Source: Nitrospirota bacterium
GTDB taxonomy: Bacteria; Nitrospirota; UBA9217
Reading direction: 5' to 3'
Assembly (NCBI GenBank): GCA_963737155.1
Contig: CAVTRN010000002.1
Coordinates: forward strand, 224,001 to 288,000
DNA: 64,000 nucleotides
Part shown: positions 1 to 64,000 of the stretch, in pieces
How the letters are laid out: every line of letters begins with the position of its first letter
How positions within the stretch are numbered: position 1 is the stretch's first letter
Notes under the pieces: generated by a model
Told to the model about the DNA's origin: nothing
What the model saw: only the letters and a program-made list of their open reading frames with translations
Databases searched by the model: none
Program-made: the position numbers and the translations under genes

Positions 1-1202
1 ATAAACACGTTGATGCTGTACAGGACGACGAGGTACGTGACGGAACCGCCGGTAAGGATCATGGTTGCGAGCGCCGCGCCGCCCATCATCAAGATACCTT
101 TCTGGGTCACCAGACGGTCGCTTAGCATGGCGAATTTGCTCGGGAACCAGCGGTCGAGCGCCATGTTCGCGAGTACCCGCGGTCCGTCAAGAAAACCTGT
201 CTGGGCTGCGATAAAAAGGAGCGCCGCCTCGGACAGGAGCGTAATAAGAACGAAAATGATCCCTGACCGTCCCCAGTTTTTGGTCATGGTTTCGAACAGC
301 ACCGCATTCAGTGTCTTTCCGGACTGGGGAACGACGCGATAGAGCAGGTAGGCCAGCATCAGTCCCATGACGACCAGAGCAAGAGATATGGCCATGTAGT
401 GCATTGTGCGCTTGCCGGTCTGGACCTTCGGTTCACGGAGAATCGGGAGGCCGTTGCTCACCGCCTCGATGCCCGTGTACGTGCCGGCCCCCATGCTGTA
501 GGCGCGCAGAATGAGCAGGGCCATGCCGACGAAACCAAGTTCAGCATGCGTCTGCAACACATCGGCCCTCGTTGCTGCGGCCACAGCGCCAAAGCTTCCA
601 AGATTCGCGAAAATCGCATAACCGATTATGAATGCGTGGGTGATTACGAAGGTGAGAAATATGGGAACTAGGGGAAGAACAGATTCCTTGACCCCGCGCA
701 TGTTCATGACCGTGAGGAGTAGGACGCCAGCGATTGCAAAAGATACCTTGTAGTGGAGCCATGACATCGGGAGAAAACTGAATAGGGCGTCAGCGCCGCT
801 TGCCACGGATATTGTGATTGTGAGAACATAATCGATCAGGAGCGCCGAACCGGAAACCATGCCAGCCGTGGGAGAGAGAAGTTTGCTCGCCACGAGATAA
901 CCACCGCCTCCCGACGGAAAGAGCTCGATGATCTGCGAGTAGCTCGTCGCGATGATGAACACCGTAAGCCCCGACATGAGGGCAACAAAGATACTGAGGT
1001 AGACATGACCATGGAAAGCGTTAAACGCTTCTTCGGGGCCGTAGCAGGATGATGACAGACCGTCGGCGCCCAGTCCTACCCAAGCGAAAAAAGCGATGAG
1101 CGAAAGCTTGTGAAACAGCGAGTCGTCCTCGATATTATGCTTTCCGCCGATGACAAGGGTTTTACAACGTTGCAATAGGGAAGGTTTAAGTGGCTGAACC
1201 AT
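1..1202 (-). CDS. APC-family permease, KimA/YdaO-like putative K+ transporter (3' end runs off the window; not in ORF track)
   Basis: Manual translation from ATG at 1202: MVQPLKPSLLQRCKTLVIGG...LIAFFAWVGLGADGLSSSCYGPEEAF...YPSGGGGY-like motif; hydrophobic helices. Confidence 0.85.
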   Translation of the reverse strand, partial: MVQPLKPSLLQRCKTLVIGGKHNIEDDSLFHKLSLIAFFAWVGLGADGLSSSCYGPEEAFNAFHGHVYLSIFVALMSGLTVFIIATSYSQIIELFPSGGGGYLVASKLLSPTAGMVSGSALLIDYVLTITISVASGADALFSFLPMSWLHYKVSFAIAGVLLLTVMNMRGVKESVLPLVPIFLTFVITHAFIIGYAIFANLGSFGAVAAATRADVLQTHAELGFVGMALLILRAYSMGAGTYTGIEAVSNGLPILREPKVQTGKRTMHYMAISLALVVMGLMLAYLLYRVVPQSGKTLNAVLFETMTKNWGRSGIIFVLITLLSEAALLFIAAQTGFLDGPRVLANMALDRWFPSKFAMLSDRLVTQKGILMMGGAALATMILTGGSVTYLVVLYSINVF

Positions 1203-1258
1203 GAAAAAATACTCCGTTCTTTTCTGCGCCGCGGTTGATGCGGCACTTTATCAATCTG

Positions 1259-1302
1259 CGCCGTAAAACCCCGTAATCTCTTCAGTGCGGGGAGGTTGTC
1301 AA
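1259..1302. repeat. Degenerate IS200/IS605-type terminal hairpin relic
   Basis: GCCGTAAAACCCCG...CGGGGAGGTTGTCA; related GCCGTAAAAACCCC...GTAAGGC at about 46564-46607. Confidence 0.35.
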
Positions 1303-1463
1303 ATGTACCGCAGGCAATAGCAATTATAAAGCAAGGTTAATACCATTAAAAGGTGAAGATCAGTTGCAGATAAAAGTATTGATTCTCCAGAAAAAATTTT
1401 GTTCAACCTTCCTCTTTTTGTTTGAAGAAATAGTGTCTTATCGATGCTTTTTTGTGCATATGC

Positions 1464-1653
1464 TCAAGGAATGTGCAGGGTTGAGCTCTGCCGATAGCTG
1501 ATCTCCGGTTCGTTCATCAAGAATCAAGGTCTTGCTGGGTCTGCCTCTTGTTTATGTCTGAGCTGGGTCATATATACGCGCAGGTACTCAACGTCATGGA
1601 TATGCGCAGGCACGCTGGAGAAGCTGGTCGGGATTAGACCTGTGTTCTTCCAT
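1464..1653 (-). pseudogene. kdpD 5' end joined to kdpE 3' end (deletion scar)
   Basis: MEEHRSNPDQLLQRA (KdpD N-terminus-like), then in a shifted frame HDVEYLRVYMTQLRHKQEADPARP*FLMNEPEISYR (KdpE C-terminus-like, internal stop). Confidence 0.75.
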
Positions 1654-1759
1654 ATACCTGTATGCTTTCAAGAAGGTACGCTGACTATTTTTTAGTTTAT
1701 ATTTTTTCATATTTCGTACGTCCTGTGTAAGTTATTTAATATAAGCTCCTGATGCACTA

Positions 1760-1819
1760 ATGCCCGAGCAGCCGTTTATGATCGCCCATGTGGGATAGTG
1801 CTAGGCTAATATTAGGTAT
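1760..1819 (-). repeat. Short coding relic, copy 1 (copy 2 at about 43694-43755)
   Basis: IPNISLALSHMGDHKRL vs IPIVSLALSHMGDHKRL; the five core substitutions are all synonymous. Confidence 0.6.
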
Positions 1820-1983
1820 TGGGGAAACGCATGGCATGAATCAACGACAGCTATGTTTCATTATGTCGCCATCTGAGCTGCTATCTTTTTGCCATTCTGC
1901 CAAAGTTTTTAGCAGATTGTGCGTCGCGCAGATAAGTTTTCATTCCTGGGAGCATACATCAAGCTCTTGGCGCATATAGTGTC

Positions 1984-2091
1984 GGATATGCCGCTTTGAC
2001 TGGCGAGGTCGGAGACGGTAAGATATTCGTGCATAAGATAGCCAATGCGATACGGATAAGGACCAAGGAAAGCGACATGGCGGCGTTATGA
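1984..2091 (+). pseudogene. C-terminal fragment of a P-II (GlnB/GlnK) protein
   Basis: AALTGEVGDGKIFVHKIANAIRIRTKESDMAAL*; upstream in-frame sequence does not resemble PII. Confidence 0.8.
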
Positions 2092-2238
2092 TCTGCTAAT
2101 TCGACAGTTGAATAAAAACTCCAAACGGAATTATTCATTTTCTTTGTGATCCTGGTTCTCCGAACCTACAACAGTGCAATGTCAATTTGGTGACGCAGGC
2201 GATTAATACAGATGAAACCTGTAGTGGGTAATTAACTA

Positions 2239-3862
2239 GAGTCTGTATTTTAATGCAAAAAACGCATTGCGCGAGTGCGACCGAGGACGCCGTAAGATGT
2301 GGTAATTCCCCCGCATTCGCGTTTATAGCCTCGCCGTTTGAGGTAGTTTCGTAATAACATAGCCATAATGCTAATTTTGAACGCACTGGTGCTATAAGGG
2401 TTGATTGATGATTGAGTTTTCGTTACTGTCGGGCCGTTTGAATCTTGGTGATCAGCAGTCCAGTCATAACCCGAATATTATACGCAATTGCACTCCAGTA
2501 AATTTTCGCGTTGAAGTGTGGTCGTGTCTTCCATTCGCAGCGAAACATATCGAACCCTCTTTTGAAATTCGATATGACAGCCTCGATGCCGCTCCGCCAC
2601 TTCTTAAGACGCGTTTCCAGGTTCAGGCTGCTCGTCAAATTCTTGAGCGATCCAACGATCTTGTTGAATACGATATTGACGACCCCTTTATTTTTCGCCA
2701 GTTGCTGGTTCAAGAGAGACGCATAGCCGCCGTCCGTCGTCATATCGCGCGGCACGATGCCATAGTTTTCCTTGATTCGATCAATCACGCTGCCGTATTC
2801 CTGAGTGTCGCTGGGGTTGCCATCAAGAATCTTGCAGTCGATAATCAGCATGCTCGCACCTGTCGCCAGATTGATCTTATGCCCGAACGTCGCTTCACGT
2901 TTGCCTTTTACGATGATATCGGTATGATCCTCAAAGATCGAAAACAGCTTGTCCTCGTTCGGCACTTTCTCTCCCAGGATCTCGTGGCGATGCGTCATGC
3001 TGTAAACCCTCTCCGCCTTCGGGAGAAGATTCTTGATTTCAGTCGCAAGAGCCAAAGCCGCATCGTCTGCGTACCGAAGCGAAGGCAACACAACAAGCGC
3101 GGCCTCAGCCTGATTAATGCTGGTTCGAAGCAATTTCGACTGTTTTTCAAAGGTTTCTTTGCGCTTCTCGCCCGGCTTCGTGTTGTTGATCTTGCCGAAA
3201 TGCTTCTTGGCCTGCTTCTTGTACCGCCGCCCCGTGATCACTCCACCGGTCTCTTCAGCGAGTTTTACGAGCAGCCGGTCAAAGGTCTTGATGCAGTCCC
3301 ACATCAGCGAATTGTTCGTCGGATAATGGACGTTTGTCTCGATTGCCGTGGAATCGGTTCGCGCCTTGCTGAAATCATCAAGTCCTTCCGCTTGGGCAAT
3401 CTTGTTGATTGCGATCATCACTTGCTCAAGCGTTTCCGCTTTGATCATCGAGATGTACTTCTGCCAGACCGAGAAGGATATGGGGGACCTGCCGTTAAGT
3501 TTGAGAAACAGCACGCAGATGCGAGAATCGTGTTGGGCGTACTCCAACTCCCGATATGTCAGCGTCTTCATCTCCTTATACAACGCGCCGCGCAGAATTT
3601 GCTCGATTGTGGGGGTGTCCTTTCTGCTAAGACTTTTTCCCGTGCTGCCCTTGAAGTCCCGTTTGACAAGCTCGTAAATTTCGGGATGCAACGACAAAAT
3701 CGTGTCGATAACCGCGAATTCCGTGTTGACTGCCCAGTGCGGATTCTCAAGCGTGAGTGTCAATTCGTTCAAAAGCTTCATCGTTTCCCCCTTGCTGATT
3801 TTGTTACGCCACTATACTTTTATCGTGCAGAATCAGCAAGTTAAATGATTAAATACAGACTC
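2239..3862 (-). mobile_element. ISNCY-type (ISDol1-like) insertion sequence, 1624 bp
   Basis: Perfect 15-bp terminal IR GAGTCTGTATTTAAT (2239-2253 / 3848-3862); 6-bp target duplication TAACTA (2233-2238, 3863-3868). Confidence 0.9.
2423..3781 (-). CDS. DDE transposase (ISNCY/IS5-like), 452 aa
   Basis: RTDSTAIETNVHYPT, TDGGY, WRSGIEAVISNFKRGF motifs; bounded by IRs. Confidence 0.9.
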   Translation of the reverse strand: MKLLNELTLTLENPHWAVNTEFAVIDTILSLHPEIYELVKRDFKGSTGKSLSRKDTPTIEQILRGALYKEMKTLTYRELEYAQHDSRICVLFLKLNGRSPISFSVWQKYISMIKAETLEQVMIAINKIAQAEGLDDFSKARTDSTAIETNVHYPTNNSLMWDCIKTFDRLLVKLAEETGGVITGRRYKKQAKKHFGKINNTKPGEKRKETFEKQSKLLRTSINQAEAALVVLPSLRYADDAALALATEIKNLLPKAERVYSMTHRHEILGEKVPNEDKLFSIFEDHTDIIVKGKREATFGHKINLATGASMLIIDCKILDGNPSDTQEYGSVIDRIKENYGIVPRDMTTDGGYASLLNQQLAKNKGVVNIVFNKIVGSLKNLTSSLNLETRLKKWRSGIEAVISNFKRGFDMFRCEWKTRPHFNAKIYWSAIAYNIRVMTGLLITKIQTARQ

Positions 3863-4225
3863 TAACTAGTATTACTACATCGTATCCTGCTTATGGAAAG
3901 CTGGAAGGACAATTAACTAAAAACTACAAACGGAATTCTTCCTTATCCTGGCGATTATGGCTCTCCGAGCTACACCTCCCATGAAGAGGTTTGTCAAGTG
4001 CCGCCCTTGAATTTTATGTTAAATGCTACTATTGCAGTATGTTTTGTGTGAAACCGCATCAGTCTCGCCAAGTGGTCCGGTTATTTAATAAGGGAATCAG
4101 CCATCCTCTCATTCGAGCTCACCCTTCAGGTGTCTGACCTTATTGATGCTGATGGCACGCCCATTCTACAAGCTGATAACTTCAATCAAGCGAAACAATT
4201 ATCTGTTACCAGTCGAAACTTATAC

Positions 4226-4296
4226 CTAAAACGCTCAAGGTGAGCCACGCAGAGCCGCGTCAGCGGGTCGGCGTTGGCTCGACCGCATTGTTGGCC
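4226..4296 (-). other. Integron attC site
   Basis: Minus strand: R'' GGCCAAC, 5 nt, L'' GGT(C)GAGC ... L' GCTCACC, 6 nt, R' GTTTTAG; begins 6 nt after the stop codon. Confidence 0.85.
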
Positions 4297-4792
4297 ATTC
4301 GATTACACGATTTGCTTTCCGGCGTCCGGTCCCACGGACTGGTCGTAAACGGCTTCCACCGTGATTCGGACAACGTACTGGAGTGGCGGCAACTTCATCG
4401 GCGCTTTCTTTATTTCCTCTCTCATTTGTTCGAACAGCAATCCAGACTCCAGGATTTCTGCCGATCCTTTGATCTGGTAGCCTTTGTAAGTCGTCATGTC
4501 CGCGACAGTGACCGCGACTTTGGGATTTGCCCGGAGGTTTTCACGAGTCTTCCGTGAAAACAGATCGGCAAAAATGACATACTCGTCATCAATCACCCGA
4601 ACGGAGCCTTTGGGTGTCGTGTTGGGCATGCCATCGGATGCGGCTGTCGCCACCCACGCCATTTTGCCTTTCAGGAACTCCTGAACTTCTACTGGTATTC
4701 GTGCCATTTTTCTGTCCTTTCTTTGTGTTGTTTTTAGCTACTCGTTTCGGTTTTTCAGTAAATCTCTCGAAGGCATCCTTCTTACTGGCCAA
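4232..4792 (-). mobile_element. Single integron gene cassette (PNPOx-like gene + attC)
   Basis: 5' core GTTGGCC (4793-4787) is the exact complement of the attC R'' GGCCAAC. Confidence 0.8.
4303..4707 (-). CDS. Pyridoxamine 5'-phosphate oxidase-like FMN-binding protein
   Basis: WVATAASDGMPNTTPKGS, KTRENLRANPKVAV, GYQIKG. Confidence 0.85.
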   Translation of the reverse strand: MARIPVEVQEFLKGKMAWVATAASDGMPNTTPKGSVRVIDDEYVIFADLFSRKTRENLRANPKVAVTVADMTTYKGYQIKGSAEILESGLLFEQMREEIKKAPMKLPPLQYVVRITVEAVYDQSVGPDAGKQIV

Positions 4793-4875
4793 CAAGAGAT
4801 TGAGCCATTCTCCTCAATTGTTAAACTCAGATTTTGATTGGCAGCATAAATTATGGAAGCTGTGAGCAGAAGTGA

Positions 4876-4904
4876 AACTTATCAAGAAGTTAAATTTCGC
4901 TCAA
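4876..4904 (-). promoter_or_regulatory. Putative cassette promoter (Pc-like), copy 1
   Basis: TTGAGC-17 bp-TAAGTT with TGn extension; same arrangement at 26812-26840. Confidence 0.55.
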
Positions 4905-5329
4905 CATGTAAAAATTCATACTTGAGGAGTTTCGGCCAATTACGGCCAAACATGTACTTGAGAAAAGTATATAGAATTTTGTTTGAATGATCAATAATAA
5001 TCAACAGCCTGAACGAACCTGCCGCATGGGCAGATTCAAAATGGGATAGCAAATACGAAGTGAAAGATTGGATGTTGTCTAAGCAGTCTTGGGTGTGAAA
5101 TACAGGAAGTACTTGTTGCCAGGAGAATCATGTCATAATATCCATGATTCAAACAGAAGATTTCACCGTCCTAATAATTCTTAACCTCCCACATCCGCCT
5201 ACTGAGATAACAAATCACTCAATATCTGGTGCTATCTCAAAAGTGCTTCCCCGAAACTCTTGCTTTAGTAATGATATAATTGTGATCGATAAGGTATTTC
5301 ACCATTCTGGCACTTTTAAGGAGGGAACT

Positions 5330-5800
5330 ATGGGAGAAGTCATTCACACATCCCGCATAAGGATAGTTCGGGAAAAGGGGCCCACTCGCAAAGCTGTGAT
5401 CGAGGGATTTAACGAACCAATTTATTATGGCGTGCATGGCGGAATCAAGAAATTTTACAAAGTCGAACCCGAGGAAGAGCACGCAGCCACGCTCGACCAT
5501 ATTGTGGCTGCAACAGCAGGCTGAATGATGGGAACACTGGCCGCGGCGCTGGCCGGAAAGAAAATACGAACGTCCGAAGAGCTTTACTCGGCCGATGTTG
5601 AAGGAGACATTGAGAACGTAAATGGCATTCTGAAAATCACGAAGATTAGGGTAAAGTACTATCTCAAAGTACCGGCAGGGAAATCCGCTGAAGCAAGAGC
5701 GGCATTTTCCTCATACATAGTTGGATGTCCGGCGGCGCAAAGTGTCATCGGTTGTATAGATATCAGGGACGATCTTGCAATCGAAGAAATGAAAGAGTAA
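5330..5800 (+). CDS. OsmC-family protein, probable selenoprotein (UGA at 5522-5524)
   Basis: Two track ORFs are contiguous in one frame: LDHIVAATAG-UGA-MMGTL; UGA at the first redox Cys position, second Cys in GCPAAQS; RBS before ATG 5330. Confidence 0.85.
5537..5556 (+). promoter_or_regulatory. Putative bacterial SECIS hairpin
   Basis: CTGGCC-GC-GGC-GC-T-GGCCGG; G-starting apical loop 21 nt after the UGA. Confidence 0.55.
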
Positions 5801-6189
5801 ATGATGGATTGAGCCTTATTTCATTGCGAATGATAATGCCAACGATTTTAAAGGCCAACCTTGCGTCTTGCTCAATGCATAAGCGGTGAGGTTTGCGGGA
5901 AATAATCTCGCGTTTAACGCTCTGATCCAAAAGAGAAGGTTGTATGTAGCATCGGGGAAACCTGGTTTTGATAGTTATTTCCCGCAACCGCATATTCAGG
6001 AAATTGCAACATGCGTTGGTTACAGGATGTAAATTACATCGTTTCAAAAAACGTAAACTCATTTGCTTCAGGAAGTTAATGTTGAGAATAAACCTATCCC
6101 AAAATGCAATGGTTCAAAGTAAAGTTGTGATCCGTTCACATAGCGGCTGTCGGGTCCAACTTTCGCGCAATTATGACCTTCTATTACCT

Positions 6190-6633
6190 CTACACACACA
6201 AGGACCATTCGGCTGTCATAGGATCAGTGGGATGATTGTAATTATCCGGATAGAAACTATCATTCATTATTGCGCAGACAATCCAACCCATGCTGTCCTG
6301 TGTGTTCGTGATTTTGAAGGGGCCGGGACCATATGCTCCGCCGACAAACTGACGATCCTGAGTAAGTACAAGCGTGATCGCAGACCATTTAGGGACCTCA
6401 TTAAAGATCGTATTAGAATCACCGGCAGGCCCCCAATAGGGACGGGATTTCCCAGGCGACCACTGCCCGTGAATGCTGATAGTTCTGCAATTACCGAAAG
6501 AGATTGTACCTAGATACGTTAACCCCATGGGATCCAATATCTTCGTATCAAGAATAATCTTAGGTGATGCGCCCAATAGCTTTGTTATGTCAAGATTGGG
6601 TGCATTAAGCTCAAGCGCTTGTTTCTCGGTCAT
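6190..6633 (-). CDS. Hypothetical protein, possible LecA/PA-IL-like lectin fold
   Basis: GQWS...WGPAG...MNDSFYPDN pattern; RBS GGAGGG. Confidence 0.45.
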   Translation of the reverse strand: MTEKQALELNAPNLDITKLLGASPKIILDTKILDPMGLTYLGTISFGNCRTISIHGQWSPGKSRPYWGPAGDSNTIFNEVPKWSAITLVLTQDRQFVGGAYGPGPFKITNTQDSMGWIVCAIMNDSFYPDNYNHPTDPMTAEWSLCV

Positions 6634-6772
6634 TTATCCCTCCATTTGGTTTGCTGGTTTTCGCTCGCTTCATGAATCTCTTAACTAAAAATAATACCAC
6701 AAACTGCATGATACAAATAGATTATGTGATCACCTGATGAGGCAGTAGTCTGTATTACATGCTTCACATGCG

Positions 6773-6875
6773 ATTCTACACGTCTTCAAAAATTATCTTT
6801 ATATCGTCACCATCTACAAGCTTGCAGAGTTGTTGACTGAAATTCAATGCACAATAACTACTTGAAAGGTATAAT
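6773..6875. repeat. Intergenic repeat family B, copy 1 (copy 2 at 27800-27902)
   Basis: Core CAAGCTTGCA-N4-TGTTGACT-N-AAATTCAATGCA, 30/35 identical (6817-6851 vs 27844-27878). Confidence 0.75.
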
Positions 6876-7145
6876 GTAAAGTTCTTGGCTATGTTGAGTT
6901 AGATTTGCGTTTGCCAAGCAAATATCTGTTTTCTTGTCCTATTATCCTCCTTTCATTCTGGATTACTTAACATAATAATTTCCAGTTGATCGCATTTAAA
7001 TCACCGGAGGAGAGCTACGTAAGAAAAGTCATCGCCGAATAAAACTGATTCTGTGAAACGTCATGAGGAGCAAGAGAGTTCTGCAATCATTCCCTTCGGG
7101 AATATATTAGAAAAGAGGGATACGCATCTGGTGGAATGGCAGAAA

Positions 7146-7285
7146 ACAGCTATGCATCTGCTTCAATCAGGAGTGGATATTACCGTAATTGGAAGCGTGT
7201 GCTTCAGAAATTGTCTCTTCCGCATACCAATGCAGTCCGTTTTAAAACCGCTGACCCGCTCTTGGAGTTTCTGGAGAGTCTGTGA
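7146..7285 (+). pseudogene. Tyrosine recombinase (RitC-like) C-terminal relic
   Basis: TAMHLLQSGVDITVI then KRVLQKLSLPHTNAVRFKTADPLLEFLESL*; catalytic LGH...Y segment deleted. Confidence 0.75.
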
Positions 7286-8437
7286 TTATATGTAGACTCT
7301 CTCTGAACCGTTCCTAAAAACATAGTATTTTATTTCTCATAACTATGACGGCAGCCGAACAGTGCTGCTGCCGGTTAACGTCAGGGATTCCCGCCCTGAT
7401 TCGCCCAAGTCCCGTTGTTTGCTGATCGGGATTGCTTCTGGCGCCTTTTCAGCAAGACTGCTGCTGGCAGGTGGCCCGGAGAATTGCGCTGTCGACGGGA
7501 TGATGGCTTCTTCTGCAATTCAGCGCAGCCTGGGGAGTCCTGTAAGGACCGTCGTTGGTAGAGACTGTGATGATTTCCACAACCTCCCCGAGTCTTCATC
7601 TTGCTCCAAAACTTCCAGATGTGCTCCTCTCGATTCCTTGCAGGTAGAGGGGAGGCGGTTCTGCTTGGTATGGGAGACTCGGAATATCCTTGAACTCTTC
7701 TCGCGATCGCAAGCGCCGCTGCTTCATGCGGCGAGATGCCATGAAAAGACATATAATTGTTTCTGCCGATAACGGATGTGTAAGCAGGATTCACGGAGAG
7801 CACACCGGCGCCTGCCTTAAATGCTCTGCGGTCAAGCATGTTTAAAAAGGTGGAATAGGCGAACCCGGACAGCATCCGCGCATACGTTACTCCCTGTTCC
7901 TTAAGAGATGCTTTCTTCTTTTCGAAGTCAAGAGTTTCATGAGCGACGGGTTTCCCGGTTTTAATTGACCGGTCGATAATGCCGACGCAGATATCACCGT
8001 AAGTTGCCTCGGTCTGTTCCGTGGTTCTGTCTTTTATACATGCAGCATACGTTGTGTGCCAGACAAGATTGACGAACCGGTCAGTCTCGGAAACAGCAAT
8101 CTCTTTTTCGTTTGCATCTACGCCAATATATCCGATTTCTTGCGGTTTCCCGGTAATTGTTTCTCTTGGGGGGATATCAACCGATGAATACAGATACCAA
8201 CCCTTCTCGCCACGGACAAACCGGTGGGTGATTGCCTGGCTGCGCAGGAGTGCCTGCTCAATATATTCCTGCCCGTAAGGATATGTTACGGTAGGCACCA
8301 TGATGTGTTTACCGTATTTTTTGGCAAGATAGACATAATGGTTGACAGTTGAAAAAGTGACCTGCCCCTTGTCACCGTGGGTTATACTTGGATGCAATGG
8401 GTGTCCAAATACAGAGCCACAAACAAGGAGGCAGGTC

Positions 8438-9550
8438 ATGAAAGATTCTATCACAATCGTAGGACTCGATTCAGCAAAAAACTCCATAGCTGTAGCAACG
8501 GCCGAAATTGGCGGCAGCCAAGAGGTTCGCTACTACGGCAAAATCGGCGGCGACATGGCGTCATTGGACAAAATGGTCAGAAAGCTTGAAAGCAAAGGCT
8601 CAGAACTGCACTTCGTCTATGAAGCCGGGCCGTGTGGTTACGAAATATACCGCCATCTAACCAAGAGAGGTTACAAATGCACGGTTGTGGCACCATCGCT
8701 GATTCCCAAGAAAAGCGGCGATCGCGTCAAGACCGATCGTCGTGACGCGCAAAGTCTAGCCAGGCTGTATCGGGCCGGAGAACTGACTCCTGTTTACGTG
8801 CCCCAAGAGGATGATGAAGCCATGAGAGACCTGACCCGATGCCGCGAAGACGCAGTCAAGGCCCATCGCACTGCCCGGCAGAGGTTAGGCGCGATGCTCC
8901 TGCGGCATGGACACCGTTACTCTGGAGAAACCGCATGGACCCAAGCCCACATGCGCTGGTTGTCTGATATCAAGATGCCACACCCTGCACAGCAGATCAC
9001 GCTGCAAGAGTACATCAACACGGTGAAGGAATGCGCAGAGCGTGTGGCCCGGCTTACGGAGCAGATTCAAACGCTTATGCCCACATGCCGAACGGCCCCT
9101 GTTGCACTCGCAATCCAATCGTTACGCGGCATCGCGGATGTAACTGCCGCGACCACCATGGCCGAGATCGGAGACTTGGGACGTTTTGAAAATCCCAAGC
9201 AGCTCATGGGATACCTTGGATTGGTCCCTTCCGAATACTCCAGCGGCGACAGCACCAGACGGGGTGCTATCACCAAAACCGGAAACACCCACGTCAGGCG
9301 CGCATTGATTGAAGCGGCCCAAGCCTACAGTCTGCCGGCCCGAGTGAGCCGGGTAATCCTCAAGCGGCAGGAGGGGCTGCCGAAAAATATCTGTGATATC
9401 TCCTGGAAAGCCCAGGTGCGTCTCTGCGGACGGTTCCGTAAACTCACGGCCAAAGGGAAGCCCAGGAACAAGGTGGTAACCGCCATTGCCAGGGAACTAT
9501 GCGGCTTCATATGGGCAATTGCCCGGGAAGTGAATCTCCAGAGCGCATAA
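8438..9550 (+). CDS. IS110 DEDD recombinase/transposase, 370 aa
   Basis: VGLD, YEAG, KTDRRDA, SSG motifs; AGGAGG before ATG 8438. Confidence 0.95.
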   Translation: MKDSITIVGLDSAKNSIAVATAEIGGSQEVRYYGKIGGDMASLDKMVRKLESKGSELHFVYEAGPCGYEIYRHLTKRGYKCTVVAPSLIPKKSGDRVKTDRRDAQSLARLYRAGELTPVYVPQEDDEAMRDLTRCREDAVKAHRTARQRLGAMLLRHGHRYSGETAWTQAHMRWLSDIKMPHPAQQITLQEYINTVKECAERVARLTEQIQTLMPTCRTAPVALAIQSLRGIADVTAATTMAEIGDLGRFENPKQLMGYLGLVPSEYSSGDSTRRGAITKTGNTHVRRALIEAAQAYSLPARVSRVILKRQEGLPKNICDISWKAQVRLCGRFRKLTAKGKPRNKVVTAIARELCGFIWAIAREVNLQSA

Positions 9551-9829
9551 GAAGATTAACCCAAGAACAAGGCGTCACACAAAACTTGGGGGGGTATCTT
9601 GGCATGGACTGTCTCTGGAAAATCAATCCTGGGGCATTTATGAAAGAAAAAATCAACCCTCAAAGGTAAAAACCGCTCAAATCGTCAACATAGGCGGGAG
9701 CATCGAGCTTTCCAAAGAACAGGATCAAAAACTTGAAGTCACCCGGTAACAATGGCGACTCAAACGACTGAGGCAAAACAAAGGAGGACGCAAGCAAACA
9801 ATAAACAACCTCCAAGGCATAAGCGGGGA

Positions 9830-9995
9830 CGCGGCCACGTTTACGGAGAATCCTCGTCCAAACTATGGAATAAGGCAATGCCGAACTTCCGTTAATAGAG
9901 CGAGGCAGCTCCGCGGCGAAGAAAGGTCTTGCGGTCAAACCCGCGAATATCAGAGTGATCAAACGTCGCACAAGTCGGCCCCGTCCCTCCTTACG
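9830..9995 (+). ncRNA. Putative bridge RNA/seekRNA (boundaries approximate)
   Basis: Contains CCAAACTAT (target match) and ATATCAGA (donor-junction match) inside stem-flanked segments. Confidence 0.7.
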
Positions 9996-10806
9996 CCTTG
10001 GAACATATTGAAACAATGAACCCTTTGAAAAAAAGGGGCAGGAGACTATTTTCCCTATTGACAACTGTCAACCATATCAGTTTGGGACCCGTATCCTGAG
10101 CGACCCGTCGATGCCAAGCGTGCAGGTCTGGTTGCCGGCCGTTTCATCCTTCGATCCCAGACAAAACGACGAAGAGCTTCGGGCAGCCTTCCAATCAGAC
10201 AGCCAGTTATCATGGGATTTATAGCCATTTTCAGAAAGGTTGAACTGCTTGTCGAAAAGTTTCTTTGTCCCAAAGCAAATCCTGATTCGGCCTTTGTCCA
10301 AATCGTATTTCAGCTTTTCCAGTTTCTGCACCGATGAATGGAGCTTCCGTTTTTTGTTATGGACCGCAAAACGGAGAGACTTCACGCTGGTCGTTTTCTC
10401 ATATTCGGACAATTCCGTGTCTTTGCGTATGTCAATGATACTGTTCTCTCTGGTTTTAATCCATTTTCTCGCAGATTTTATTTTGCGCTCGAGCTTTTCA
10501 ATCCGTAGTTTTAATACCTCAACCGCGGAGCTGATATTGCCGTCAAGATCGTAGCGGATAGCGTTAAACTGCCGGGCGGTGATACCATACCTGACAAGAT
10601 ACTCATTTTTGAATGAAATGGGTTTGTTGCCGGAACGAACGCTGTCTTTAAAGAGAGAGCGTTTGATGTGCCCGTATGAGTCGCCGATATCGTCAAGAAC
10701 ATGATAAAGAGACTTCTTTGTGTCCAGGTAAGACATGTCAACCAGCAAAGTTTGAGCGGTAAAAGAAAGTGCTTCACTTTTGCCGCTCTTGGCCTTGTTA
10801 TCCTTA

Positions 10807-11373
10807 TTACTTGCCATTTTCCATGGCCTCCAGAGCTTTTTTTGCTTTATTGGCCGCTGACCGGCGTCCGTAGAGCCTTGCGCAAAACGATGTCAATACT
10901 TCAATCATGTCCTGCACCAGATCGTCCTTACGTTCGGTCTGGTCTACAATAATAAGTTGACGACCTTGAGCTCGAAGTGCCGATTCTACATACTCAGATC
11001 CAAACCGCATAAGCCGGTCACGATGCAAGGCGACAATAATACTGACGTTGGAGTCGGCAAGCAGCTTCATGAGTTTTGGCCTGTGCCCATTAAGACCAGA
11101 TCCAACCTCAGACACCGCTTTTGAAACTGACAACCCTTTGGAAGCGGCATATACGGAAAGCCGCCCGAGCTGCCCGTCCAGGTCTTTCTTTTGGTCATGA
11201 CTGGATACCCGGGCATAAATAGCAACAGAACCTTGGGCAGTTTTCTGCTCTTTTATAATGATGGTTCCGGTAGGCATCTGCTCAGCCTCAACCGGCAGCT
11301 TGCCAGCCTTCCACCATTTCCATGCCGCTTGATAGGTTATACCTTGTTGCTTTGCCCATACGCTTAGCTTCAT
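10807..11373 (-). CDS. tnpA: IS607 serine recombinase TnpA
   Basis: N-terminal HTH, IYARVSS, EVGSGLN, RDRLMRFG, SFCARLYGRRS. Confidence 0.95.
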   Translation of the reverse strand: MKLSVWAKQQGITYQAAWKWWKAGKLPVEAEQMPTGTIIIKEQKTAQGSVAIYARVSSHDQKKDLDGQLGRLSVYAASKGLSVSKAVSEVGSGLNGHRPKLMKLLADSNVSIIVALHRDRLMRFGSEYVESALRAQGRQLIIVDQTERKDDLVQDMIEVLTSFCARLYGRRSAANKAKKALEAMENGK

Positions 11374-11507
11374 AAATACATTATATCATATAAAATTATA
11401 TTATACAATATAAATATTAACAGTATTCCACCCCGGCAAATACTCATGCTGCCGAGGTTGCTCAACATAATCAAGAACTTTACATAACGCTTTTTATGTT
11501 AAGTTTA

Positions 11508-12622
11508 TTAACCGTCTCATAATAGTATTGACATAATCTTGCATCTGTGGTATAGTATTTCTCATGAAGAAAAAAGCAGATGCGAGAAATCTTGACCATA
11601 AAACTCTGACTGAGCTGAGAAAGCGTGCGGTAAATAGTGTCCAGGAAGGACAAAGCCCCGAACTGGTGGCCAAAGCCCTGGGTATAAATCGCGTCACCAT
11701 CTATGGCTGGTTGGCACGATATCGAAACGGGGGCTGGGGTGCTCTTGATGCCAACAAACGAGGCGGCCGCCCGCCAAAAATGGATGCTAAGGCTATAGAG
11801 TGGGTTTATCGTACCGTGACCACGAAAAATCCGCTTCAGTTGAAGTTTACCTATGCCCTGTGGACAGCGAAGATCATTGGGCAGGTAATATATAAGCGAT
11901 TTGGTATGAGATTGAGCAAGGCATCCGTTTGTCGTTTGCTGGGACAGTTGGGATTGACTCCACAGCGTCCTGTTTGGCGTGCCTATCAGCAAAAGCCGGC
12001 AGCGGTTCAGGAATGGCTGGAGAAGGAGTATCCTCGGATACGAAGCATGGCGCGTCGCATGAAGGCTCAAATCTTCTTCGGAGATGAAGCTGGCGTTCGC
12101 TCTGATCATCATGCGGGCACCACTTGGGCCATGAAGGGTGAGACCCCGATTGTGAGCAGCACAGGAGCGCGCTTCGGATTGAATATGATTTCGGCTGTTA
12201 GTGCACAAGGCGAATTTAGGTTCATGGTAGCCAAAGGTCGCGTAGCGTCGCAGCAATTTATTGAATTCATAAAGCGGCTTATTCAAGGCAGCAAACGGAT
12301 GATATTTCTCATCGTTGATGGTCATCCGTCACACAAGTCTCGCAAGGTTTCTAACTATATTGAAACCATTAAGGAAAAGTTTCGTTTGTTCTTTTTACCG
12401 CCGTATTCTCCAGAGCTGAATCCCGATGAGAGAGTCTGGAATGACCTGAAGAACAATGCAGTTGGTCGTCAGGCAATTAGTTCACCGGAACAATTACATG
12501 GTGCAGTAGTCAGTCATTTGAGGTTTATCCAAAAGTCTCCTGATCGTGTGCGTGCTTACTTTAATAACGAGACAACAAAGTATGCGGCATAATTAATGTT
12601 AATACTATTATGAGACGATTAA
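11508..12622 (+). mobile_element. IS630-family insertion sequence
   Basis: 27-bp terminal IR (25/27 match); TA duplication at 11506-11507 and 12623-12624. Confidence 0.9.
11564..12592 (+). CDS. IS630 transposase
   Basis: HTH, FGDEAG, IVDG, LPPYSPELNPDE. Confidence 0.95.
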   Translation: MKKKADARNLDHKTLTELRKRAVNSVQEGQSPELVAKALGINRVTIYGWLARYRNGGWGALDANKRGGRPPKMDAKAIEWVYRTVTTKNPLQLKFTYALWTAKIIGQVIYKRFGMRLSKASVCRLLGQLGLTPQRPVWRAYQQKPAAVQEWLEKEYPRIRSMARRMKAQIFFGDEAGVRSDHHAGTTWAMKGETPIVSSTGARFGLNMISAVSAQGEFRFMVAKGRVASQQFIEFIKRLIQGSKRMIFLIVDGHPSHKSRKVSNYIETIKEKFRLFFLPPYSPELNPDERVWNDLKNNAVGRQAISSPEQLHGAVVSHLRFIQKSPDRVRAYFNNETTKYAA

Positions 12623-12763
12623 TAACATATAAATTACATATGAATGCCGTCGAGTAGGGCACGTTTCACAATCGGCACTCTTTACTTCGGCTATGATTCG
12701 GCACGCCGTTCTGCATCTACAAAGCTTTTTAATACTTATAATTTTATTCACCGTCAACAACCC

Positions 12764-14266
12764 CTAATTTTTTAGAATATCTTCCGCGCAGAACCAGCCG
12801 CTTAACATCGCCCCCGTAAATCCTCCGCCCGGCATGGTCCAGGCCGAGGCGTAATATAACTTTTCGATTGGTGATTTCTGGCGAATCCTTCTTATGCCGG
12901 CCTGGCCGGGAACCTGCGCGAAACCGTATGGCGTACCTTTCGAATTTAAAGTATAGCGTTCAATTGTCCTTGGTGTTCCGACTTCATAGTATTCAATCTG
13001 GCCTTTGATTCCCGGAATCAACTTATCAAGCTTTTCAGTATAAATATTTGCAACTGCGTCTTTTTTCGCTTTATATTCAGCTTCGCTCAATTTATTCCAA
13101 TCGTCGATATAGTCAACCGTGCAAATAGCGCCTACACCCTTGCCTGGCGCTGCCAGCTGTGAATCGATTTGGCTGTAATCGACAAAGACAAAGCCTCTTT
13201 CTTTATAATCAACATGGTAATTTAGATCGTGCAAATCACGCACTCCTGGATTAAATACGAAAGTCGAATAATGCTTGTTTCCCAGTTCTTTGATGGGTTT
13301 TCTAAAAAAGAAGTAAACACTTAGAAGCGAACATGCAATTTCCATTTTATTTATTTTTGCTTTTGCGTTGGCGTTCGATTCTTTCGGCAAAAGATCATTA
13401 AAAACATTAGGGATGGCGGCGTTGGCAATGATATATTTGCCAAAAACATTTATTGGCGTATCCACACTTGATTTTTTGTGATATTCGATGCCGATTGCTG
13501 TATCATTTTCCGTTAAAATTTTAGCCACTTTGTGACTCAACATAATCTTACCGCCATGATCGGCTATATATTTAGCCAGATAATCGGATAGTTTTTGCGA
13601 ACCGCCTTTGATGTAATATCCGCCGGAATAAAAACTGGCTTGGGGGATGGCAAAATAGGAATATGCCAGCGTTTCCGGATTGTCGTGGTAATATCCGACA
13701 TTGGCCGCCAATGCCAGCTTCAACTCATTATTTTTTATGAACCTATCCATAACCTGGGTGACCGTCTTATTCATGGTAAAAATTATGCGCGGGTATAATA
13801 ACGGAAAAAGAGGTAACTGAAGAAGCAGCTTCAGGCCTGGACGCGGCATTCGATTCAATTCGTTGCGAAAACCCATGATTGAGCTAAAAAACTTCTTAAT
13901 GCCTTTTTCTTCTTCAGGAAAATATTCAATCAATATTCGCTCCGCTTCTTTACGGTTATCGGGAATTACAATATCTATCCGGCCATTAGTAAAACGATAA
14001 AATTCAGGCAGTTTGAGAAATTCGATATTTTCAATAATTTTCAAATCCACTAAAACATCTCTTAGCATACCGTCTGCCTCTATGCCGCCGATTTCATGCA
14101 AGCCAACATCCATATTGGAATCGACACGCCTAAAATTGGTCGCGCAACCTCCTGGGATATGGTGCTGTTCTATTAATATAACTTTCTTCCCTTCTTTGGC
14201 TAATTTTGCCCCGGCAACCAGCCCGCCAAGACCGGCTCCAATAATTATTATGTCGTAATTATCCAT
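12764..14266 (-). CDS. Phytoene desaturase-family FAD-dependent oxidoreductase
   Basis: IIIGAGLGGL, EQHHIPGGC, GTPRTIERYT, PGGGFTGA. Confidence 0.85.
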   Translation of the reverse strand: MDNYDIIIIGAGLGGLVAGAKLAKEGKKVILIEQHHIPGGCATNFRRVDSNMDVGLHEIGGIEADGMLRDVLVDLKIIENIEFLKLPEFYRFTNGRIDIVIPDNRKEAERILIEYFPEEEKGIKKFFSSIMGFRNELNRMPRPGLKLLLQLPLFPLLYPRIIFTMNKTVTQVMDRFIKNNELKLALAANVGYYHDNPETLAYSYFAIPQASFYSGGYYIKGGSQKLSDYLAKYIADHGGKIMLSHKVAKILTENDTAIGIEYHKKSSVDTPINVFGKYIIANAAIPNVFNDLLPKESNANAKAKINKMEIACSLLSVYFFFRKPIKELGNKHYSTFVFNPGVRDLHDLNYHVDYKERGFVFVDYSQIDSQLAAPGKGVGAICTVDYIDDWNKLSEAEYKAKKDAVANIYTEKLDKLIPGIKGQIEYYEVGTPRTIERYTLNSKGTPYGFAQVPGQAGIRRIRQKSPIEKLYYASAWTMPGGGFTGAMLSGWFCAEDILKN

Positions 14267-14682
14267 AGTTATCTTTTTAAGAAAATAAATTAAAGATCTT
14301 ATTATTCTTGTTAAATGCGCGGTTTTTAATTCAAGTTACCCAAGACCAGATTTCTGTTTTCTGTTGTACCTAAGCAATCCATCTTATTGTTAGAATATCA
14401 GGTTTATTGAATGTCAATATATCTATTGGTTCCTTTGAGCAATAGCTAGAGTATAGCAGAATGTTCTTTTTTCTGACTGATAATGATGTGTTATAAGTAG
14501 CACATGATTACGCATTTTACAAGTGTGAATAACAGGCAAATCGCCTTCAAAAAAACCTTATAAAATATATTTGACTATTAAAATCGGATAGAGTGTCCAA
14601 GACAGGGTTGCCAATCTTTACCTTGTATTAGCCACGCAGCCGGCGAATACAGGGAACGAAAGGAATCGTTTTGTCGATTACT

Positions 14683-15894
14683 TTATTGCAGTGTGAAGTA
14701 GAAGGTTGCGCCTTTATCCATCTCACTCTCGGCACAAATAAGGCCGCCATGGCGTTGGATTATACGTTGTGCCGTGGCAAGGCCTATGCCAAGACCAGGA
14801 AATTCAGAATCTCTGTGGAATCTTTGAAACGGAGTGAACAGTCTTGTCCCCGCAATCTCCGTGTCGAAGCCGACGCCTTCGTCTTTAACGAAATAGACGG
14901 GCTTATCATCTATCTGCTTGACGCCGAATTCTATTCTTGCGATTGCTTGTTTATCAGTAAATTTAAAAGCGTTGTCGATGAGGTTTTGCATCACAATCCG
15001 AAGCAACTCCGGATCTCCTTCGACGGTCACATTGTCGGCGATTACAAACTCCACGCGCCGATCCGGCTGGCTTTTTATAAGCTCAGCTGCCACAGTTTTA
15101 ACGACTCCCGTCAGATACACTTTCGAGCGGTTCATAACTCCCTGAGAGAAGCGAGACAGGTTAAGCAAAGCAGTAACAAGCTCTTGCATTCTTGCGGAAC
15201 CCTTCTTTACACGACGGACATGCTCCCTGCAATTTTCATTCAAAATATCCGAGCAATCCTCTTCCAACATGCGGATGAAGCCCTCGATGTGCCGCAGTGG
15301 CGTCCTTAGGTCATGAGATACGGTGTAGGCGAATTGCTCGAGTTCCTTATTGGTCCGTTCCAGTTGGCTCTTTGCCTCGAGTAGGTTTCTCTCAGCTTCT
15401 TTGCGCTCAGTGACATCGCGGACGACGGCAAGTATGACCATGTCTTGTTCAGCATGGTCAGGTTGGAGCACCCCGAGAGCTATATCGACCGGGAACTCGC
15501 TTCCATTCTTCTTTCTGCCGTAGAGATCCAGGCCCGTACCCATGGGGCGGACACGTGGTTCAGACATGTAGGTCCGGCGATGTTCCTTATGTTTATCCCT
15601 AAAGCGTTCCGGCAAGAGAACATCGGGATCTGCATTTAATAATTCTTCGCGAGTATAGCCAAACAGCATTTCCGTTCGCTTATTGACTTGAACAATGCGA
15701 CCTTCACGGTTAACAACAACGATCGCATCAGGAGCAAATTCGAAAAGGCCTTCGTACATCGCCTTCGTTTTATTCAGTTCTTCCAAGTACCTTTTTTTAT
15801 CTTCTTCGATTTTCGATAGCTCATCAATTCGTTGGCGTAACTTTATAAGATCATTTATGAGCTGCTCTTTTGTAATATCTCCCTTTATTTCCAT
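14683..15894 (-). CDS. PAS-domain sensor histidine kinase
   Basis: PAS, SHDLRTPL H-box, NLIDNAFKF, DEGVGF, GIGLAT. Confidence 0.9.
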   Translation of the reverse strand: MEIKGDITKEQLINDLIKLRQRIDELSKIEEDKKRYLEELNKTKAMYEGLFEFAPDAIVVVNREGRIVQVNKRTEMLFGYTREELLNADPDVLLPERFRDKHKEHRRTYMSEPRVRPMGTGLDLYGRKKNGSEFPVDIALGVLQPDHAEQDMVILAVVRDVTERKEAERNLLEAKSQLERTNKELEQFAYTVSHDLRTPLRHIEGFIRMLEEDCSDILNENCREHVRRVKKGSARMQELVTALLNLSRFSQGVMNRSKVYLTGVVKTVAAELIKSQPDRRVEFVIADNVTVEGDPELLRIVMQNLIDNAFKFTDKQAIARIEFGVKQIDDKPVYFVKDEGVGFDTEIAGTRLFTPFQRFHRDSEFPGLGIGLATAQRIIQRHGGLICAESEMDKGATFYFTLQ

Positions 15895-16273
15895 AGCTTA
15901 GCACCTTCTCTAAAAAGCTCCTTAAATCACCCTGCAAAGGCTACGCTGCTTGTTCAGTCGCGATTCTTTCCATTATTCATCTATACAATACAAAATCACT
16001 CCTGATTAAGCCTAACACATATATCACAAAAATTCTACACAAATCGGATATTCTTTGTCGGTGGCAGAGAGTTAAAATAAAACGCTTTATCCGTCGCGAG
16101 ATTAGTGATGTGAGCATTTTATGGTTGAGAGGAATTGCAACTCCAATGTGTCAGAAAAAAAACTATTGACTGAAACTATATCATATTAATGCAGGATGTA
16201 AACAGTAACAACCGGGTGCTTTACTTTTGGAGAGGTAAAGAATATAGTCGAGCTTCACACAGCAAGGGGTGAT

Positions 16274-16846
16274 ATGAAACAGATTATATTGATAGTCAGT
16301 TTGCTTTTCGTGATGGTGGGAAGTGCGGTTGCCGGAACTGATTGGAAATTATATGCTCACACATCAGATGGTTATTATCACTTCTTTAATTTAAAAAGCA
16401 CCAAACGTGCGGGTAACATTATGCGTATTTGGATAGAGAAAATAAAATCCTCTGAGATATACGACATTTCTATAAAACATAAAAAGAAAATCCTTGATAA
16501 TATCTTTAGTGAATGGGCTCATCATGGCGTCGATCCAAATAATCTTCTCAATAATGAATGGTTAAAATCAACATTACCTCCAATTAATATAATAAAAGGA
16601 GAAGCAAGTAATGATAGCATATTAGATACGATAGTGGCGGAATATGTAATTAATAATTATGAACCTAAAATAAAATCAAAGTCTTATTACGAGTTTGACT
16701 GCTCCATAAAGTACGTGCGTATGCTTTCGAGAATACTGTTTGACAACACCGGAAAAATAGTAAAGATCATTAACATGCCTACAGATTGGTTTTATTTTCC
16801 TCCTGATTCAATAGGTGACAATTTTCAAACGTATTTATGCAAATAA
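16274..16846 (+). CDS. Exported protein, surface-adhesin E-like
   Basis: Signal peptide; DWKLY, YYEFDC, W..PPDSIG...LCK; AT-rich. Confidence 0.55.
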   Translation: MKQIILIVSLLFVMVGSAVAGTDWKLYAHTSDGYYHFFNLKSTKRAGNIMRIWIEKIKSSEIYDISIKHKKKILDNIFSEWAHHGVDPNNLLNNEWLKSTLPPINIIKGEASNDSILDTIVAEYVINNYEPKIKSKSYYEFDCSIKYVRMLSRILFDNTGKIVKIINMPTDWFYFPPDSIGDNFQTYLCK

Positions 16847-16929
16847 AATGGTTAAGTAGAAAAAGCGGGATTTTGATATAGAACGGGCGTAGTCTTCAGG
16901 GGATAGGTGATTTCTCGGAAGGTGGCAGT

Positions 16930-17126
16930 ATGGAAACAAACATTTTGGAAGTTAACAACGATAGCCTTGAACTCACTCTTATGGACGGTTCACATTGGAG
17001 TGTTGGTCCGAGTGATGTATCAAAAACCTCGTGCTGGTATCCAACACAGCGTATAAGGATAGAGGGCACATTTTAATTAACCGTGATACATCTGGGCCTG
17101 ATAAGGTCAGGGCAACAAGACTTTAA
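16930..17126 (+). pseudogene. Small hypothetical protein, probably frameshifted
   Basis: METNILEV...DGSHWSV...CWYPTQRIRIE, plausibly continuing in another frame as LINRDTSGPDKVRATRL*. Confidence 0.4.
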
Positions 17127-17405
17127 CTGTATCGCGCGCGGGTAGGGTAGTTCCCGAAAGCCTGAAATCCACTTGCCTTTACAATTGTTGCGACTATCAA
17201 GAAGTCCGGTGTGTCAAAAGTTACGGCTGGGATAATTATATTTGCAGAATTTATAGAACATCATGCTTACATCCCGCACGCACAATCCTACCAAGAGGGG
17301 AGATGCTAAAGGGCTCCCATAGTTGAAAAACGATAGAGAACCCGGAAAATTCAGCGTGAGACGATGAGTCAGACTCCACAAGGTTCCGCTCAATCTTTTA
17401 GTTTT

Positions 17406-18626
17406 CTATTGACGAACCTCAACGCGGCCAATCATGTACGAATGAATCGAGCAGAAGTACTCGTAACTCCCCGACCGGTCAAACATCCGATTGAATGATT
17501 TACCGGGAAAGATTGTATCGGAGCCTGCGGTGCCATCCTTGAACGCAATTGCGTGAGGACTGCCGTCGTTATTAGCCCATGTGACACTCTCGCCAGGGGA
17601 GATGGTGATGACCTGCGGTATAAACGCAAAATTCTCGATCGACACTGTGGCACCGGCGGTCAGTGGCTGCACGACTACCTTACGCGGCTGGTTGCCGACG
17701 GGAATTGTGATGGTCTTGCCGCTCGCGATGTCAACAATTGAAAGAGTGTTTGATCCTTCATTCGTTACATAAGCGATTTTTCCGTCGCCAGACACGGCAA
17801 GCCAATGGGGCTGATCGCCCACCTTGATGCTGCGGACCGCCTTATTCGTACCGGGGTCAAACAAAAAAAGCTCTCCTGGTCCCTGCACGATTGCCATGCC
17901 GTACAGTGCGTTGCGGGGGTGGTTTACGTAATGAGGTGACACCCCGGTAGGTATCTCGGCGACAATCGTATTCGATGCGGGATCAAGCACATCGATTACA
18001 TTTGCGCCTGCCTTGGTGAAGTAAACTGCCTTGCCATCAGACGCATATTCAAGGTCACGGGGCGTCTTATCGACAGCGATGGTGCGTACTACCTGGCGCG
18101 CATCGAGGTCAATCACAGCAACAGCGGACTTACCAGGCACCTGCGATGATATGTAAGCCATTTTGCCGTCGGGGCTGACCCCTATGGTATGCGGCTTCCC
18201 CACCATCACGGTGGCCACGACAGCCTGTTTCGCGGTATCGATGAACGCGATTTTATCTTCGCCGTTGACCGCGACCAGCAACAAATCCCTGCCTGGCACA
18301 AGGGTAACTCCATGCGGCGACTTGCCAACCTCAATCGTTTTCGTAACGTAATCCGAAGAGGTGTCAATAATGCTTATTATCGAGGAACCATCGCTGCTGA
18401 CATAAAGCCATCGTCCATCCGGACTTATGGCCATGCCATGGGGGCCTGTGGCTATCGGTATGGTCGCGATGACGACATCCGCAACTGTATCGACCACGCT
18501 CACTGTATTATCCTTAAAGTTCCCGACATAGGCCTTGGGACCAGCAGCTGCGACACCGCAAACCAAAACGAACGCCAGTACTGATAGCAGCATACGGGTC
18601 ATTTTGAATCTTACCATGGGAGACAT
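17406..18626 (-). CDS. Exported YVTN beta-propeller with C-terminal cupredoxin domain
   Basis: YV-type repeats; PH...YFCSIHSYM type-1 Cu ligands; AGGAGG before ATG 18626. Confidence 0.85.
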   Translation of the reverse strand: MSPMVRFKMTRMLLSVLAFVLVCGVAAAGPKAYVGNFKDNTVSVVDTVADVVIATIPIATGPHGMAISPDGRWLYVSSDGSSIISIIDTSSDYVTKTIEVGKSPHGVTLVPGRDLLLVAVNGEDKIAFIDTAKQAVVATVMVGKPHTIGVSPDGKMAYISSQVPGKSAVAVIDLDARQVVRTIAVDKTPRDLEYASDGKAVYFTKAGANVIDVLDPASNTIVAEIPTGVSPHYVNHPRNALYGMAIVQGPGELFLFDPGTNKAVRSIKVGDQPHWLAVSGDGKIAYVTNEGSNTLSIVDIASGKTITIPVGNQPRKVVVQPLTAGATVSIENFAFIPQVITISPGESVTWANNDGSPHAIAFKDGTAGSDTIFPGKSFNRMFDRSGSYEYFCSIHSYMIGRVEVRQ

Positions 18627-18995
18627 ATATAATCCCTCCTTTCTGAAGCTCGCATTGTTAGTAAGGGAAAGCGAAGAAGACATCCGTCCTTGAGTATCTC
18701 AAGAATTCGACAAGTCTTATTATTGAAAGGTTGTTTATTCTTGCAACTAAGCTTAATTATAGTATAGCACCGTGGTATAATCATTGTGTTTCTAGACAAA
18801 AGAATCGTTTTCAGTATTAAAAAGTTGTTGAGATGCAGATTTATGATAAAAAAAGGCTTAGATATTCTTGATAAAGTGATAATGGCTCGACGGTTAAAAA
18901 GATAGAGAGTCTTTTGAAAAGGGACCAGAAGGCACTCTTGCATTATTTCGATGCATTCGTAAAGAAGTACATTAGGTAATCTTAAAATCCATTAC

Positions 18996-19390
18996 TTATT
19001 TCTCGAGATCAAGCGCAGGCTTAACCGGAGTCAGCCACGAGAATACAACAGCCACAATGAGCAGTGCTGGCACATCGCCATAGATGTCCACGATGTTCCG
19101 GATAAACGAGTGCCTGGATTCCTATAATACATCCATGCACGATACTGGACCAGACGACGAACCATAGAAGGCTGAAATGTTCGAAGGTGTTTATTGGCCG
19201 CAATGATCAAGAATACATCGAGTGTCGCATAAATCACGATTATCATCTGCAGGTAGAGCGAAGGATCTTCCGTGTGGCATGCCCATCCTGAAGGCCAAAT
19301 AATCGTAAGGGGATAAAGACCGACGACACAAAATGCACCTGTTACAACTAACGCAATTTACAAAAACCTGAGTTGAACGGATTGTTCCAT
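18996..19390 (-). pseudogene. DUF6632-like membrane protein, degraded
   Basis: WPSGW, QMIIVIYATL, SLLWFVVWSSIVHG, DVPALL spread over frames with an internal stop. Confidence 0.65.
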
Positions 19391-19776
19391 ATCCTAAGCC
19401 TCCTTCAGTTAAGGCTGGTTTGATTTCCGTTCTCCTCTCGCGAAGGGTTTGGATTTATCGAGAACTATTTAGATACAGGCACGGGCATGAAGATTTGCCA
19501 ACGTTTTCGAATGAGGATATTAAGTATAGATGCTATTGGATTGGGTTTGATAAATGAAGCGTTGCTAAAAAAATGGAAACTTTAATAATTTAGGAATAAC
19601 GTTGCACTACAACTTATAAACGATATTCTTCACCAATGTCGCTCCGACCCGCGTTTTTATCGCATCGGCATCGAGCTGCGGTGAGTGTCGGCGTCTCACA
19701 GACACTCTGAACATATTGTTCCTTGTGGTCAAGAAGCTTTTCGTGGTCGTTACGTTTACGCGACACACAATTCCCT

Positions 19777-20862
19777 CTAATAAAGTCTCTTCCCTGAGAA
19801 CGCGTCGAACAGCACTGCCCGGTCCGTTACAAGCCTGACAGAGGCCTTGCTGTGCGGTGCAAGACCCTCTTCCTGCAGGACGACCCCCCTGATTTTTTCC
19901 CCTTTGCAAAGGACATCCACCCAGGCGAACGCCCCCGCGGGTTCGATGGCCGATATGATGACTTCCAGACCATCCGCCTGCTTCCCTGCCGTCACCTGCA
20001 CGTCCTCAGGCCGGATGCCGAGGATGACTTCACTGCCCGCGGGCCGTTGTATGGTTTGCAGGGCGAGCGCGTGCCCCAGACATTCGATCGTCAGCGGCTC
20101 TGCGCCCCGCACCCTGCAGCGCAGGAAATTCATCGGTGGGCTTCCGATGAACCCGGCCACGAAGGTGTTCGTCGGCCTCCTGTAGACCTCTCGAGGCTGG
20201 TCGTACTGCTGGACCTCTCCGTTGTGCAGGACCGCAAGCCTGTCCGAAAGACCCAGGGCCTCGGCCTGGTCATGGGTCACGTACACGGTTGTGATCCCCA
20301 ACGCTTGGTGCAGCCTCTTCAGTTCCATGCGCATGTCTCCACGGAGTTGGGCGTCCAGGTTTGAGAGCGGCTCGTCCATCAGGAAAATTTTCGGTTTCCG
20401 TATGATCGCCCGTCCGAGTGCCACCCGTTGTCGCTGGCCGCCCGAAAGCTGTCTCGGTTTATTTTCGAGTAGGTCGGACAATCCGAGCAGAGCCGCTACG
20501 CGGTCGACCTCGGCCTTGACAACGTCTTTCCGTTCTTTTTTCATCGTGAGCGGAAAGGCAATGTTCGCATACGCCGTCATGTGGGGGTAGAGCGCGTAGC
20601 TCTGGAACACCATCGCCACATCGCGTTCTTTGGGCGACAGATCGTTCACCGGCTTGTCGTCGAATAAGATCGTTCCTTCAGTGGGCGCTTCGAGTCCCGC
20701 GATCATATTGAGGATGGTCGATTTCCCACACCCGCTTGGTCCGACAAACGTGAAGAACTCGCCGTCTTCAATGGTAAGGTCGAGTGCTTTTATCACGGTG
20801 GTCACACCGAAACTCTTCGTTATGTTATTAAGCCGAATCCGCGTCATAAAATTTATTCCCAA
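19777..20862 (-). CDS. Sugar ABC transporter ATPase (MalK-like)
   Basis: GPSGCGKS, LSGGQRQR, DEPLSNLD. Confidence 0.95.
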   Translation of the reverse strand: MGINFMTRIRLNNITKSFGVTTVIKALDLTIEDGEFFTFVGPSGCGKSTILNMIAGLEAPTEGTILFDDKPVNDLSPKERDVAMVFQSYALYPHMTAYANIAFPLTMKKERKDVVKAEVDRVAALLGLSDLLENKPRQLSGGQRQRVALGRAIIRKPKIFLMDEPLSNLDAQLRGDMRMELKRLHQALGITTVYVTHDQAEALGLSDRLAVLHNGEVQQYDQPREVYRRPTNTFVAGFIGSPPMNFLRCRVRGAEPLTIECLGHALALQTIQRPAGSEVILGIRPEDVQVTAGKQADGLEVIISAIEPAGAFAWVDVLCKGEKIRGVVLQEEGLAPHSKASVRLVTDRAVLFDAFSGKRLY

Positions 20863-20923
20863 TCCAAAATCATCAATTCCCGTTTTCGACTCAAAATCCG
20901 CAATCCGAAATCGACAATGGATA

Positions 20924-21736
20924 TCACCCCTTTACTGCCCCCGCCGTCAGGCCTTCGATAATACGCCGCTGGAACATGAATACGAGGAGTACGAGTGGGA
21001 CCGTGGCTACGACCGAGGCCGCCGCGATGTCCCCCCAGGGGACCTCGTGAATCCCGGGAAAGAGCGCCACGGCAACGGGGACGGTCCTCGAAGCCGGTGT
21101 GGCCGTAAAGGTAAGCGCAAAGAGAAACTCATTCCAGCAGAAGATGAAAACGAGAATTGCGGCTGTGATTACGCCAGGCGCTGCTAAGGGCAGCATGATT
21201 CTGACAAAGGACTGGAAGGGGCTGCACCCATCGACGCGAGAAGCGTGGTAGAGCTCATCGGGCACCTGACGAAAAAAATGGGTCAGGATCCAAACAGAAA
21301 GAGGGAGCGAGAAGGAAGTGTACGTGAGAATGAGCGCCCCCCACGTGTCGCGAAGCCCGAACGCACGAATGATAAGGTAGAGCGGGCTCACCGTAGCAAT
21401 GGGCGGGAACAGGGACGCCGATAGGACGAAAGCCATAATAAATTTTTCATACCGCACCGAAAGTTTCGCAAGACCGAAAGCGGCCAGCGACCCTACGCAG
21501 ACTGACAGCAGGGTGCTCAGCGACGCGACTACCGCACTATTGGCGATGATTCTCGGGAAGGCGGTGGAGGCGAACACTGCGCGGTAGTGGCCGAGTGTGG
21601 GATGGGAGGGAAAGAGCGGGGGCAACTGGGTGAGATCAATGTCGGGCTTGAGGCTCGTTACGATTTGCCACAGAAAGGGGCCGAGGCTCCAAAGCAGGAC
21701 TGCGATCAGCGTAATGCCGAACCAAGCGCGTTTCAC
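20924..21736 (-). CDS. Carbohydrate ABC permease (MalG-like)
   Basis: EAA-like loop, WNEFLFAL, GLTAGAVKG. Confidence 0.95.
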   Translation of the reverse strand: MKRAWFGITLIAVLLWSLGPFLWQIVTSLKPDIDLTQLPPLFPSHPTLGHYRAVFASTAFPRIIANSAVVASLSTLLSVCVGSLAAFGLAKLSVRYEKFIMAFVLSASLFPPIATVSPLYLIIRAFGLRDTWGALILTYTSFSLPLSVWILTHFFRQVPDELYHASRVDGCSPFQSFVRIMLPLAAPGVITAAILVFIFCWNEFLFALTFTATPASRTVPVAVALFPGIHEVPWGDIAAASVVATVPLVLLVFMFQRRIIEGLTAGAVKG

Positions 21737-22584
21737 AGTTCCACCTCCCCTCGCAGCAGTGCGAGATACGCGACGGTGATAGCGCCGGTGCAGAGGAAGA
21801 CGATGACAGAAAGCGTGGAGCCGTAGCCGAACTGGAGCGTCTGGAAGAGGACCTTGTAGGCGTAGATGGAAAGCGTCTCCGTCGTATTGGCCGGGCCTCC
21901 CCCGGTCAGCACGTACACGGCGTCGAAGATGCGGAACGCATCCAGGGTGCGGAAGATAAGCGCCACAAGGACCACGGGCAGGAGCAGCGGCAATGTGATC
22001 CTCCTGAACAGCTGCCAGTCGCCTGCGCCGTCAATGCGCGCTGCCTGGTAGAGCTCGCGCGGGATCACCTTGAGCCCGGCCACAAGCAGGATCACCACAA
22101 ACGGTGTGGTTTTCCAGACGTCCATCACGATCGCTGCGTTCATGGCCCAGAACGGGCTTCCAAGCCAGTTGATCTTCACTCCTAAAAAATAGTTGAGAAT
22201 GCCGAAATCTGAATTATAGATCCACTCCCACATCCGGGCGGACACGACTGTAGGAACTGCCCAGGGCACAAGAACCATGGCCGTGACAAGTCCTTTGAAC
22301 CGGAAAGACCTGTTCAACAGCAAAGCGACAGAGAGGCCGAGCAGTAGCTCGAGCGACACCGAAACCACTGTGAAATAGACTGTGTTGCCGAAGGCGTTCC
22401 AGAACCGGTCGTCCGTGAGCAGAAAACGGTAATTGTCTAGTCCAATGAATTTCTTTATGTCAAAGATCAAAAGCCGCCGCTGAAAGCTTAGGTAAAGGAC
22501 CGACACTAGCGGGTAGATTGTAACAAGACTCAGCAAGACGACAGCCGGCAAAACGAATCGATTCCCTTTTTCCCGTCCCATCAT
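21733..22584 (-). CDS. Carbohydrate ABC permease (MalF-like)
   Basis: DVWKTTPF, YQAARIDGA. Confidence 0.95.
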   Translation of the reverse strand: MMGREKGNRFVLPAVVLLSLVTIYPLVSVLYLSFQRRLLIFDIKKFIGLDNYRFLLTDDRFWNAFGNTVYFTVVSVSLELLLGLSVALLLNRSFRFKGLVTAMVLVPWAVPTVVSARMWEWIYNSDFGILNYFLGVKINWLGSPFWAMNAAIVMDVWKTTPFVVILLVAGLKVIPRELYQAARIDGAGDWQLFRRITLPLLLPVVLVALIFRTLDAFRIFDAVYVLTGGGPANTTETLSIYAYKVLFQTLQFGYGSTLSVIVFLCTGAITVAYLALLRGEVEL

Positions 22585-23975
22585 AGTCCGGCTCCCAGAA
22601 TGTGCTCGACCTGATTCTGGGCCGAAGCGAGCGCCGCATCGGGACTCTTGATGCCTGCAAGGGCAGCGCTGAACTCCGGTTGCAGTACCTGGGTAATCAT
22701 CAGGTAGTAGGGTGTTACGGGCCTCGGCCTCGCCGCCATGAATATGCGATAAAGCGAGGTGACGAAGGGCTGCTCGCGAAGAAGGTCCGCGTCCTTGTAC
22801 AGAGCCGTGCGCGTCGGTTTGTAGCCGGCCGTAATAGCCAGGTTCTTTTGGGCCGCAGGTGACGCAAGAAACCGGACGAGTTTTTCCGCTGCTTCAGGAT
22901 TTCGCGAATACCGGTTCACACCGAGCTGCCATCCGCCAAGAGTGGATGCACTCCGATGTCCCGGGAACGAAGGCAACGCCGAAATGCCAACCTTGCCGCG
23001 GACAGGCGAACCCTCACTGTTGAAGATGTTCCACGCATAAGGCCAATTGCGCATGAAGAGCGCCCTGTTGCCGCCGAAGAGGTTCCGCGCGGTTTCCTCC
23101 ATCGTAGTGGCCACGAGCGGTGGTGTAACCCCGTCCCGAGCTATCAGATCGCGCATGAACCGCAGGGCTTCGACATTCTGCGCGATGTCAATGGTCGGTT
23201 TGCCCTTTTCGAGTACCCCGCCTCCGTTGCTCCAGAAGAATTCGAGCACGTTGCAGACCAGCCCTTCGTACTGTTTGCCCTCCCAGATAAAACCGTATAG
23301 GCCCTTCTCGTGTGCTGTGATGTCCTGTGCAGTCTTCACGAGTTCCTGCCATGTCTTGGGAACAGGTTGGCCATACTTTTTCAGCAGGTCCATTCGATAA
23401 TACAAAAGACCTGCGTCGATGTACCAGGGAAGGGCGTAGAGTCTTTTATCGTAAGTTACGGCCTCGATCGGACCGGGAAAGAAAGCATGCTGCTCCCCTT
23501 CGGGGAGGACGTTCGTTACGTCTCGCAGCCATCCCGCGCGCGCGAATTCAGGAACCCAGATTACGTCCAGAGCTAAGACGTCGAAAGCCGCGCTTCTTCC
23601 TTCGAGGTTGATGACGTAGAACTGGTGTTGCTCGTCCGTGGACGCGGGAAGCGTTTCGTCCTGTACGCGAATTTCGGGGTTCTCTTGCTCAAAACGATCG
23701 AGGAGTCTCCGGAACTGCGCAGGATCTCCGGCAATCTTGCCGTGTTTGAAAACGACAGTCGTTGCTCCCCGCACTGCCGCATACTCACTTTCGCTGCGCT
23801 TGCAAGCCGCAAGCGAAAGAAGAACCGCGAGCAGGAAGACAGCTGGAAGGAGAACTCTTTTCAAATAATAATGATCTCGCACATGCTCATCCCCATGCAG
23901 GACAATGAGGCGTTCAAGGAACGTAAACCGCCAAATATTGGTCCAAAAACCGTACTTATATAATGAAATAGACAT
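22581..23975 (-). CDS. Sugar ABC substrate-binding lipoprotein (trehalose/maltose type); true start probably later
   Basis: Lipobox LAAC; DVIWVPEFA, YEGLVCN, MRNWPY. Confidence 0.9.
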   Translation of the reverse strand: MSISLYKYGFWTNIWRFTFLERLIVLHGDEHVRDHYYLKRVLLPAVFLLAVLLSLAACKRSESEYAAVRGATTVVFKHGKIAGDPAQFRRLLDRFEQENPEIRVQDETLPASTDEQHQFYVINLEGRSAAFDVLALDVIWVPEFARAGWLRDVTNVLPEGEQHAFFPGPIEAVTYDKRLYALPWYIDAGLLYYRMDLLKKYGQPVPKTWQELVKTAQDITAHEKGLYGFIWEGKQYEGLVCNVLEFFWSNGGGVLEKGKPTIDIAQNVEALRFMRDLIARDGVTPPLVATTMEETARNLFGGNRALFMRNWPYAWNIFNSEGSPVRGKVGISALPSFPGHRSASTLGGWQLGVNRYSRNPEAAEKLVRFLASPAAQKNLAITAGYKPTRTALYKDADLLREQPFVTSLYRIFMAARPRPVTPYYLMITQVLQPEFSAALAGIKSPDAALASAQNQVEHILGAGL

Positions 23976-24607
23976 TCAGAGTGCTTTAAGATCCGGGGTC
24001 CCTTGAGGTAAAGGCTTATAAGGATGTACACGACACATATTGCCATCCCCAGCTACATGATGAGTGATATAGTATTGATTATAATTATTTAGCAACTGTA
24101 ATCTGCGCACAGACTGTTATCAGATAAGTTCAGTTTGCAGGGGCAGTTTTCGTCTATTAATTATTGAATAGGTTTAACCATGTACATAAAATATGTGCAT
24201 AGTAATGTTGCGTAATACCGAACTGGCTTATCTTTCTCAAATATATGCGAGATTCATGTCACTGTCAATGTCGGCCACCGGGAATTGTAACTGGTATCGA
24301 ATGGTTATATCGGACAGGACTTGTTTGTGTAGACGTTAACAGTTATGGGATATACATTGATGTGTTTCAAAGAAGAGTAACTTCATCAGATTCAGGATGT
24401 ACCTCGCGATACAGTTATAACCTGTATTCCCATCATGAACGCGCGGGTTCATGCGAAGCGGGTTGGAGTGGGAAGACTACTAGTTATTTGAGTAGGATCC
24501 AGGCTGCTATTCTTCCAAGCACGTTTTGCGGTTTGGCAAACAACGTGATACAATAGAAATACAATACGCAGGTGACCAACACGAACAGACATCAAAGGAG
24601 GTGCATC

Positions 24608-25045
24608 ATGGCAATACGTACCGCAGAAGCCCGATGGGAAGGAAATTTGAAGAAAGGCAAAGGCACCATAAAACTCGGGAGCGGTGTTTTTGTAGGAAAC
24701 TATTCTTTTGGCTCACGGTTCGAAAAAGTGCCGGGCACAAACCCCGAGGAACTGATCGGCGCTGCGCATGCGGGGTGCTTCAGCATGGCGCTTTCGATGA
24801 TCCTGGAGCTGGCAGGGTTCACGGCAGACAGTATCCAGACCACGGCACGGGTTTCCATCGACAAGGTGGGTGACGGCTTTAAAATTACCACTATCGAACT
24901 GGAAACTGAAGGTAGCGTTCCCGGTATCGATGAAAAAACGTTCAATGAAAAAGCTGAAGCTGCCAAGAAAGGATGCCCTGTGTCCATGGCCCTTGCGGGT
25001 GTCGAGATCACTTTGAAATCCAGGCTAGTGAAAAAGGCGGGATGA
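24608..25045 (+). CDS. osmC: Peroxiredoxin OsmC
   Basis: TNPEELIGAAHAGCFSMA, CPVS; RBS AGGAGG. Confidence 0.9.
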   Translation: MAIRTAEARWEGNLKKGKGTIKLGSGVFVGNYSFGSRFEKVPGTNPEELIGAAHAGCFSMALSMILELAGFTADSIQTTARVSIDKVGDGFKITTIELETEGSVPGIDEKTFNEKAEAAKKGCPVSMALAGVEITLKSRLVKKAG

Positions 25046-25294
25046 GGTTTGGTATTCAGGTATACATCACATGAGGTGACGCTCATGTTGTTCTATTTTG
25101 TTCGGCATATGAATGAAATATGAGGAAGAAGATAGGGCACGTGGGCTTCTGGGTTGAGAAACTTGCTCCCGAAGGCAGCAGGTCAATGTCCATTTCATAG
25201 ACTGCTATTGATTGCCATTATCGCTTCCGTCCCAGCAATATGGGCTCTCATGGGGGATATATAGGAACAGTGCCTCTTGAGTGTAGGGTCGGTC

Positions 25295-25855
25295 ATGGTG
25301 CATAAAATCAGTAATTCATTCTATAAACACGATGCGGAAACGCTTGCCCGGGATTTGATCGGAGCGATCCTCATACATCGAAGGCGAGACAGGATATACC
25401 GCGCCCGCATTGTTGAGACCGAAGCCTACATCGGCCCTCACGACCAGGCATCACACTCCTCGAAAGGGCGCACGAAGCGCACGGAAGTCATGTTCGGTCC
25501 CGCTGGCTGCGCCTACGTATACCTGATCTATGGAATGTACGAGATGTTCAACATCGTCGCGGGAAAAACAGGCAGTGGCCAGGCGGTGCTTATCCGGGCG
25601 GCCGAGCCCCTGGGTGACTGGGATGCCGACCTCTCGGGGCCGGGTAAGCTATCACGCGCACTCGGGATCACCCGTTCCATAAACGGCTTGGACCTGACCG
25701 GGAACAGACTGTATCTCGTGCAGGATCCTCAATACCAACCGCGGATCGGGAGGGCGAAACGGATTGGCATCGAGTATGCGGGGAAATGGAAGCACAGAAA
25801 GCTCCGTTTTTTTGATGCTGGGAGCGCGGCAGTGACCCATCGCCCAAGTGGCTAG
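25295..25855 (+). CDS. mpg: DNA-3-methyladenine glycosylase
   Basis: RIVETEAY, YVYLIYGMY, AVLIRA, GPGKL, RIGI. Confidence 0.9.
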   Translation: MVHKISNSFYKHDAETLARDLIGAILIHRRRDRIYRARIVETEAYIGPHDQASHSSKGRTKRTEVMFGPAGCAYVYLIYGMYEMFNIVAGKTGSGQAVLIRAAEPLGDWDADLSGPGKLSRALGITRSINGLDLTGNRLYLVQDPQYQPRIGRAKRIGIEYAGKWKHRKLRFFDAGSAAVTHRPSG

Positions 25856-26076
25856 ATGATCATCGGGAAGGCTACGAATCCGTGGTATCCTTTGTTTCGA
25901 ATGCAGGCTGGAACTTTACGTGATTCAAAGAATGGAGACTCTAACTCATACAGAAAAACAGCGCTGCTCCAACTTTCAATCGGCATTAGTCAATCATATT
26001 CTAATCTACTTGATCCAGAGTCCACCTACGAGTTCGTATGATGATGATATGTATCGATTGCCGGTAGAAATTTACA

Positions 26077-26142
26077 CTGGAACGCGGGCGGCAAGCCGGC
26101 GCAGCGCACCAGAGCAAGATCGGCTCTACCGCCTTGTTGTGC
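26077..26142 (-). other. Integron attC site
   Basis: Minus strand: R'' GCACAAC, 5 nt, GGTAGAGCCG ... CGGCTTGCC, 6 nt, R' GTTCCAG. Confidence 0.7.
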
Positions 26143-26727
26143 GTCTTAATTTCTTAGGTTTTTTAGTTTATTTTAGTTTTTAACCTACTCGACCCCTCGA
26201 GTCAGCGAGAAGAAACTATAGCTTCATGTCTTTTTACTTTTGTGTACTTTCGCTCGAGTACCCGCAGGCGCTATCTTCTTCAATTTGGCACGATTGTAAT
26301 CAACAGCGGCACGGACGAGATTTTTTAAAGCACGCTCATTAATCTTATCGCCCACGAAAAAATCGATCGCTCGTCTCGCGTTGCCTTCGAGGCCCGCGTT
26401 GAAGAGCTTGTCAGGATCCGGGAGGCTCGCCCCGTGGGCAAAGGTAAGCTTCACCTTCTCTTTGTGGGCGTTGGCGACCGCGATTATTCCGTCGTGAGAC
26501 CACACTGGGCTTCCCATCCACTTCCATTCCTCGATTATCTCCCGGTCGGCCTCAAGGATGCTCTTGCGGATGCTGGCGAACGTTTTGCCACGCCAGTCTG
26601 TGAGTTCAGCGATCAGCTTGTCAATACGTTCCGATGGATTCATAGGATTCTTTATGCCTTCCTTTTCAGTTTTTTATTATCGAAGTAGCTTTCAGATTAT
26701 TCTTTTTCTTTGCCTTTGGGCAGCACA
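26083..26727 (-). mobile_element. Single integron gene cassette (DUF1801 gene + attC)
   Basis: 5' boundary GCACA-C (26723-26728) equals R'' GCACAAC with one base missing. Confidence 0.65.
26224..26643 (-). CDS. DUF1801 (YdhG-like) protein
   Basis: DWRG, EEWKW, FAHGASLPDPDKLFN, RRAID. Confidence 0.85.
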   Translation of the reverse strand: MNPSERIDKLIAELTDWRGKTFASIRKSILEADREIIEEWKWMGSPVWSHDGIIAVANAHKEKVKLTFAHGASLPDPDKLFNAGLEGNARRAIDFFVGDKINERALKNLVRAAVDYNRAKLKKIAPAGTRAKVHKSKKT

Positions 26728-26811
26728 ACAATTGATTGAGTAGTTTTCGGTATTATAGCAAAATTTGATTTCAGGGGGCACATGCATTATTACATGCTTA
26801 AAAAAATTTCA

Positions 26812-26840
26812 AATATAACAAACTGATGCAATTCGCTCAA
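26812..26840 (-). promoter_or_regulatory. Putative cassette promoter (Pc-like), copy 2
   Basis: TTGAGC-17 bp-TATATT with TGn extension. Confidence 0.6.
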
Positions 26841-26985
26841 CATTCAAATATTAATGCTTGAGGACTTTTCGGTCAAATCCTATGACACTTATCCGCCGTG
26901 CTGTTTTCGAGATGAAGTATGGATTATTGTGAAGAAGGCAACTCCAATGATACAGGAAGTCATATTGCCCTGCGGTTAATGGTAC

Positions 26986-27573
26986 TTAATTAAAGAACGG
27001 CAACTTAAAGATCAAGAGATACCCGTTCAGCATCAATAGCGTGCCGAGTGATGCGGAAACAAGTGCAAAATAAAATATCTGGCGAGAGGCAGCTAGTATC
27101 GAGATTGATGCCATGACAATGGATATCTGCAGCAAAACCTCGGCATAGTCGAAATAGGGGTCCTTGCTGAGGTACTTATCCCGCTCTGCCTCAAGATGTT
27201 TGGCCTCATCTTCTATTATTTTCTTCTCCTCACCATATCGCGCTTCTTCCGCGTGCATGTCTCTGAGCATTGCCTCATATCGCTTTTTTGCCTCCGGTTT
27301 CATTCCCGCGCCCCGCTCAAGAAGGTCCACTTCTATCCGTAGTCCGTTCGTTTTATAGAGATGTTCCCGCAGGACTTTTGATTGGTAAAAGGCCCACTGG
27401 TCCGAGGCCTGCTGTTGTGAAAGCAGCAGTTCTTTCATGGCATTGTTGCCGCCCAGCGAACTGATGGCGAGTAGCACTGCGAATATTGCCGTGGTCAATG
27501 CAACGTGTTTTGTAAACTTCTTTGCTTTGATTTCTTCGAGCTCTTCAAGATTGGGAAGTTCTACTTCAGCCAT
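26986..27573 (-). CDS. DUF4337 membrane protein
   Basis: ASDQWAFYQSK, LLQISIV. Confidence 0.8.
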   Translation of the reverse strand: MAEVELPNLEELEEIKAKKFTKHVALTTAIFAVLLAISSLGGNNAMKELLLSQQQASDQWAFYQSKVLREHLYKTNGLRIEVDLLERGAGMKPEAKKRYEAMLRDMHAEEARYGEEKKIIEDEAKHLEAERDKYLSKDPYFDYAEVLLQISIVMASISILAASRQIFYFALVSASLGTLLMLNGYLLIFKLPFFN

Positions 27574-27799
27574 GGGCTGTATCCTCTCTATTTAACTTAG
27601 GAAGTGAGTAAATTGAGGCGCACCTTTTTAACCCGACATATTCCCAAGATTTGCCGGCTTTCGCTTCGCCCTGCTCGACCTACAAATTACTGCAATTAAT
27701 TGAAATATTCAATAGTAGCATAGCAACCCCGGGTGCAGTAAACAGGAAAGAGTTGCCGACAGAAAACTTTTATCGCAAAATATTAATGATACAAATTGA

Positions 27800-27902
27800 A
27801 TTCTGCACCTGCAATATAATTATATGAAACTCGACTTCACCTGCAAGCTTGCATGCGTGTTGACTAAAATTCAATGCAAACTACTACGTGAGAAATGATA
27901 AT
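27800..27902. repeat. Intergenic repeat family B, copy 2
   Basis: Homologous to 6773-6875. Confidence 0.75.
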
Positions 27903-27915
27903 CCTATAAGGGGCA

Positions 27916-27974
27916 AATGAACGAGCGGCTGAAGCGCTGCTTTTGGCGTTTCGCCGTCGAACCGGTTGTTAGAA
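27916..27974 (-). other. Degenerate attC-like site
   Basis: TTCTAAC...GTTCATT, 59 bp, imperfect inner arms. Confidence 0.45.
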
Positions 27975-28309
27975 CTTTTATCGAGATTTCATTATTTTGG
28001 AAATCTCATGGAATGATCACGCAAGCCTTGTCACGCCCTCGAAAACACTGTGAACAGCTATTGACTGGTTTCGCCCTTTATCCCAACCTATTTTGGCTTG
28101 ATCGGCCCTCACTTGTTCTCACCGACATCTGAGAAGTTTGCACCTTCAGGCTTGCGGAGCCTTGTCGCCTGTTTATTCATAACAACTTACACAACTTATC
28201 AACGTTCCCCCAGGTCATAGCACAGATCGGACTGTCGTAAAAGCTCCGATAGGCTCCCCCAGCTTGGCAGCTCGCTCAAAACCTACTGCAGTGGCTAGAA
28301 ACTGCGGCA

Positions 28310-28807
28310 TCACTCACGTGAAAGAGCAGCCAGGATTTCGACCAAGTGGTCGATGTGAAACTGGATGTGGTGCTTGCCCAGCCCATTGATCATCCCATCA
28401 AGAGTTGGGTATTCGCCCAACGGAGAATCTTTCAGCTTCGGAATATGAGCTTTCCTTCCCAGTTGTTCATCGGTTAATTTCTCAGCGAAGTTGGCCACGC
28501 TTTGGTAATTCCTCTCGCACTCCGCGACAAGTTCGATGAGGCTCATGCGCGCCCGATTTTCGGTAAAGAACGGATTCCCGCTATCGAGATCTATCCTAGG
28601 GGTATCGCAGTCGACAAAGGCCCTGAGGATCGGCAGGTGTCCCACACCCTCGGGACCGCAAAGGTGGGAAAGAATCTGCTTGGGTGACCATCTGTCCTTC
28701 GGAGCGCGCAAGGCCAGATTCTCGTCCACTCCTCGGTATGCCTGTTTCAGAGCTTCTACTTTCTGCCGGACGTCTTGCGCCAACTGGTTCCCACGTGAAG
28801 TTGCCAT
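28310..28807 (-). CDS. DinB-family protein
   Basis: WSPKQILSHL, HHIQFHI. Confidence 0.8.
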   Translation of the reverse strand: MATSRGNQLAQDVRQKVEALKQAYRGVDENLALRAPKDRWSPKQILSHLCGPEGVGHLPILRAFVDCDTPRIDLDSGNPFFTENRARMSLIELVAECERNYQSVANFAEKLTDEQLGRKAHIPKLKDSPLGEYPTLDGMINGLGKHHIQFHIDHLVEILAALSRE

Positions 28808-28867
28808 GGTGTATCCTCCTTAGGCTCTGTTATTTCGAGGTACCTAACTAACTTTATCCAGAGCGAA

Positions 28868-29077
28868 GCAGAAGACCACGAGCGTCAGCTCGTGGATGAA
28901 TGCGTCCCTTTTGTTTCCCTCTCCCTTTCAGGGGGAGTTAGGCACTCATTTCATAATAAACTTGCTATTCCACGCAGCCTGCTGCGTGGTCACCTTATAG
29001 AGGGAAGGGCAAGAGAAACCGCAGGTTTCTCAGTTGAAAATCTTTCCTTTATACCCCGTCAGCTTGCTGCGGGGTAT
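28868..29077. repeat. Cluster of IS200/IS605-type terminal hairpins without a transposase
   Basis: CCACGAGC-gtca-GCTCGTGG (28876-28895); CCACGCAGC-ct-GCTGCGTGG (28970-28989); ATACCCCG(T)CAGC-tt-GCTGCGGGGTAT (29051-29077). Confidence 0.55.
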
Positions 29078-29475
29078 TGATTGCTTGCCGAGGATATTGT
29101 TTCCTGGGTGAACAGAGGATTAAGAAACTGACCCAGAAGATCAAATTAGAAGGGATTTCACCTCGCTTAGAAGTGGAGCGAAAAAACCACAAATGATTAT
29201 TGCAGCCCCAAGTGCTACCAGCATTATGTCACTCCTGTTAATAATTTTAATCATCCTGATGCGATAATCACTGTTTCAGGATGACACACACATGCAATGT
29301 TTCTTTCGAGGCCGGGCAGGATCTTCGCCTGCACCTCTTTCAAACCGCATCTTAACATTCAATTAAAGGCTTGGTAAGTTTCAAAAGATTTTGCACATTG
29401 CGCTTAAATTATCAGGCCAGTAGCCTGTGAAACTCTTAACAGCAATTTCAAGATGAGGAAATTTTATCATATATT

Positions 29476-29922
29476 TCATTTTTCTTCTTCCGGATACTGG
29501 GCGAGCTCCATAAGGATTCCGTCAGGGCCATGAAAATACACGAGGCGCTTTCCCGTTTTTTCCCAGGTCCGGATCGGGCTCAAAAACTGAATGCCGAGCT
29601 CCGAGAGCCGTGCAACCGTATGTTCAATGTCTTGAACGGAAAAAGCGAGGTGACGGAAACCGATACGACCCGGATGACCGCACTCCGGGTCGGACAGGAG
29701 TTTAAGGCTGCTGAAGTGCAGGAGTTCTATAACGAGTTGACTCGTCTGATGCTTCATCCCTACAAACGAACCGGCTGCCCCCTTGATGCCGGTCACGGAC
29801 TCGAGGAATGAAGCGTCGAGCGTCGATCGGATCGACTCCTGAAATCCGAGGATCTCAAAAAAATTCCTGCTTTTTTCAAGATCAGTAACGACAATCGCAA
29901 GGTGATCGATTTGTTTTATCAT
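29476..29922 (-). CDS. VOC/glyoxalase-family protein
   Basis: IDHLAIVV, IELL, RHLAF, GPDGILMEL; start overlaps upstream stop. Confidence 0.9.
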   Translation of the reverse strand: MIKQIDHLAIVVTDLEKSRNFFEILGFQESIRSTLDASFLESVTGIKGAAGSFVGMKHQTSQLVIELLHFSSLKLLSDPECGHPGRIGFRHLAFSVQDIEHTVARLSELGIQFLSPIRTWEKTGKRLVYFHGPDGILMELAQYPEEEK

Positions 29923-30494
29923 GACTGATCTCCTCGGATTTCCGGGCGACCCTGCCTTCCCTGAAGAGCCCGGAGCGAGCGAAAGATCACGGGGACGGTG
30001 ACCATCGCGCTGAGAACGATCCACTCCACTCTGTTCGGATCGCCGAAGTACCTGTTTAGCCGCAGAGTCGTGACTGCAATGACAGCGTAATACAGCATGT
30101 CGCCCGCGATCGCAAAGGCCCAGCCCATAAGGAATCCATGGCCGGCGGCCAGCGCCGAGGCCCGTCCAGTCATCGGGTCGGCGCCAAAGGAGATCATAAC
30201 GAGCGTAATGGGACCTGCACCGGTGCCCTTGAAATGGTCCGTGCCGCGCTCCATTGCAGCCTTCATCCTCGCGCTGAAACGGGCGAGAAACTGGACTTTC
30301 CCCCCCAACCATGCTAGAAGCTGAAGAACCGGCTCAAATGCGAGGGCCAGCATCACATCTGAAACTAAATAGAGCCCAGCGGTCACGGGCCAGACCAGAC
30401 CTTTGGACTGGGCAAGCAATACGCCTGCTGGGATTCCGCCCCCGACAGGGATAAGGAAGAGCATCAACACGGTAAGCATGCTGAATACTAACAA
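29919..30494 (-). CDS. Hypothetical membrane protein (start uncertain)
   Basis: LFLIPVGGGIPAG, FGADPMTGR; several TM segments. Confidence 0.65.
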   Translation of the reverse strand: MLVFSMLTVLMLFLIPVGGGIPAGVLLAQSKGLVWPVTAGLYLVSDVMLALAFEPVLQLLAWLGGKVQFLARFSARMKAAMERGTDHFKGTGAGPITLVMISFGADPMTGRASALAAGHGFLMGWAFAIAGDMLYYAVIAVTTLRLNRYFGDPNRVEWIVLSAMVTVPVIFRSLRALQGRQGRPEIRGDQS

Positions 30495-31143
30495 AAGTGC
30501 CGACTGAAGGCAAGTGGAAGGGCGGTTTGGTTTTTAATTTTTTAGACATGCCGGTGTTACTTTATATTGCATCACTCGGCTTGCGTCGACGTTAACATAT
30601 TCGAGGCGAAACATGCATTTTCGAGAAAGCCGTCATGCTGTGACCTTCAGGATGCAAAGTTGTATGAAAACTTCATTTCGTATTCGTTGATTGTCTCGTG
30701 AACTCCCTTCTGCCAAACCCACCTACAAGAGTGGAATGGACAATTCATCAACGGACATGCATTATTCTGTTTGTATCTTAGCATTAGCCATGAGTTTAGG
30801 GTGCGGGCGTCTTTTGCCGGCCCTCTCAAACGACAAGTTATAAAAATGTATCTTTGAAATAAATTCCACTCAGCGAATCCTGAATTCAGAATTCTATTTT
30901 CCTTCGTCTTTGCTATCTCTTTCGATGAGGATATTTGAGCCAGATAAAATCGGATGTCGTGATACTTATTTTATGTCTATTGTCTCTTAATCAATTCCGC
31001 GTCAGGTAGGCTGTCGTTACAGGCAGGGGCTACATATTTAGCTTGCTCTTTTATCTACCTGTATTTCGCCAGTAGCATACTCGGCAGTTGATCCGGTCTC
31101 TCATCTCCCATATTAAGGTCATTGTCAGTGAGCACACCGCTAT

Positions 31144-32715
31144 TTACTGCGCTTCTTCATTGCTTCCAGCCGTCCTGCCATGTGTTTTATGCATGCTTCT
31201 TATGCCCCTTTTAGTTTCTTCCACATTCATCGAGTGCTTCTCAAATACCTTGCGGAAATGGAAACCGTAGATCGAGAGGGTGACGGCCTGCCGAAAGAGG
31301 CTGGGACGTCTGGATATCGTCCAGAACAAAAGCCTCCAATAATGGAATCTTTCTTTCCCGAAGATCCCGAGGACGACAATGGACCTGAAGAACGCGGCCA
31401 GGTAGTTGGGCCGAAATCGAAAGGGTATCTTTTTTTTTCTTTGGGGGGCATATTCCTTCAGAAATGTCCTGACCCTTTCATAGTAGCATCTGGGTGAATA
31501 GAGGGTGCTGAGTACCCTCTTGTAGCCTTTGATCAACAGGTCATAGTCCATTCTGGGGATAAAATTGGTCGCGAAATCCGTATTGTCCCCCGAGGTCTCG
31601 TTCAACAGTCGTTGCTCCTTTTTGAGTCTCTCGTAGAGTTTCGTGCCTGGAAGGGCAATGAGAATGCCTACCATTGCCGTTACGACCCCACTCGCCTGGA
31701 TAAATTTGATCTGGGTGTCGAAAATCGTAGGGGGGTCGCTGTCGAAGCCAACAATGAATCCGCCCTGCACCTCGATGCCGGATTTCTGGATATTTCTGAC
31801 ACTGGCCAGGAGATCGCGGTTCTTGTTCTGGAATTTGCTGCATTCCTCCAGGCTCTGCTCATGCGGGGTCTCGATGCCGACGAAGACGACATCGAATCCT
31901 GCCCTGACCATCATCTCCATGAGGTCTTTATCATCGGACAGTTCTATGGATGCCTGCGTATTAAAAGTGAAGGGCTGCTTTCTCCTGTCCAGCCATTCGA
32001 TGATGGCAGGAAGAATCTCCTCCTTCAGCTTTTTTTTGTTCCCGATAAAATTGTCATCAACAAAGAAGACCTGGCCTCTGAACCCTGATGCGTAAACACT
32101 TTCGAGCTCCCTGATGATCTGGTCTTTACCTTTTGTGCGCGGTTTGCGGCCGCAGAGCAGGGTAATGTCACAAAACTCACAGTTGAAGGGGCAGCCTCGG
32201 GAATACTGGATATTGATTGAGGCATAGCGCTTCATATTGATGAGCCCCCAGAGCGGGATGGGCGTATCCTGTATGTTGGCCCACTGATCAGTGGTATAGA
32301 AATGGCCTGCGGCTCCATTCCGGAGATCTTCCAGAAAAAGGGGCATGGTGATTTCGGCCTCGTTCAGCACCAGATGGTCTACATCCCCGAACGTCTCATA
32401 TTCGGTCGTGAAAAGAGGACCGCCGGCGACAACTCTGACGCCGGCTGCCTTGCATCTCGCAATCACTCCTTTCGCCGATTCCTTCTGGACAGACATCGCG
32501 CTCACAAAGACGAGATCAGCCCATTTCAGGTCGTCGTCATGCAGTCTTTCCACATTCATATCGACCATTTTTTTCCCCCACTCTTCAGGAAACATCGCTG
32601 CAATGGTCAATAAACCGAGGGGTGGACTGCTCGCCTTTCTGTGAATGAATTTCAGGGCATACCTGAAACTCCAGAAGGTGTCAGGGAATTCGGGATAAAT
32701 GAGCAGTGCTTTCAA
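31144..32715 (-). CDS. B12-binding radical SAM protein (DUF4070 C-terminus)
   Basis: PPLGLLTIAA, CPFNCEFC, FVDDNF. Confidence 0.9.
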   Translation of the reverse strand: MKALLIYPEFPDTFWSFRYALKFIHRKASSPPLGLLTIAAMFPEEWGKKMVDMNVERLHDDDLKWADLVFVSAMSVQKESAKGVIARCKAAGVRVVAGGPLFTTEYETFGDVDHLVLNEAEITMPLFLEDLRNGAAGHFYTTDQWANIQDTPIPLWGLINMKRYASINIQYSRGCPFNCEFCDITLLCGRKPRTKGKDQIIRELESVYASGFRGQVFFVDDNFIGNKKKLKEEILPAIIEWLDRRKQPFTFNTQASIELSDDKDLMEMMVRAGFDVVFVGIETPHEQSLEECSKFQNKNRDLLASVRNIQKSGIEVQGGFIVGFDSDPPTIFDTQIKFIQASGVVTAMVGILIALPGTKLYERLKKEQRLLNETSGDNTDFATNFIPRMDYDLLIKGYKRVLSTLYSPRCYYERVRTFLKEYAPQRKKKIPFRFRPNYLAAFFRSIVVLGIFGKERFHYWRLLFWTISRRPSLFRQAVTLSIYGFHFRKVFEKHSMNVEETKRGIRSMHKTHGRTAGSNEEAQ

Positions 32716-33285
32716 TGAACCCTCCTATCCATCTATTTGTTCTCTCTCGCTTGAAGAGGCTCTTCATGGATTTATATACCACTGATTCCTCTGGTCTTTG
32801 TTATAAGTCGTTCCTCGGTCACTCAGCTATTCACAAAATCCTGCAGCCATCCATAGCGCCTGTCCCGGCTGGATTGAAGGAAAATATAATGACAGAAAAT
32901 AAGAATATCGAGAATGGCCTCGTTGATTTTATGGTCTCTAACTTTCTCGAATGATTAATTAAAGCCTGATTACCTCTGAAGTCGTAACAATCAGCAACTC
33001 TATATTAGAATAGCAGGTTTTTACAGAGATGTTGGTGCCTAAAAGATAAAGCGGAAATACTTTTCGCCCTTGAAGAAATATCGAAGGTTTCCAAGATTGG
33101 CAACTCGAGCGCCTCAGGAAAATATTTCTGTGGAAGTTACGAGTTGAAACTTAGAATATCGACATGGCTCTGCTTTTCACATGTATAGGAAGCATTCTGT
33201 AATTTCAGGAAAATATAATTGTCACGGGCTACAGCTCGTATTATGTAGTTGACTCACGAGACCGCTAATATGACATGTGGCCTTA

Positions 33286-33951
33286 TCACTCTTGTCTCTG
33301 GATATTTTGGGGTGTATTAACAGCAGGTGAGTTTATTTTCGAGGTCACCTCATACATTTCCAACTTATCAGAGGGGTAGGGTTTTAACATCTTGATCAGC
33401 AAGGAGGGATCCACTATATCGTTACGTAACCAGTCCGCATACTCATCATCAGGTAGGATTACCGGCATTCGACCATGTATTGGCCTGATAAGATCATTCG
33501 ACTCTGTTGTGATAATTGTATTAGTACAGATTTCTTCACCATCGGGTGATATCCACTTATTATAGAGCCCCGCCATTGCAAATGGCTGCTCAGATTTCAG
33601 ACGAATGAGATAGGGTTTCTTGATTTTACCCTCTTTTTTCCATTCAAAGAAGCCGTCCGCTAGTACGAGGCATCGTTGCTTTTGAAAAGCCGTCTTGAAA
33701 CTTGGTTTTTCTGCCACTGATTCAGCCCGAGCGTTAATCATCTTGTAGCCATCGGAGATATCCTTGGCCCAGGAGGGAAGGAAGCCCCATCGTGACTTTA
33801 TCAGCTGCCGTTTCCCCTTGTCTATGGCTATGATAATATCTTGGCTCGGTGCGACGTTATAACTGGGTTTGTAATCGATATTCCATTCGACAATTCCAAA
33901 TAACTTTGCAATGATCTCGATGGCGCTATGGATTTCGAATCTTCCGCACAT
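33286..33951 (-). CDS. SRAP/HMCES-like abasic-site protein
   Basis: MCGRF, INARAE, GFFEW, HGRMPV. Confidence 0.95.
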   Translation of the reverse strand: MCGRFEIHSAIEIIAKLFGIVEWNIDYKPSYNVAPSQDIIIAIDKGKRQLIKSRWGFLPSWAKDISDGYKMINARAESVAEKPSFKTAFQKQRCLVLADGFFEWKKEGKIKKPYLIRLKSEQPFAMAGLYNKWISPDGEEICTNTIITTESNDLIRPIHGRMPVILPDDEYADWLRNDIVDPSLLIKMLKPYPSDKLEMYEVTSKINSPAVNTPQNIQRQE

Positions 33952-33988
33952 GGCTTATCCCCAATAAAAGCATTGGAAAAAGATCACA

Positions 33989-34531
33989 TTACCGTCCTTC
34001 ATATGTCGAGCTATGTCCTCGATGCATAAACCAGTTATCTCTATAGATTTTCGCTAGATCTTTTGATTGAATGACTATCAGATTCTCTGCATTATTGTAT
34101 TCTGCGGCTTTCGTGAAATTGAAACTGCCGGTTACCACAATATCCTCGTCTATGATCATTGTCTTGTTGTGGGCAATTGCATGTTCAGCGTCAATAAAAG
34201 TAGGGATCCCCATATGGGCTGTGAAGTCCGCGGACGAATAGTTGCCTTTATGATTCCTAATAGATTTGTCAAGAATGATTTCGACATGAACACCCCTCTT
34301 ATGGGCATCGACAAGAGACTTAGCGATATCTCTTGATGTGAAGGAGTATGCCTGGACGAGTACTTCAGACTTTGCTTTGTTGAGAGCAGCTACTATCGCT
34401 TCAGTACAGCCTCCCCGAGGGCTAAAATATACTTGCATAGGGGCATTGGTGAGCGTAAGGTCTTTTGTGAATCCGGTAATGGGAAGAGAGAGTATAAGCA
34501 GAAGCAGAATGAGTTTTGATTTCATTGTCAT
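33989..34531 (-). CDS. Exported PLD-family (Nuc-like) endonuclease
   Basis: Signal peptide; single HNKTMIID...TGSFN motif. Confidence 0.9.
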   Translation of the reverse strand: MTMKSKLILLLLILSLPITGFTKDLTLTNAPMQVYFSPRGGCTEAIVAALNKAKSEVLVQAYSFTSRDIAKSLVDAHKRGVHVEIILDKSIRNHKGNYSSADFTAHMGIPTFIDAEHAIAHNKTMIIDEDIVVTGSFNFTKAAEYNNAENLIVIQSKDLAKIYRDNWFMHRGHSSTYEGR

Positions 34532-34716
34532 TTCCCCGTAATAAAGAACCTTACTATTCTACCTAGAATAGTTATGCCCACGGCAATGCCTATAACTATC
34601 GCAAGAAAAATAGCAAAATAGAGAGCCAACTTGAAGACCAGATAAAACAGCGGGAATAAAACTACGCACAATACTATCGTCAGGCAACCGGTGGCAAAAT
34701 CTTTTTTTTCTAACAT
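34528..34716 (-). CDS. Small membrane protein
   Basis: Two hydrophobic segments; 4-nt overlap with the nuclease gene. Confidence 0.6.
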   Translation of the reverse strand: MLEKKDFATGCLTIVLCVVLFPLFYLVFKLALYFAIFLAIVIGIAVGITILGRIVRFFITGK

Positions 34717-35017
34717 GAGGTAGCTTGTCCTTTTCCTTTTTATATGGAGCCTATTGCAGATTATAACAGAAGAGGGCTGATGAAAGAAGAGGTAGTATTA
34801 CTTGGCAGCAAATACCAGGTTAGAATGAACGCGTCTGATAAAGTTTCACATATTCTCGATAAACGTCAAGAAGTCAGGTCTAAACGCATAGATCAGCGCA
34901 GATGAATGTCAAAAGGAGAAGTAAGCTTCCCAGTCGACCATGCATGTCTGCTGATGTGAACGGCTGCATCAAGAAAATATCTCTTTGAGCCGGTGCCGTT
35001 CAAAAGATAGAGAGATC

Positions 35018-35311
35018 TTATTTTGGAACCCTATCACACCATGTTCGCTTTTCACATTTAGGACAATAGAGAGATTTGCGATTAAAGCCTCCGCTGATCC
35101 CTGTAAGGTTCTGAAACATGGAAGTGGAAAAAGTTGTACCGCATGTACTACAGCGCCATTTAAACGTGATGGAATTCCAGTAATTGAAAGCAAGAAGTCC
35201 TGATATGGCGCAAAAAATGCCCAACAAAAGGGGCGTAGGCTCAAAAATCAAAAGGAGTACACCGGTGATAAATAAAACTATGCTTACCACAAAATAAAAA
35301 AGATTCTTCAC
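35018..35311 (-). CDS. Membrane protein with zinc ribbon
   Basis: Two TM helices; CSTC...CPKC. Confidence 0.6.
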   Translation of the reverse strand: MKNLFYFVVSIVLFITGVLLLIFEPTPLLLGIFCAISGLLAFNYWNSITFKWRCSTCGTTFSTSMFQNLTGISGGFNRKSLYCPKCEKRTWCDRVPK

Positions 35312-35326
35312 GATTTTATCCTAGTC

Positions 35327-35512
35327 TCATGTCTTCCTGATATAAGCATTCAAGCCGATAATCACCGGCTTGCCATCAATTTTCACATCTGTTTCTTTGT
35401 TTCCCCTCGTACTTGCAACCACAAGTGTTTTCCCCGATGCGCTTGGCGTCGGTGTTTCAAGGTCAGCTGTGATGATGAGTTTATTACCTTCGATTTTTGC
35501 GGTGATTGACAT
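35327..35512 (-). CDS. Small hypothetical protein
   Basis: PSASGKTLVVASTRGN...IGLNAY; GGAGG before ATG 35512. Confidence 0.7.
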   Translation of the reverse strand: MSITAKIEGNKLIITADLETPTPSASGKTLVVASTRGNKETDVKIDGKPVIIGLNAYIRKT

Positions 35513-35673
35513 GGGAACCTCCGATATTGAGATGGGGGACATTATATCAAAGTAAATACACGAGAGTGAATTAAATTCTAGTGGTTACGAGATGGAATTT
35601 GCTCATGTGCATCGTGCTTTAGGGCGTCGGTTTCAACGCAACCGCTGTGACAACCTTCCGGTAATTATCTTGG

Positions 35674-36507
35674 TTAAGGCTTGTAATACATGAGTTCCCG
35701 AGCAAAAGGGGATACGTCATGGATGAGCTTCTTTTGTTCCTCCGCGGTCATGGGCTTGAATGAATGGGCAAATTCTATATTCTGCTCGAGTTGTTCGATG
35801 TCGTCGCAGCCGATGACAACGTTTGTTACAGGCTGGGAGAGGGCATAGTGCAGGAAGGGCTCCATACTGATGTACCACGGCAGGCGAGAGGCAAATCCGC
35901 GCAAGTAGACTTTCATGCCGATGATTCCCATGTTTTTCTCACGAGCCAGAGGCAGGACGGCCTCGATAAAACTGTTGTGCTTCTGTTCCGCGGGATTTAC
36001 CGGCATCAATACCGTATCGAAATCGAACGATTTGATGCATTGTCTTATTACCGAGGGATCTTGATGGCCTGTGATGCCAATGAAACGGGTTTTCCCCTGT
36101 TGCTTTGCTTCGACAAAGGCCTCGATAGCGCCACCGGGACCGAAAATTTCTGCAATATCCTCTTCCTCCCTCACGTCGTGTACCTGCCAAAGATCCAAAT
36201 GGTCGGTCCGCATGTTCGTTAGAGTCTCATGCAGATGGGCAAGCGCGCCTTTTTTGCTCCGGCTATGAGATTTGCTCGTAAGGAATATATCCTTCCTCCG
36301 CTCGCCGAGAGCTTTCCCGTAATAGGCTTCGCTTCCCGAGTAAGCCCTTGCCGATTCACAGTAGGTGATGCCCAAATCCAGGGCCCGGTTGATCAATGTG
36401 CGGGCTTCTTTCTCCCGTCCGACGGTTCTGAGGACGCCCTCACCGCCAAGGCCTAGGATAGTGACGTGCTGCCCGGTTTTGCCTAAGATTCGAGTACGTA
36501 GGGACAT
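35674..36507 (-). CDS. Aldo/keto reductase
   Basis: LGLGG, IFLTSK, DLWQVH, RFIGITGH. Confidence 0.9.
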   Translation of the reverse strand: MSLRTRILGKTGQHVTILGLGGEGVLRTVGREKEARTLINRALDLGITYCESARAYSGSEAYYGKALGERRKDIFLTSKSHSRSKKGALAHLHETLTNMRTDHLDLWQVHDVREEEDIAEIFGPGGAIEAFVEAKQQGKTRFIGITGHQDPSVIRQCIKSFDFDTVLMPVNPAEQKHNSFIEAVLPLAREKNMGIIGMKVYLRGFASRLPWYISMEPFLHYALSQPVTNVVIGCDDIEQLEQNIEFAHSFKPMTAEEQKKLIHDVSPFARELMYYKP

Positions 36508-36946
36508 GACGAAATTATATCACAGCCAGTCGTTTAATGAATGCTTCCTTCGTTTTGATCTATGTTGACAAATCCGAGGAACAATAGCGCATAGAATAAA
36601 ACACAATCTCAAGCTGAGGGAGATCCAAGTAAATGCAACATGACGACTATTAGCCAAGCACATGACGCATCGATACAGCGGAGAATAAAAGAGCTCATCA
36701 TGTTCATAACTCGAGAGCCATTGGTTCAAGATGGCCCTTGCTAAAAATTTATTATGGGTGCAGTTTCACTGCAGCTTTTGTCTTCTCTCCTTTATAATCC
36801 TCGTCCGATGTCTCTGCCACCGAACTAGGCATTCATAGCTTAAATCTGCAGCTATATCTGACTCTAAACCACCCGCTGATTTGCTTGCGTTTTTACTTGA
36901 ATTGTCCTATTCTCAATATATACTTACTTCTTATTCTAAAGGACTT

Positions 36947-37363
36947 ATGAAAAAACAAGTGGAGTATTTGCAGAAGTTGTTTTACGATATTTGGAATGAT
37001 TTTGGAAGCGTCTATCTCATCGTGAAATATTCGAGCAATACAAGTATCGGAAAACGTGGCTTTTCTGAAGAAGAGATGAAAAAAGGACTGGTTCTTGTTT
37101 TTAATAATAAGACCAACAATAAATTGGACTGGGATGCTGAGGGAAATGTCACTTGCCTTCTCGCTTTTGGCACCCGGAAAGAAGACATATATATTCATCA
37201 CGATGACTTGATGGGAGTGTTTTCACCGGAGGCCGGAGTTCAGTTTGTGAGAAACGATATAAGCAAAGAACCTGCGGCATCGCCCGATAAGGGCGCCGTG
37301 CACGATGATAAAAAACAGGTTATTTCGATGAGCAATTTCAAGAAGCGAAAGACGCGCGATTAG
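36947..37363 (+). CDS. Hypothetical protein, SspB (ClpXP adaptor)-like
   Basis: LVLVF...CLLAFG core; tail KQVISMSNFKKRK resembles VVSLDxFRKK. Confidence 0.5.
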   Translation: MKKQVEYLQKLFYDIWNDFGSVYLIVKYSSNTSIGKRGFSEEEMKKGLVLVFNNKTNNKLDWDAEGNVTCLLAFGTRKEDIYIHHDDLMGVFSPEAGVQFVRNDISKEPAASPDKGAVHDDKKQVISMSNFKKRKTRD

Positions 37364-37431
37364 CATTGACCGGTAAAGGTGGAGTATTTTTGTTTTTTTA
37401 AATATTCACTTTAATCATTGGTATATATTCG

Positions 37432-37812
37432 ATGTCCTATAACACAAAATTGGAAGAGAAGATCGACGCTGCAGTCAATCGCTGGCAGAACGTGGAAAAG
37501 AAGAAGCTTTTCGGCGGCGTTTGCTACCTGCTTAAGGGCAATATGGCGTTCGGCATCCACCAGGACTTCTTGATCGTGCGCATGGACAAGGAGCTGGGGC
37601 GGCAAAGCCTTAAGGACGCTCATGTGCAGCCTTTTGCCATCACTGGAAAACCCATGGCTGGATGGGTCATGGTCAAGGAATCGGGATGGAAGAGCCCGGC
37701 GACGCTAAGAGAATGGATCGATGTTGGCAAGCAGTTTGCTCTATCGTTGCCGGAGAAGAAAGGGAAGGCGAAGACAAAGAAGACGAAGACATTGAAGGAA
37801 TATAAAGCTTGA
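37432..37812 (+). CDS. TfoX N-terminal domain protein
   Basis: KKLFGGVCYLLKGNM, GKPMAGWVMV. Confidence 0.85.
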   Translation: MSYNTKLEEKIDAAVNRWQNVEKKKLFGGVCYLLKGNMAFGIHQDFLIVRMDKELGRQSLKDAHVQPFAITGKPMAGWVMVKESGWKSPATLREWIDVGKQFALSLPEKKGKAKTKKTKTLKEYKA

Positions 37813-37828
37813 ATCTATCACTGTTGAA

Positions 37829-38161
37829 ATGCTGATCTCCGACAGCTTAATCGGGTATGAATCTATGATGGCGCTAAATCCAAGTCAGGTGATGGAGATA
37901 TTTTCTCGTTATGCAGTATTGTTTATTCTGGGTGGTGTCGTTTTCTTCTGTGTCTGGCTAATCACGATAATAGATATTGTAGGCGGTGATTTTAAAAATA
38001 ACGCCGATAAAATCATATGGTTCTTTTTCGCTGTCTTAATCCCACCAATAGCGATTATGCTTTATTGCTTCATCGGCAGAGCACAAAAGACAGCTTCAGG
38101 TGTTGAACACAAGCGACATCGATCACAGGTGAGATATAGGGATATCGGGCGAGATGAGTGA
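37829..38161 (+). CDS. PLDc_N-domain small membrane protein (start uncertain)
   Basis: WLITIIDI...KIIW...LYCFIGR. Confidence 0.7.
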   Translation: MLISDSLIGYESMMALNPSQVMEIFSRYAVLFILGGVVFFCVWLITIIDIVGGDFKNNADKIIWFFFAVLIPPIAIMLYCFIGRAQKTASGVEHKRHRSQVRYRDIGRDE

Positions 38162-38799
38162 ACTTTCCATCATATTTGATGCTTACATGAGGAGAATTAG
38201 TAATTTGCTTCGCGGCCTTCATGTCCAGAAGAATCGGTTGGAAATTCAGAAGGTTTCAGAAATGTACGATATCGCGTTGTAACAAGCCATCCAAACCCTG
38301 AAACCTGAACTTCATTCTATAAACTAACGCAATTGTTGCTGCCTATTCTCTCCTGATCAAATTCCCAGGCACTACTAGACCACTCCAACCGTGTCACTAT
38401 ACGTGAATGCCGCTGTTCGAGATTTCATCGAATCCCGATTTTTATTCCGGTGATATACTTATATAAAGTAGATTCCTCAGTACACTGACATGGAAAAGAC
38501 CTTGATTTGAGATATAATTGTGACATAAGACAGGCGGAGAAATAAACTGGCAGCCGAATATGTTGGAATGTCGAATGTTAAGCGTGTCAAGAAAGGGATG
38601 ACCCTACAAAAAATGGCACGATCAAGGATCTTACGCGACCTCGCAGGTTAAAATGGCGCTGGTTCTTCTCGTTTGGCCAAGCACGCAACTAATGCTGGAT
38701 GGTGTATTGAAATTGTATCTTATTATGTGAAACAATAACGTTGAATATACGGGAAATCGGAAAACAACTACATAACAGAGGGAAAAAAAGGAGGGCTAT

Positions 38800-39156
38800 A
38801 TGAGGCACACATCCAGAATTGGGATTATTGTTTTCGCAATGGTCACAGCAATAGCCACGGCATGCACAACTGCCCCTCTACGTATAGAGGGGTCTTCATC
38901 TGAAATCCGTGCCGCTGAAGAGGCAGGGGCGGCTAAAGTACCTAAGGCCTCTCTCTATTTGCAACTTGCCAAGGAGGAACAGGAACGCGCTAATGGGCTG
39001 GCCGCAAAAGGTGAGAAAGAGAAGGCCATGTCGATGCTGTCGCGGTCCAACGCTGACGCTGACCTGGCTGTCGCACTCTCTCGCGAGGACGCTGAAAGAT
39101 CAGAGGAGCGAGCAGCAGTAGAGCGTGTGCGCCAACTTCGGCAAGACAACCCATGA
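38800..39156 (+). CDS. DUF4398 lipoprotein
   Basis: Lipobox ATAC; IRAAEEAGA, ADADLAVAL. Confidence 0.75.
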   Translation: MRHTSRIGIIVFAMVTAIATACTTAPLRIEGSSSEIRAAEEAGAAKVPKASLYLQLAKEEQERANGLAAKGEKEKAMSMLSRSNADADLAVALSREDAERSEERAAVERVRQLRQDNP

Positions 39157-39184
39157 CTTATTCATGACTTAAAAGGAGGCTTTC

Positions 39185-40063
39185 ATGAAAACGATACAAT
39201 TATTTCCCCTAGCCGCTCTCATCACGCTCTTCGTAGGTTGCGCAACGCCTAAGCCGCCAGTTGAACTCGTCGACGCTCGTACGGCCTACCAACGCGCAAG
39301 CGAGGGCCCGGCGGAGCAACTCGTGCCTGCGGAATTACACAGGGCGCATGAGGCACTCGACCTTGCGGAACAGTCATTCCGGAAGGAACCCGACTCGTTC
39401 AAAACTAAAGATCTCGCTTACGTCGCCCAGCGCAGGGCTGAACTGGCGGAAACGCTTGCCGCAATAGCCGCCGACGAGGCAGACAAGGACAAAGCGAACG
39501 CTGATTTCGAGAAGCAACAAGCCGAAATAGTAAAGAAGAAGCAGCAGGACTTGATCGAAGCTGAGAAGCGGACGACTGAAACGCTTGCCGCAATGGAAGT
39601 AGAAAAGGCGAATAAGGAAAAAGCGGATGCTGAAATGAAGGCGGCAGCCGCGCAGGCAGAACTCTCCAAACTCGCTGATGTCAGAGAAGAGGAGCGTGGA
39701 CTGGTCGTCATGCTCTCCGGGAGCGTTCTCTTTCGTTCAAACGAGTCGACCTTGTTGCCAACCGCAGTTGCGAAGCTTGATCAAATGGCCAAAGCGATGC
39801 TGGCAGTTGGCGAACGCAACCTCATTGTGGAGGGTTACACCGATTCACGGGGCTCCGATTCATACAACCAAGAGCTCTCGCAACGTCGGGCCGATGCAGT
39901 CCGCGATTACCTCGTGGAGAGAGGCTACCCGGCTGACCGTATCCAGGCACTCGGAAAGGGTAAGAGCAGCCCGATCGCCGACAACAGTTCAGCAGAGGGA
40001 CGCGCAAACAACCGACGCGTCGAGATCATCATCGAGCGTGAATCGCCGTCATCCAAACCGTAG
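39185..40063 (+). CDS. OmpA-family lipoprotein with DUF4398-like domain
   Basis: EGYTDSRG, LSQRRA, NRRVEI. Confidence 0.9.
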   Translation: MKTIQLFPLAALITLFVGCATPKPPVELVDARTAYQRASEGPAEQLVPAELHRAHEALDLAEQSFRKEPDSFKTKDLAYVAQRRAELAETLAAIAADEADKDKANADFEKQQAEIVKKKQQDLIEAEKRTTETLAAMEVEKANKEKADAEMKAAAAQAELSKLADVREEERGLVVMLSGSVLFRSNESTLLPTAVAKLDQMAKAMLAVGERNLIVEGYTDSRGSDSYNQELSQRRADAVRDYLVERGYPADRIQALGKGKSSPIADNSSAEGRANNRRVEIIIERESPSSKP

Positions 40064-40289
40064 TCCGAAAAGAGGAATTACCTAATCCCGGCTTAAGCCG
40101 AATGAACATGCAATCGTCACCAGGAGGCATTTATCATAGAGCACCACAATGAATATCCAAGGGAGCACAAGAATATCACACAGGACAGGGTTTGCGTGGT
40201 TATGTACCTTCCCTGTGGAGCACCGGGTGCATTTTTGGTAAAGAGCGTCATTGTGTCGCCATGATGTATTTCTATGCTAATTTCGGAAA

Positions 40290-40455
40290 AAGCCATTACG
40301 TTGCTCGAAGGGCATGCTTCAGAGGATGAACTTAGGACAGTTGATGCGCTCGCTGTAGCAACGGCGCTCTGGGAAGACGATATTCTCGTGAGCGCGAACT
40401 ATAAGCACTATAAAAAAAATAGCCTGACTCGATGTGAGCAAATTTGAACCCTGAG
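40290..40455 (+). pseudogene. VapC/PIN toxin C-terminal relic
   Basis: DALAVATALWEDDILVSANYKHY then frameshift. Confidence 0.6.
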
Positions 40456-40767
40456 ACAGTACAAACGGGGACCCGCATGACAGAGGAATATACGCAAAAG
40501 TCTCAATTTTTAGCACGTAGGGCACTTTAGTGACGTGTTCCTGGTTCGTGTGCTACCCGACGTCCCTTGAGAACCGGTGATCAACGAAATTGAAGCCCGT
40601 GTTAGTCTTAATCGATTGGCGAGATTAAAGCTTGGCCGCTCGCTCCGATAAAATATGACTCGTACTTCACACGTTAATCCTATTGGGCGGAAGCCACTCA
40701 TTATTTGATGACTTTCCGCTCCTTCCGTCCCGTCGGGCAATTAGATTATCGTAAAGCGGTGAATTGC

Positions 40768-42255
40768 ATGGGGCAACCTCGGGAATTCATACCCGTTACA
40801 ATCGACAAGAGCCACATCACTACCATAGGCGAACGGCTTTACGCTGAGAGCATAGAGTTTGTGCGTGAGCTGGTGAACAATGCGTACGACGCCGACGCGG
40901 AACTCGTAGAGATCATGATGACCGACGATGCAATCGAGATTCGCGATAACGGCTCGGGGATGGATATTGAAGGTCTCAAGCAGTACTTTAATATCGGCTC
41001 GCAGCAGAAGCTCTCTTCACCCAAATCCCCTAGATTCAACCGGGATCGTATTGGCATGTTCGGTATCGGTAAATTTGCCAGTCTTTCTGCCTGCAAACGC
41101 TTCGAGGTGATTACGAAGCGCGAAGACTTCGTTGGGCGAGTGATCTTCGATAAAGAACAGTGGGAGCAGTCGCAAGACGCGTGGCAGCTTCCCTTCGAAC
41201 GACTCCCGGCTGATTTCCGCAAACTGAACGGCACCACAGTGATACTCATCGGTCTGGACAGGATATTCGCTACTAAAGACATCGAGGCAAAGATCGTCGA
41301 GGGCACGCCCATCAAGGCGCCGCACTTTAAGGTCAGGATTAACAACCACACAGTTCAGCCCCGAAGCCTCACTGGCCAAAAGGTGACAGTTATCGACGGT
41401 ACTTCTTTCGGCCCTGTGACTGGAGAAATCGTGATTTTGCCCGAGACAGCGGCACAGACAAATGATCTCGGCATTGAGGTAAAAGTAAAGCAAGTAACCG
41501 TGCGAAGAGAGCTTTTCGGCATGGAAACCTGGGGACGGGCAATGGCCAGGATATCCGGCGAGGTCAACGCGGACTTCCTTCCTGTCACAAGCGACCGCAC
41601 AGGTTTTCTCAGGGACTCTGCCGAGTATAAGGAATTTCTTATCGTGATGGGTAAGGTGATGGAAGACATCAAGGTATTCCTCCAGAAGCTTATTACAAAG
41701 AAGGAAGGAAAGCGCGTTAGCCGGGCCCTAAAGGACGCACTCCAAAAGATTTATCGTTCCCTTGTATTAAACCCGGACCTCTCACCATTCGGTGCGCTTC
41801 CTTTAGGCGACGAAACCAAGGGCGTCGGTGGCGCAGCTGAAATACCGCAGAAAAGGGAAAGACTCTCCGAAAGCGAGGTTAAGCTAGCAGGCCAGCTCGT
41901 GGGAGAGCAGGCACCGCAACCTGAAAAAAAGCGCAAAAAAAAGCCCAAAGTAAAAATACTCACGCCGAATGCCATCATCAAACGGATCAAGTTCGGCGAA
42001 ACTGGGGTATCCTGTGTCGTAGATAGCTTCGGCGAGGAAGGTCCTGAGACCTTCTCCGAAGAGACGACTATCTACATTAATCGGGATCATCCCTTATACA
42101 AGCGGGAATCTGGAAAAATTGAAACCCACACGTTAAACCTTGCTCGCCTTATCACCCAGGAGATAGCCCTCATGAAGGATCCCCGTAATCCCCGGCAGGC
42201 ATTCGAGCGCCAGAGCAAACTCTTGAAGGATGCGTTCATCGATAAGGAAGCATAA
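40768..42255 (+). CDS. GHKL (HATPase_c_3) ATPase
   Basis: RELVNNAYDADA, DNGSGM, GMFGIGKFA, GTTV. Confidence 0.85.
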   Translation: MGQPREFIPVTIDKSHITTIGERLYAESIEFVRELVNNAYDADAELVEIMMTDDAIEIRDNGSGMDIEGLKQYFNIGSQQKLSSPKSPRFNRDRIGMFGIGKFASLSACKRFEVITKREDFVGRVIFDKEQWEQSQDAWQLPFERLPADFRKLNGTTVILIGLDRIFATKDIEAKIVEGTPIKAPHFKVRINNHTVQPRSLTGQKVTVIDGTSFGPVTGEIVILPETAAQTNDLGIEVKVKQVTVRRELFGMETWGRAMARISGEVNADFLPVTSDRTGFLRDSAEYKEFLIVMGKVMEDIKVFLQKLITKKEGKRVSRALKDALQKIYRSLVLNPDLSPFGALPLGDETKGVGGAAEIPQKRERLSESEVKLAGQLVGEQAPQPEKKRKKKPKVKILTPNAIIKRIKFGETGVSCVVDSFGEEGPETFSEETTIYINRDHPLYKRESGKIETHTLNLARLITQEIALMKDPRNPRQAFERQSKLLKDAFIDKEA

Positions 42256-42429
42256 GGTGGGTGCTAAGTGAGGAATTGCTAATCAGGCCCTGTCTTGTAG
42301 GACACTTTTTGAAGTTGTATGAACCGACGGTTTAATACTTTTGGACCCTCTCCACTTTGCCACCGATAGATTTACACGTTGTAAGTCAATCATGTCTCGA
42401 ACCGCTCTGTGATGGCCTTGTGCGAAGCC

Positions 42430-42564
42430 ATCATAGGTGTCGACAAAGCGGCTTTTCTCATGTTAAGAGCAATCGAAGACAATCTTAGAGACTTTCTTGT
42501 CGGAGGAATGGTAGTAACAAAATATGGCAATCCTGTGCGGGGAACCGAAATAGAAAATCTGTGA
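42430..42564 (+). pseudogene. Glycerate 2-kinase-like fragment
   Basis: IIGVDKAAFLMLRAIEDNL...GMVVTKYG resembles GxGKA..MA.A.E..L....G.VVTKYGH. Confidence 0.5.
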
Positions 42565-42826
42565 TACTGCTCCACGCCGAAGAAAGGTCTTGCGTCCAAA
42601 TCTGCGAATACCAGAATGCACAAACGTCGCAATAGCCGGACCCGTTCCTTCTTATGCCCCGGAGCAAGTTTACCATTGCACCCTTAATACAAAAAGGGGC
42701 GAAGACTGTTTTTTCTCTGCTGTTAAACTGCAGTAAAAGCTGATCAACAGGGCTTTAAAGCTTTGGGAGATCTGGAAATAGCCTGCTATTTTCTACGTGT
42801 ACTGGCACTTGCAAAGAGGGGGACTC

Positions 42827-43576
42827 ATGATCGCAAAAGAACAGATTTTCCAGATCGTTACGCTCATCCTAACCGTCGGATTGCTCGATGCCTTAGAGCG
42901 AAATCGCCCCCGTTTTCCTGTAAACCGCAAACTCAACCTTAAACTGAACATTATTGCAATCCTCGTGGTCATCTTCGTCGGAGAGTTCTGGAAGGCAGCC
43001 CTAATAAAGGGATTCAATGACCTGAATATGTCGGGTCTGCTAGCTTTTGACAGAACAAAGAAGATGCCAAGCGTGGCAAAGATATTGATGGCAATGATTG
43101 TCGCTGACTTTTGTCTCTACTGGGTCCATAGGAGTATGCACCGACGACGAATTCTATGGCTTACGCACGTCTTCCATCACTCTATCGACGAGCTCTGGTG
43201 GCTCTCAGGGTCAAGAACGAGCTTTGTACATCTTCTTATTTTCTCCGCTCCCCAAATTTTTATTGTTTACTATGTATTTCATATGACTCCAATAGAATCG
43301 GGCATCGCCTTCTCAATCGGGGTGATCGTCAATGTCTGGATCCATACAAACCTATCGGTAGACTTGGGCCAGCTGGAATGGCTCATCATTACTCCGAACT
43401 TTCATCGCATACATCACGCAGCACGGGGGCATTCGGGAAAGAATCTCGGATTTGTTTTGACCATTTGGGACAGGATGTTTAGCACTTACGCAAATCCCCG
43501 GACAAACGAGGATATTTTTGCACTTGCCTCTGTTTCAACGCATGGGCGCCTTCTCCGCATGATAGTTGGTATCTGA
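42827..43576 (+). CDS. Sterol desaturase/fatty acid hydroxylase family protein
   Basis: His boxes HRSMH, HVFHH, HTN, HRIHH. Confidence 0.9.
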   Translation: MIAKEQIFQIVTLILTVGLLDALERNRPRFPVNRKLNLKLNIIAILVVIFVGEFWKAALIKGFNDLNMSGLLAFDRTKKMPSVAKILMAMIVADFCLYWVHRSMHRRRILWLTHVFHHSIDELWWLSGSRTSFVHLLIFSAPQIFIVYYVFHMTPIESGIAFSIGVIVNVWIHTNLSVDLGQLEWLIITPNFHRIHHAARGHSGKNLGFVLTIWDRMFSTYANPRTNEDIFALASVSTHGRLLRMIVGI

Positions 43577-43758
43577 AAGAGTGCAAATGCGTTACTTATT
43601 ATCGCGGGGCTCGGAAAAGTATCGCTGATGTATGCCTCTATGCGGTGGTACTCGGGATAAAGTTTTCGTGGAGAGTAAATAGCTTGTTGCTCAAATGCCA
43701 GCGTAGCCGTTTATGGTCGCCCATATGGGATAGTGCCAGACTGACTATCGGGATTTAC

Positions 43759-43998
43759 GATCTCGCGGGATGATCGGATGCCGAGGCTGTAGCATATAAC
43801 AGCAGGGAGACCATCATCGACGGCTCAAAAGCTGCCTGGCCTTTCCGTCACGGCGGTGTTTTCGGTAGAACGCCGTAAGAGCCATTTCTGCTACAACGTC
43901 AAGGACCATCCAAACGAGGTCCTTGGATGGAAGCCACTCCTGCAAGGCGGCAGGAGATATACCTGCTCTCGGTTACAGTCTTTGAAAGATTAGGCCAT
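43759..43998 (-). pseudogene. IS1182 transposase N-terminal relic
   Basis: REQVYLLPP, QEWLPSKDLVW, FEPSMMVSLLLYA, SLGIRSSREI across frameshifts. Confidence 0.75.
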
Positions 43999-44530
43999 CG
44001 AGCTCTCCTTATATGCATGATGGCCAATACCATACTCTTCGTATAACAATTTAAGTGATTTGTGTAGCAGGTTCTGTTATAATGCTTATGTTATCTATTC
44101 CCTTACCAATATGTAGCCTTCCTGATGTTGTTGAAGTTGCAATCAATTGAAACACCAAAACTTCATCGCATATTCTTATTTTTTACGCCTGCATTTGAAA
44201 CTATTAGTGCTCAATTCTCTCCGAAGTCTGCATGCCTTAAAACACCTTCTTTTCTGCTTTATCTTGTCGAGAAATTCGATTATACTTTTTTATTAAACAA
44301 ATAAAGTTCATCACCACATCAGTCAAATGTTCAAAAAGCCCGCAAAGGCATAGTAATGGCCGATGGTATCTATATACATGCTCTTTTACCCAGGATAAAT
44401 CGGGCGTAATGAGATTCGTTTGTGTTGAAGCAGCAGAAAAAGATTTTAATAGCCTGAAATAAAAACATATAATCGTTCGATTCTAGCGGACCGCGAATCC
44501 GCAGTGCTTAACCTGGGGAGTGTAGATTTT

Positions 44531-46399
44531 ATGCCATTAAAAAAACTTCTCTTTGGAAGACGCCTACGGACCGAAGAGGAACAGGCCGAACAAATAGGAC
44601 TCTCGTCAGGCATACCGGTAGTCGGCCTGGATGCCCTCGCCTCGGCCGCATACGGTCCCGAAGCAGCGCTCACTATGCTGCTGCCTTTGGGGACTTTAGC
44701 GGTCGTGTACATCGGCCCGATCACCATACTCATAATTGCCGTGCTTTTCTCCGTTGCCATTTCTTATCGACAAACGATTGTAGCATACCCACAGGGAGGT
44801 GGCTCCTACACTGTCGCAAAAGAAAACCTTGGGGTGGTTCCCGGGCTCCTGGCGGCGAGCGCACTTTGTATCGATTATGTGCTGAATGTGGCGGTAGCAA
44901 TCTCGGCAGGTGTCGGTGCCCTGGTGTCCGCCATGCCGGCGTTACTACCCTACACGCTTCCGTTTTGTCTGATCATTCTGGCGTTTCTTACGATAGTGAA
45001 CCTGCGAGGCATTCGTTCTGCTGGTTTGATCTTCATGTTGCCTACCTACCTGTTCATTGGTTGTCTCGGAACCACCATTTTCGGAGGCATCGTTAAGACA
45101 CTTCTCGCACACGGCCATCCTCTTCCTGTTGAACAACTACCGAAGATTACATCGTCGTCTTCTGTGGCAACCGTCTGGCTGCTGGTACGTGCCTTCGCAA
45201 GCGGCTGTACCGCTCTCACCGGTGTTGAAGCCGTCAGTAACGCCGTCCCCATCTTTCGTGAGCCACGCATTCCTCTGGCCAGGCGGACGCTGACGATTAT
45301 TGTGACAATTCTGGCATTTCTTATCGCTGGTGTTGCCTTCTTGTCTCATAGCTATGGGATCACGGCCACACCTCCGGGCCAGGCGGGGTACCAGAGTGTT
45401 TTATCCCAAATGGTCGTAGCGGTCTCTGGTCGGGGCATTTTCTATTTTGTCAGTATGGCAGCGATCCTTATGGTTGTATCGCTGTCGGCCGATACTAGTT
45501 TTACTGATTTTCCTCGCGTTTGCCGTCTGCTTGCGCTTGATCAGTTTCTGCCCGCCGTGTTCGCTCACCGGGGGCGGCGGTTGGTTTACTCATATGGCAT
45601 AGTCGCTCTGTCTCTGTTATCCGGCATTTTGCTGGTTGTGTTTGGAGGGATCACCGACCGGTTGATACCGATGTTCGCAGTCGGTGCTTTCACGGCATTC
45701 ACTCTTTCGCAGCTCGGGATGGTCTTTCATTGGCGTCGGTCTCGTGAATCGCATGCTGCGCGCTCCCTTCTTCTGAACGGCGCAGGCGCAATAATTACGG
45801 GCCTGACGCTTGTCATTATTACAATATCAAAATTCCTGGAGGGTGCATGGTTGACGATCCTCGTAATTCCATTGCTTATCCTATTGTTTATAGCAGTACG
45901 ACGTCGGGAAAATAAGATTGCACGGCAGGTTGACGATTTCGGGCCATTGAAAATTCCCCACCTTTCTCCACCAATCATTGTGATTCCGGTGCAGCAACTC
46001 GACCGCTTGACCAGAAAGGCTCTGTGTTTCGCCCTCAGCCTGTCGCCCGATATACGAGCGGTCCAGATTCTTGCCGAAGAGATGAAGACCCAGGATTTTT
46101 CTCATCATTGGAGGGATTTGGTGGATCGGCCAGCGCAGGAAGCTGGATACAATTCACCGAAGCTCGTTGTCATCCCCTCCGCCTATCGGGAATACTTCGG
46201 CCCGTTGCTCGGGTACATCAAGCATCTCGGTATCGCCAATCCTGGCCGTGATATTGCGGTCATCGTTCCCGAGCTTGTAGAGAAAAGATGGTACGACTTT
46301 TTGTTTCCCCACAGGGCTTTGCTTCTAAAAAATCTGCTGCTCCTCAGTGGAGGTCCCCACGTCGTTATCATTAACACACCTTGGTATTTGCGTGAATGA
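44531..46399 (+). CDS. APC-family permease, KimA/YdaO-like
   Basis: DALASAAYGPE, YPQGGGSY, ALTGVEAVSN, FTDFPR. Confidence 0.9.
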   Translation: MPLKKLLFGRRLRTEEEQAEQIGLSSGIPVVGLDALASAAYGPEAALTMLLPLGTLAVVYIGPITILIIAVLFSVAISYRQTIVAYPQGGGSYTVAKENLGVVPGLLAASALCIDYVLNVAVAISAGVGALVSAMPALLPYTLPFCLIILAFLTIVNLRGIRSAGLIFMLPTYLFIGCLGTTIFGGIVKTLLAHGHPLPVEQLPKITSSSSVATVWLLVRAFASGCTALTGVEAVSNAVPIFREPRIPLARRTLTIIVTILAFLIAGVAFLSHSYGITATPPGQAGYQSVLSQMVVAVSGRGIFYFVSMAAILMVVSLSADTSFTDFPRVCRLLALDQFLPAVFAHRGRRLVYSYGIVALSLLSGILLVVFGGITDRLIPMFAVGAFTAFTLSQLGMVFHWRRSRESHAARSLLLNGAGAIITGLTLVIITISKFLEGAWLTILVIPLLILLFIAVRRRENKIARQVDDFGPLKIPHLSPPIIVIPVQQLDRLTRKALCFALSLSPDIRAVQILAEEMKTQDFSHHWRDLVDRPAQEAGYNSPKLVVIPSAYREYFGPLLGYIKHLGIANPGRDIAVIVPELVEKRWYDFLFPHRALLLKNLLLLSGGPHVVIINTPWYLRE

Positions 46400-46774
46400 T
46401 CGCTGCCATTGTTGACCGCGCGATAAGCTGTACAATTTACGCGAACTATGGGTGATATTGCAACTTTGTAGCTGATCTTCACAGATTGCGCCAGATTTAT
46501 TTCTCAACATTATCTACCTGTAGCTGCTGAAGTTGCCATTCTTACCTGAATTCATTAACGTCTGCCGTAAAAACCCCACTTGATATTATTGATATGGATG
46601 GTAAGGCGGGCCTAAAGTGGTGGCATATTGAATACGAATGTCACACCGAGCTCTTACTTATGCATGTCCCAATTGCAAATATAAATTGCGCCATTAATCT
46701 ATATTCTAATCAAGGGGGAAACTTATACCCATGAGTACGAAGGAGACACGGAGCATGGCTTGACTGGCGAGTAT

Positions 46775-46882
46775 ATGGCCCACGACTTTTGCTTTGTGCG
46801 AGACCCGTGGTTGGTATGGCTTCACGCACTATCCGATGTCCTGACCGGAATCGCCTACATTTCTATTCCCACCGCAATATAG
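46775..46882 (+). pseudogene. Relic of an ethylene-receptor-like membrane sensor N-terminus
   Basis: MAHDFCF...LVWLHALSDVLTGIAYISIP*. Confidence 0.6.
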
Positions 46883-47253
46883 GAAGCGGTAACGCGCTCT
46901 TGCTCATCTTTTTGTCGCCTATGGCCACCGGGGTACGATTACTTATAGTTTGGAGTCTGCCGGAGCCGGCTACAGTATCGGAAAGGCGACTAGGGATACA
47001 GTGTTCGGGAAATTTTAAAGAAAAGACTGCTAAGTCATTCTCAGTATCCGTCTAGCGTGTTTTCTATATGGGGATATACCAGTTAGTCCCGAATTCTAGA
47101 GGACCCGTAAGGTGATATTGATCACAGATTATAATCTCTCAATCCTATACTATGATACTGATAAAACAGGTGGGATTTTGATATGACGTGGGCTTGCATG
47201 ATATGTTGGCGGAACCGGCCGTCCGGTCGAATACGGATAACGGAGGATAAAAG

Positions 47254-47829
47254 ATGCTAAAACAAGAAGGGATGATCGATGTCAAGGTAGCGGAGAAGAA
47301 TCCCGTGGCGAGTGCAGTTAAAACCGCAGAACAGGGAATTAACACGATATGCAAGGGAAGCAAGGTTACCGGCAACATGGTCATCAGCCAGGATCTGCAG
47401 ATGAACGGCGACCTCGAGGGGAATATCGCTGCCGAGAACAATGCAAGCATCTTCATCAAGGGCACTTGCAAGGGGAACATCGATGCCAAGGGCGGCAGCG
47501 TCGAGATCGAAGGCGAAATGAGCGGAGGGAATATCAGCGCCGGAGGGTACGTGAAGATTGCCGGCAAGTTTGTCGGCGGCAAGATTCAGGCAAAAGACAA
47601 GATCCACATCAATGGCGAGTTCACAGGCAGTCTCGAGAGCAACGACGTAGAGCTCGGGGCCGCCGCGCGAGGCAAGGGGGAGATTTTGTACAAGGAGACG
47701 CTCTGCATTCAAAAGGGAGCGAAAATGGAAGGCAAAGTCACTCGTGCCGAAGCGGAACGGATGCCCGGGCCGGAACGAAATCCCGAACGAAAAGAGGAGC
47801 CGAAGCTGAAGAAAGGTTTCTTCTCGTAA
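47254..47829 (+). CDS. Bactofilin (polymer-forming cytoskeletal protein), extended
   Basis: Repeating G-x-I/V beta-helix pattern. Confidence 0.8.
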   Translation: MLKQEGMIDVKVAEKNPVASAVKTAEQGINTICKGSKVTGNMVISQDLQMNGDLEGNIAAENNASIFIKGTCKGNIDAKGGSVEIEGEMSGGNISAGGYVKIAGKFVGGKIQAKDKIHINGEFTGSLESNDVELGAAARGKGEILYKETLCIQKGAKMEGKVTRAEAERMPGPERNPERKEEPKLKKGFFS

Positions 47830-47979
47830 AAGATGGGGATGCAAGAGAATGAAACCTTTCAACGGTTATGGTCTCATCCTGCAAGTTGAGCAGGAGAAAA
47901 CTTGTCTACAAATAGGATCTGGCCCGTTTTAAATACATCGTCACGTCCGAGCTCGGAAGTATTTTACGGAGGCTATTTC

Positions 47980-48510
47980 ATGCATAAGCAGTCTCGAATC
48001 GTTCCATTAGTCTTCGGAATAATACTGGGCATTCTGTGTATGATCTATCTGCCCAAATATGTACGGTCCTACCTCCCCGAATCAATAGTGGGAAAAGAAA
48101 TCATGGTCAAGGGGACCGTTGTGGCGAAGGAGAAAAAGGGGGATGCTCTTCTTCTGACCGTGAGTACACCCGAAGGCGCGTTGCTGGCAACTTTCAAACT
48201 GCGGGCCAATGACGTAAATCTTCTCGTCAACGAAAAAGATGAGATCCAATTTGCCCTTCCGAAATACATGCCCTTTATCGACGACCCAAAAATCATACGA
48301 GTTATAAAAGAACAGCAGGTCGTTCCAACGCCGGCCGAAGTCCCCGCGGCATCCATCAGGCCCGTAGGAACCAGTACTAACGGAATTAAACGGCGGCAAC
48401 AGATGAAACCGAAGACCGCAACTCCGGCTCCCAGGAGCGCAAATGAAGTGAATCCGGCGGACCAGGGGAGCATCGCGCTGCCCGCCGGTGATAAGAAGCC
48501 CGAAAATTAA
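47980..48510 (+). CDS. Membrane-anchored hypothetical protein
   Basis: N-terminal TM helix, Pro-rich tail, GGAGG RBS. Confidence 0.65.
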   Translation: MHKQSRIVPLVFGIILGILCMIYLPKYVRSYLPESIVGKEIMVKGTVVAKEKKGDALLLTVSTPEGALLATFKLRANDVNLLVNEKDEIQFALPKYMPFIDDPKIIRVIKEQQVVPTPAEVPAASIRPVGTSTNGIKRRQQMKPKTATPAPRSANEVNPADQGSIALPAGDKKPEN

Positions 48511-49396
48511 ATACGCATTGCATAGCGTTCGCGCCTGGGTCTGCAGAAAGAGATGATCTTATTTTTGGCGTCGAGCACCTCATTTTGGACAGCTATTTCA
48601 GCATGCAATTCGGCGTAGCTCCGCATTATTAACCCGCGCGGCGGCCGGAAACCCGCAAAAGAAAATGTCTCGGCTGAGAGGATCTCAATCTCCAACTCAT
48701 TTAAAGGGTCATTTGTTTTTTTAATTAATATATTTGTAGGGACGCCGAATCGTAAGCACGACTCTGGTGAGGAAGACCGCATGCTGAACGAACCGGCTGC
48801 ACTTCGAGGGTTGCAAATAATGCGCCCTCTTACGAGCCGATTCTGTGTAGGTCACTAACAAAAATTTTTTGATTGTTTCAAACAAAGAGAACTACACAAC
48901 CTAAGCGTTTTTATTCATATCCAGCATGGTTAATACCCGGATTATATTTAACTTATCGGTAAATATTTTTAATAATTTAGTTATTTATTCATAAAGTAAA
49001 TATATTCGCACACATTTATTTAGGTAAGTATTTTGACCATGTTCCTCTTCTTTTGCTTTTGCGGTCACACTAATACCATACTTTCCACCTGATTCAATAG
49101 TATTTTGAAGAAGGTCAGTGTACCACATGCCTTAACGTTCACTACAGCCTGGAGCACGAAGCTGATTGCCGTTGTTGCCCGGAATAGTTGTCGCTTCGCA
49201 TAAAGATGTCACTAAAAACAACCTCTTCGCCGTTCCCATAACAGCCGGATGAAATCGTTTTTTAGCCACTCATGAGTAATGTCCATGATATTGGTTACGC
49301 TTCTGACATTTCTGCATGAAAACAACACCATTTCCCTCCTTTTTATATGTTATAATTAGAGTAAGTGGAAGAAGTTTTTTTGCAAGGAGGCATATT

Positions 49397-49714
49397 ATGG
49401 CAAGCGTTTTGAATGTTAAAGAGAGCAAGGGATTTTGCGATGCAGTCTATACCCAGCTGGCAGACATGAAGGAAAGAATTATTAAACTGAGGGATCAGTC
49501 AGTCGCGAAAAGTCCGGGGAAAGACATCGAAGGCGGGATGTTCGGACGGCACCTGAGCGAGCTCGCGGACCAGATCGACTGGAAGCTCCAGATATTGTCG
49601 CATTCCTGCCCCGTTGATTGGAAAGGCTCTGCGGATTACTTAGAGACGGCGCAAGTGAATACGACGGAGAGATCCGGAGATATTGAATTTTCTCCTGGGT
49701 ATGTCGGCGGGTAG
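49397..49714 (+). CDS. Hypothetical helical protein
   Basis: AGGAGG RBS; followed by a terminator. Confidence 0.7.
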   Translation: MASVLNVKESKGFCDAVYTQLADMKERIIKLRDQSVAKSPGKDIEGGMFGRHLSELADQIDWKLQILSHSCPVDWKGSADYLETAQVNTTERSGDIEFSPGYVGG

Positions 49715-49725
49715 GTAGAGGAATA

Positions 49726-49762
49726 AAAAAGGCCCCGGCATATATATCTTCGGGGCCTTTTT
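49726..49762. terminator. Intrinsic terminator
   Basis: AAAAAGGCCCCG...CGGGGCCTTTTT. Confidence 0.75.
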
Positions 49763-49950
49763 CGGCAAGGTGGAACTAATATGTAACTAAGACACGCCCT
49801 GCGCTCGCTTCTAAGTACAGGCTTTCGATAATTAGGTTTCATCTCGACCTAAGGGGATTTCTTTATTTGTTCATGAAAAGTGGTAAGATTGCTCGCTTCG
49901 CCCGAAATGACAGAAACATTAAGGATGGATTATTCAACAGGGGGTTGGAT

Positions 49951-50154
49951 ATGGAAACACTTTCTAGGAAGTGCACGGATATCAATACGGTCAGTTCATT
50001 CTGCGACTGCATCGCGGGGGGAGACACTGTGGATCCGGCTGCAAAGGCATTCTGCAACAGGGCGAAAACCGACAAAAACATCACTGGCGACGATCTGGCC
50101 GATCTGAAAAGAGCGCTGATCGATCTGGAAGATGAGGCATGTTGCGAATGCTAG
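49951..50154 (+). CDS. Small Cys-rich protein
   Basis: 67 aa, 7 Cys, ends CCEC. Confidence 0.55.
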   Translation: METLSRKCTDINTVSSFCDCIAGGDTVDPAAKAFCNRAKTDKNITGDDLADLKRALIDLEDEACCEC

Positions 50155-50527
50155 GTCAAGGGTTCCCCAGGGCGGCAGGAAAAGATAATGACCTCACCAG
50201 AATCAATTTAGGGACGTTGTTTCTAAGCTTACATTATCGTTTTACCACAGTTCATTCAAGATACTAAGAAAAGACATGTAGGAAACAACATCCCGTCGGT
50301 GCTCCGGTCGAAATCGATGACGCATGCGAAGGTGGAAGTGATATGCGAGGATCAATATGTGGATTGGAGTCGACCGGGTGGACTACCCGTTTCTGGAAGA
50401 ACTCCCTGTCTTTCTGCTCATCTTTTCGCTGCCTGCTGCCGCCACATTAATCATTGGTGGAAGTTTTTATAGGGCATTCTCGCGCAGGGAGCCTGCAGGG
50501 ACTGCAACCGGAAGGAAAAGGAGAAAC

Positions 50528-50935
50528 ACAGGTAAGAAGCGGATGGAAGCGTTCAGTGAAGGTGTCCTTGCCATCATCATGGTTTTATAAATGAAAGTGA
50601 CCCACGGCATGTGCTCTCCGCGCTAAGGTCCTTGGAACCAGTCTTCTTCAGCTACGTGCTGAGCTTCATCCATATCGGTATCTACTGGAACAATCATCAT
50701 CACATGCTGCATGTCACCCAGCAAGTGAGCGGTGCAATCCTCCGGGCCAAACCTTCACCTGCTCTTCTGGCTCTCGCTCTTTCCCTTCGTGATCGGATGG
50801 ATGGGGGAAAACCACTTCGCACCGGAGTCGACAGCCCTCTATGGTGTGGTCCTGTTCATGGCTGCGGAACCTTATAAGCCCTCTGCATGACAAACGCCAT
50901 GTTGGGGATGGGGTGCGCTCAATCATTGGTTAACC
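50528..50935 (+). pseudogene. TMEM175 (DUF1211) K+ channel, frameshifted
   Basis: RMEAFSEGVLAI, SYVLSF..GIYWNNHHH, LHLLFWLSL, WMGENHFA in different frames. Confidence 0.8.
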
Positions 50936-51112
50936 GGACAATGTAGCCTGAAGGTGGTGTTCTCGAAATATATTTCGCGGTACGGGCCGATGGCCCCACC
51001 GGATCCCACGAGTACCTGCGGGCAAGAGATTCGATCAGCTCAGGCGAACTCAGGGGTTAGTTTTGGAAAACCCGGAACAATTTATCTGTGATAAGAAAGG
51101 CGTGAACGTTTT

Positions 51113-51760
51113 ATGAGTAAACTTCGTGTGTCTTGTTTTGGCATTTCTATTGATGGATTCGGTGCAGGTCCCGACCAGGATTTGAAAAATCCCCTTGGTG
51201 TTGGAGGCCTGAATCTTCACAAATGGCATATTGCCACACGAACCTTTCAAAACCTACTTGGCGACGGTTCTGTGGAAGGAACGACAGGGGTCGATGACGA
51301 TTTTGAAGCTCTCGGGTTTCAAAATATCGGTGCATGGATCATAGGTCGCAATATGTTTGGACCGATTCGAGGTGTTTGGCCGAACCACGACTGGAAGGGC
51401 TGGTGGGGGAGTAATCCGCCATACCACGTCCCTGTTTTCGTATTGACTCACCATTATCGTTCCTCGATCGAGATGAAGGGCGGTACTACATTTCATTTTA
51501 TAACAGACGGTATTGAATCAGCCCTCAAGCAGGCAAGAGAAGCCGCGAGGGGAAAAGACGTCAGGCTTGGTGGGGGTATCGCCACAATTCGAGAATATCT
51601 GAAGGCGGGCCTTGTTGATGAAATGCACCTTGCGATTACTCCGACCCTTTTGGGAACTGGAGAGCATCTACTGAAAGACATTGACCTAACCAGGTTAGGT
51701 TATCAATGTGTGGAACATGTTCCATCTCTAAACGCCACTCACGTTGTCATAAGAAAGTGA
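51113..51760 (+). CDS. DHFR/RibD C-terminal family protein
   Basis: SIDGFGAG, GRNMF, PVFVLTH, LGGG. Confidence 0.9.
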   Translation: MSKLRVSCFGISIDGFGAGPDQDLKNPLGVGGLNLHKWHIATRTFQNLLGDGSVEGTTGVDDDFEALGFQNIGAWIIGRNMFGPIRGVWPNHDWKGWWGSNPPYHVPVFVLTHHYRSSIEMKGGTTFHFITDGIESALKQAREAARGKDVRLGGGIATIREYLKAGLVDEMHLAITPTLLGTGEHLLKDIDLTRLGYQCVEHVPSLNATHVVIRK

Positions 51761-52304
51761 CCGTTTAACTACCAGTTCAACTTAATATCCGGGGATGCCG
51801 CGGATATTGCTGTCACTTTTTTCGGTAAAACCCGCGCCAACCCTTCACAAGTTAACTGAATGTTCATGTACGAGTTACAACCCGAATAGTGCACCGCTGT
51901 TGCAGTACACTTTTTTTCCAGTAGAATATGTCATACTTTACACCACACGTCGTATAAAAAAAATTCGTCAGCTTATTGATCGGGACTCCTCTTGTCATCA
52001 AAAAAGCGCTTAACAGGAAGTACATGAAGCTCAGGATTAAACTCTCACCTACCTCCTCGTTCAGTGGATGATACAACGGGGGGGCACCCTTGTCATATTT
52101 CTGGCATCCCACATGCGCAACTTGGATAGCGAGACTTGTCAAAAAGGCGTAGTATTCCGTTTGAAGCTTTTAGCAACTCTCCGTTCGCTGGCGATTTATA
52201 CAACAAATACAGACTTATTATCTTTTATCAACTATGCTATTAACAGCAATGCACCGTCATCTCCAGGATCATGAAAAGTTTCATAAAAAAATGGACAGCT
52301 AAAG

Positions 52305-55300
52305 ATGCCCCCTCATAATACCGATAAGAAGAATATCATGACTGACCGAACGCGTGCTGATGAATCTCTCCAGGAAGATCGAAAGTTTGCCGAAACTTTG
52401 ATAGAGCATTCCGCAGTTGCTACCTTTGTCCTGGATACGGACCACAGGGTGTTAATCTGGAACAAGGCATGCACTGAGCTCACTGGCTTTCCAGCCTCTC
52501 AAATGATTGGAACGCACAACCAGTGGAAAGCATTTTATGACCACAAACGGCCATGCCTCTCTGACATTGTGCTTGATGGTGAATCTAGCGACTTGCCGAA
52601 CCTATATCCGATTTATGGAAAGTCCGCTCTGTCACCGGGCGCACTGTATGCGGAAGGCTGGTATCAGAATCTAAACGGCAAGGACAGATTCCTTCTCTTC
52701 GATGCTGCCCCTGTATACGATAGCAAGGGTAAGTTAATCGCAGCCATCGAAACGTTGCAAGACATCACAGAGCATAAGCAGGCAGAAGCCCTCAGGGAAT
52801 CAGAAGACAAATTTAGAAATCTGGCAGAGAGGTCTCTGGTCGGGATTTATCTCATACAGGACAGCTTGTTCAGGTATGTCAATCCACGCTTGGCGGAGAT
52901 ATTTGGTTATAAGGTAGAAGAATTATTGCATAAGATAGGGCCAAAAGACCTGGTATTGGAGGAAGATTGGCCGATAGTGGAACAAAACTTTCTGAAACGG
53001 CTATCGGGAGAAGTGGCGGCGAGTCATTATGAATTTAGAGGGATCACGAAAAAAGGCGAGATCGTTTTCGTTGAGGTGTACGGCACGAGATTCCTCAATC
53101 AGGCGCGTCCGGCTGTTATTGGCACGTTATTAGATATTACTGAGAAAAAGGCAGCGCTAGAGGAGTTGCGTCAGAAAGAAATCCACTTGCAAGGCGTACT
53201 GGATTCCACAGCTGACGGTATTCTTGCGGTTGATCATAACGGAAAGGTCATTAAGGCCAACCAGAAATTTGCCGATCTTTGGAGAATTCCTCGATCTATT
53301 ATTGATACGGGCGATGCGCATGCCATGGTGAATTCAGTCGTCGATCAGTTGATCGACCCTGCCGCCTTTATTGATAAAGTCAAGCAACTTTATAGCACGG
53401 CGGATATTGCCAAAGATGTACTTTTTTTCAAGAACGGCCGCGTTTTTGAACGCTATTCAGCACCTCTGGTCGAGAAAGATTCTGTTATCGGAAGGGTATG
53501 GTCCTTCAGCGATGTCACCGAGCGTAGGCACGCGGAGGATGCCCTGCGCCTCAGTGAGGAACGCTTCCGGTTGGCCATGCGAGGCGCGAATGATGGGTTG
53601 TGGGATTGGAATCTAAGAACAAATGAAACTTACTTCTCGCCCCGTTGGAAATCAATGCTAGGATATGCCGATGACGAGTTGGAGAGCCACCTCGACACTT
53701 GGAAGCACCTGTGCCATCCGGACGATCTGGAACCCACCTTTGCCTTTGTGAGCGACGTTCTGGAGGAACGCACAGACAAGTACGAGATTCAATTTCGCAT
53801 GCGTCACAAGGATGGGCATTATCGTGATATCCTGTCACGTGCCTTTCTGCTGCGTGACGAGCAAGGCCGCCCGTTGCGATTGGTGGGCACACACGTGGAC
53901 ATCACCGAGCGTAAGGAGGCAGAGGAGAGGCTTCGTAGGAGCGAAAAGGCCTATCGTCGCATCGTAGAGACGGCGACAGAGGGCATCTGGTCTTTGGATG
54001 GCCAGTACCACACCACCTTCGTCAATGCGGCCATGGCCCAAATGCTGGGATACACGCCCGAAGAAATGATTGGAGCACCCATTGACCAGTTTCTGTTCGA
54101 TGAAGATAAAGAGGACCACCGCTTGCATAGGAACGCCCGCTATCAAGGCATTCGCGAGCATTATGAACAGCGCTATCACCGCAAGGACAACAGCGCATGT
54201 TGGTGCCTGCTCTCTTCCGCGCCGTTGCAGGAAGATGAAGGCCAGTTTTCCGGGTCCTTCGTCATGTGCACGGACATTACAAGTCGTAAAGAGACGGAAG
54301 AGGCATTGCGTAAAAGTGAAGATCAGTTCCGCCAGGCTCAGAAGATGGAAGCAGTTGGCCAGCTCGCTGCAGGGGCGGCGCATGACTTTAATAATATCCT
54401 TACTGCGATGATCGGGTACTCGCACCTCGCGCAGATGAAGTTGCAGGAAAATGATCCGGTCAGACACGATATTGATCAGATTCTAGAGGCGTCCAAGAGG
54501 GCTACCGTACTAACGCAGAGCCTCCTTGCATTCAGCAGGAAACAACCAGTCGACTTGGCAGTGATTGATCTGAATCAGGTTATAAAGGGATTCGAGAAAT
54601 TTCTCCTAAGGCTGATCAGGGAAGATATTGACCTCAGGACTATCCCTTCAGTAGATGCTCTGACCGTAATGGCTGACAGGAGCCAACTAGAGCAAGTGAT
54701 TATGAACCTTGTAGCCAATGCCCGTGACGCCATGCCCAATGGGGGGCAGCTGATTATAAAAACGGAATTCAGCATCATGAACGACGAGTTTATCAAGGCT
54801 CATGGATTCGGTAAGGCGGGACAATACGCTCTCATGTCGGTGTCTGACACGGGAACAGGAATGGATGAACACACTAGATCAAGGATATTTGAACCATTCT
54901 TTACGACGAAAGAGGAGGGGAAAGGCACAGGACTTGGTCTTGCTATGGTATTCGGTATCGTCAAGAAACATGACGGGTTCATCCTTGTCTATAGTGAACC
55001 GGGGAAAGGAACCAGTTTCAAAATATATCTTCCTATTGTTCGAACTGCAGCAAAGACAGACAATAACAGTATAGCTGAACCGACAAGGCCGCGGGGTGGA
55101 ACGGAGAGCATTCTGGTGGCAGACAACGATGCTTCTCTAAGAAGCCTGTACAAAGATGTCCTGAATCAGTTTGGTTATAGCGTGATAGAAGCTGTCGACG
55201 GTGCTGACGCCGTTTTAAAGTTTACGCAGAACGTGGATAAGATTCAGCTCGTTATCTTGGACGGGATCATGCCCTCACTGAATGGGAAAGAAGTACTCGA

Positions 55301-55466
55301 AAAAATGAAAGCAGTGAGCCGGAATATCAAGTGCTTGTTCGTGACTGGATATGCCGAATATGTCTTTGAGAAAAATGACTCTCAGAACAATGAAGTGGAA
55401 TTTATGCTCAAGCCGGTCACCCTGGAAAATCTTCTGAAAAAGATTAGAGACTTGCTCGATAAATAG
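52305..55466 (+). CDS. Multi-PAS hybrid sensor histidine kinase
   Basis: About five PAS domains, AHDFNN, NARDAM, FEPFFTTK, C-terminal receiver. Confidence 0.95.
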   Translation: MPPHNTDKKNIMTDRTRADESLQEDRKFAETLIEHSAVATFVLDTDHRVLIWNKACTELTGFPASQMIGTHNQWKAFYDHKRPCLSDIVLDGESSDLPNLYPIYGKSALSPGALYAEGWYQNLNGKDRFLLFDAAPVYDSKGKLIAAIETLQDITEHKQAEALRESEDKFRNLAERSLVGIYLIQDSLFRYVNPRLAEIFGYKVEELLHKIGPKDLVLEEDWPIVEQNFLKRLSGEVAASHYEFRGITKKGEIVFVEVYGTRFLNQARPAVIGTLLDITEKKAALEELRQKEIHLQGVLDSTADGILAVDHNGKVIKANQKFADLWRIPRSIIDTGDAHAMVNSVVDQLIDPAAFIDKVKQLYSTADIAKDVLFFKNGRVFERYSAPLVEKDSVIGRVWSFSDVTERRHAEDALRLSEERFRLAMRGANDGLWDWNLRTNETYFSPRWKSMLGYADDELESHLDTWKHLCHPDDLEPTFAFVSDVLEERTDKYEIQFRMRHKDGHYRDILSRAFLLRDEQGRPLRLVGTHVDITERKEAEERLRRSEKAYRRIVETATEGIWSLDGQYHTTFVNAAMAQMLGYTPEEMIGAPIDQFLFDEDKEDHRLHRNARYQGIREHYEQRYHRKDNSACWCLLSSAPLQEDEGQFSGSFVMCTDITSRKETEEALRKSEDQFRQAQKMEAVGQLAAGAAHDFNNILTAMIGYSHLAQMKLQENDPVRHDIDQILEASKRATVLTQSLLAFSRKQPVDLAVIDLNQVIKGFEKFLLRLIREDIDLRTIPSVDALTVMADRSQLEQVIMNLVANARDAMPNGGQLIIKTEFSIMNDEFIKAHGFGKAGQYALMSVSDTGTGMDEHTRSRIFEPFFTTKEEGKGTGLGLAMVFGIVKKHDGFILVYSEPGKGTSFKIYLPIVRTAAKTDNNSIAEPTRPRGGTESILVADNDASLRSLYKDVLNQFGYSVIEAVDGADAVLKFTQNVDKIQLVILDGIMPSLNGKEVLEKMKAVSRNIKCLFVTGYAEYVFEKNDSQNNEVEFMLKPVTLENLLKKIRDLLDK

Positions 55467-56039
55467 ATGGTCAGACGTGACCTCAAAGCGGCAGCGTAAC
55501 GAGTTGAAAATAGGAGCGGGATATGGGCTCGATTCATCCCTGTCGTTCTTGGAAGAAGACAGACAAAATGGGGTCAGATTTCGATATCGACATTATTGCC
55601 TGTATGTTTACATAATCATAATACAATGTGTATTAGACCGCCAGTTGGTTGTAGATGCTCCTTATCTGTGATGAATCTAATATATATTCATGTCGCAACC
55701 AATAGTCTTTACCCTTGTAAATAAAATTGGCATTCCATGCTTGTAGGTTATCTCACGCAACCTTTCCACTCATTATCATGTTTATCTACTGGTTGAATTG
55801 TGCACTCCCAGCCTATCTTCTCTATCCGAGAATATCTTTTGCGTTGAAGAATTCCCGGGCTCCCTGCCCTTTATGATTCACCGTAGTAAAGATTTTCATA
55901 CTACCAGACCCACCGATATAATGTTTTGGGCCTAAGATAAAATACCCAGAAATATAGGATGTTTTTACAATTACATTCCTGGCAGGCCCTTGGTATAGTG
56001 TAATCAAGAGAAGAGAAAAACGAAAAGGAGGTAAATAAA

Positions 56040-56285
56040 ATGCTTACATACGAGAGAGGTAACAGGATGGAAACAGGTGTCAAGCTGTTGGCAGCCCCGA
56101 TTATAGGGTTGCTCTATGTGGTCTCTCTACCGTTTATCGGCATAGTGACCTTGGCCGCTGTCGCAGGCCGTAAGGTTTTGGACGTCGTGGCCAGCGTGGC
56201 CGGCAAGACTATTTCGTTTGGATGGAGACCCGTGGAGGCGTATTTAGCAGGTAAGAAGAAAGGGCAGGGAAAGGGCGCCAAGTAG
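56040..56285 (+). CDS. Small membrane protein, paralog of downstream gene
   Basis: AAPIIGLLYV...FGWRPVEAYLAGKK; AGGAGG RBS. Confidence 0.75.
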   Translation: MLTYERGNRMETGVKLLAAPIIGLLYVVSLPFIGIVTLAAVAGRKVLDVVASVAGKTISFGWRPVEAYLAGKKKGQGKGAK

Positions 56286-56383
56286 CAGCTCGGCGCAGGT
56301 AACCGGTTACAGCGTTCGCACAGTGCATGAAACAACGAAAAGGGTGCGGATGGTAACGAACATCTATAGAGAGGAGGAAATCC

Positions 56384-56803
56384 ATGTATACGATGGTTGA
56401 TTTTGTCACTCATGTGAAGGGGATCGAGTATATCCTGTCTCTTCTAGCTATTGCAGTGTTCCTGGTGTTCTGGGAGAGCCTGAAGCCGAGACCGTTCAGG
56501 ACCGTGCTCAACACTGGACGTGACGATCTGATGTATATCAGGGAGTCCGGTGGGGTAGGTCACCTAATGAAGAGCGTCGGCAGGATAGCAGCCGTACCGT
56601 TCATCGGTCTGGCTTATATCGTGATGTTGCCGATCGGGTTCTTCGTTGCCCTGGCCGCCGCAGTGGTCAATCTAGCCATCAAGGGCGTAGCGAGCGTCGC
56701 AGGGAAGAGTGTGACCTTTGAATGGAGGCCCGTGGAGGCTTATTTGGCAGGCAGGAAGAATAAAAAGGAAAAGGGTGGGGCCAAGAATGGCGACGTGAAA
56801 TAG
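56384..56803 (+). CDS. Small membrane protein with HmcD-like N-terminus
   Basis: MYTMVDFVTHVKGIEYIL; C-terminal WRPVEAYLAG domain. Confidence 0.7.
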   Translation: MYTMVDFVTHVKGIEYILSLLAIAVFLVFWESLKPRPFRTVLNTGRDDLMYIRESGGVGHLMKSVGRIAAVPFIGLAYIVMLPIGFFVALAAAVVNLAIKGVASVAGKSVTFEWRPVEAYLAGRKNKKEKGGAKNGDVK

Positions 56804-56886
56804 GTCCCCCTGCCATTAGACGGGAACTGGTTCCATCATAATATATAGAATTGTATTTATTGCCCTGTATATAGTGAGTTACAAAA

Positions 56887-56914
56887 AGCCTCACTTGCAA
56901 TTAAAAGTGAGGCT
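56887..56914. terminator. Hairpin, possible terminator
   Basis: AGCCTCACTT...AAGTGAGGCT. Confidence 0.5.
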
Positions 56915-56986
56915 AAATATTGAGAAATATTATGAGTCAGTTACCCCGCTCTTTTTCTTGACTTTCACTTAGTACGCTAATTCAAT

Positions 56987-57016
56987 GGGTTGCAGGCTTA
57001 CTGCAGCCCTTTTTTG
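56987..57016 (+). terminator. Intrinsic terminator
   Basis: GGGTTGCAG-loop-CTGCAGCCC followed by T7. Confidence 0.65.
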
Positions 57017-57406
57017 TTGATTTTGGGGTCGTCTTCTAACAATCTTCTAACACTTTCCAATGGGTGTCCTGAGGCTGCTCCGCAAATCCGATGATCATAT
57101 CAAATCGTTCTGGTTATTCAGGATGCACCTCCTTCAATAAATACCAATAGACATTGAGCGTAGTTGAGATATTCGAGTGTCCGACCTGTCTTACAACACC
57201 CAGAAAAAAATGTATCCAGGGTCACATACTACTTTAGGATTCCCGTATATCATTTAATTCAACGCCACGTTTCGATTTGAAATATATTCTGCCGATGAGG
57301 CAACCCTGAGGGAGCGTTTAGATTAGTAAAAAGGAATAACAACGGGTTCCTCCTAACATAGCTCCGGGGCCATTCACACCGGAGTCTGGACAGACGAGTG
57401 AGCTGA

Positions 57407-58273
57407 GTGACCACATTGATCGACAAGCCATCGGGAAACCATGGCACGATGCATCGCCAGAAGGGTGGATCCAACGAGTGTCCGCCCGCCGTGGGAAACA
57501 CCGTACCTTCTCAGATATTGATCGTTGACGACGATACCGCTCTCCTCGAGCGATATGTGGAGAGTTTTTCCGACTCCTACCGAGTCGTCACAGTCCAGAC
57601 CGGCAGGGTCGCGATCGAGCGGGTGAAACGCCGCAGCGACATCGATCTCGTTGTCGTTGAATATCGGCTGTCCGACATGTCCGGCATCGACGTTATGAAA
57701 GAGATCAAGGACATTGAACCCTCCGTACTCGTTCTCATCGCCACGGCATACGGCGACGAGGAGGTGGCAGTCGAGGCATTTAGGAGCGGCGCCCGCGATT
57801 ACCTCAAGAAGCCATTCAGCATGTCCGAGCTTTCCACGAAGATCGACTTCTATCTCGCTCTCAGGCACGCGGATAAACGGCGCAGAAAGAACATCCTTCC
57901 CGGGTCCGATGAGTCGGCGCAGCCGGGAATGCCACATTCCGCCGTCACCCTCAGCCAGTACAATAAGATCCAGCAGGCCGTTCGTTTTATCAACGACAAT
58001 TACCGAACCGACATCCGCCTTGACATTGTCGCCTGGGAGGCCAGAATGTCACCGGCACACTTTTCGAGAACATTCAAAAAGGTGATGGGCTTGTCCTATC
58101 AGGACTATATCAACAGCCGCAGAATAACGAAGGCCAAGAACCTGCTCCGCACCAGCCCTTGGAATGTAACCGAAATCGCCGTCTCTCTTGGTTTTGCCGA
58201 TCCAACCGGCTTCGGCAGAATTTTCAAAAAGCTCACCGGCCATACGCCTTCCGCTTTCAGAAGCCTGCCCTAG
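57407..58273 (+). CDS. Response regulator with AraC-type HTH (start uncertain)
   Basis: ILIVDDD, TAYG, KKPF; HFSRTFKK, FGRIFKK..G.TPSAFR. Confidence 0.9.
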   Translation: MTTLIDKPSGNHGTMHRQKGGSNECPPAVGNTVPSQILIVDDDTALLERYVESFSDSYRVVTVQTGRVAIERVKRRSDIDLVVVEYRLSDMSGIDVMKEIKDIEPSVLVLIATAYGDEEVAVEAFRSGARDYLKKPFSMSELSTKIDFYLALRHADKRRRKNILPGSDESAQPGMPHSAVTLSQYNKIQQAVRFINDNYRTDIRLDIVAWEARMSPAHFSRTFKKVMGLSYQDYINSRRITKAKNLLRTSPWNVTEIAVSLGFADPTGFGRIFKKLTGHTPSAFRSLP

Positions 58274-58430
58274 AAGTGATTTTTTTCCCAAAAGAGCATA
58301 AAAAGCCGAGAGCATGTCATATATAGCCGAGACAGGAGCGGTTGACATTTGCTAAGGTTATCCGCAACCGCAGCAATAGTCACATTCGTACCTCCGGATC
58401 ACAGCCCGTGAGAAAGGAACAAGGTGCCGT

Positions 58431-61400
58431 ATGTGCTCGAAGCGGAAGTCTTCAAAGTTGGGAAATTTCCTTAAGGCCCTTTTGTCATGGGGAATAAGGC
58501 CCGGTTTTACGTTTCTCCTCTTTTTCCTCCTCATAGACACGGCCCACTCCGCAGAGGCGGCGAAGATCAAGTGCTCCGTAGCGCCCGCTCCTACGGAGGC
58601 GGTGCAGAAGAACAACCCCGCAAACCAGACTACCGCAACCATCGGCGTGCCTTTCACCTATACCATCACGGCGCCGGTCCAGGGAACCCAGGACCAGGTG
58701 GGGTGCCTCAGAGTTACCAAGTGCGCGGACGACATAGCGGTATCGAATGTTATTGTCACCGACGACCTCACGAAGACGGGCGCGTCCCTTACGTACGTTA
58801 TGAACGCCGCCTACCTGGTGAATACCGCAAGCGGCGCGCGGACTCCGGTAAACGGAGGCGTGCCCCTTGTTTTAGGCGCAAGCAGCTCCTGGCTTTCAAA
58901 CCATCCCGGGATACTGTCCGATTCCACCAAGCACCTGGTATTTTCCTATGAAAATAATCCAGCCCTGGCGTCCATCCCGGCCGGAGACAACATCGAGATA
59001 GACCTTACGGTCGTCCTTGACAACGTCCCGTCGAACATAGCGCAGACGCAGTTTTCAAACACCGCCAACATGTGGTTCGACAAGACGACTAACGGGACCG
59101 TCCTGACGAACCAGGAGGCCCTGCCCGGCACAACGCCGCCCATGACGATCGTCGAGCCCAACCTCGTTGTCACGAAGACGAGTTCGGTTTCGAACGTCTC
59201 CACCGGATCAAAGGTGCTTTATACCGTGAATGTCCAGAACATCGGCGCGTCGGGCGCATGGAATACTACGGTCACCGACAATATCCCTGCCGGCATGTGC
59301 ACCTATGACGTAAGGCCCACGATAACCGCGGCGATTTATGCCGCCGACGGCGTCACCCCGGTCTCGGGGCCGCTCGCTGCCGGCACCGACTTTGCGGTCA
59401 CCTGGAACGGCGGGACCTCGTCATCCTGCCAGCTGACCCTTGCCCTTTTAACGCAAAAGGCCATGATCGGGCCCGACCAGCATTTCATCGTAACCTACCA
59501 GGCAATGCTCGATAACGGCATATCGTCCGGCACGTTCACCAATGTGGCCGGCGCCACGCTCTGGTATAGCGCGAGCAGCTCCTATAGCGGCCGTCGCGAG
59601 TACAGCCGGACGCTCACCAATGGAACGCCCGGGGTTCTCGATTTCCAAGACGCCTGCACCGTCACGGTGGCCTCTTCCAACTATTATCTCCTGAAATCGG
59701 TCGGAGATTTGACGACTGGCGTATATCCGGCAACGTCAGCCTTCCCCGGCGACACGCTCCAGTATACGCTCCAGATCCAGAACTTCACCGCAGCCACGAT
59801 GAACAATATCAAGATAACGGACGACCTCGGTGCCCTGAATGGAGCCAACTTCTTCACTGCAGGCTCGCTTTCCCTTGCCGGCACCAACCTCCCCGCGGGG
59901 ACCTATAGCATCTGTCCCACCTGCGGAACGAACGGGTCAGGTACCGTCACTATAAGCGGCCTTACGATCGCCCCCAATACGCAGTACCAGATCCAGTTCA
60001 ACGTTACGCTGGGAGGAAGCTTATCGAACGGCACCATTGTCAAAAACCAGGCAAGCCAGACCGGCACCGATTCGGCAACCCAAAAATGTTCCGGCGTGAG
60101 CACCAATCCGAATACGAACGGGCCATCACCCCTTGGACAGACAAGCGATGTCACCTCCGTCAACATCATAGTGCCGGCTGGCCTGACGAAGACGTCTCCG
60201 GTTCCCGGGACCGCAACGATCGGGCAGCAGTTCAGCTATACCATCACGGTGCCTGCCGCCCCGGCAAGCGCCACCCTTACCGATGTACACATCCTGGACA
60301 GCCTGCCCCCGAACGTGAGCTTCGTAAGTGCTTCAATAGTATCGGGAGGCACCTGGAACATCATCAGTACCGGCACCGCGACCAGCCTCGTCCTCCAGGA
60401 CTCGGGCAGCGGCATCGACATACCCGCAGGCGGCCAGGCCGTCATCAAGGTGACCGTGGCCCTTAATAACATGTCTGCAAACGTGAGCGGCGTGTCCTTC
60501 ACGAACAGCGCATCGTATACCTATACCAAGAAAAAAGGATGCGGCGCGACAACGACCACGACCGGCGGTTCGGGAACCAGCGCCCCTATGACGGTCGTCG
60601 AGCCGCACCTCACTATCACGAAATCGGTGAGCTATTTTTCGCCGTCCGGCACACCGGCCGGAAGCCCCGCCGCCGTGGGTGACGTACTTCTCTATACCAT
60701 CACCATGGCCAACAGTGGAAATTCAACCGCGTATAATGCCGACGTCATCGATACGCTACCGCCCGGCACAGCGCTTATCGCCGGTTCCGCCACGGCAAAT
60801 ATAAACGGATCTCCGGTGGCCGGATTCAATCCGACCCCGGCCGTTCTAGCCGACGGCGTCATGGACTGGGGCTATCAGAATGGAGATAGCAGCCTAGTCA
60901 TACCCGCAGGCGGGAAACTTGTGGTAACGTTCCAGGCGAAAGTCTCCTCGGTTACCGGAACGCCGATCGTCAACACCGCCTATACGGCATGGACATCGCT
61001 TGCGGGCAGTAATCCCGGCATGCGTACCGGCGCGGGCTGCCCGAACATCACACAGCCCAACAACTATTGTTCCGGCCCTGCCACGGCAACTGTGACATCG
61101 CAGGACCCAACGGCCCTTTCTAAAACCGTGGTCTCCGGCACCTGGAACGGCGGACCAGGAGCCGCCACCCTCCGCATAGGCGACACCGCCCTTTACAGCC
61201 TGGCACTGACCGTCCGTTCCGGAACGACCCAGAACGTGGTGGTGACAGACACGCTTCCCGCCGGACTCTTCTATGACGGCATGGTGTCCATCGCCCCCGC
61301 CTCGGGCGGAAATTTCACTTACGCCGTTTCTTCCCAACCGTCTCTGGGCGCTACCGGGCTTTTGACCTGGAACCTCGGGAACATTTCCAATCTATCGGTC

Positions 61401-64000
61401 GGCAGCGCCGCCACCAGCACACTGACCATCGAGTACCGGGCAAAAGTCATGAAGAACGCGCTTTCACAGACGCCCGTAAAACAAATTTTGACCAACAGCG
61501 CACAGGTCAGCTACGCGATTAACGGCACCGACATGGCTCCCAAAACATCGAGCGCCGCCGTCAACGCATGGCAGCCGGTGCTCGGCGTTTCCAAGACTGC
61601 AGCAGCTGCTGCCGGAGGCGCCGTAGTTAGCGCAGGAGAGATCATCACCTATACCGTGAGTATCGCGAACACTGGAGCGGCGCCCGCCTATGATCCCGCG
61701 CTCGCTGACACGCTTCCCGTAGGGATGCGCCAGGGCGGCGTTACGACTACCGGCGTCACACTGGTAAACACCGCAACTAATGCTATTGTGACGGCGCTTC
61801 CTGTTCCGGCATCCGCATATATCTCCTATAACGCTGCCACTGGAGTCGCCACATGGAACTTCGATACGGGAGTCGCCGATGCCTACAGCATTCCATCCGG
61901 CGACACCCTTAAGGTTACTTACCAGGTCAAGGCAGACAGCACTGTAGCTTCCGGTATCACCCTGGCCAACAGCGCCTTTATCCAGCATTATTACTCGTTC
62001 GACAGCGTTGACGTGCCGGCATACAGCGTGGTTTCCGACAGGCAGGTTTACGGGCCGACCAGCGCAGCGACCGCCATGCTCACCACCTCTTCGGTTGTGT
62101 CCGCCTACACTTTTACCGTCTCGGCGCTTTCTAAGCAGTCCCTGGTTACCACCGCAGCGCTCGGTCAGCCTTTCACCTACCGCATCACGGTACCGGCCGC
62201 GACTAGCCCTAACGCAATGTATAATATTTCGGTCACCGATAATATCGGACTTCAGGCGACCGGTGTGTCCCTTGCCTATGTGGGAGCAAACGCAAGCCTC
62301 GCGTCAGGCGCCAAGTCCTGGGCGACCCTTGCCAATACCGGGATCGCCTCAAATCTTGTCCTTTCCGACACGGTAAGCGGGGGGCTGTACGTCCCAGCCG
62401 GAGACCAACTAATCGTAAACCTTACCGTGGTCCTTACTAACGACACGACCGACAATGTAACCGGCAAGCAGTTCACGAACACGGCGGATTATACATTCAA
62501 TACAGTGAACGGTAACAACGCCACGGTGACGTCGGGCGCTCCCGGAACGAGCTCTCCCGTTACCATCGCGGGTCCAAATCTGACTATGACGAAGTCCGGC
62601 CCAGCGACCATGAGCGTCGGCACGCCGGGCACCTTCACGCTCAACGTGCAGAATGCCGGAACCGCTCCGGCGTGGAATACGACGATAATGGATGTTCTTC
62701 CAAACGTGACCACGCCGGCCAAGGGCGGTATGTGCGGCCAGGCCCCGGCAAACATCACGGCGCGCATTTACCAGCCGGACGGCGTCACGCCGGTCACCGC
62801 CGTCTTGGCAAACGGCACGGACTATGCCGTAGCTTTCACGGGCCTTTCCGGAACACCCGCCTGCACCCTGACGGTTTCCCTGAAATCTACCGCAGCCACT
62901 GCCATTGCTCCGGCTAACCGGCTGATCATCACGTACCAAGCTTCTCTGGACGCAGACACAGTAGGGGGCATTGCCCTAACCAACATCGCAGGCGCAACGG
63001 GATACCAGAGCGCGAATCCGCAAGCCACCGGCGCCTCCGGTAACGTATATACCACGACGAACGTCCTGACGAACGGCACGCCGGGTATCCTTGATTTTCA
63101 GGATGCCTTTATGGTCACTTCGGTAGCCACGGTCGGAAGCTCTGTTCTGACGCCGGTCATCCGCGTACAAAAGACAGTCCAGGACATTACCTCGGGTACC
63201 CAGACCGTATCGGCGGGGGACACCCTGAAATACACCATCACGGTGAACAACATCGGTACAGAAAACGCCGTGGGCGTGACGGTTAGCGACACAATTCCCG
63301 CGAACACCACCTATGTGCCGAACTCCACCACCCTGAACGGATCTGTGGTAGCCGACACCAGCCCCGGCGTTTCCGCTCTCTTAAACAACATGCTGATCAA
63401 TGCCCCATCAAACCCGATACCGGGCGACATGACCGCCGATCCTACTGCCTCAGCCGCCAATACGGCAACCGTCTCATTCGAGGTGAGGGTAAGCGCAAAT
63501 CTGGCTGCCGGCACCGCTATTTCCAACCAGTGCTATGTGAACGGATCCGGAGCGGGGGGCAGCCCGGTCCCGACACAGCCTTCCGGAAACCCTAACAGCT
63601 CTACGCCGAACAGTCCAACCTCGGTCATAGTTGGGAATCCGCCGGTCCTCTCCGCGCAAAAAACTGCAAAGCTCGCCGTGGACATTAACGGGAGTGGCCT
63701 CATGGAACCGGGTGACACCATCCAATACACCATCACCCTTGCCAACTCCGCCGCAGTTCCGGCTTCCGGCGTCGTTCTTACCGACGCAGTCCCGGCAGGC
63801 ACGGCCTATGTGCCTGGCAGCACCACGTTAAACGGCAGCGCCGTAGCCGACGCCGCCTCCGGCGTGTCCCCGCTGTCTTCCGGCATGCCCGTCGTTTCCT
63901 CGAATTCCACAGGAACTTCTTCTAGTGGATCCTTTGCCGCGAACGGTACCGGGACCGTCACCTTCAATGTAAAGGTGAACGCCGGCGTGACATCCGGAAC
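58431..64000 (+). CDS. Giant exported repeat protein (DUF11/isopeptide-forming pilin-like domains), partial, >1850 aa
   Basis: ATG 58431 with signal peptide; same frame still reads as protein at the window end; repeated K...G....YTI...N....D..P modules; missing from track because there is no stop. Confidence 0.9.
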   Translation, partial: MCSKRKSSKLGNFLKALLSWGIRPGFTFLLFFLLIDTAHSAEAAKIKCSVAPAPTEAVQKNNPANQTTATIGVPFTYTITAPVQGTQDQVGCLRVTKCADDIAVSNVIVTDDLTKTGASLTYVMNAAYLVNTASGARTPVNGGVPLVLGASSSWLSNHPGILSDSTKHLVFSYENNPALASIPAGDNIEIDLTVVLDNVPSNIAQTQFSNTANMWFDKTTNGTVLTNQEALPGTTPPMTIVEPNLVVTKTSSVSNVSTGSKVLYTVNVQNIGASGAWNTTVTDNIPAGMCTYDVRPTITAAIYAADGVTPVSGPLAAGTDFAVTWNGGTSSSCQLTLALLTQKAMIGPDQHFIVTYQAMLDNGISSGTFTNVAGATLWYSASSSYSGRREYSRTLTNGTPGVLDFQDACTVTVASSNYYLLKSVGDLTTGVYPATSAFPGDTLQYTLQIQNFTAATMNNIKITDDLGALNGANFFTAGSLSLAGTNLPAGTYSICPTCGTNGSGTVTISGLTIAPNTQYQIQFNVTLGGSLSNGTIVKNQASQTGTDSATQKCSGVSTNPNTNGPSPLGQTSDVTSVNIIVPAGLTKTSPVPGTATIGQQFSYTITVPAAPASATLTDVHILDSLPPNVSFVSASIVSGGTWNIISTGTATSLVLQDSGSGIDIPAGGQAVIKVTVALNNMSANVSGVSFTNSASYTYTKKKGCGATTTTTGGSGTSAPMTVVEPHLTITKSVSYFSPSGTPAGSPAAVGDVLLYTITMANSGNSTAYNADVIDTLPPGTALIAGSATANINGSPVAGFNPTPAVLADGVMDWGYQNGDSSLVIPAGGKLVVTFQAKVSSVTGTPIVNTAYTAWTSLAGSNPGMRTGAGCPNITQPNNYCSGPATATVTSQDPTALSKTVVSGTWNGGPGAATLRIGDTALYSLALTVRSGTTQNVVVTDTLPAGLFYDGMVSIAPASGGNFTYAVSSQPSLGATGLLTWNLGNISNLSVGSAATSTLTIEYRAKVMKNALSQTPVKQILTNSAQVSYAINGTDMAPKTSSAAVNAWQPVLGVSKTAAAAAGGAVVSAGEIITYTVSIANTGAAPAYDPALADTLPVGMRQGGVTTTGVTLVNTATNAIVTALPVPASAYISYNAATGVATWNFDTGVADAYSIPSGDTLKVTYQVKADSTVASGITLANSAFIQHYYSFDSVDVPAYSVVSDRQVYGPTSAATAMLTTSSVVSAYTFTVSALSKQSLVTTAALGQPFTYRITVPAATSPNAMYNISVTDNIGLQATGVSLAYVGANASLASGAKSWATLANTGIASNLVLSDTVSGGLYVPAGDQLIVNLTVVLTNDTTDNVTGKQFTNTADYTFNTVNGNNATVTSGAPGTSSPVTIAGPNLTMTKSGPATMSVGTPGTFTLNVQNAGTAPAWNTTIMDVLPNVTTPAKGGMCGQAPANITARIYQPDGVTPVTAVLANGTDYAVAFTGLSGTPACTLTVSLKSTAATAIAPANRLIITYQASLDADTVGGIALTNIAGATGYQSANPQATGASGNVYTTTNVLTNGTPGILDFQDAFMVTSVATVGSSVLTPVIRVQKTVQDITSGTQTVSAGDTLKYTITVNNIGTENAVGVTVSDTIPANTTYVPNSTTLNGSVVADTSPGVSALLNNMLINAPSNPIPGDMTADPTASAANTATVSFEVRVSANLAAGTAISNQCYVNGSGAGGSPVPTQPSGNPNSSTPNSPTSVIVGNPPVLSAQKTAKLAVDINGSGLMEPGDTIQYTITLANSAAVPASGVVLTDAVPAGTAYVPGSTTLNGSAVADAASGVSPLSSGMPVVSSNSTGTSSSGSFAANGTGTVTFNVKVNAGVTSG

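What the first reader, a model, noticed from the sequence alone, without database searches (positions are those of the whole stretch)
4201..4941. Dispersed integrase-less single-cassette integron platforms (locus 1 of 2)
Seen: a complete cassette (GTTGGCC core, PNPOx-like gene, canonical attC) whose flanks on both sides are homologous to the flanks of an unrelated cassette at 26053-26878. Beyond attC: ATCTGTTACCAGTCGAAACTTATACCTAAAAC vs ATCGATTGCCGGTAGAAATTTACAC-TGGAAC (22/32). At the 5' junction: AACaagaGATTGAG vs A-CaattGATTGAG. About 103 bp further out, a 47-bp block is 38/47 identical. No intI lies in the window. Known: integrons normally have one attI/Pc beside intI, and lone attC sites are usually attributed to insertion at secondary GTT sites. 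Inference: a multicopy attI-plus-promoter landing pad, served in trans, that captures and expresses cassettes at scattered loci. This is my best candidate for an undescribed system.
Basis: partly seen in the sequence, partly recalled or inferred. Interest (0 to 1): 0.85.

Follow-up and report, generated by a model that had tools for sequence, protein, structure and literature searches.

The report
Orphan integron attI-promoter modules with cassettes
Two single gene cassettes in this soil Nitrospirota genome sit behind copies of a leftover integron docking site and promoter whose integrase gene is gone: a decayed, unusually multi-copy form of a known gene-capture system.

Summary
Window 4232-4794 (minus strand) is a true integron cassette: a PNPOx-like gene with a canonical attC, and a first heptamer complementary to its own R''. 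The cassette at 26083-26728 (DUF1801) is equally real. Both lie behind a ~200-nt AT-rich "platform". This platform has 3 full copies and 1 partial copy in the genome, and occurs in 12 of 64 genomes of the family. In six independent loci, different cassettes are joined to it at the same G|TT.

The platform is not a new kind of site. A sequence model of it hits the intI-attI intergenic region of a complete integron in a related genus (G054), and the alignment runs up to the integrase start codon. A sister locus (G024:C4) keeps only the 5' stump of intI. The platforms are therefore orphaned attI/Pc modules of decayed integrons.

No intI was found in this assembly or in 5 other platform-bearing genomes, so "served in trans" is unsupported here. 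L2 and L3 lie directly behind another attC, like the known attC-ORF-ΔattI cassettes.

The shared 3' flank is real over its 32 nt. L2's flank weakly resembles a 29-copy repeat (X) that abuts attC sites, and that repeat remains unexplained.

Verdict: a new variant of a known kind (CALIN/SALIN that retains attI), of moderate interest.

The parts
4795..4990 (-). Locus 1 'platform': an orphan attI/Pc-like module. The crossover G is at 4795. This is the most diverged copy, and its proximal -10 element is degenerate.
   Evidence: nhmmer E 1.5e-42. The R2 model scores 56.6 bits. It aligns with the G054 intI-attI region. Its GC content is 0.34, against 0.49 for the window.
4232..4794 (-). Locus 1 cassette (563 nt). 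It starts TTGGCC and ends with the G of the attC R' box.
   Evidence: The start GTTGGCC is complementary to R'' GGCCAAC, 7 of 7. GC content is 0.52. The protein was found in 0 of the 63 other family genomes at E<=1e-20.
4303..4707 (-). PNPOx-like gene (134 aa) carried by the cassette.
   Evidence: Matches Pfam PF01243, E 9.8e-20.
4226..4296 (-). attC of the locus 1 cassette (R'' GGCCAAC ... R' GTTTTAG).
   Evidence: R1 covariance model scores 30.6 bits, E 5.7e-7. It shares the consensus structure of relatives' attCs.
4191..4231 (-). Locus 1 3' flank, shared with locus 2 over about 32 nt.
   Evidence: 0 of 5000 shuffles reach the observed score for the first 32 nt. It is not detected by the X-repeat profile.
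26729..26930 (-). Locus 2 platform. A TGCTATAAT extended -10 element begins 32 nt upstream of (5' to) the crossover G at 26729. The motif GGATAAGTGTCAT aligns on the intI start codon of G054.
   Evidence: nhmmer E 1.4e-47. R2 scores 83 bits. Alignment. The orthologues in G001 and G011 are 93% identical.
26083..26728 (-). Locus 2 cassette (DUF1801 gene at 26224-26643; attC at 26077-26142).
   Evidence: Pfam PF08818, E 2.2e-17. R1 scores 33.8 bits. The same cassette, with identical boundaries, lies between two attCs in G079:C25.
26020..26082 (-). Locus 2 3' flank, which weakly resembles the X repeat.
   Evidence: The X profile scores 5.2 bits, colinear over profile positions 2-81. The best of 1000 shuffles scores 2.6 bits.
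26986..27573 (-). DUF4337 gene lying between the X repeat and the locus 2 platform. It is absent from the G001 orthologue.
   Evidence: Pfam PF14235, E 1.1e-47. Comparison with G001.
27819..27924 (-). Copy of the X repeat. It starts at the G|TT of the attC that precedes it.
   Evidence: nhmmer E 2.1e-17.
27916..28852 (-). Third cassette in the window: a DinB_2-like gene (28310-28807) with its attC at 27916-27974. The 5' boundary at 28852 (G|TTAGTT) was read by eye.
   Evidence: R1 scores 23.2 bits, E 1.4e-4. Pfam DinB_2 match is below the curated cut-off (E 6e-4). Sequence read.
6790..6882 (-). Copy of the X repeat 1.8 kb upstream of the locus 1 platform. It is not preceded by an attC.
   Evidence: nhmmer E 2.8e-10 and E 1.9e-14.
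2233..3868 (-). IS element (DDE_Tnp_1 transposase at 2423-3781) downstream of locus 1. It is not part of the integron remnant.
   Evidence: 4 copies in the genome, counting this one; the 3 others are >=99.4% identical to it. Pfam PF01609.

Best explanation
Locus 1 is the remnant of an integron whose integrase gene has been lost. It keeps three things: the attI recombination site, the promoter region that lay between intI and attI (the 'platform', window 4795-4990), and one captured cassette (PNPOx-like gene plus attC, 4232-4794).

Shown:
- The cassette boundaries are true integrase crossover points (G|TT).
- The platform is homologous to the intI-proximal region of a complete integron in a related genus.
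- Paralogous platforms (L2, L3) exist in this genome, and further copies exist in relatives with other cassettes.

Inferred:
- The cassette was inserted by an integron integrase through attI x attC recombination at the platform's G|TT.
- The cassette is, or was, transcribed from the platform's promoter.
- The modules are now static, because the assembly holds no intI.
- The copies descend from an already truncated, intI-less module rather than from independent decay. L2 and L3 share the same short stretch beyond the former intI start codon.

L2 and L3 lie directly behind another cassette's attC. This is the arrangement known as an attC-ORF-ΔattI cassette. An attI-with-promoter module embedded in a small array would act as an internal promoter for the next cassette.
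For: (1) The cassettes are genuine.
- R''/start complementarity is 7 of 7 at both L1 and L2.
- Both attCs fit a covariance model built mainly from 13 attCs of relatives' complete integrons. That model has 16 pairs, 10 of them with compensatory changes.
- The DUF1801 cassette recurs in G079:C25 between two attCs. Its similarity to L2 begins exactly at G|TTGTGCTGCCC and ends at the attC G|TT.

(2) The platform acts as a fixed recombination point.
- The R2 model finds 20 places in 12 of 64 family genomes.
- These reduce to 16 distinct loci. Of these, 8 have an attC within 2.4 kb downstream, and 6 show R''/junction complementarity of 6-7 of 7 with six different cassettes.

(3) The platform is homologous to a real attI/Pc region.
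- R2, built without G054, hits G054:C74 at 38.4 bits (E 1e-10). The hit is directly beside an intI that scores 371.5 bits on TIGR02249 (cut-off 265), and two strong attCs follow it.
- The alignment runs from the crossover to the intI start codon.
- G024:C4 has the same core, a 7/7 cassette junction, and only a short intI 5' stump. tblastn finds no IntI there.

(4) No integrase is present.
- 0 of 9 tyrosine-recombinase matches in G000 pass TIGR02249.
- tblastn with two family IntI proteins gives only Xer-like hits of 22-27% identity and short fragments.
- The G054 IntI query gives 0 matches at E<=1e-40 in G000, G001, G010, G011, G015 and G079, although it finds 33 of 64 genomes overall.

(5) Integron decay is common in this family. 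Many IntI matches are fragments or carry stop codons.

(6) An attC lies upstream of the L2 and L3 modules. This fits the attC-ORF-ΔattI architecture described in PMC12901181 (abstract and section 5 read).
Against: - Only one complete integron (G054:C74) has a platform-like attI. The attI regions of 12 other intI loci are not hit by R2 (best E 0.23).
- The claimed intI start remnant in G000 is short: a GGATAnnnnnCAT motif plus about 51% identity over 41 nt, counted by eye. I did not test it statistically.
- L1 is the most diverged copy. It lacks the TATAAT element, and the promoter scan found no proximal promoter.
- There are no expression data. The laid contigs did not cover the platform.
- L3 and its orthologues lack an intact G|TT junction.
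- The G013 cassette's R'' does not match its junction (3 of 7).
- 8 of the 16 platform loci show no downstream attC. Three of those 8 (G002:C86, G015:C175, G053:C338) end at a contig edge.
- The assembly is in 2 contigs. Both contigs start within 4 kb of an attC-X pair, so an intI hidden in a gap cannot be excluded.
- The 29-copy X repeat abuts attCs and also sits upstream of the platforms. This reading does not explain it.
Confidence: 0.68

Rival explanations
1. One reading: the platforms are active, dispersed landing pads. An integrase encoded elsewhere (in trans, or transiently on a mobile element) loads and swaps cassettes at them.
For: - The platform is multi-copy, with different cassettes at the same G|TT.
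- Five platform-bearing genomes do carry IntI matches elsewhere (G002, G013, G014, G053, G054).
- Cassette content next to these modules differs between G000 and G001, whose flanking DNA is about 92-94% identical. G001 has an extra DUF1499 cassette + attC + X at the L2 locus, and the attCs upstream of L3 differ.
- The PNPOx cassette and the whole L1 locus are specific to G000 among those searched.
Against: - No intI was found in G000, G001, G010, G011, G015 or G079.
- The L2 cassette is the same in three species.
- The IntI proteins present in the same genus are at most 67% identical to the platform's cognate G054-type IntI across the aligned core (70% for one C-terminal fragment in G013). Their own attI regions are not platform-like.
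- No empty platform was found.
Confidence: 0.15
2. The cassettes inserted at secondary genomic sites (attG-type events). The target would be a repeated host promoter element unrelated to integrons, and the flank similarity would only reflect that repeat.
For: - Isolated cassettes (SALINs) are frequent, and IntI can insert cassettes at GWT sites near resident promoters (preprint 10.1101/2022.09.11.507474, passages read).
- This genome is full of short dispersed promoter-like repeats.
- The 3' flanks of many attCs here are the X repeat, which also occurs without any attC. By eye, 13 of 29 copies lack one.
Against: - The platform aligns with a true intI-attI region and sits beside intI in G054.
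- The junction position is identical in six loci. That is not expected for loose GWT targets.
Confidence: 0.07
3. An extension of the best reading, not exclusive with it. The intI-less attI/Pc module itself spreads as a ΔattI-type cassette: a unit bounded on the left by the G|TT after an attC and on the right by its own attI. An integrase moves it, and that is how it became multi-copy and came to lie inside small arrays.
For: - L2 and L3 are each preceded by attC-G|TT-X.
- In G001 the stretch from the X start to the platform junction is about 390 nt of non-coding DNA between two cassettes.
- L2 and L3 share the same stretch beyond the old intI start.
- attC-ORF-ΔattI units, one carrying 244 nt of attI2, are excised and inserted by IntI1 (PMC12901181, abstract and section 5).
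Against: - L1 has no clear attC upstream (best hit 13.6 bits, E 0.17).
- G001:C8b has X upstream of it but no detectable attC.
- The DNA linking X to the platform differs between copies.
- Between G000 and G001 at L3, the break in similarity lies about 100 nt downstream of X, not at a G|TT.
- Plain segmental duplication explains three copies equally well.
Confidence: 0.25

Closest known systems
CALIN / SALIN (clusters of attC sites, or single attC sites, lacking an integron integrase; IntegronFinder categories)
   Same: These are attC-bearing cassettes with no intI nearby or in the genome. G000 holds one 5-attC cluster and at least 9 further isolated or paired attC sites. Loss of the integrase is one proposed origin for such elements (passage in 10.1101/2022.09.11.507474).
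   Different: Here the attI/Pc region survives and can be recognised by homology to a complete integron. It also exists in several paralogous copies. The preprint states that about 95% of CALINs are not near recognisable intI pseudogenes, so retained platforms are not the usual picture.
Complete chromosomal integrons of the same family (for example G054:C74, and G014:C13, G002:C77)
   Same: They share the attC type (~58-70 nt, GGGTC-GAG...CTC-ACCC stems), the crossover at TTG|TTA, and an extended -10 element 31-32 nt upstream of the crossover.
   Different: The window loci have no intI, and each platform carries a single cassette. The platform sequence matches only the G054 type. It does not match the attI regions of its own genus's integrons.
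Unusual ΔattI-type gene cassettes of class 1 and class 2 mobile integrons (attC-ORF-ΔattI; PMC12901181)
   Same: An attI-derived site stands in the place of an attC inside an array, preceded by another cassette's attC and followed by a canonical cassette. Locus 2 reads attC(DinB) - X - DUF4337 - platform | DUF1801 cassette.
   Different: This is a chromosomal, environmental Nitrospirota setting. The attI part is about 200 nt long and includes the promoter and the former intI start, whereas most described cases are 14-18 nt. No integrase is present, and function is untested.
attG secondary-site cassette insertions (10.1101/2022.09.11.507474)
   Same: Isolated cassettes lie outside a complete integron, next to a promoter that could express them.
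   Different: attG sites are loose GWT targets with little shared sequence. Here the target is a conserved ~200-nt module homologous to an attI region.

Membership tests
Integron (complete) | An integron integrase gene (intI, with the IntI-specific additional domain) adjacent to attI. | tested here: not met
   TIGR02249 search of the genome gives 0 of 9 matches over the cut-off, best 88.7 bits. tblastn with two family IntI proteins finds nothing in the window or the platform loci, apart from G054.
Integron (complete) | An attI site with a promoter, at which cassettes are joined at G|TT. | tested here: met
   The match is by homology and by junction position. R2 hits the intI-adjacent region of G054 and aligns with it. 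Six loci have different cassettes at the same G|TT. Recombination activity itself cannot be tested with these tools.
Integron cassette | A promoterless ORF followed by an attC with R''/L''/L'/R' boxes and extrahelical bases, with the cassette start complementary to R''. | tested here: met
   R1 scores 30.6 and 33.8 bits. Consensus structure. Complementarity is 7 of 7 in L1 and L2. The DUF1801 cassette has identical boundaries in G079.
SALIN / CALIN | One or more attC sites with no integron integrase nearby. | tested here: met
   IntegronFinder itself was not available, so a home-built covariance model was used in its place.
attG secondary-site insertion | A target site that lacks attI or attC features and shares only a GWT core. 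| tested here: not met
   The target is a conserved ~200-nt module homologous to an attI/Pc region.
ΔattI-type cassette (attC-ORF-ΔattI) | An upstream attC, an ORF, then an attI-derived 3' site, followed by the next cassette. | tested here: inconclusive
   L2 meets the architecture: attC 27916-27974, DUF4337 gene, platform, DUF1801 cassette. L3 meets it without an ORF. For L1 the only upstream attC candidate is weak (5912-5945, 13.6 bits, E 0.17). Mobility was not tested.

The most novel reading that the evidence does not exclude
The orphan attI/Pc modules and the X repeat may together form a dispersed cassette-docking network. In this reading, the platform's 3' edge and X's 5' edge are preferred crossover points. 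An integrase that visits only transiently (on a mobile integron or from a neighbour) uses them. The intI-less attI-with-promoter modules themselves travel as cassettes, seeding internal promoters and new docking sites across about 350 kb of chromosome. That would be an integron organised as many small, integrase-free outposts rather than one platform with one array.
Probability: 0.18. Interest if true: 0.8.

Novelty: new variant of a known kind. Interest (0 to 1): 0.5.

Why it matters
The origin of cassette clusters and single cassettes that lack an integrase (CALINs and SALINs) is debated. They may be remnants of integrons, or they may be secondary-site insertions. attI sites are almost never recognisable outside the clinical integron classes, so the question is hard to test.

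Here the attI/promoter region can be identified by homology to a complete integron of the same family. That gives a clear case of the remnant route in an environmental phylum (Nitrospirota). It also shows that such a remnant can persist in several paralogous copies, each still placed to transcribe a captured cassette.

If the embedded copies behave as ΔattI-type cassettes, they would be internal promoters inside arrays. That would offer one answer to how distal cassettes get expressed.

The X repeat abuts more than half of the attC sites in this genome. It is a concrete, testable candidate for a preferred non-attI docking sequence.

Tried and rejected
- Rfam, at gathering thresholds, over the whole window gave 0 matches. 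Neither the platform, X nor Y is a described RNA family.
- My own hairpin scanner for attC sites mostly returned terminators and other palindromes, so I dropped it in favour of a covariance model. It did turn up a ~76-nt palindromic repeat family.
- MFE of the 79 nt upstream of each X copy did not separate attC-preceded copies from background: 3 of 29 fell below the 5th percentile of 1000 random windows. The figure of 16 of 29 attC-like copies is therefore a count by eye from that output. Only 8 of those copies are backed by covariance-model hits.
- I searched for the left junctions of other single cassettes by R'' complementarity. The results were ambiguous and I drew no conclusion.
- I looked for an 'empty versus filled' pair at an X copy. 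The region around C2:212490 is scattered over several contigs in G001, G011 and G010 and is broken up by dozens of short repeats, so no clean comparison was possible.
- No orthologue of L1 was found in G001, G011, G010, G002 or G013. Only dispersed repeats matched.
- Sequencing runs and laid contigs of 2 DNA and 2 RNA runs: the organism is present at about 2-3x in two soil runs. Nothing covers 26708-27515 (the platform and the DUF4337 gene). There are no joints. The RNA contigs over the DUF1801 gene are about 90-95% alike and diverge at the ORF ends, so they come from other organisms. This gives no verdict on expression or on empty sites.
- The sigma-70 scan flagged the upstream TTGACC-N17-TAATAT of L2 but not the TGCTATAAT element, whose -35 is weak. 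It flagged nothing proximal in L1.
- The idea that the window lies in one giant degenerate array is rejected. Only 8 attC hits occur in 380 kb, although 7 of the 8 share one orientation.
- The idea that X is part of the canonical integrons is rejected. The X profile hits none of the six 20-kb canonical integron loci.
- The idea that X is an IS end is not supported. The genes and sequences after X differ in nearly all copies.
- Not searched: whether the X repeat or multi-copy orphan attI modules are already in print. I ran only two literature searches, so I make no claim of absence from the literature.
- Supplementary Table S1 of PMC12901181 was not opened, because supplements are closed. It may list longer ΔattI sites than the ones I quote.
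Full report
**What is at the coordinates.** The window is G000:C2:224001-288000, from a 4.84-Mb, 2-contig, 49% GC genome. Five collection records that match the platform core are titled Nitrospirota (or Nitrospirae) MAGs.

Everything in the finding lies on the minus strand. Read that way, locus 1 runs in this order:
- a ~200-nt AT-rich "platform" (4990-4795, GC 0.34);
- the crossover G at 4795, then TT at 4794-4793;
- a 563-nt cassette (4794-4232, GC 0.52) carrying a 134-aa PNPOx-like gene (PF01243, E 9.8e-20);
- an attC (4296-4226);
- a 41-nt flank (4231-4191).

Locus 2 is built the same way. Its platform is 26930-26729, its cassette is 26728-26083 with a DUF1801 gene, and its attC is 26142-26077.

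In both loci the first seven bases of the cassette are the exact complement of its own R'' box (GTTGGCC/GGCCAAC and GTTGTGC/GCACAAC). That is what a circular cassette opened at G|TT should show.

**The attC sites are real.** I took 13 attC sites from the arrays next to complete integrases in relatives and aligned them with the two window sites. The consensus fold has 16 pairs, 10 of them with compensatory changes. I built a covariance model from this alignment, R1.

With filters off, R1 finds three sites in the window with E below 0.001:
- L2, 33.8 bits;
- L1, 30.6 bits;
- a third at 27916-27974, 23.2 bits, which closes a DinB_2-like cassette.

L1 and L2 were 2 of the 15 training rows, so their own scores are partly circular. 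The third site, and the sites in relatives, were not in the model.

**The shared flanks are real.**
- 5' flank: L1 versus L2 is 82% identical over 45 nt. L1 versus a third copy (L3, G000:C2:82814-83010) is 87% over 46 nt. L2 versus L3 is 78% over 98 nt plus 78% over 45 nt.
- A profile of the three copies finds exactly four places in the genome. The fourth (C2:325692-325797) holds only the distal half.
- 3' flank: over the first 32 nt after the attC, the L1-L2 score is reached by 0 of 5000 shuffles. Over 45 nt it is reached by 123 of 5000, and over 72 nt by 913 of 5000.

**The platform is a fixed crossover point used by different cassettes.** A sequence-only model of the proximal ~109 nt (R2) finds 20 places in 12 of 64 genomes of the family (only 60 candidates per genome were scored, so these are lower bounds). 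Collapsing orthologues leaves 16 distinct loci.
- Eight have an attC within 2.4 kb downstream.
- In six, the bases after the platform's G are 6-7 of 7 complementary to the R'' of the first downstream attC. Each of these carries a different cassette: G000 L1, G000 L2, G001:C8b, G024:C4, G054:C74 and G079:C91.
- Against this: G013's first attC does not match its junction (3 of 7). L3 and its orthologues lack an intact G|TT. Eight loci show no attC, three of which (G002:C86, G015:C175, G053:C338) end at a contig edge.

The DUF1801 cassette gives an independent check. The protein is 91-96% identical in G011, G001, G041, G010, G014 and G079. In G079:C25 the gene lies between two attCs with no platform. 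Its similarity to L2 starts exactly at G|TTGTGCTGCCC and stops at the attC's G|TT. The unit behind the L2 platform is therefore a discrete, mobile cassette with the boundaries I state.

The PNPOx protein was found in 0 of 63 other family genomes at E<=1e-20. The L1 locus has no orthologue in five relatives.

**What the platform is.** Integron integrases are common in this family:
- 9 of 41 relatives pass the TIGR02249 cut-off;
- 33 of 64 genomes match a family IntI at E<=1e-40, and many of these matches are fragments or carry stop codons.

One R2 hit, G054:C74, lies directly beside an intI (tblastn; TIGR02249 371.5 bits against a cut-off of 265). Two strong attCs (70 and 56 bits) follow it. 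G054 was not used to build R2, so this is an independent detection (38.4 bits, E 1e-10).

Aligned with the platforms, the G054 intI-attI spacer matches from the crossover (…CAATTACTTG|TTA) through the TGATATAAT extended -10 element to the integrase start codon. There G054's GGATATCAGTCAT lies over GGATAAGTGTCAT in L2.

G024:C4 has the same core, a 7/7 cassette junction, and only a short 5' stump of the intI reading frame. tblastn finds no IntI there.

The more numerous integrons of the window's own genus have the same architecture: TTGACC-N17-TGCTACTGT, with the crossover CTTG|TTA 31 nt after the start of the extended -10. Their sequence, however, is not detected by R2 (best E 0.23 over 12 loci).

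I conclude that the platform is an orphaned attI/Pc module of a G054-type integron. The remnant of the intI start in G000 is short: a 13-nt motif plus about 51% identity over 41 nt by my count. I did not test it statistically.

**No integrase here.** G000 has 0 of 9 tyrosine-recombinase matches over the TIGR02249 cut-off. tblastn gives only Xer-like hits of 22-27% identity and a few fragments of about 50 aa. The G054 IntI query finds nothing at E<=1e-40 in G000, G001, G010, G011, G015 or G079, and only a 161-aa fragment in G024.

The assembly is rated 100% complete but is in two contigs. Both contigs begin within 4 kb of an attC, so a gap could hide a gene.

The L2 module with its cassette is shared by G000, G001 and G011 at 93-94% identity. 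This fits a fossil rather than a site in active use.

**How the modules sit in the genome.** L2 and L3 are each preceded by another cassette's attC:
- window 27974-27916 for L2;
- C2:83225-83166 for L3.

In G001 the L2 orthologue reads attC, then about 390 nt of non-coding DNA ending in the platform, then the DUF1801 cassette. G000 has a DUF4337 gene inserted in that stretch.

This is the attC-ORF-ΔattI layout described for unusual cassettes of class 1 and 2 integrons, which IntI1 can excise and insert (PMC12901181, abstract and section 5).

L2 and L3 share about 45 nt beyond the former intI start and then diverge. This suggests they descend from an already truncated module. Other copies lose similarity nearer the start codon, so a single common boundary is not shown.

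**The 3' flank and repeat X.** Several attCs in G000 are followed at the G|TT by a conserved ~75-100-nt sequence that I call X. A profile finds 28 copies at E<1e-4, and a rebuilt profile finds 29.
- Eight copies are directly preceded by a model-detected attC. By eye, 16 of 29 are preceded by an attC-like hairpin that ends at X's first bases.
- X also lies upstream of the platforms: about 90-130 nt upstream at L3, at the G001 L2 orthologue and at G001:C8b; about 0.9 kb upstream at G000 L2; and 1.8 kb upstream at L1.
- It is followed by unrelated genes, often through a TTGTAG-N16-17-TATAAT promoter-like stretch.
- It is absent from six canonical integron loci.
- A single-copy BLAST finds it in 7 of 64 genomes. 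That search is insensitive: it recovers only 3 of the 29 copies in G000.
- L2's 3' flank matches the X profile colinearly but weakly: 5.2 bits, against a best of 2.6 bits in 1000 shuffles. L1's flank is not detected.

A DUF1499 cassette + attC + X block that sits at C1:236262-236954 in G000 is found at the L2 locus in G001 (91.7% identity), with the switch in similarity lying inside X. X may therefore also serve as portable homology for rearrangement. I cannot say what X is.

**Comparison with what is known.** By definition these loci are SALIN/CALIN elements. The preprint on attG sites notes that CALINs are thought to arise by integrase loss, yet about 95% are not near recognisable intI pseudogenes. 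It proposes secondary-site insertion as an alternative (10.1101/2022.09.11.507474, passages).

The present loci are a documented case of the remnant route. They differ from the usual picture in three ways:
- the attI/Pc region is retained;
- it is present in several copies;
- at least two copies are embedded behind attC sites.

**Verdict.** This is an integrase-less attI-plus-promoter module, multi-copy, holding different cassettes. But it is a decayed integron platform rather than a new system, and trans-servicing is unsupported in this genome. Novelty: a new variant of a known kind. Interest: 0.5. The unexplained link between attC sites and repeat X is the part most worth further work.

Noticed in passing
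window 5144-5800 (+): An OsmC-like reading frame is interrupted by one in-frame TGA at 5522-5524. Compared by eye with the intact OsmC paralogue at 24572-25045 (…AAHAGCFSMAL…), the TGA falls where that paralogue has its Cys (…AATAG*MMGTL…). It could be a selenocysteine codon or a pseudogene. I did not look for a SECIS element or for sel genes.
   Followed up: no
window 27819-27924 and 6790-6882; about 29 copies genome-wide (e.g. G000:C1:22466-22560): Repeat X is a ~75-100-nt dispersed element. Its first bases coincide with the G|TT after attC sites in 16 of 29 copies (by eye). Copies are concentrated in C2:1-330 kb (minus strand) and C1:1-25 kb (plus strand).
   Followed up: partly
window 3903-4190: Repeat Y is a ~230-290-nt element directly after the L1 3' flank. 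There are 3 copies in G000 (also C2:145102-145328 at 93% and C1:981461-981708 at 73%), and copies at about 75-82% identity in G001, G010 and G011. It has no Rfam match.
   Followed up: partly
G000:C2:1683101-1692007 (+): A cluster of 5 attC sites (35.7-42.3 bits) lies here with hypothetical genes and no integrase. This is a CALIN. X follows the 4th and 5th attC.
   Followed up: partly
window 2233-3868: An IS element with a DDE_Tnp_1 transposase. The genome holds 4 copies counting this one, the 3 others at >=99.4% identity; one lies near the start of contig C1.
   Followed up: partly
G001 L2 orthologue (L011, reverse-complement coordinates 1371-1471) and at least 25 places in G000: A ~100-nt promoter-like repeat (starting ...TATAAT...) often follows X and has dozens of copies. 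Together with other short repeats it breaks synteny between G000, G001 and G011 into a mosaic.
   Followed up: no
window 28900-29080 (-): Three tandemly spaced GC-rich hairpins of one type (stem ...CGCAGCAAGCTG...) lie just upstream of the DinB cassette start. The same hairpin type appears in G024 locus L016.
   Followed up: no
G000:C2:1375960-1376035, 1184334, 1800080, 1726155: A ~76-nt near-perfect palindromic repeat family (4 copies seen) turned up in my hairpin scan. It is not attC-like, because there is no unpaired spacer between the outer boxes.
   Followed up: no
G000:C2:325692-325797 (+): A partial platform copy holding only the distal half, including the stretch aligned on the old intI start. 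It is 96% identical to L2 over 77 nt and lies on the opposite strand to L1-L3, about 75 kb from L2.
   Followed up: no
G001, 11 places (e.g. C1:620010-620537): Eleven near-identical copies of a ~295-aa (one 281-aa) tyrosine recombinase reading frame (about 108-110 bits on TIGR02249, below the cut-off). This is presumably a multi-copy mobile element in the sister genome.
   Followed up: no

What the first reader, a model, noticed from the sequence alone, without database searches (positions are those of the whole stretch)
9830..9995. IS110 bridge RNA whose guides match its own target and donor
Seen: the empty target reads GTCCCAAACTATCTTG (minus strand) and the 3' non-coding region contains CCAAACTAT (9858-9866) plus the opposite-strand ATAG (9895-9898). 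The circle junction reads CCATATCAGACAT and the region contains ATATCAGA (9947-9954) plus the opposite-strand GTCT (9926-9929). All four overlap the AG/CT core. Known: IS110/IS1111 recombinases use a bispecific RNA with target and donor loops. The class is described, but this is a complete natural programmable set that has disrupted another RNA-guided enzyme. The 4-nt matches alone are weak.
Basis: partly seen in the sequence, partly recalled or inferred. Interest (0 to 1): 0.7.

Follow-up and report, generated by a model that had tools for sequence, protein, structure and literature searches.

The report
IS1111-type insertion sequence with bridge RNA
This stretch encodes the guide RNA of a jumping gene whose two small loops spell out where the element inserts and what its own ends look like; it is a well-documented example of a mechanism first described in 2024.

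Summary
Window 8333-10080 (+) is a 1748-bp IS110-family element of IS1111-like layout: 14-bp subterminal inverted repeats, a DEDD/Ser recombinase gene (8438-9550) and a long 3' non-coding region. Positions 9811-10002 fold into a long basal stem carrying two stem-loops, each with an internal loop.

Six near-identical copies in this genome share only ATAG|TTT at their insertion sites. Across 30 guide lineages from other genomes, the 5' strand of loop 1 is complementary to the core plus five bases to its right (23-30 of 30 per position). The 3' strand matches the core plus three bases to its left. The scaffold stays conserved, with 16 compensatory base pairs.

The donor loop string ATATCAG is invariant, as are the element's ends. 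In two distant lineages both changed together. GTCT is only partly supported.

The disrupted gene is a divergent TnpB-related gene of an IS607-type element. Its RNA guidance is not shown.

No RNA data exist for this organism. Verdict: a genuine bridge RNA (seekRNA), a new member of a known kind.

The parts
8333..10080 (+). Insertion sequence, 1748 bp, IS110 family with IS1111-like layout. AG flanks it on the left (8331-8332) and forms its last two bases (10079-10080).
   Evidence: Six copies at 99.7-100% identity with different flanks. Unoccupied sites carry a single AG.
8338..8351 (.). Left subterminal inverted repeat ATGGTTGACAGTTG, 5 nt inside the left end. Its partner is 10062-10075.
   Evidence: the repeat finder pair I5: 14 nt, 100% complementary.
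10062..10075 (.). Right subterminal inverted repeat CAACTGTCAACCAT, 5 nt inside the right end.
8438..9550 (+). Recombinase (transposase) gene, 370 aa. D11, E62, D100, D103 and S269-G270 align with the corresponding residues of ISCro4.
   Evidence: Pfam PF01548 (61.6 bits) and PF02371 (83.8 bits). NCBIfam NF033542 'IS110 family RNA-guided transposase', 273.9 bits against a cut-off of 140. PDB ISCro4 9t56 E 2e-11 and IS621 8wt6 E 1.4e-10.
9551..9810 (+). Spacer between the stop codon and the RNA. It is about 200 nt longer than in the 1.54-kb relatives. Three of the seven sites that differ among the six copies lie here.
9811..10002 (+). Bridge RNA (seekRNA) structure: basal stem 9811-9836 / 9977-10002 enclosing two stem-loops. 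The real 5' and 3' ends of the RNA are unknown.
   Evidence: MFE -83.8 kcal/mol, z -6.39, 0 of 200 shuffles as stable. Consensus of 20 relatives: 48 pairs, 96.1% of cells paired, 16 pairs with changes on both sides (0 of 500 shuffles), and 34-45% paired when partners are slid. No difference among the six copies in this range.
9845..9912 (+). Target-binding arm: stems 9845-9848/9909-9912 and 9852-9855/9902-9905, internal loop 9856-9866 and 9890-9901, hairpin 9867-9889.
9858..9865 (+). Guide 1 (5' strand of the target loop), CCAAACUA. It is complementary to the + strand of the target: one base left of the core, the core AG, and five bases to the right.
   Evidence: Per-position complementarity in 30 lineages: 28, 27, 30, 28, 28, 30, 26 and 23 of 30. 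The five right-flank positions have 7.8-13.3 expected and 0 of 2000 shuffles each.
9894..9898 (+). Guide 2 (3' strand of the target loop), AAUAG. It is identical to the + strand, so it would pair with the - strand: three bases left of the core plus the core.
   Evidence: Identity in 30 lineages: 17, 26, 29, 29 and 29 of 30. The two variable positions have 8.3 and 7.7 expected and 0 of 2000 shuffles. AATAG precedes 4 of the 6 copies in this genome.
9913..9969 (+). Donor-binding arm: stem 9913-9918/9964-9969, internal loop 9919-9930 and 9945-9963, hairpin 9931-9944.
9947..9954 (+). Donor guide on the 3' strand of the loop, AUAUCAGA. It is identical to the right end, the core and the first base of the left end in the end-to-end junction.
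   Evidence: ATATCAG is invariant in the 20 aligned relatives, as is the right end. Both changed together in L090 (ATAACAG) and in L097-L100 (ATAGCA).
9926..9929 (+). Possible short donor guide on the 5' strand of the loop, GUCU. It is complementary to the core AG plus AC of the left end.
   Evidence: GTC is invariant in 20 relatives. The fourth base is T or A in relatives with the same ends, and GTC becomes TTC or ATC in some lineages. Weak.
10058..10063 (+). TTGACA. In a circular form it would stand 18 nt upstream of CATAAT (8334-8339), giving a promoter-like site that reads into the recombinase gene.
   Evidence: String check on the joined ends in a script. Inferred, not shown. No promoter-like site was found on the + strand between 9551 and 9810.
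7307..8332 (-). 3' part of the host element, an IS607-type element: C-terminal part of a 562-aa TnpB-related gene cut by the insertion.
   Evidence: About 11 copies at 95-99% identity. Intact copy in L101. NCBIfam guided_TnpB 42.2 bits, below the cut-off of 100. Homologs are named 'TnpB-related' by their sources.
10081..11433 (-). 5' part of the host element: N-terminal part of the TnpB-related gene and the IS607-family serine recombinase gene (10807-11373).
   Evidence: NF033518 IS607 family transposase, 190.8 bits against a cut-off of 110, on the intact copy. Pfam Resolvase on the window ORF.

Best explanation
Window 8333-10080 is a recently active IS110-family element with the IS1111-type layout. 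Its 3' non-coding region encodes a bispecific guide RNA (bridge RNA or seekRNA, about 9811-10002) on the same strand as the recombinase gene.

The RNA has a long closing stem and two arms, each with an internal loop.

In the first loop, the 5' strand (CCAAACUA, 9858-9865) pairs with the + strand of the target: one base left of the core, the core AG, and five bases to the right. The 3' strand (AAUAG, 9894-9898) pairs with the - strand over three bases left of the core plus the core. Together they specify about 10 bp, AATAG|TTTGG.

In the second loop, the 3' strand (AUAUCAGA, 9947-9954) matches the element's right end, the core and the first base of the left end, as joined in the circular form. 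The 5' strand may add a short contact (GUCU, 9926-9929).

The DEDD/Ser recombinase would use the RNA to bring the circle junction and the target together and exchange strands at the AG (CT) core.

Shown here: the anatomy, the conserved structure, the covariation of the target-loop guides with insertion sites, and two co-changes of donor loop and right end.

Inferred from published work on IS621, ISEc11 and relatives: that the RNA is made, binds the recombinase and directs the chemistry.
For: (1) Recombinase family. Pfam PF01548 and PF02371 match. NCBIfam 'IS110 family RNA-guided transposase' scores 273.9 bits against a cut-off of 140. There is homology to the solved ISCro4 and IS621 recombinases.

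(2) Six copies at 99.7-100% identity lie at six different places. Their flanks share only (A/G/T)ATAG on the left and TTT on the right.

(3) Fold. MFE z is -6.39. In 20 relatives, 48 pairs are 96.1% paired, against 34-45% when partners are slid. Sixteen pairs carry compensatory changes, 0 of 500 shuffles reaching that. All four strings fall in the two internal loops.

(4) The alignment of 20 relatives shows a constant scaffold and two hypervariable segments at exactly the two target-loop strands.

(5) Covariation with flanks. In 36 lineages, the longest match of the reverse complement of guide 1 to its own right flank (core excluded) averages 4.72 nt, against 2.65 to other lineages' flanks; 0 of 20000 permutations reach this. 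On the left side (25 lineages) the figures are 2.96 against 2.26, with 1 of 20000. The per-position map from 30 lineages is given under 'parts'.

(6) A second lineage in the same genome, at C1:1719228-1720770, has guide 1 ACCTACTA and the right flank TAGGT in place of TTTGG.

(7) Lineages not used for the map agree. Of 5 right-flank bases: L090 5; L077, L078 and L079 4 each; L086 4; L098 5.

(8) The order of guides is the one reported for IS1111-family seekRNAs: the segment complementary to the top strand lies 5' of the one complementary to the bottom strand (PMC11187229, section 9).

(9) Weak hint. Short contigs from metatranscriptome libraries of at least three studies cover 9775-9993 of relatives and differ from the window at guide positions 9857-9862 and 9892-9895.
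Against: No RNA data exist for this organism. The RNA's ends and promoter are unknown, and the scan found no promoter-like site on the + strand upstream of the RNA. The metatranscriptome contigs come from relatives and could contain DNA.

None of the six insertion sites matches all 10 predicted positions; each misses 1-2 distal positions. Eight perfect AATAGTTTGG sites and 41 ATAGTTTGG sites are present in the genome and so are unoccupied. The distal positions are therefore tolerant, or transposition is rare.

The 5' donor strand offers only 4 nt. Its T is A in relatives with identical ends, and in some lineages GTC becomes TTC, which does not fit their left end.

Some lineages fit poorly on the right side: own match of 3 nt or less in L025, L056, L070 and L089. 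The second lineage in this genome mismatches both guides two bases left of the core.

A covariance model of this RNA does not detect the non-coding regions of ISEc11 or IS5075 at E up to 1. The recombinase is only about 24% identical to theirs. Rfam 15 has no match.
Confidence: 0.9

Rival explanations
1. The matches are DNA sites, not RNA guides. The 3' region would carry internal copies of the end and of a preferred target that the recombinase binds as DNA, for example pseudo-ends or regulatory binding sites, and the protein alone would choose the target.
For: The ATATCAG string equals the right end and is invariant in the 20 aligned relatives, so most of its conservation cannot tell DNA from RNA. 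No RNA from this organism was seen.
Against: The strings sit in internal loops of a structure kept by compensatory base changes: 16 pairs, 0 of 500 shuffles. This points to selection on an RNA. One loop strand is complementary and the other identical to the same target strand, which fits pairing with both DNA strands. Recombinases at 45-91% identity have very different targets, and the targets track the loop bases.
Confidence: 0.04
2. Cause and effect are reversed. The loop segments would be copied from the flanking DNA at or after insertion, for example by gene conversion or target-primed synthesis, and would not choose the site.
For: Comparative data alone give correlation, not direction.
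Against: One and the same guide pair is found at several unrelated places that share only the motif: six sites here, four in L026-L029 and three in L077-L079. The guide therefore came before the insertions. In the L035-L040 clade, unoccupied copies of the repeated target motif are abundant in the same genomes: 21 of 25 distinct unoccupied sites read GG+ATTCC, as guide 1 predicts.
Confidence: 0.02
3. The structure is an ordinary 3' UTR element, such as a terminator, stabiliser or antisense regulator of the recombinase gene. The matches to target and ends would then be chance.
For: Within the window alone the 9-mer and the 8-mer are not rare: 98 and 323 of 2000 shuffles. A further conserved hairpin follows at 10021-10037.
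Against: Covariation with both flanks: 0 and 1 of 20000 permutations. Per-position complementarity of 77-100% over five variable positions.
Confidence: 0.02

Closest known systems
seekRNAs of IS1111-family elements ISEc11, ISPa11, ISKpn4 and ISPst6 (Siddiquee et al. 2024, PMC11187229; abstract and sections 6, 9 and 13 read)
   Same: The RNA is encoded downstream of the recombinase gene. The element has subterminal inverted repeats. Two short segments match the two strands of the target and overlap at the insertion point, and the segment complementary to the top strand lies 5' of the other. The recombinase carries the GL-P----SG motif (GLVPSEYSSG here).
   Different: The recombinase is only about 24% identical to ISEc11 and IS5075 and is 370 aa, against the 330-350 aa given for the family. 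A covariance model of this RNA does not hit their non-coding regions. The structure here holds both a target loop and a donor loop within about 190 nt, whereas the paper stresses short RNAs of 82-96 nt with target matches. Nothing here has been tested at the bench.
IS621 bridge RNA (Durrant et al. 2024, PMC11208160, passages read; Hiraizumi et al. 2024, PMC11208158, passages read)
   Same: A DEDD/Ser recombinase. An RNA with a target-binding and a donor-binding internal loop, each reading both DNA strands around a 2-nt core. Read on the strand opposite to the gene, the core here is CT as in IS621. The long 5' guide then pairs with the bottom strand of the left target (like the LTG) and the short 3' guide with the top strand at the core (like the RTG).
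   Different: The RNA lies in the right end rather than the left end. Relative to the gene, the order of strand matches is reversed. In the donor loop the long guide is on the 3' strand (8 nt) and the 5' strand offers 4 nt at most. A basal stem of about 24 pairs encloses both arms. Sequence similarity of the recombinase to IS621 is confined to residues 223-297.
ISPpu9 of Pseudomonas putida with its Ssr9 small RNA (PMC12288879; only the search listing and the start of the abstract were seen)
   Same: An IS110-family element with a small RNA gene downstream of the recombinase gene. It has several copies per genome and extra RNA copies outside full elements.
   Different: That element inserts into REP sequences. 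Here the six sites share only a short motif, and the extra RNA-like pieces in this genome are truncated remnants.

Membership tests
IS110 family (DEDD/Ser recombinase elements) | Recombinase with an N-terminal DEDD (RuvC-like) domain and the C-terminal IS110-type domain bearing the conserved Ser-Gly | tested here: met
   PF01548 61.6 bits (cut-off 29) and PF02371 83.8 bits (cut-off 21.3). NF033542 273.9 bits (cut-off 140). D11, E62, D100, D103 and S269-G270 align with ISCro4.
IS110 family | Site-specific insertion without long target duplications; a 2-nt core shared by target and ends | tested here: met
   Six copies are flanked by AG on the left and end in AG. Empty sites carry a single AG.
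IS1111 group | Subterminal inverted repeats of 7-17 bp (as given in the PMC11208160 passage) | tested here: met
   A 14-nt perfect inverted repeat lies 5 nt inside each end: 8338-8351 and 10062-10075.
IS1111 group | The longer non-coding region lies downstream of the recombinase gene | tested here: met
   105 nt upstream (8333-8437) against 530 nt downstream (9551-10080).
IS1111 group | GL-P----S(t)G motif in the C-terminal domain (PMC11187229, section 6) | tested here: met
   GLVPSEYSSG, residues 261-270.
IS1111 group | Recombinase of 330-350 aa, related over its full length to that of IS1111 | tested here: inconclusive
   370 aa. About 24% identity over residues 3-361 to elements annotated IS5075 and ISEc11. 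No tree with reference sequences was built.
Bridge RNA / seekRNA | A structured non-coding RNA with internal loops whose two strands match opposite strands of the target around the core | tested here: met
Bridge RNA / seekRNA | Loop bases covary with insertion sites across relatives | tested here: met
   0 of 20000 (right side, 36 lineages) and 1 of 20000 (left side, 25 lineages) permutations. Per-position map from 30 lineages.
Bridge RNA / seekRNA | A second loop matches the element's joined ends and covaries with them | tested here: inconclusive
   The 8-nt match sits in the second internal loop. The ends and the loop are both invariant in most relatives. Two lineages show a joint change (L090; L097-L100). 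The 5' strand match is 4 nt and not consistently kept.
Bridge RNA / seekRNA | The RNA is expressed, binds the recombinase and is needed for, and can reprogram, insertion | not testable with these tools
   The only hint is short contigs of relatives in metatranscriptome libraries.
Bridge RNA / seekRNA | Match to a curated RNA family model | tested here: not met
   No Rfam 15 match in 7000-11500 at E up to 1 apart from two chance-level hits elsewhere. I did not check whether Rfam holds a bridge RNA family.
TnpB (for the disrupted host gene) | Match to TnpB / OrfB models above threshold, with RuvC motifs and a zinc ribbon | tested here: not met
   On the intact copy: guided_TnpB 42.2 bits (cut-off 100), covering residues 367-454 only; TIGR01766 26.1 bits (cut-off 32); Pfam Cas12f1-like_TNB E 0.016. 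No PDB sequence match. By eye there is no CxxC pair after the PAYTS motif. Context and the names of homologs ('TnpB-related', 'IS605 OrfB') speak for a relationship.

The most novel reading that the evidence does not exclude
This subfamily may offer a natural record of where the strands cross over.

In sister lineages whose target core differs from the donor core, the left junction always carries the donor core AG and the right junction the target core. The target core is GG in L031-L040 and L053. Guide 1 there reads AA in L097-L100; no empty sites were examined for that clade.

Guide 1 matches the target core. Guide 2 matches the post-exchange left junction (left flank + AG + A) better than it matches the intact target.

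If this holds, elements of this type recombine non-identical cores. Both strands would cross over on the same side of the core, and the 3' target guide would act as a product-stabilising 'handshake' guide. The window's own element would work in the same way, although its cores are both AG.
Probability: 0.45. Interest if true: 0.45.

Novelty: new member of a known kind. Interest (0 to 1): 0.3.

Why it matters
The class was described in 2024, so the finding does not change what is known.

Its value is as a fully documented natural case. One genome holds an intact recombinase, its guide RNA, six recent insertions, many unoccupied sites, and a second lineage with different guides. A family of at least 30 guide variants from other genomes gives a position-by-position target code of about 10 bp.

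This makes the element a ready candidate for bench tests of a compact IS1111-type programmable recombinase from anaerobic environmental bacteria. It also supplies natural data on mismatch tolerance and on how the core is handled.

Tried and rejected
Rfam scan of 7000-11500 at E up to 1. It gave only two chance-level hits (Twister-sister and c4-a1b1, both far below their gathering scores) and none in 9811-10002.

Promoter scan. No promoter-like site was found on the + strand between the stop codon and the RNA. How the RNA is transcribed stays open. Co-transcription with the gene followed by processing is my inference.

RNA evidence. The five RNA runs listed held small shares of the query words. 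The four that were laid gave short contigs of relatives over 9775-9993 only. The lack of cover over the recombinase gene means nothing, because these are contigs, the likeness threshold was 88%, and the runs were found with 9400-10080. No run of the organism's own RNA was found.

Link to validated seekRNAs. The model R1 did not hit the ISEc11 (L103) or IS5075 (L104) loci at E up to 1. A Klebsiella plasmid relative (L102, 44% aa) looks degenerate, with stops in the frame by eye, but has a weak R1 match of 44.8 bits.

Host gene. Pfam on the two fragments found nothing, and a PDB sequence search found nothing significant. I did not fold the protein.

The automatic end-finder (last occurrence of a 5-mer taken from the donor loop) misplaced the right end in several loci: L054, L075, L079, L082, L087, L097 and L099. 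It found no end or too short a flank in 13 others. I used only rows with a canonical end, or ends that I read.

Rows dropped. The scaffold pattern matched 61 of the 87 loci examined; the other 26 are more distant or truncated. Of the 61, 57 had a recognisable right end and 51 a left end. Copies with the same guide were reduced to one per lineage before the permutations. One search used the 49 loci with both ends, which give 46 distinct sites and 30 guide pairs.

The idea that the element aims specifically at the TnpB-related gene was rejected. Only 1 of 6 copies lies in it, about 10 copies of it are unoccupied, and the other five insertions cross no long open frame. One further copy lies 91 bp outside another copy of that element, which may be chance.

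The search of earlier findings and the protein Atlas were closed. Supplementary files of the papers were not opened. Supplementary Table 5 of PMC11208160 and the supplementary figures of PMC11187229 may already list related elements or structures.

Full report
**What is there**

Reading 8000-10600 confirms the four strings at the stated coordinates.

A search of the window's own genome with 8300-10110 and a BLAST of the element found six full copies at 99.7-100% identity. These fix the ends at 8333 and 10080. The same searches found about ten places where the two flanks of the window's copy are contiguous and overlap by two bases. Those are unoccupied sites.

One unoccupied site reads ...GGCAAGATAGTTTGGGAC.... 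AG stands on both sides of the inserted element.

**The element**

- The ORF 8438-9550 encodes a 370-aa protein. It has the two Pfam domains of IS110-family recombinases and matches the NCBIfam model 'IS110 family RNA-guided transposase' above its cut-off.
- It aligns with the solved ISCro4 and IS621 recombinases, with the DEDD residues and the Ser-Gly in place.
- A perfect 14-nt inverted repeat lies 5 nt inside each end.
- The non-coding region is 105 nt upstream and 530 nt downstream of the gene.
- The motif GLVPSEYSSG is present.

These are the features that Siddiquee et al. (PMC11187229, section 6) and Durrant et al. (PMC11208160, passage on IS1111) give for the IS1111 group. In that group the guide RNA lies in the right end.

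The protein is longer than the 330-350 aa quoted for that group. It is only about 24% identical to elements annotated ISEc11 and IS5075. I therefore call the layout IS1111-like and leave the subgroup open.

**The RNA**

- On its own, 9800-10010 folds to -83.8 kcal/mol with z -6.39.
- I took twenty relatives of the 80 loci found with the recombinase: those whose BLAST match to the window's 3' region covered it nearly end to end, one per near-identical group, plus the window's own RNA and the second lineage of this genome. They align with a constant scaffold.
- The consensus structure has 48 pairs, with 96.1% of cells paired. Sliding the partners gives 34-45%.
- Sixteen pairs have changes on both sides, and 0 of 500 column shuffles reach that number.

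In window coordinates:

| Part | Coordinates |
|---|---|
| Basal stem | 9811-9836 / 9977-10002 |
| First arm | 9845-9912 |
| First arm, internal loop | 9856-9866 and 9890-9901 |
| Second arm | 9913-9969 |
| Second arm, internal loop | 9919-9930 and 9945-9963 |

In the alignment the two strands of the first loop are hypervariable. The second loop is nearly constant.

**Guides and targets in this genome**

The six copies lie behind GATAG, AATAG (four times) and TATAG. They lie in front of TTTGG, TTTAC, TTTTA, TTTAG, TTTTA and TTTGT. What they share, ATAG|TTT, is what the two loop strands share with the window's site.

A second, single-copy lineage in the same genome has a recombinase 72% identical to the window's. 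Its first guide is ACCTACTA, and it sits in front of TAGGT. That is three compensating changes. Its left flank mismatches both guides at one position.

**Guides and targets in relatives**

A pattern for the scaffold found the first arm in 61 of 87 loci. Ends were placed by alignment to the window's ends.

With one site per guide lineage and the core left out:

| Side | Lineages | Match to own flank | Match to others' flanks | Permutations reaching it |
|---|---|---|---|---|
| Right (reverse complement of guide 1) | 36 | 4.72 nt | 2.65 nt | 0 of 20000 |
| Left (guide 2) | 25 | 2.96 nt | 2.26 nt | 1 of 20000 |

Poor fits on the right side are L025, L056 and L070 (3 nt each) and L089 (2 nt).

Per-position map from the 30 lineages with both ends:

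- The bases aligned with 9862, 9861, 9860, 9859 and 9858 are complementary to the first to fifth base right of the core in 28, 28, 30, 26 and 23 of 30 lineages. Expected values are 7.8-13.3, and 0 of 2000 shuffles reach each figure.
- The next base out shows nothing (8 of 30).
- The base aligned with 9865 pairs with the base left of the core in 28 of 30.
- The base aligned with 9866 does not covary (4 of 30).
- On the other strand, the bases aligned with 9894, 9895 and 9896 equal the third, second and first base left of the core in 17, 26 and 29 of 30.

The code is therefore about 10 bp, AATAG|TTTGG for this element.

A covariance model built from the 20 sequences found the RNA in 75 of 82 loci. 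Lineages not used for the map fit as well. L090, L077-L079, L086 and L098 match 4 or 5 of 5 right-flank bases. L085, L062 and L063 match 3 of 5. L097 matches 2 of 5. L100 matches only if shifted by one base.

**The donor loop**

AUAUCAGA (9947-9954) equals the right end, the core and the first base of the left end. ATATCAG is invariant in the 20 aligned relatives, and so is the right end. Most of the family therefore cannot test the pairing.

Two distant lineages can. In L090 both read ATAACAG. In L097-L100 the loop reads ATAGCAG and the end CATAGCA.

The other strand is weaker. GTC is constant and complementary to the last core base plus AC. The T of GTCT is A in relatives with the same ends. 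Some lineages have TTC or ATC, which I cannot reconcile simply with their left ends. I count this strand as unproven.

**Comparison with the known systems**

In IS621 the 5' guide of the target loop pairs with the bottom strand of the left target, and the short 3' guide with the top strand at the core. The core is CT (PMC11208158, passages).

Read on the strand opposite to the gene, the present target is CCAAA-CT-ATT, and the same description applies. Read along the gene, the guide complementary to the top strand comes first. Siddiquee et al. report this order for IS1111-family seekRNAs and call it the reverse of the IS110 type (PMC11187229, abstract and section 9).

The mechanism is thus the published one. 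The differences are listed under Closest known systems.

**Limits**

- Within the window alone, the 9-mer and the 8-mer arise together in 17 of 2000 shuffles.
- No site among the six is a perfect 10-bp match, while eight perfect sites are present in the genome.
- No RNA of this organism was available. Four metatranscriptome runs gave short contigs of relatives covering 9775-9993, with differences at the guide positions. That is a weak hint of expression in the family, no more.
- The joined ends would form TTGACA-18 nt-CATAAT reading into the gene. Such junction promoters are described for IS621 (PMC11208158, passage). Here the promoter is an inference.

**The disrupted gene**

The insertion lies in a 2.38-kb element (window 7307-8332 and 10081-11433, - strand) present in about 11 copies.

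An intact copy encodes an IS607-family serine recombinase, which scores above its cut-off. It also encodes a 562-aa protein whose only family matches are sub-threshold hits to TnpB models over residues 367-454. Homologs number more than 2400, carry no Pfam domain on record, and are named 'TnpB-related' or 'IS605 OrfB' by their sources.

'Another RNA-guided enzyme' is therefore plausible but not shown. The gene is one target among many, not a dedicated one.

**A side observation**

In the clade L031-L040 and L053, the left junction reads AG and the right junction GG in 8 of 8 loci. In their genomes the target is a repeated palindromic motif: 21 of 25 distinct unoccupied copies read GG+ATTCC.

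The target core there is therefore GG and the donor core AG. Each junction keeps one of them. Guide 1 carries the complement of GG. Guide 2 reads left flank + AG + A, which is the left junction after exchange.

L097-L100 show a similar pattern, with AA at the right junction and the matching bases in guide 1; the intact target was not examined there.

This fits cleavage of both strands on one side of the core and the 'handshake' pairing proposed for IS621 (PMC11208158, passages). I did not follow it further.

**Verdict**

The finding is real and correctly read. It is a new, well-supported member of a known kind.

Noticed in passing
window 7307-8332 and 10081-11433 (- strand); intact copy L101:146-2390: An IS607-type element in about 11 copies at 95-99% identity. 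Its second gene encodes a 562-aa TnpB-related protein with no Pfam match above threshold. By eye it has no CxxC pairs after the PAYTS motif. It belongs to a family of more than 2400 proteins with no Pfam domain on record.
   Followed up: partly
window 42493-42712 (+): A remnant of a related element: donor arm and part of the right end. BLAST gives 77% over 146 nt, and the covariance model scores 36.7 bits. There is no recombinase gene. A similar remnant lies at G000:C1:252785-253039, and a degenerate element at C1:1293454-1294240.
   Followed up: partly
G000:C1:1719228-1720770 (L007:1504-3046): A second lineage of the same family in this genome: 1543 bp, intact 369-aa gene, single copy, different target guides. 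Its site mismatches both guides two bases left of the core.
   Followed up: yes
L031, L032, L035, L036, L038, L039, L040, L053; empty sites in L105-L134: A sister clade inserts into a repeated palindromic motif (CTGG+ATTCCGGCTTTCGCCGGAAT; 118 matches with up to one mismatch to a 14-nt part of it in one genome). The left junction carries AG and the right junction GG in 8 of 8 loci. The unoccupied target reads GG in 21 of 25 distinct sites. Donor and target cores therefore differ, and each junction keeps one of them.
   Followed up: partly
G000:C2:2320480-2322227: One of the other five copies of the element lies 91 bp outside another copy of the IS607-type element. Two of six copies are thus in or next to that element.
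   Followed up: no
window 11505-11900: A repeat of about 395 bp next to the IS607-type element, with six more copies at 98-99% identity in the genome.
   Followed up: no
window 9551-9810: The spacer between the gene and the RNA is about 200 nt longer than in the 1.54-kb relatives. It holds three of the seven sites that differ among the six copies. Its content is unexplained.
   Followed up: no
L102:1174-2492 (Klebsiella pneumoniae plasmid NZ_CP073792.1): A relative of the recombinase gene at 44% aa identity with stops in the frame by eye. It is followed by a weak match to the RNA model (44.8 bits) and is not annotated in the plasmid table.
   Followed up: no
window 10021-10037 (+): A conserved hairpin (CCCTTT-GAAAA-AAAGGG) between the RNA and the right inverted repeat, also present in relatives. 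A second, imperfect inverted repeat pairs 8352-8370 with 10033-10051.
   Followed up: no
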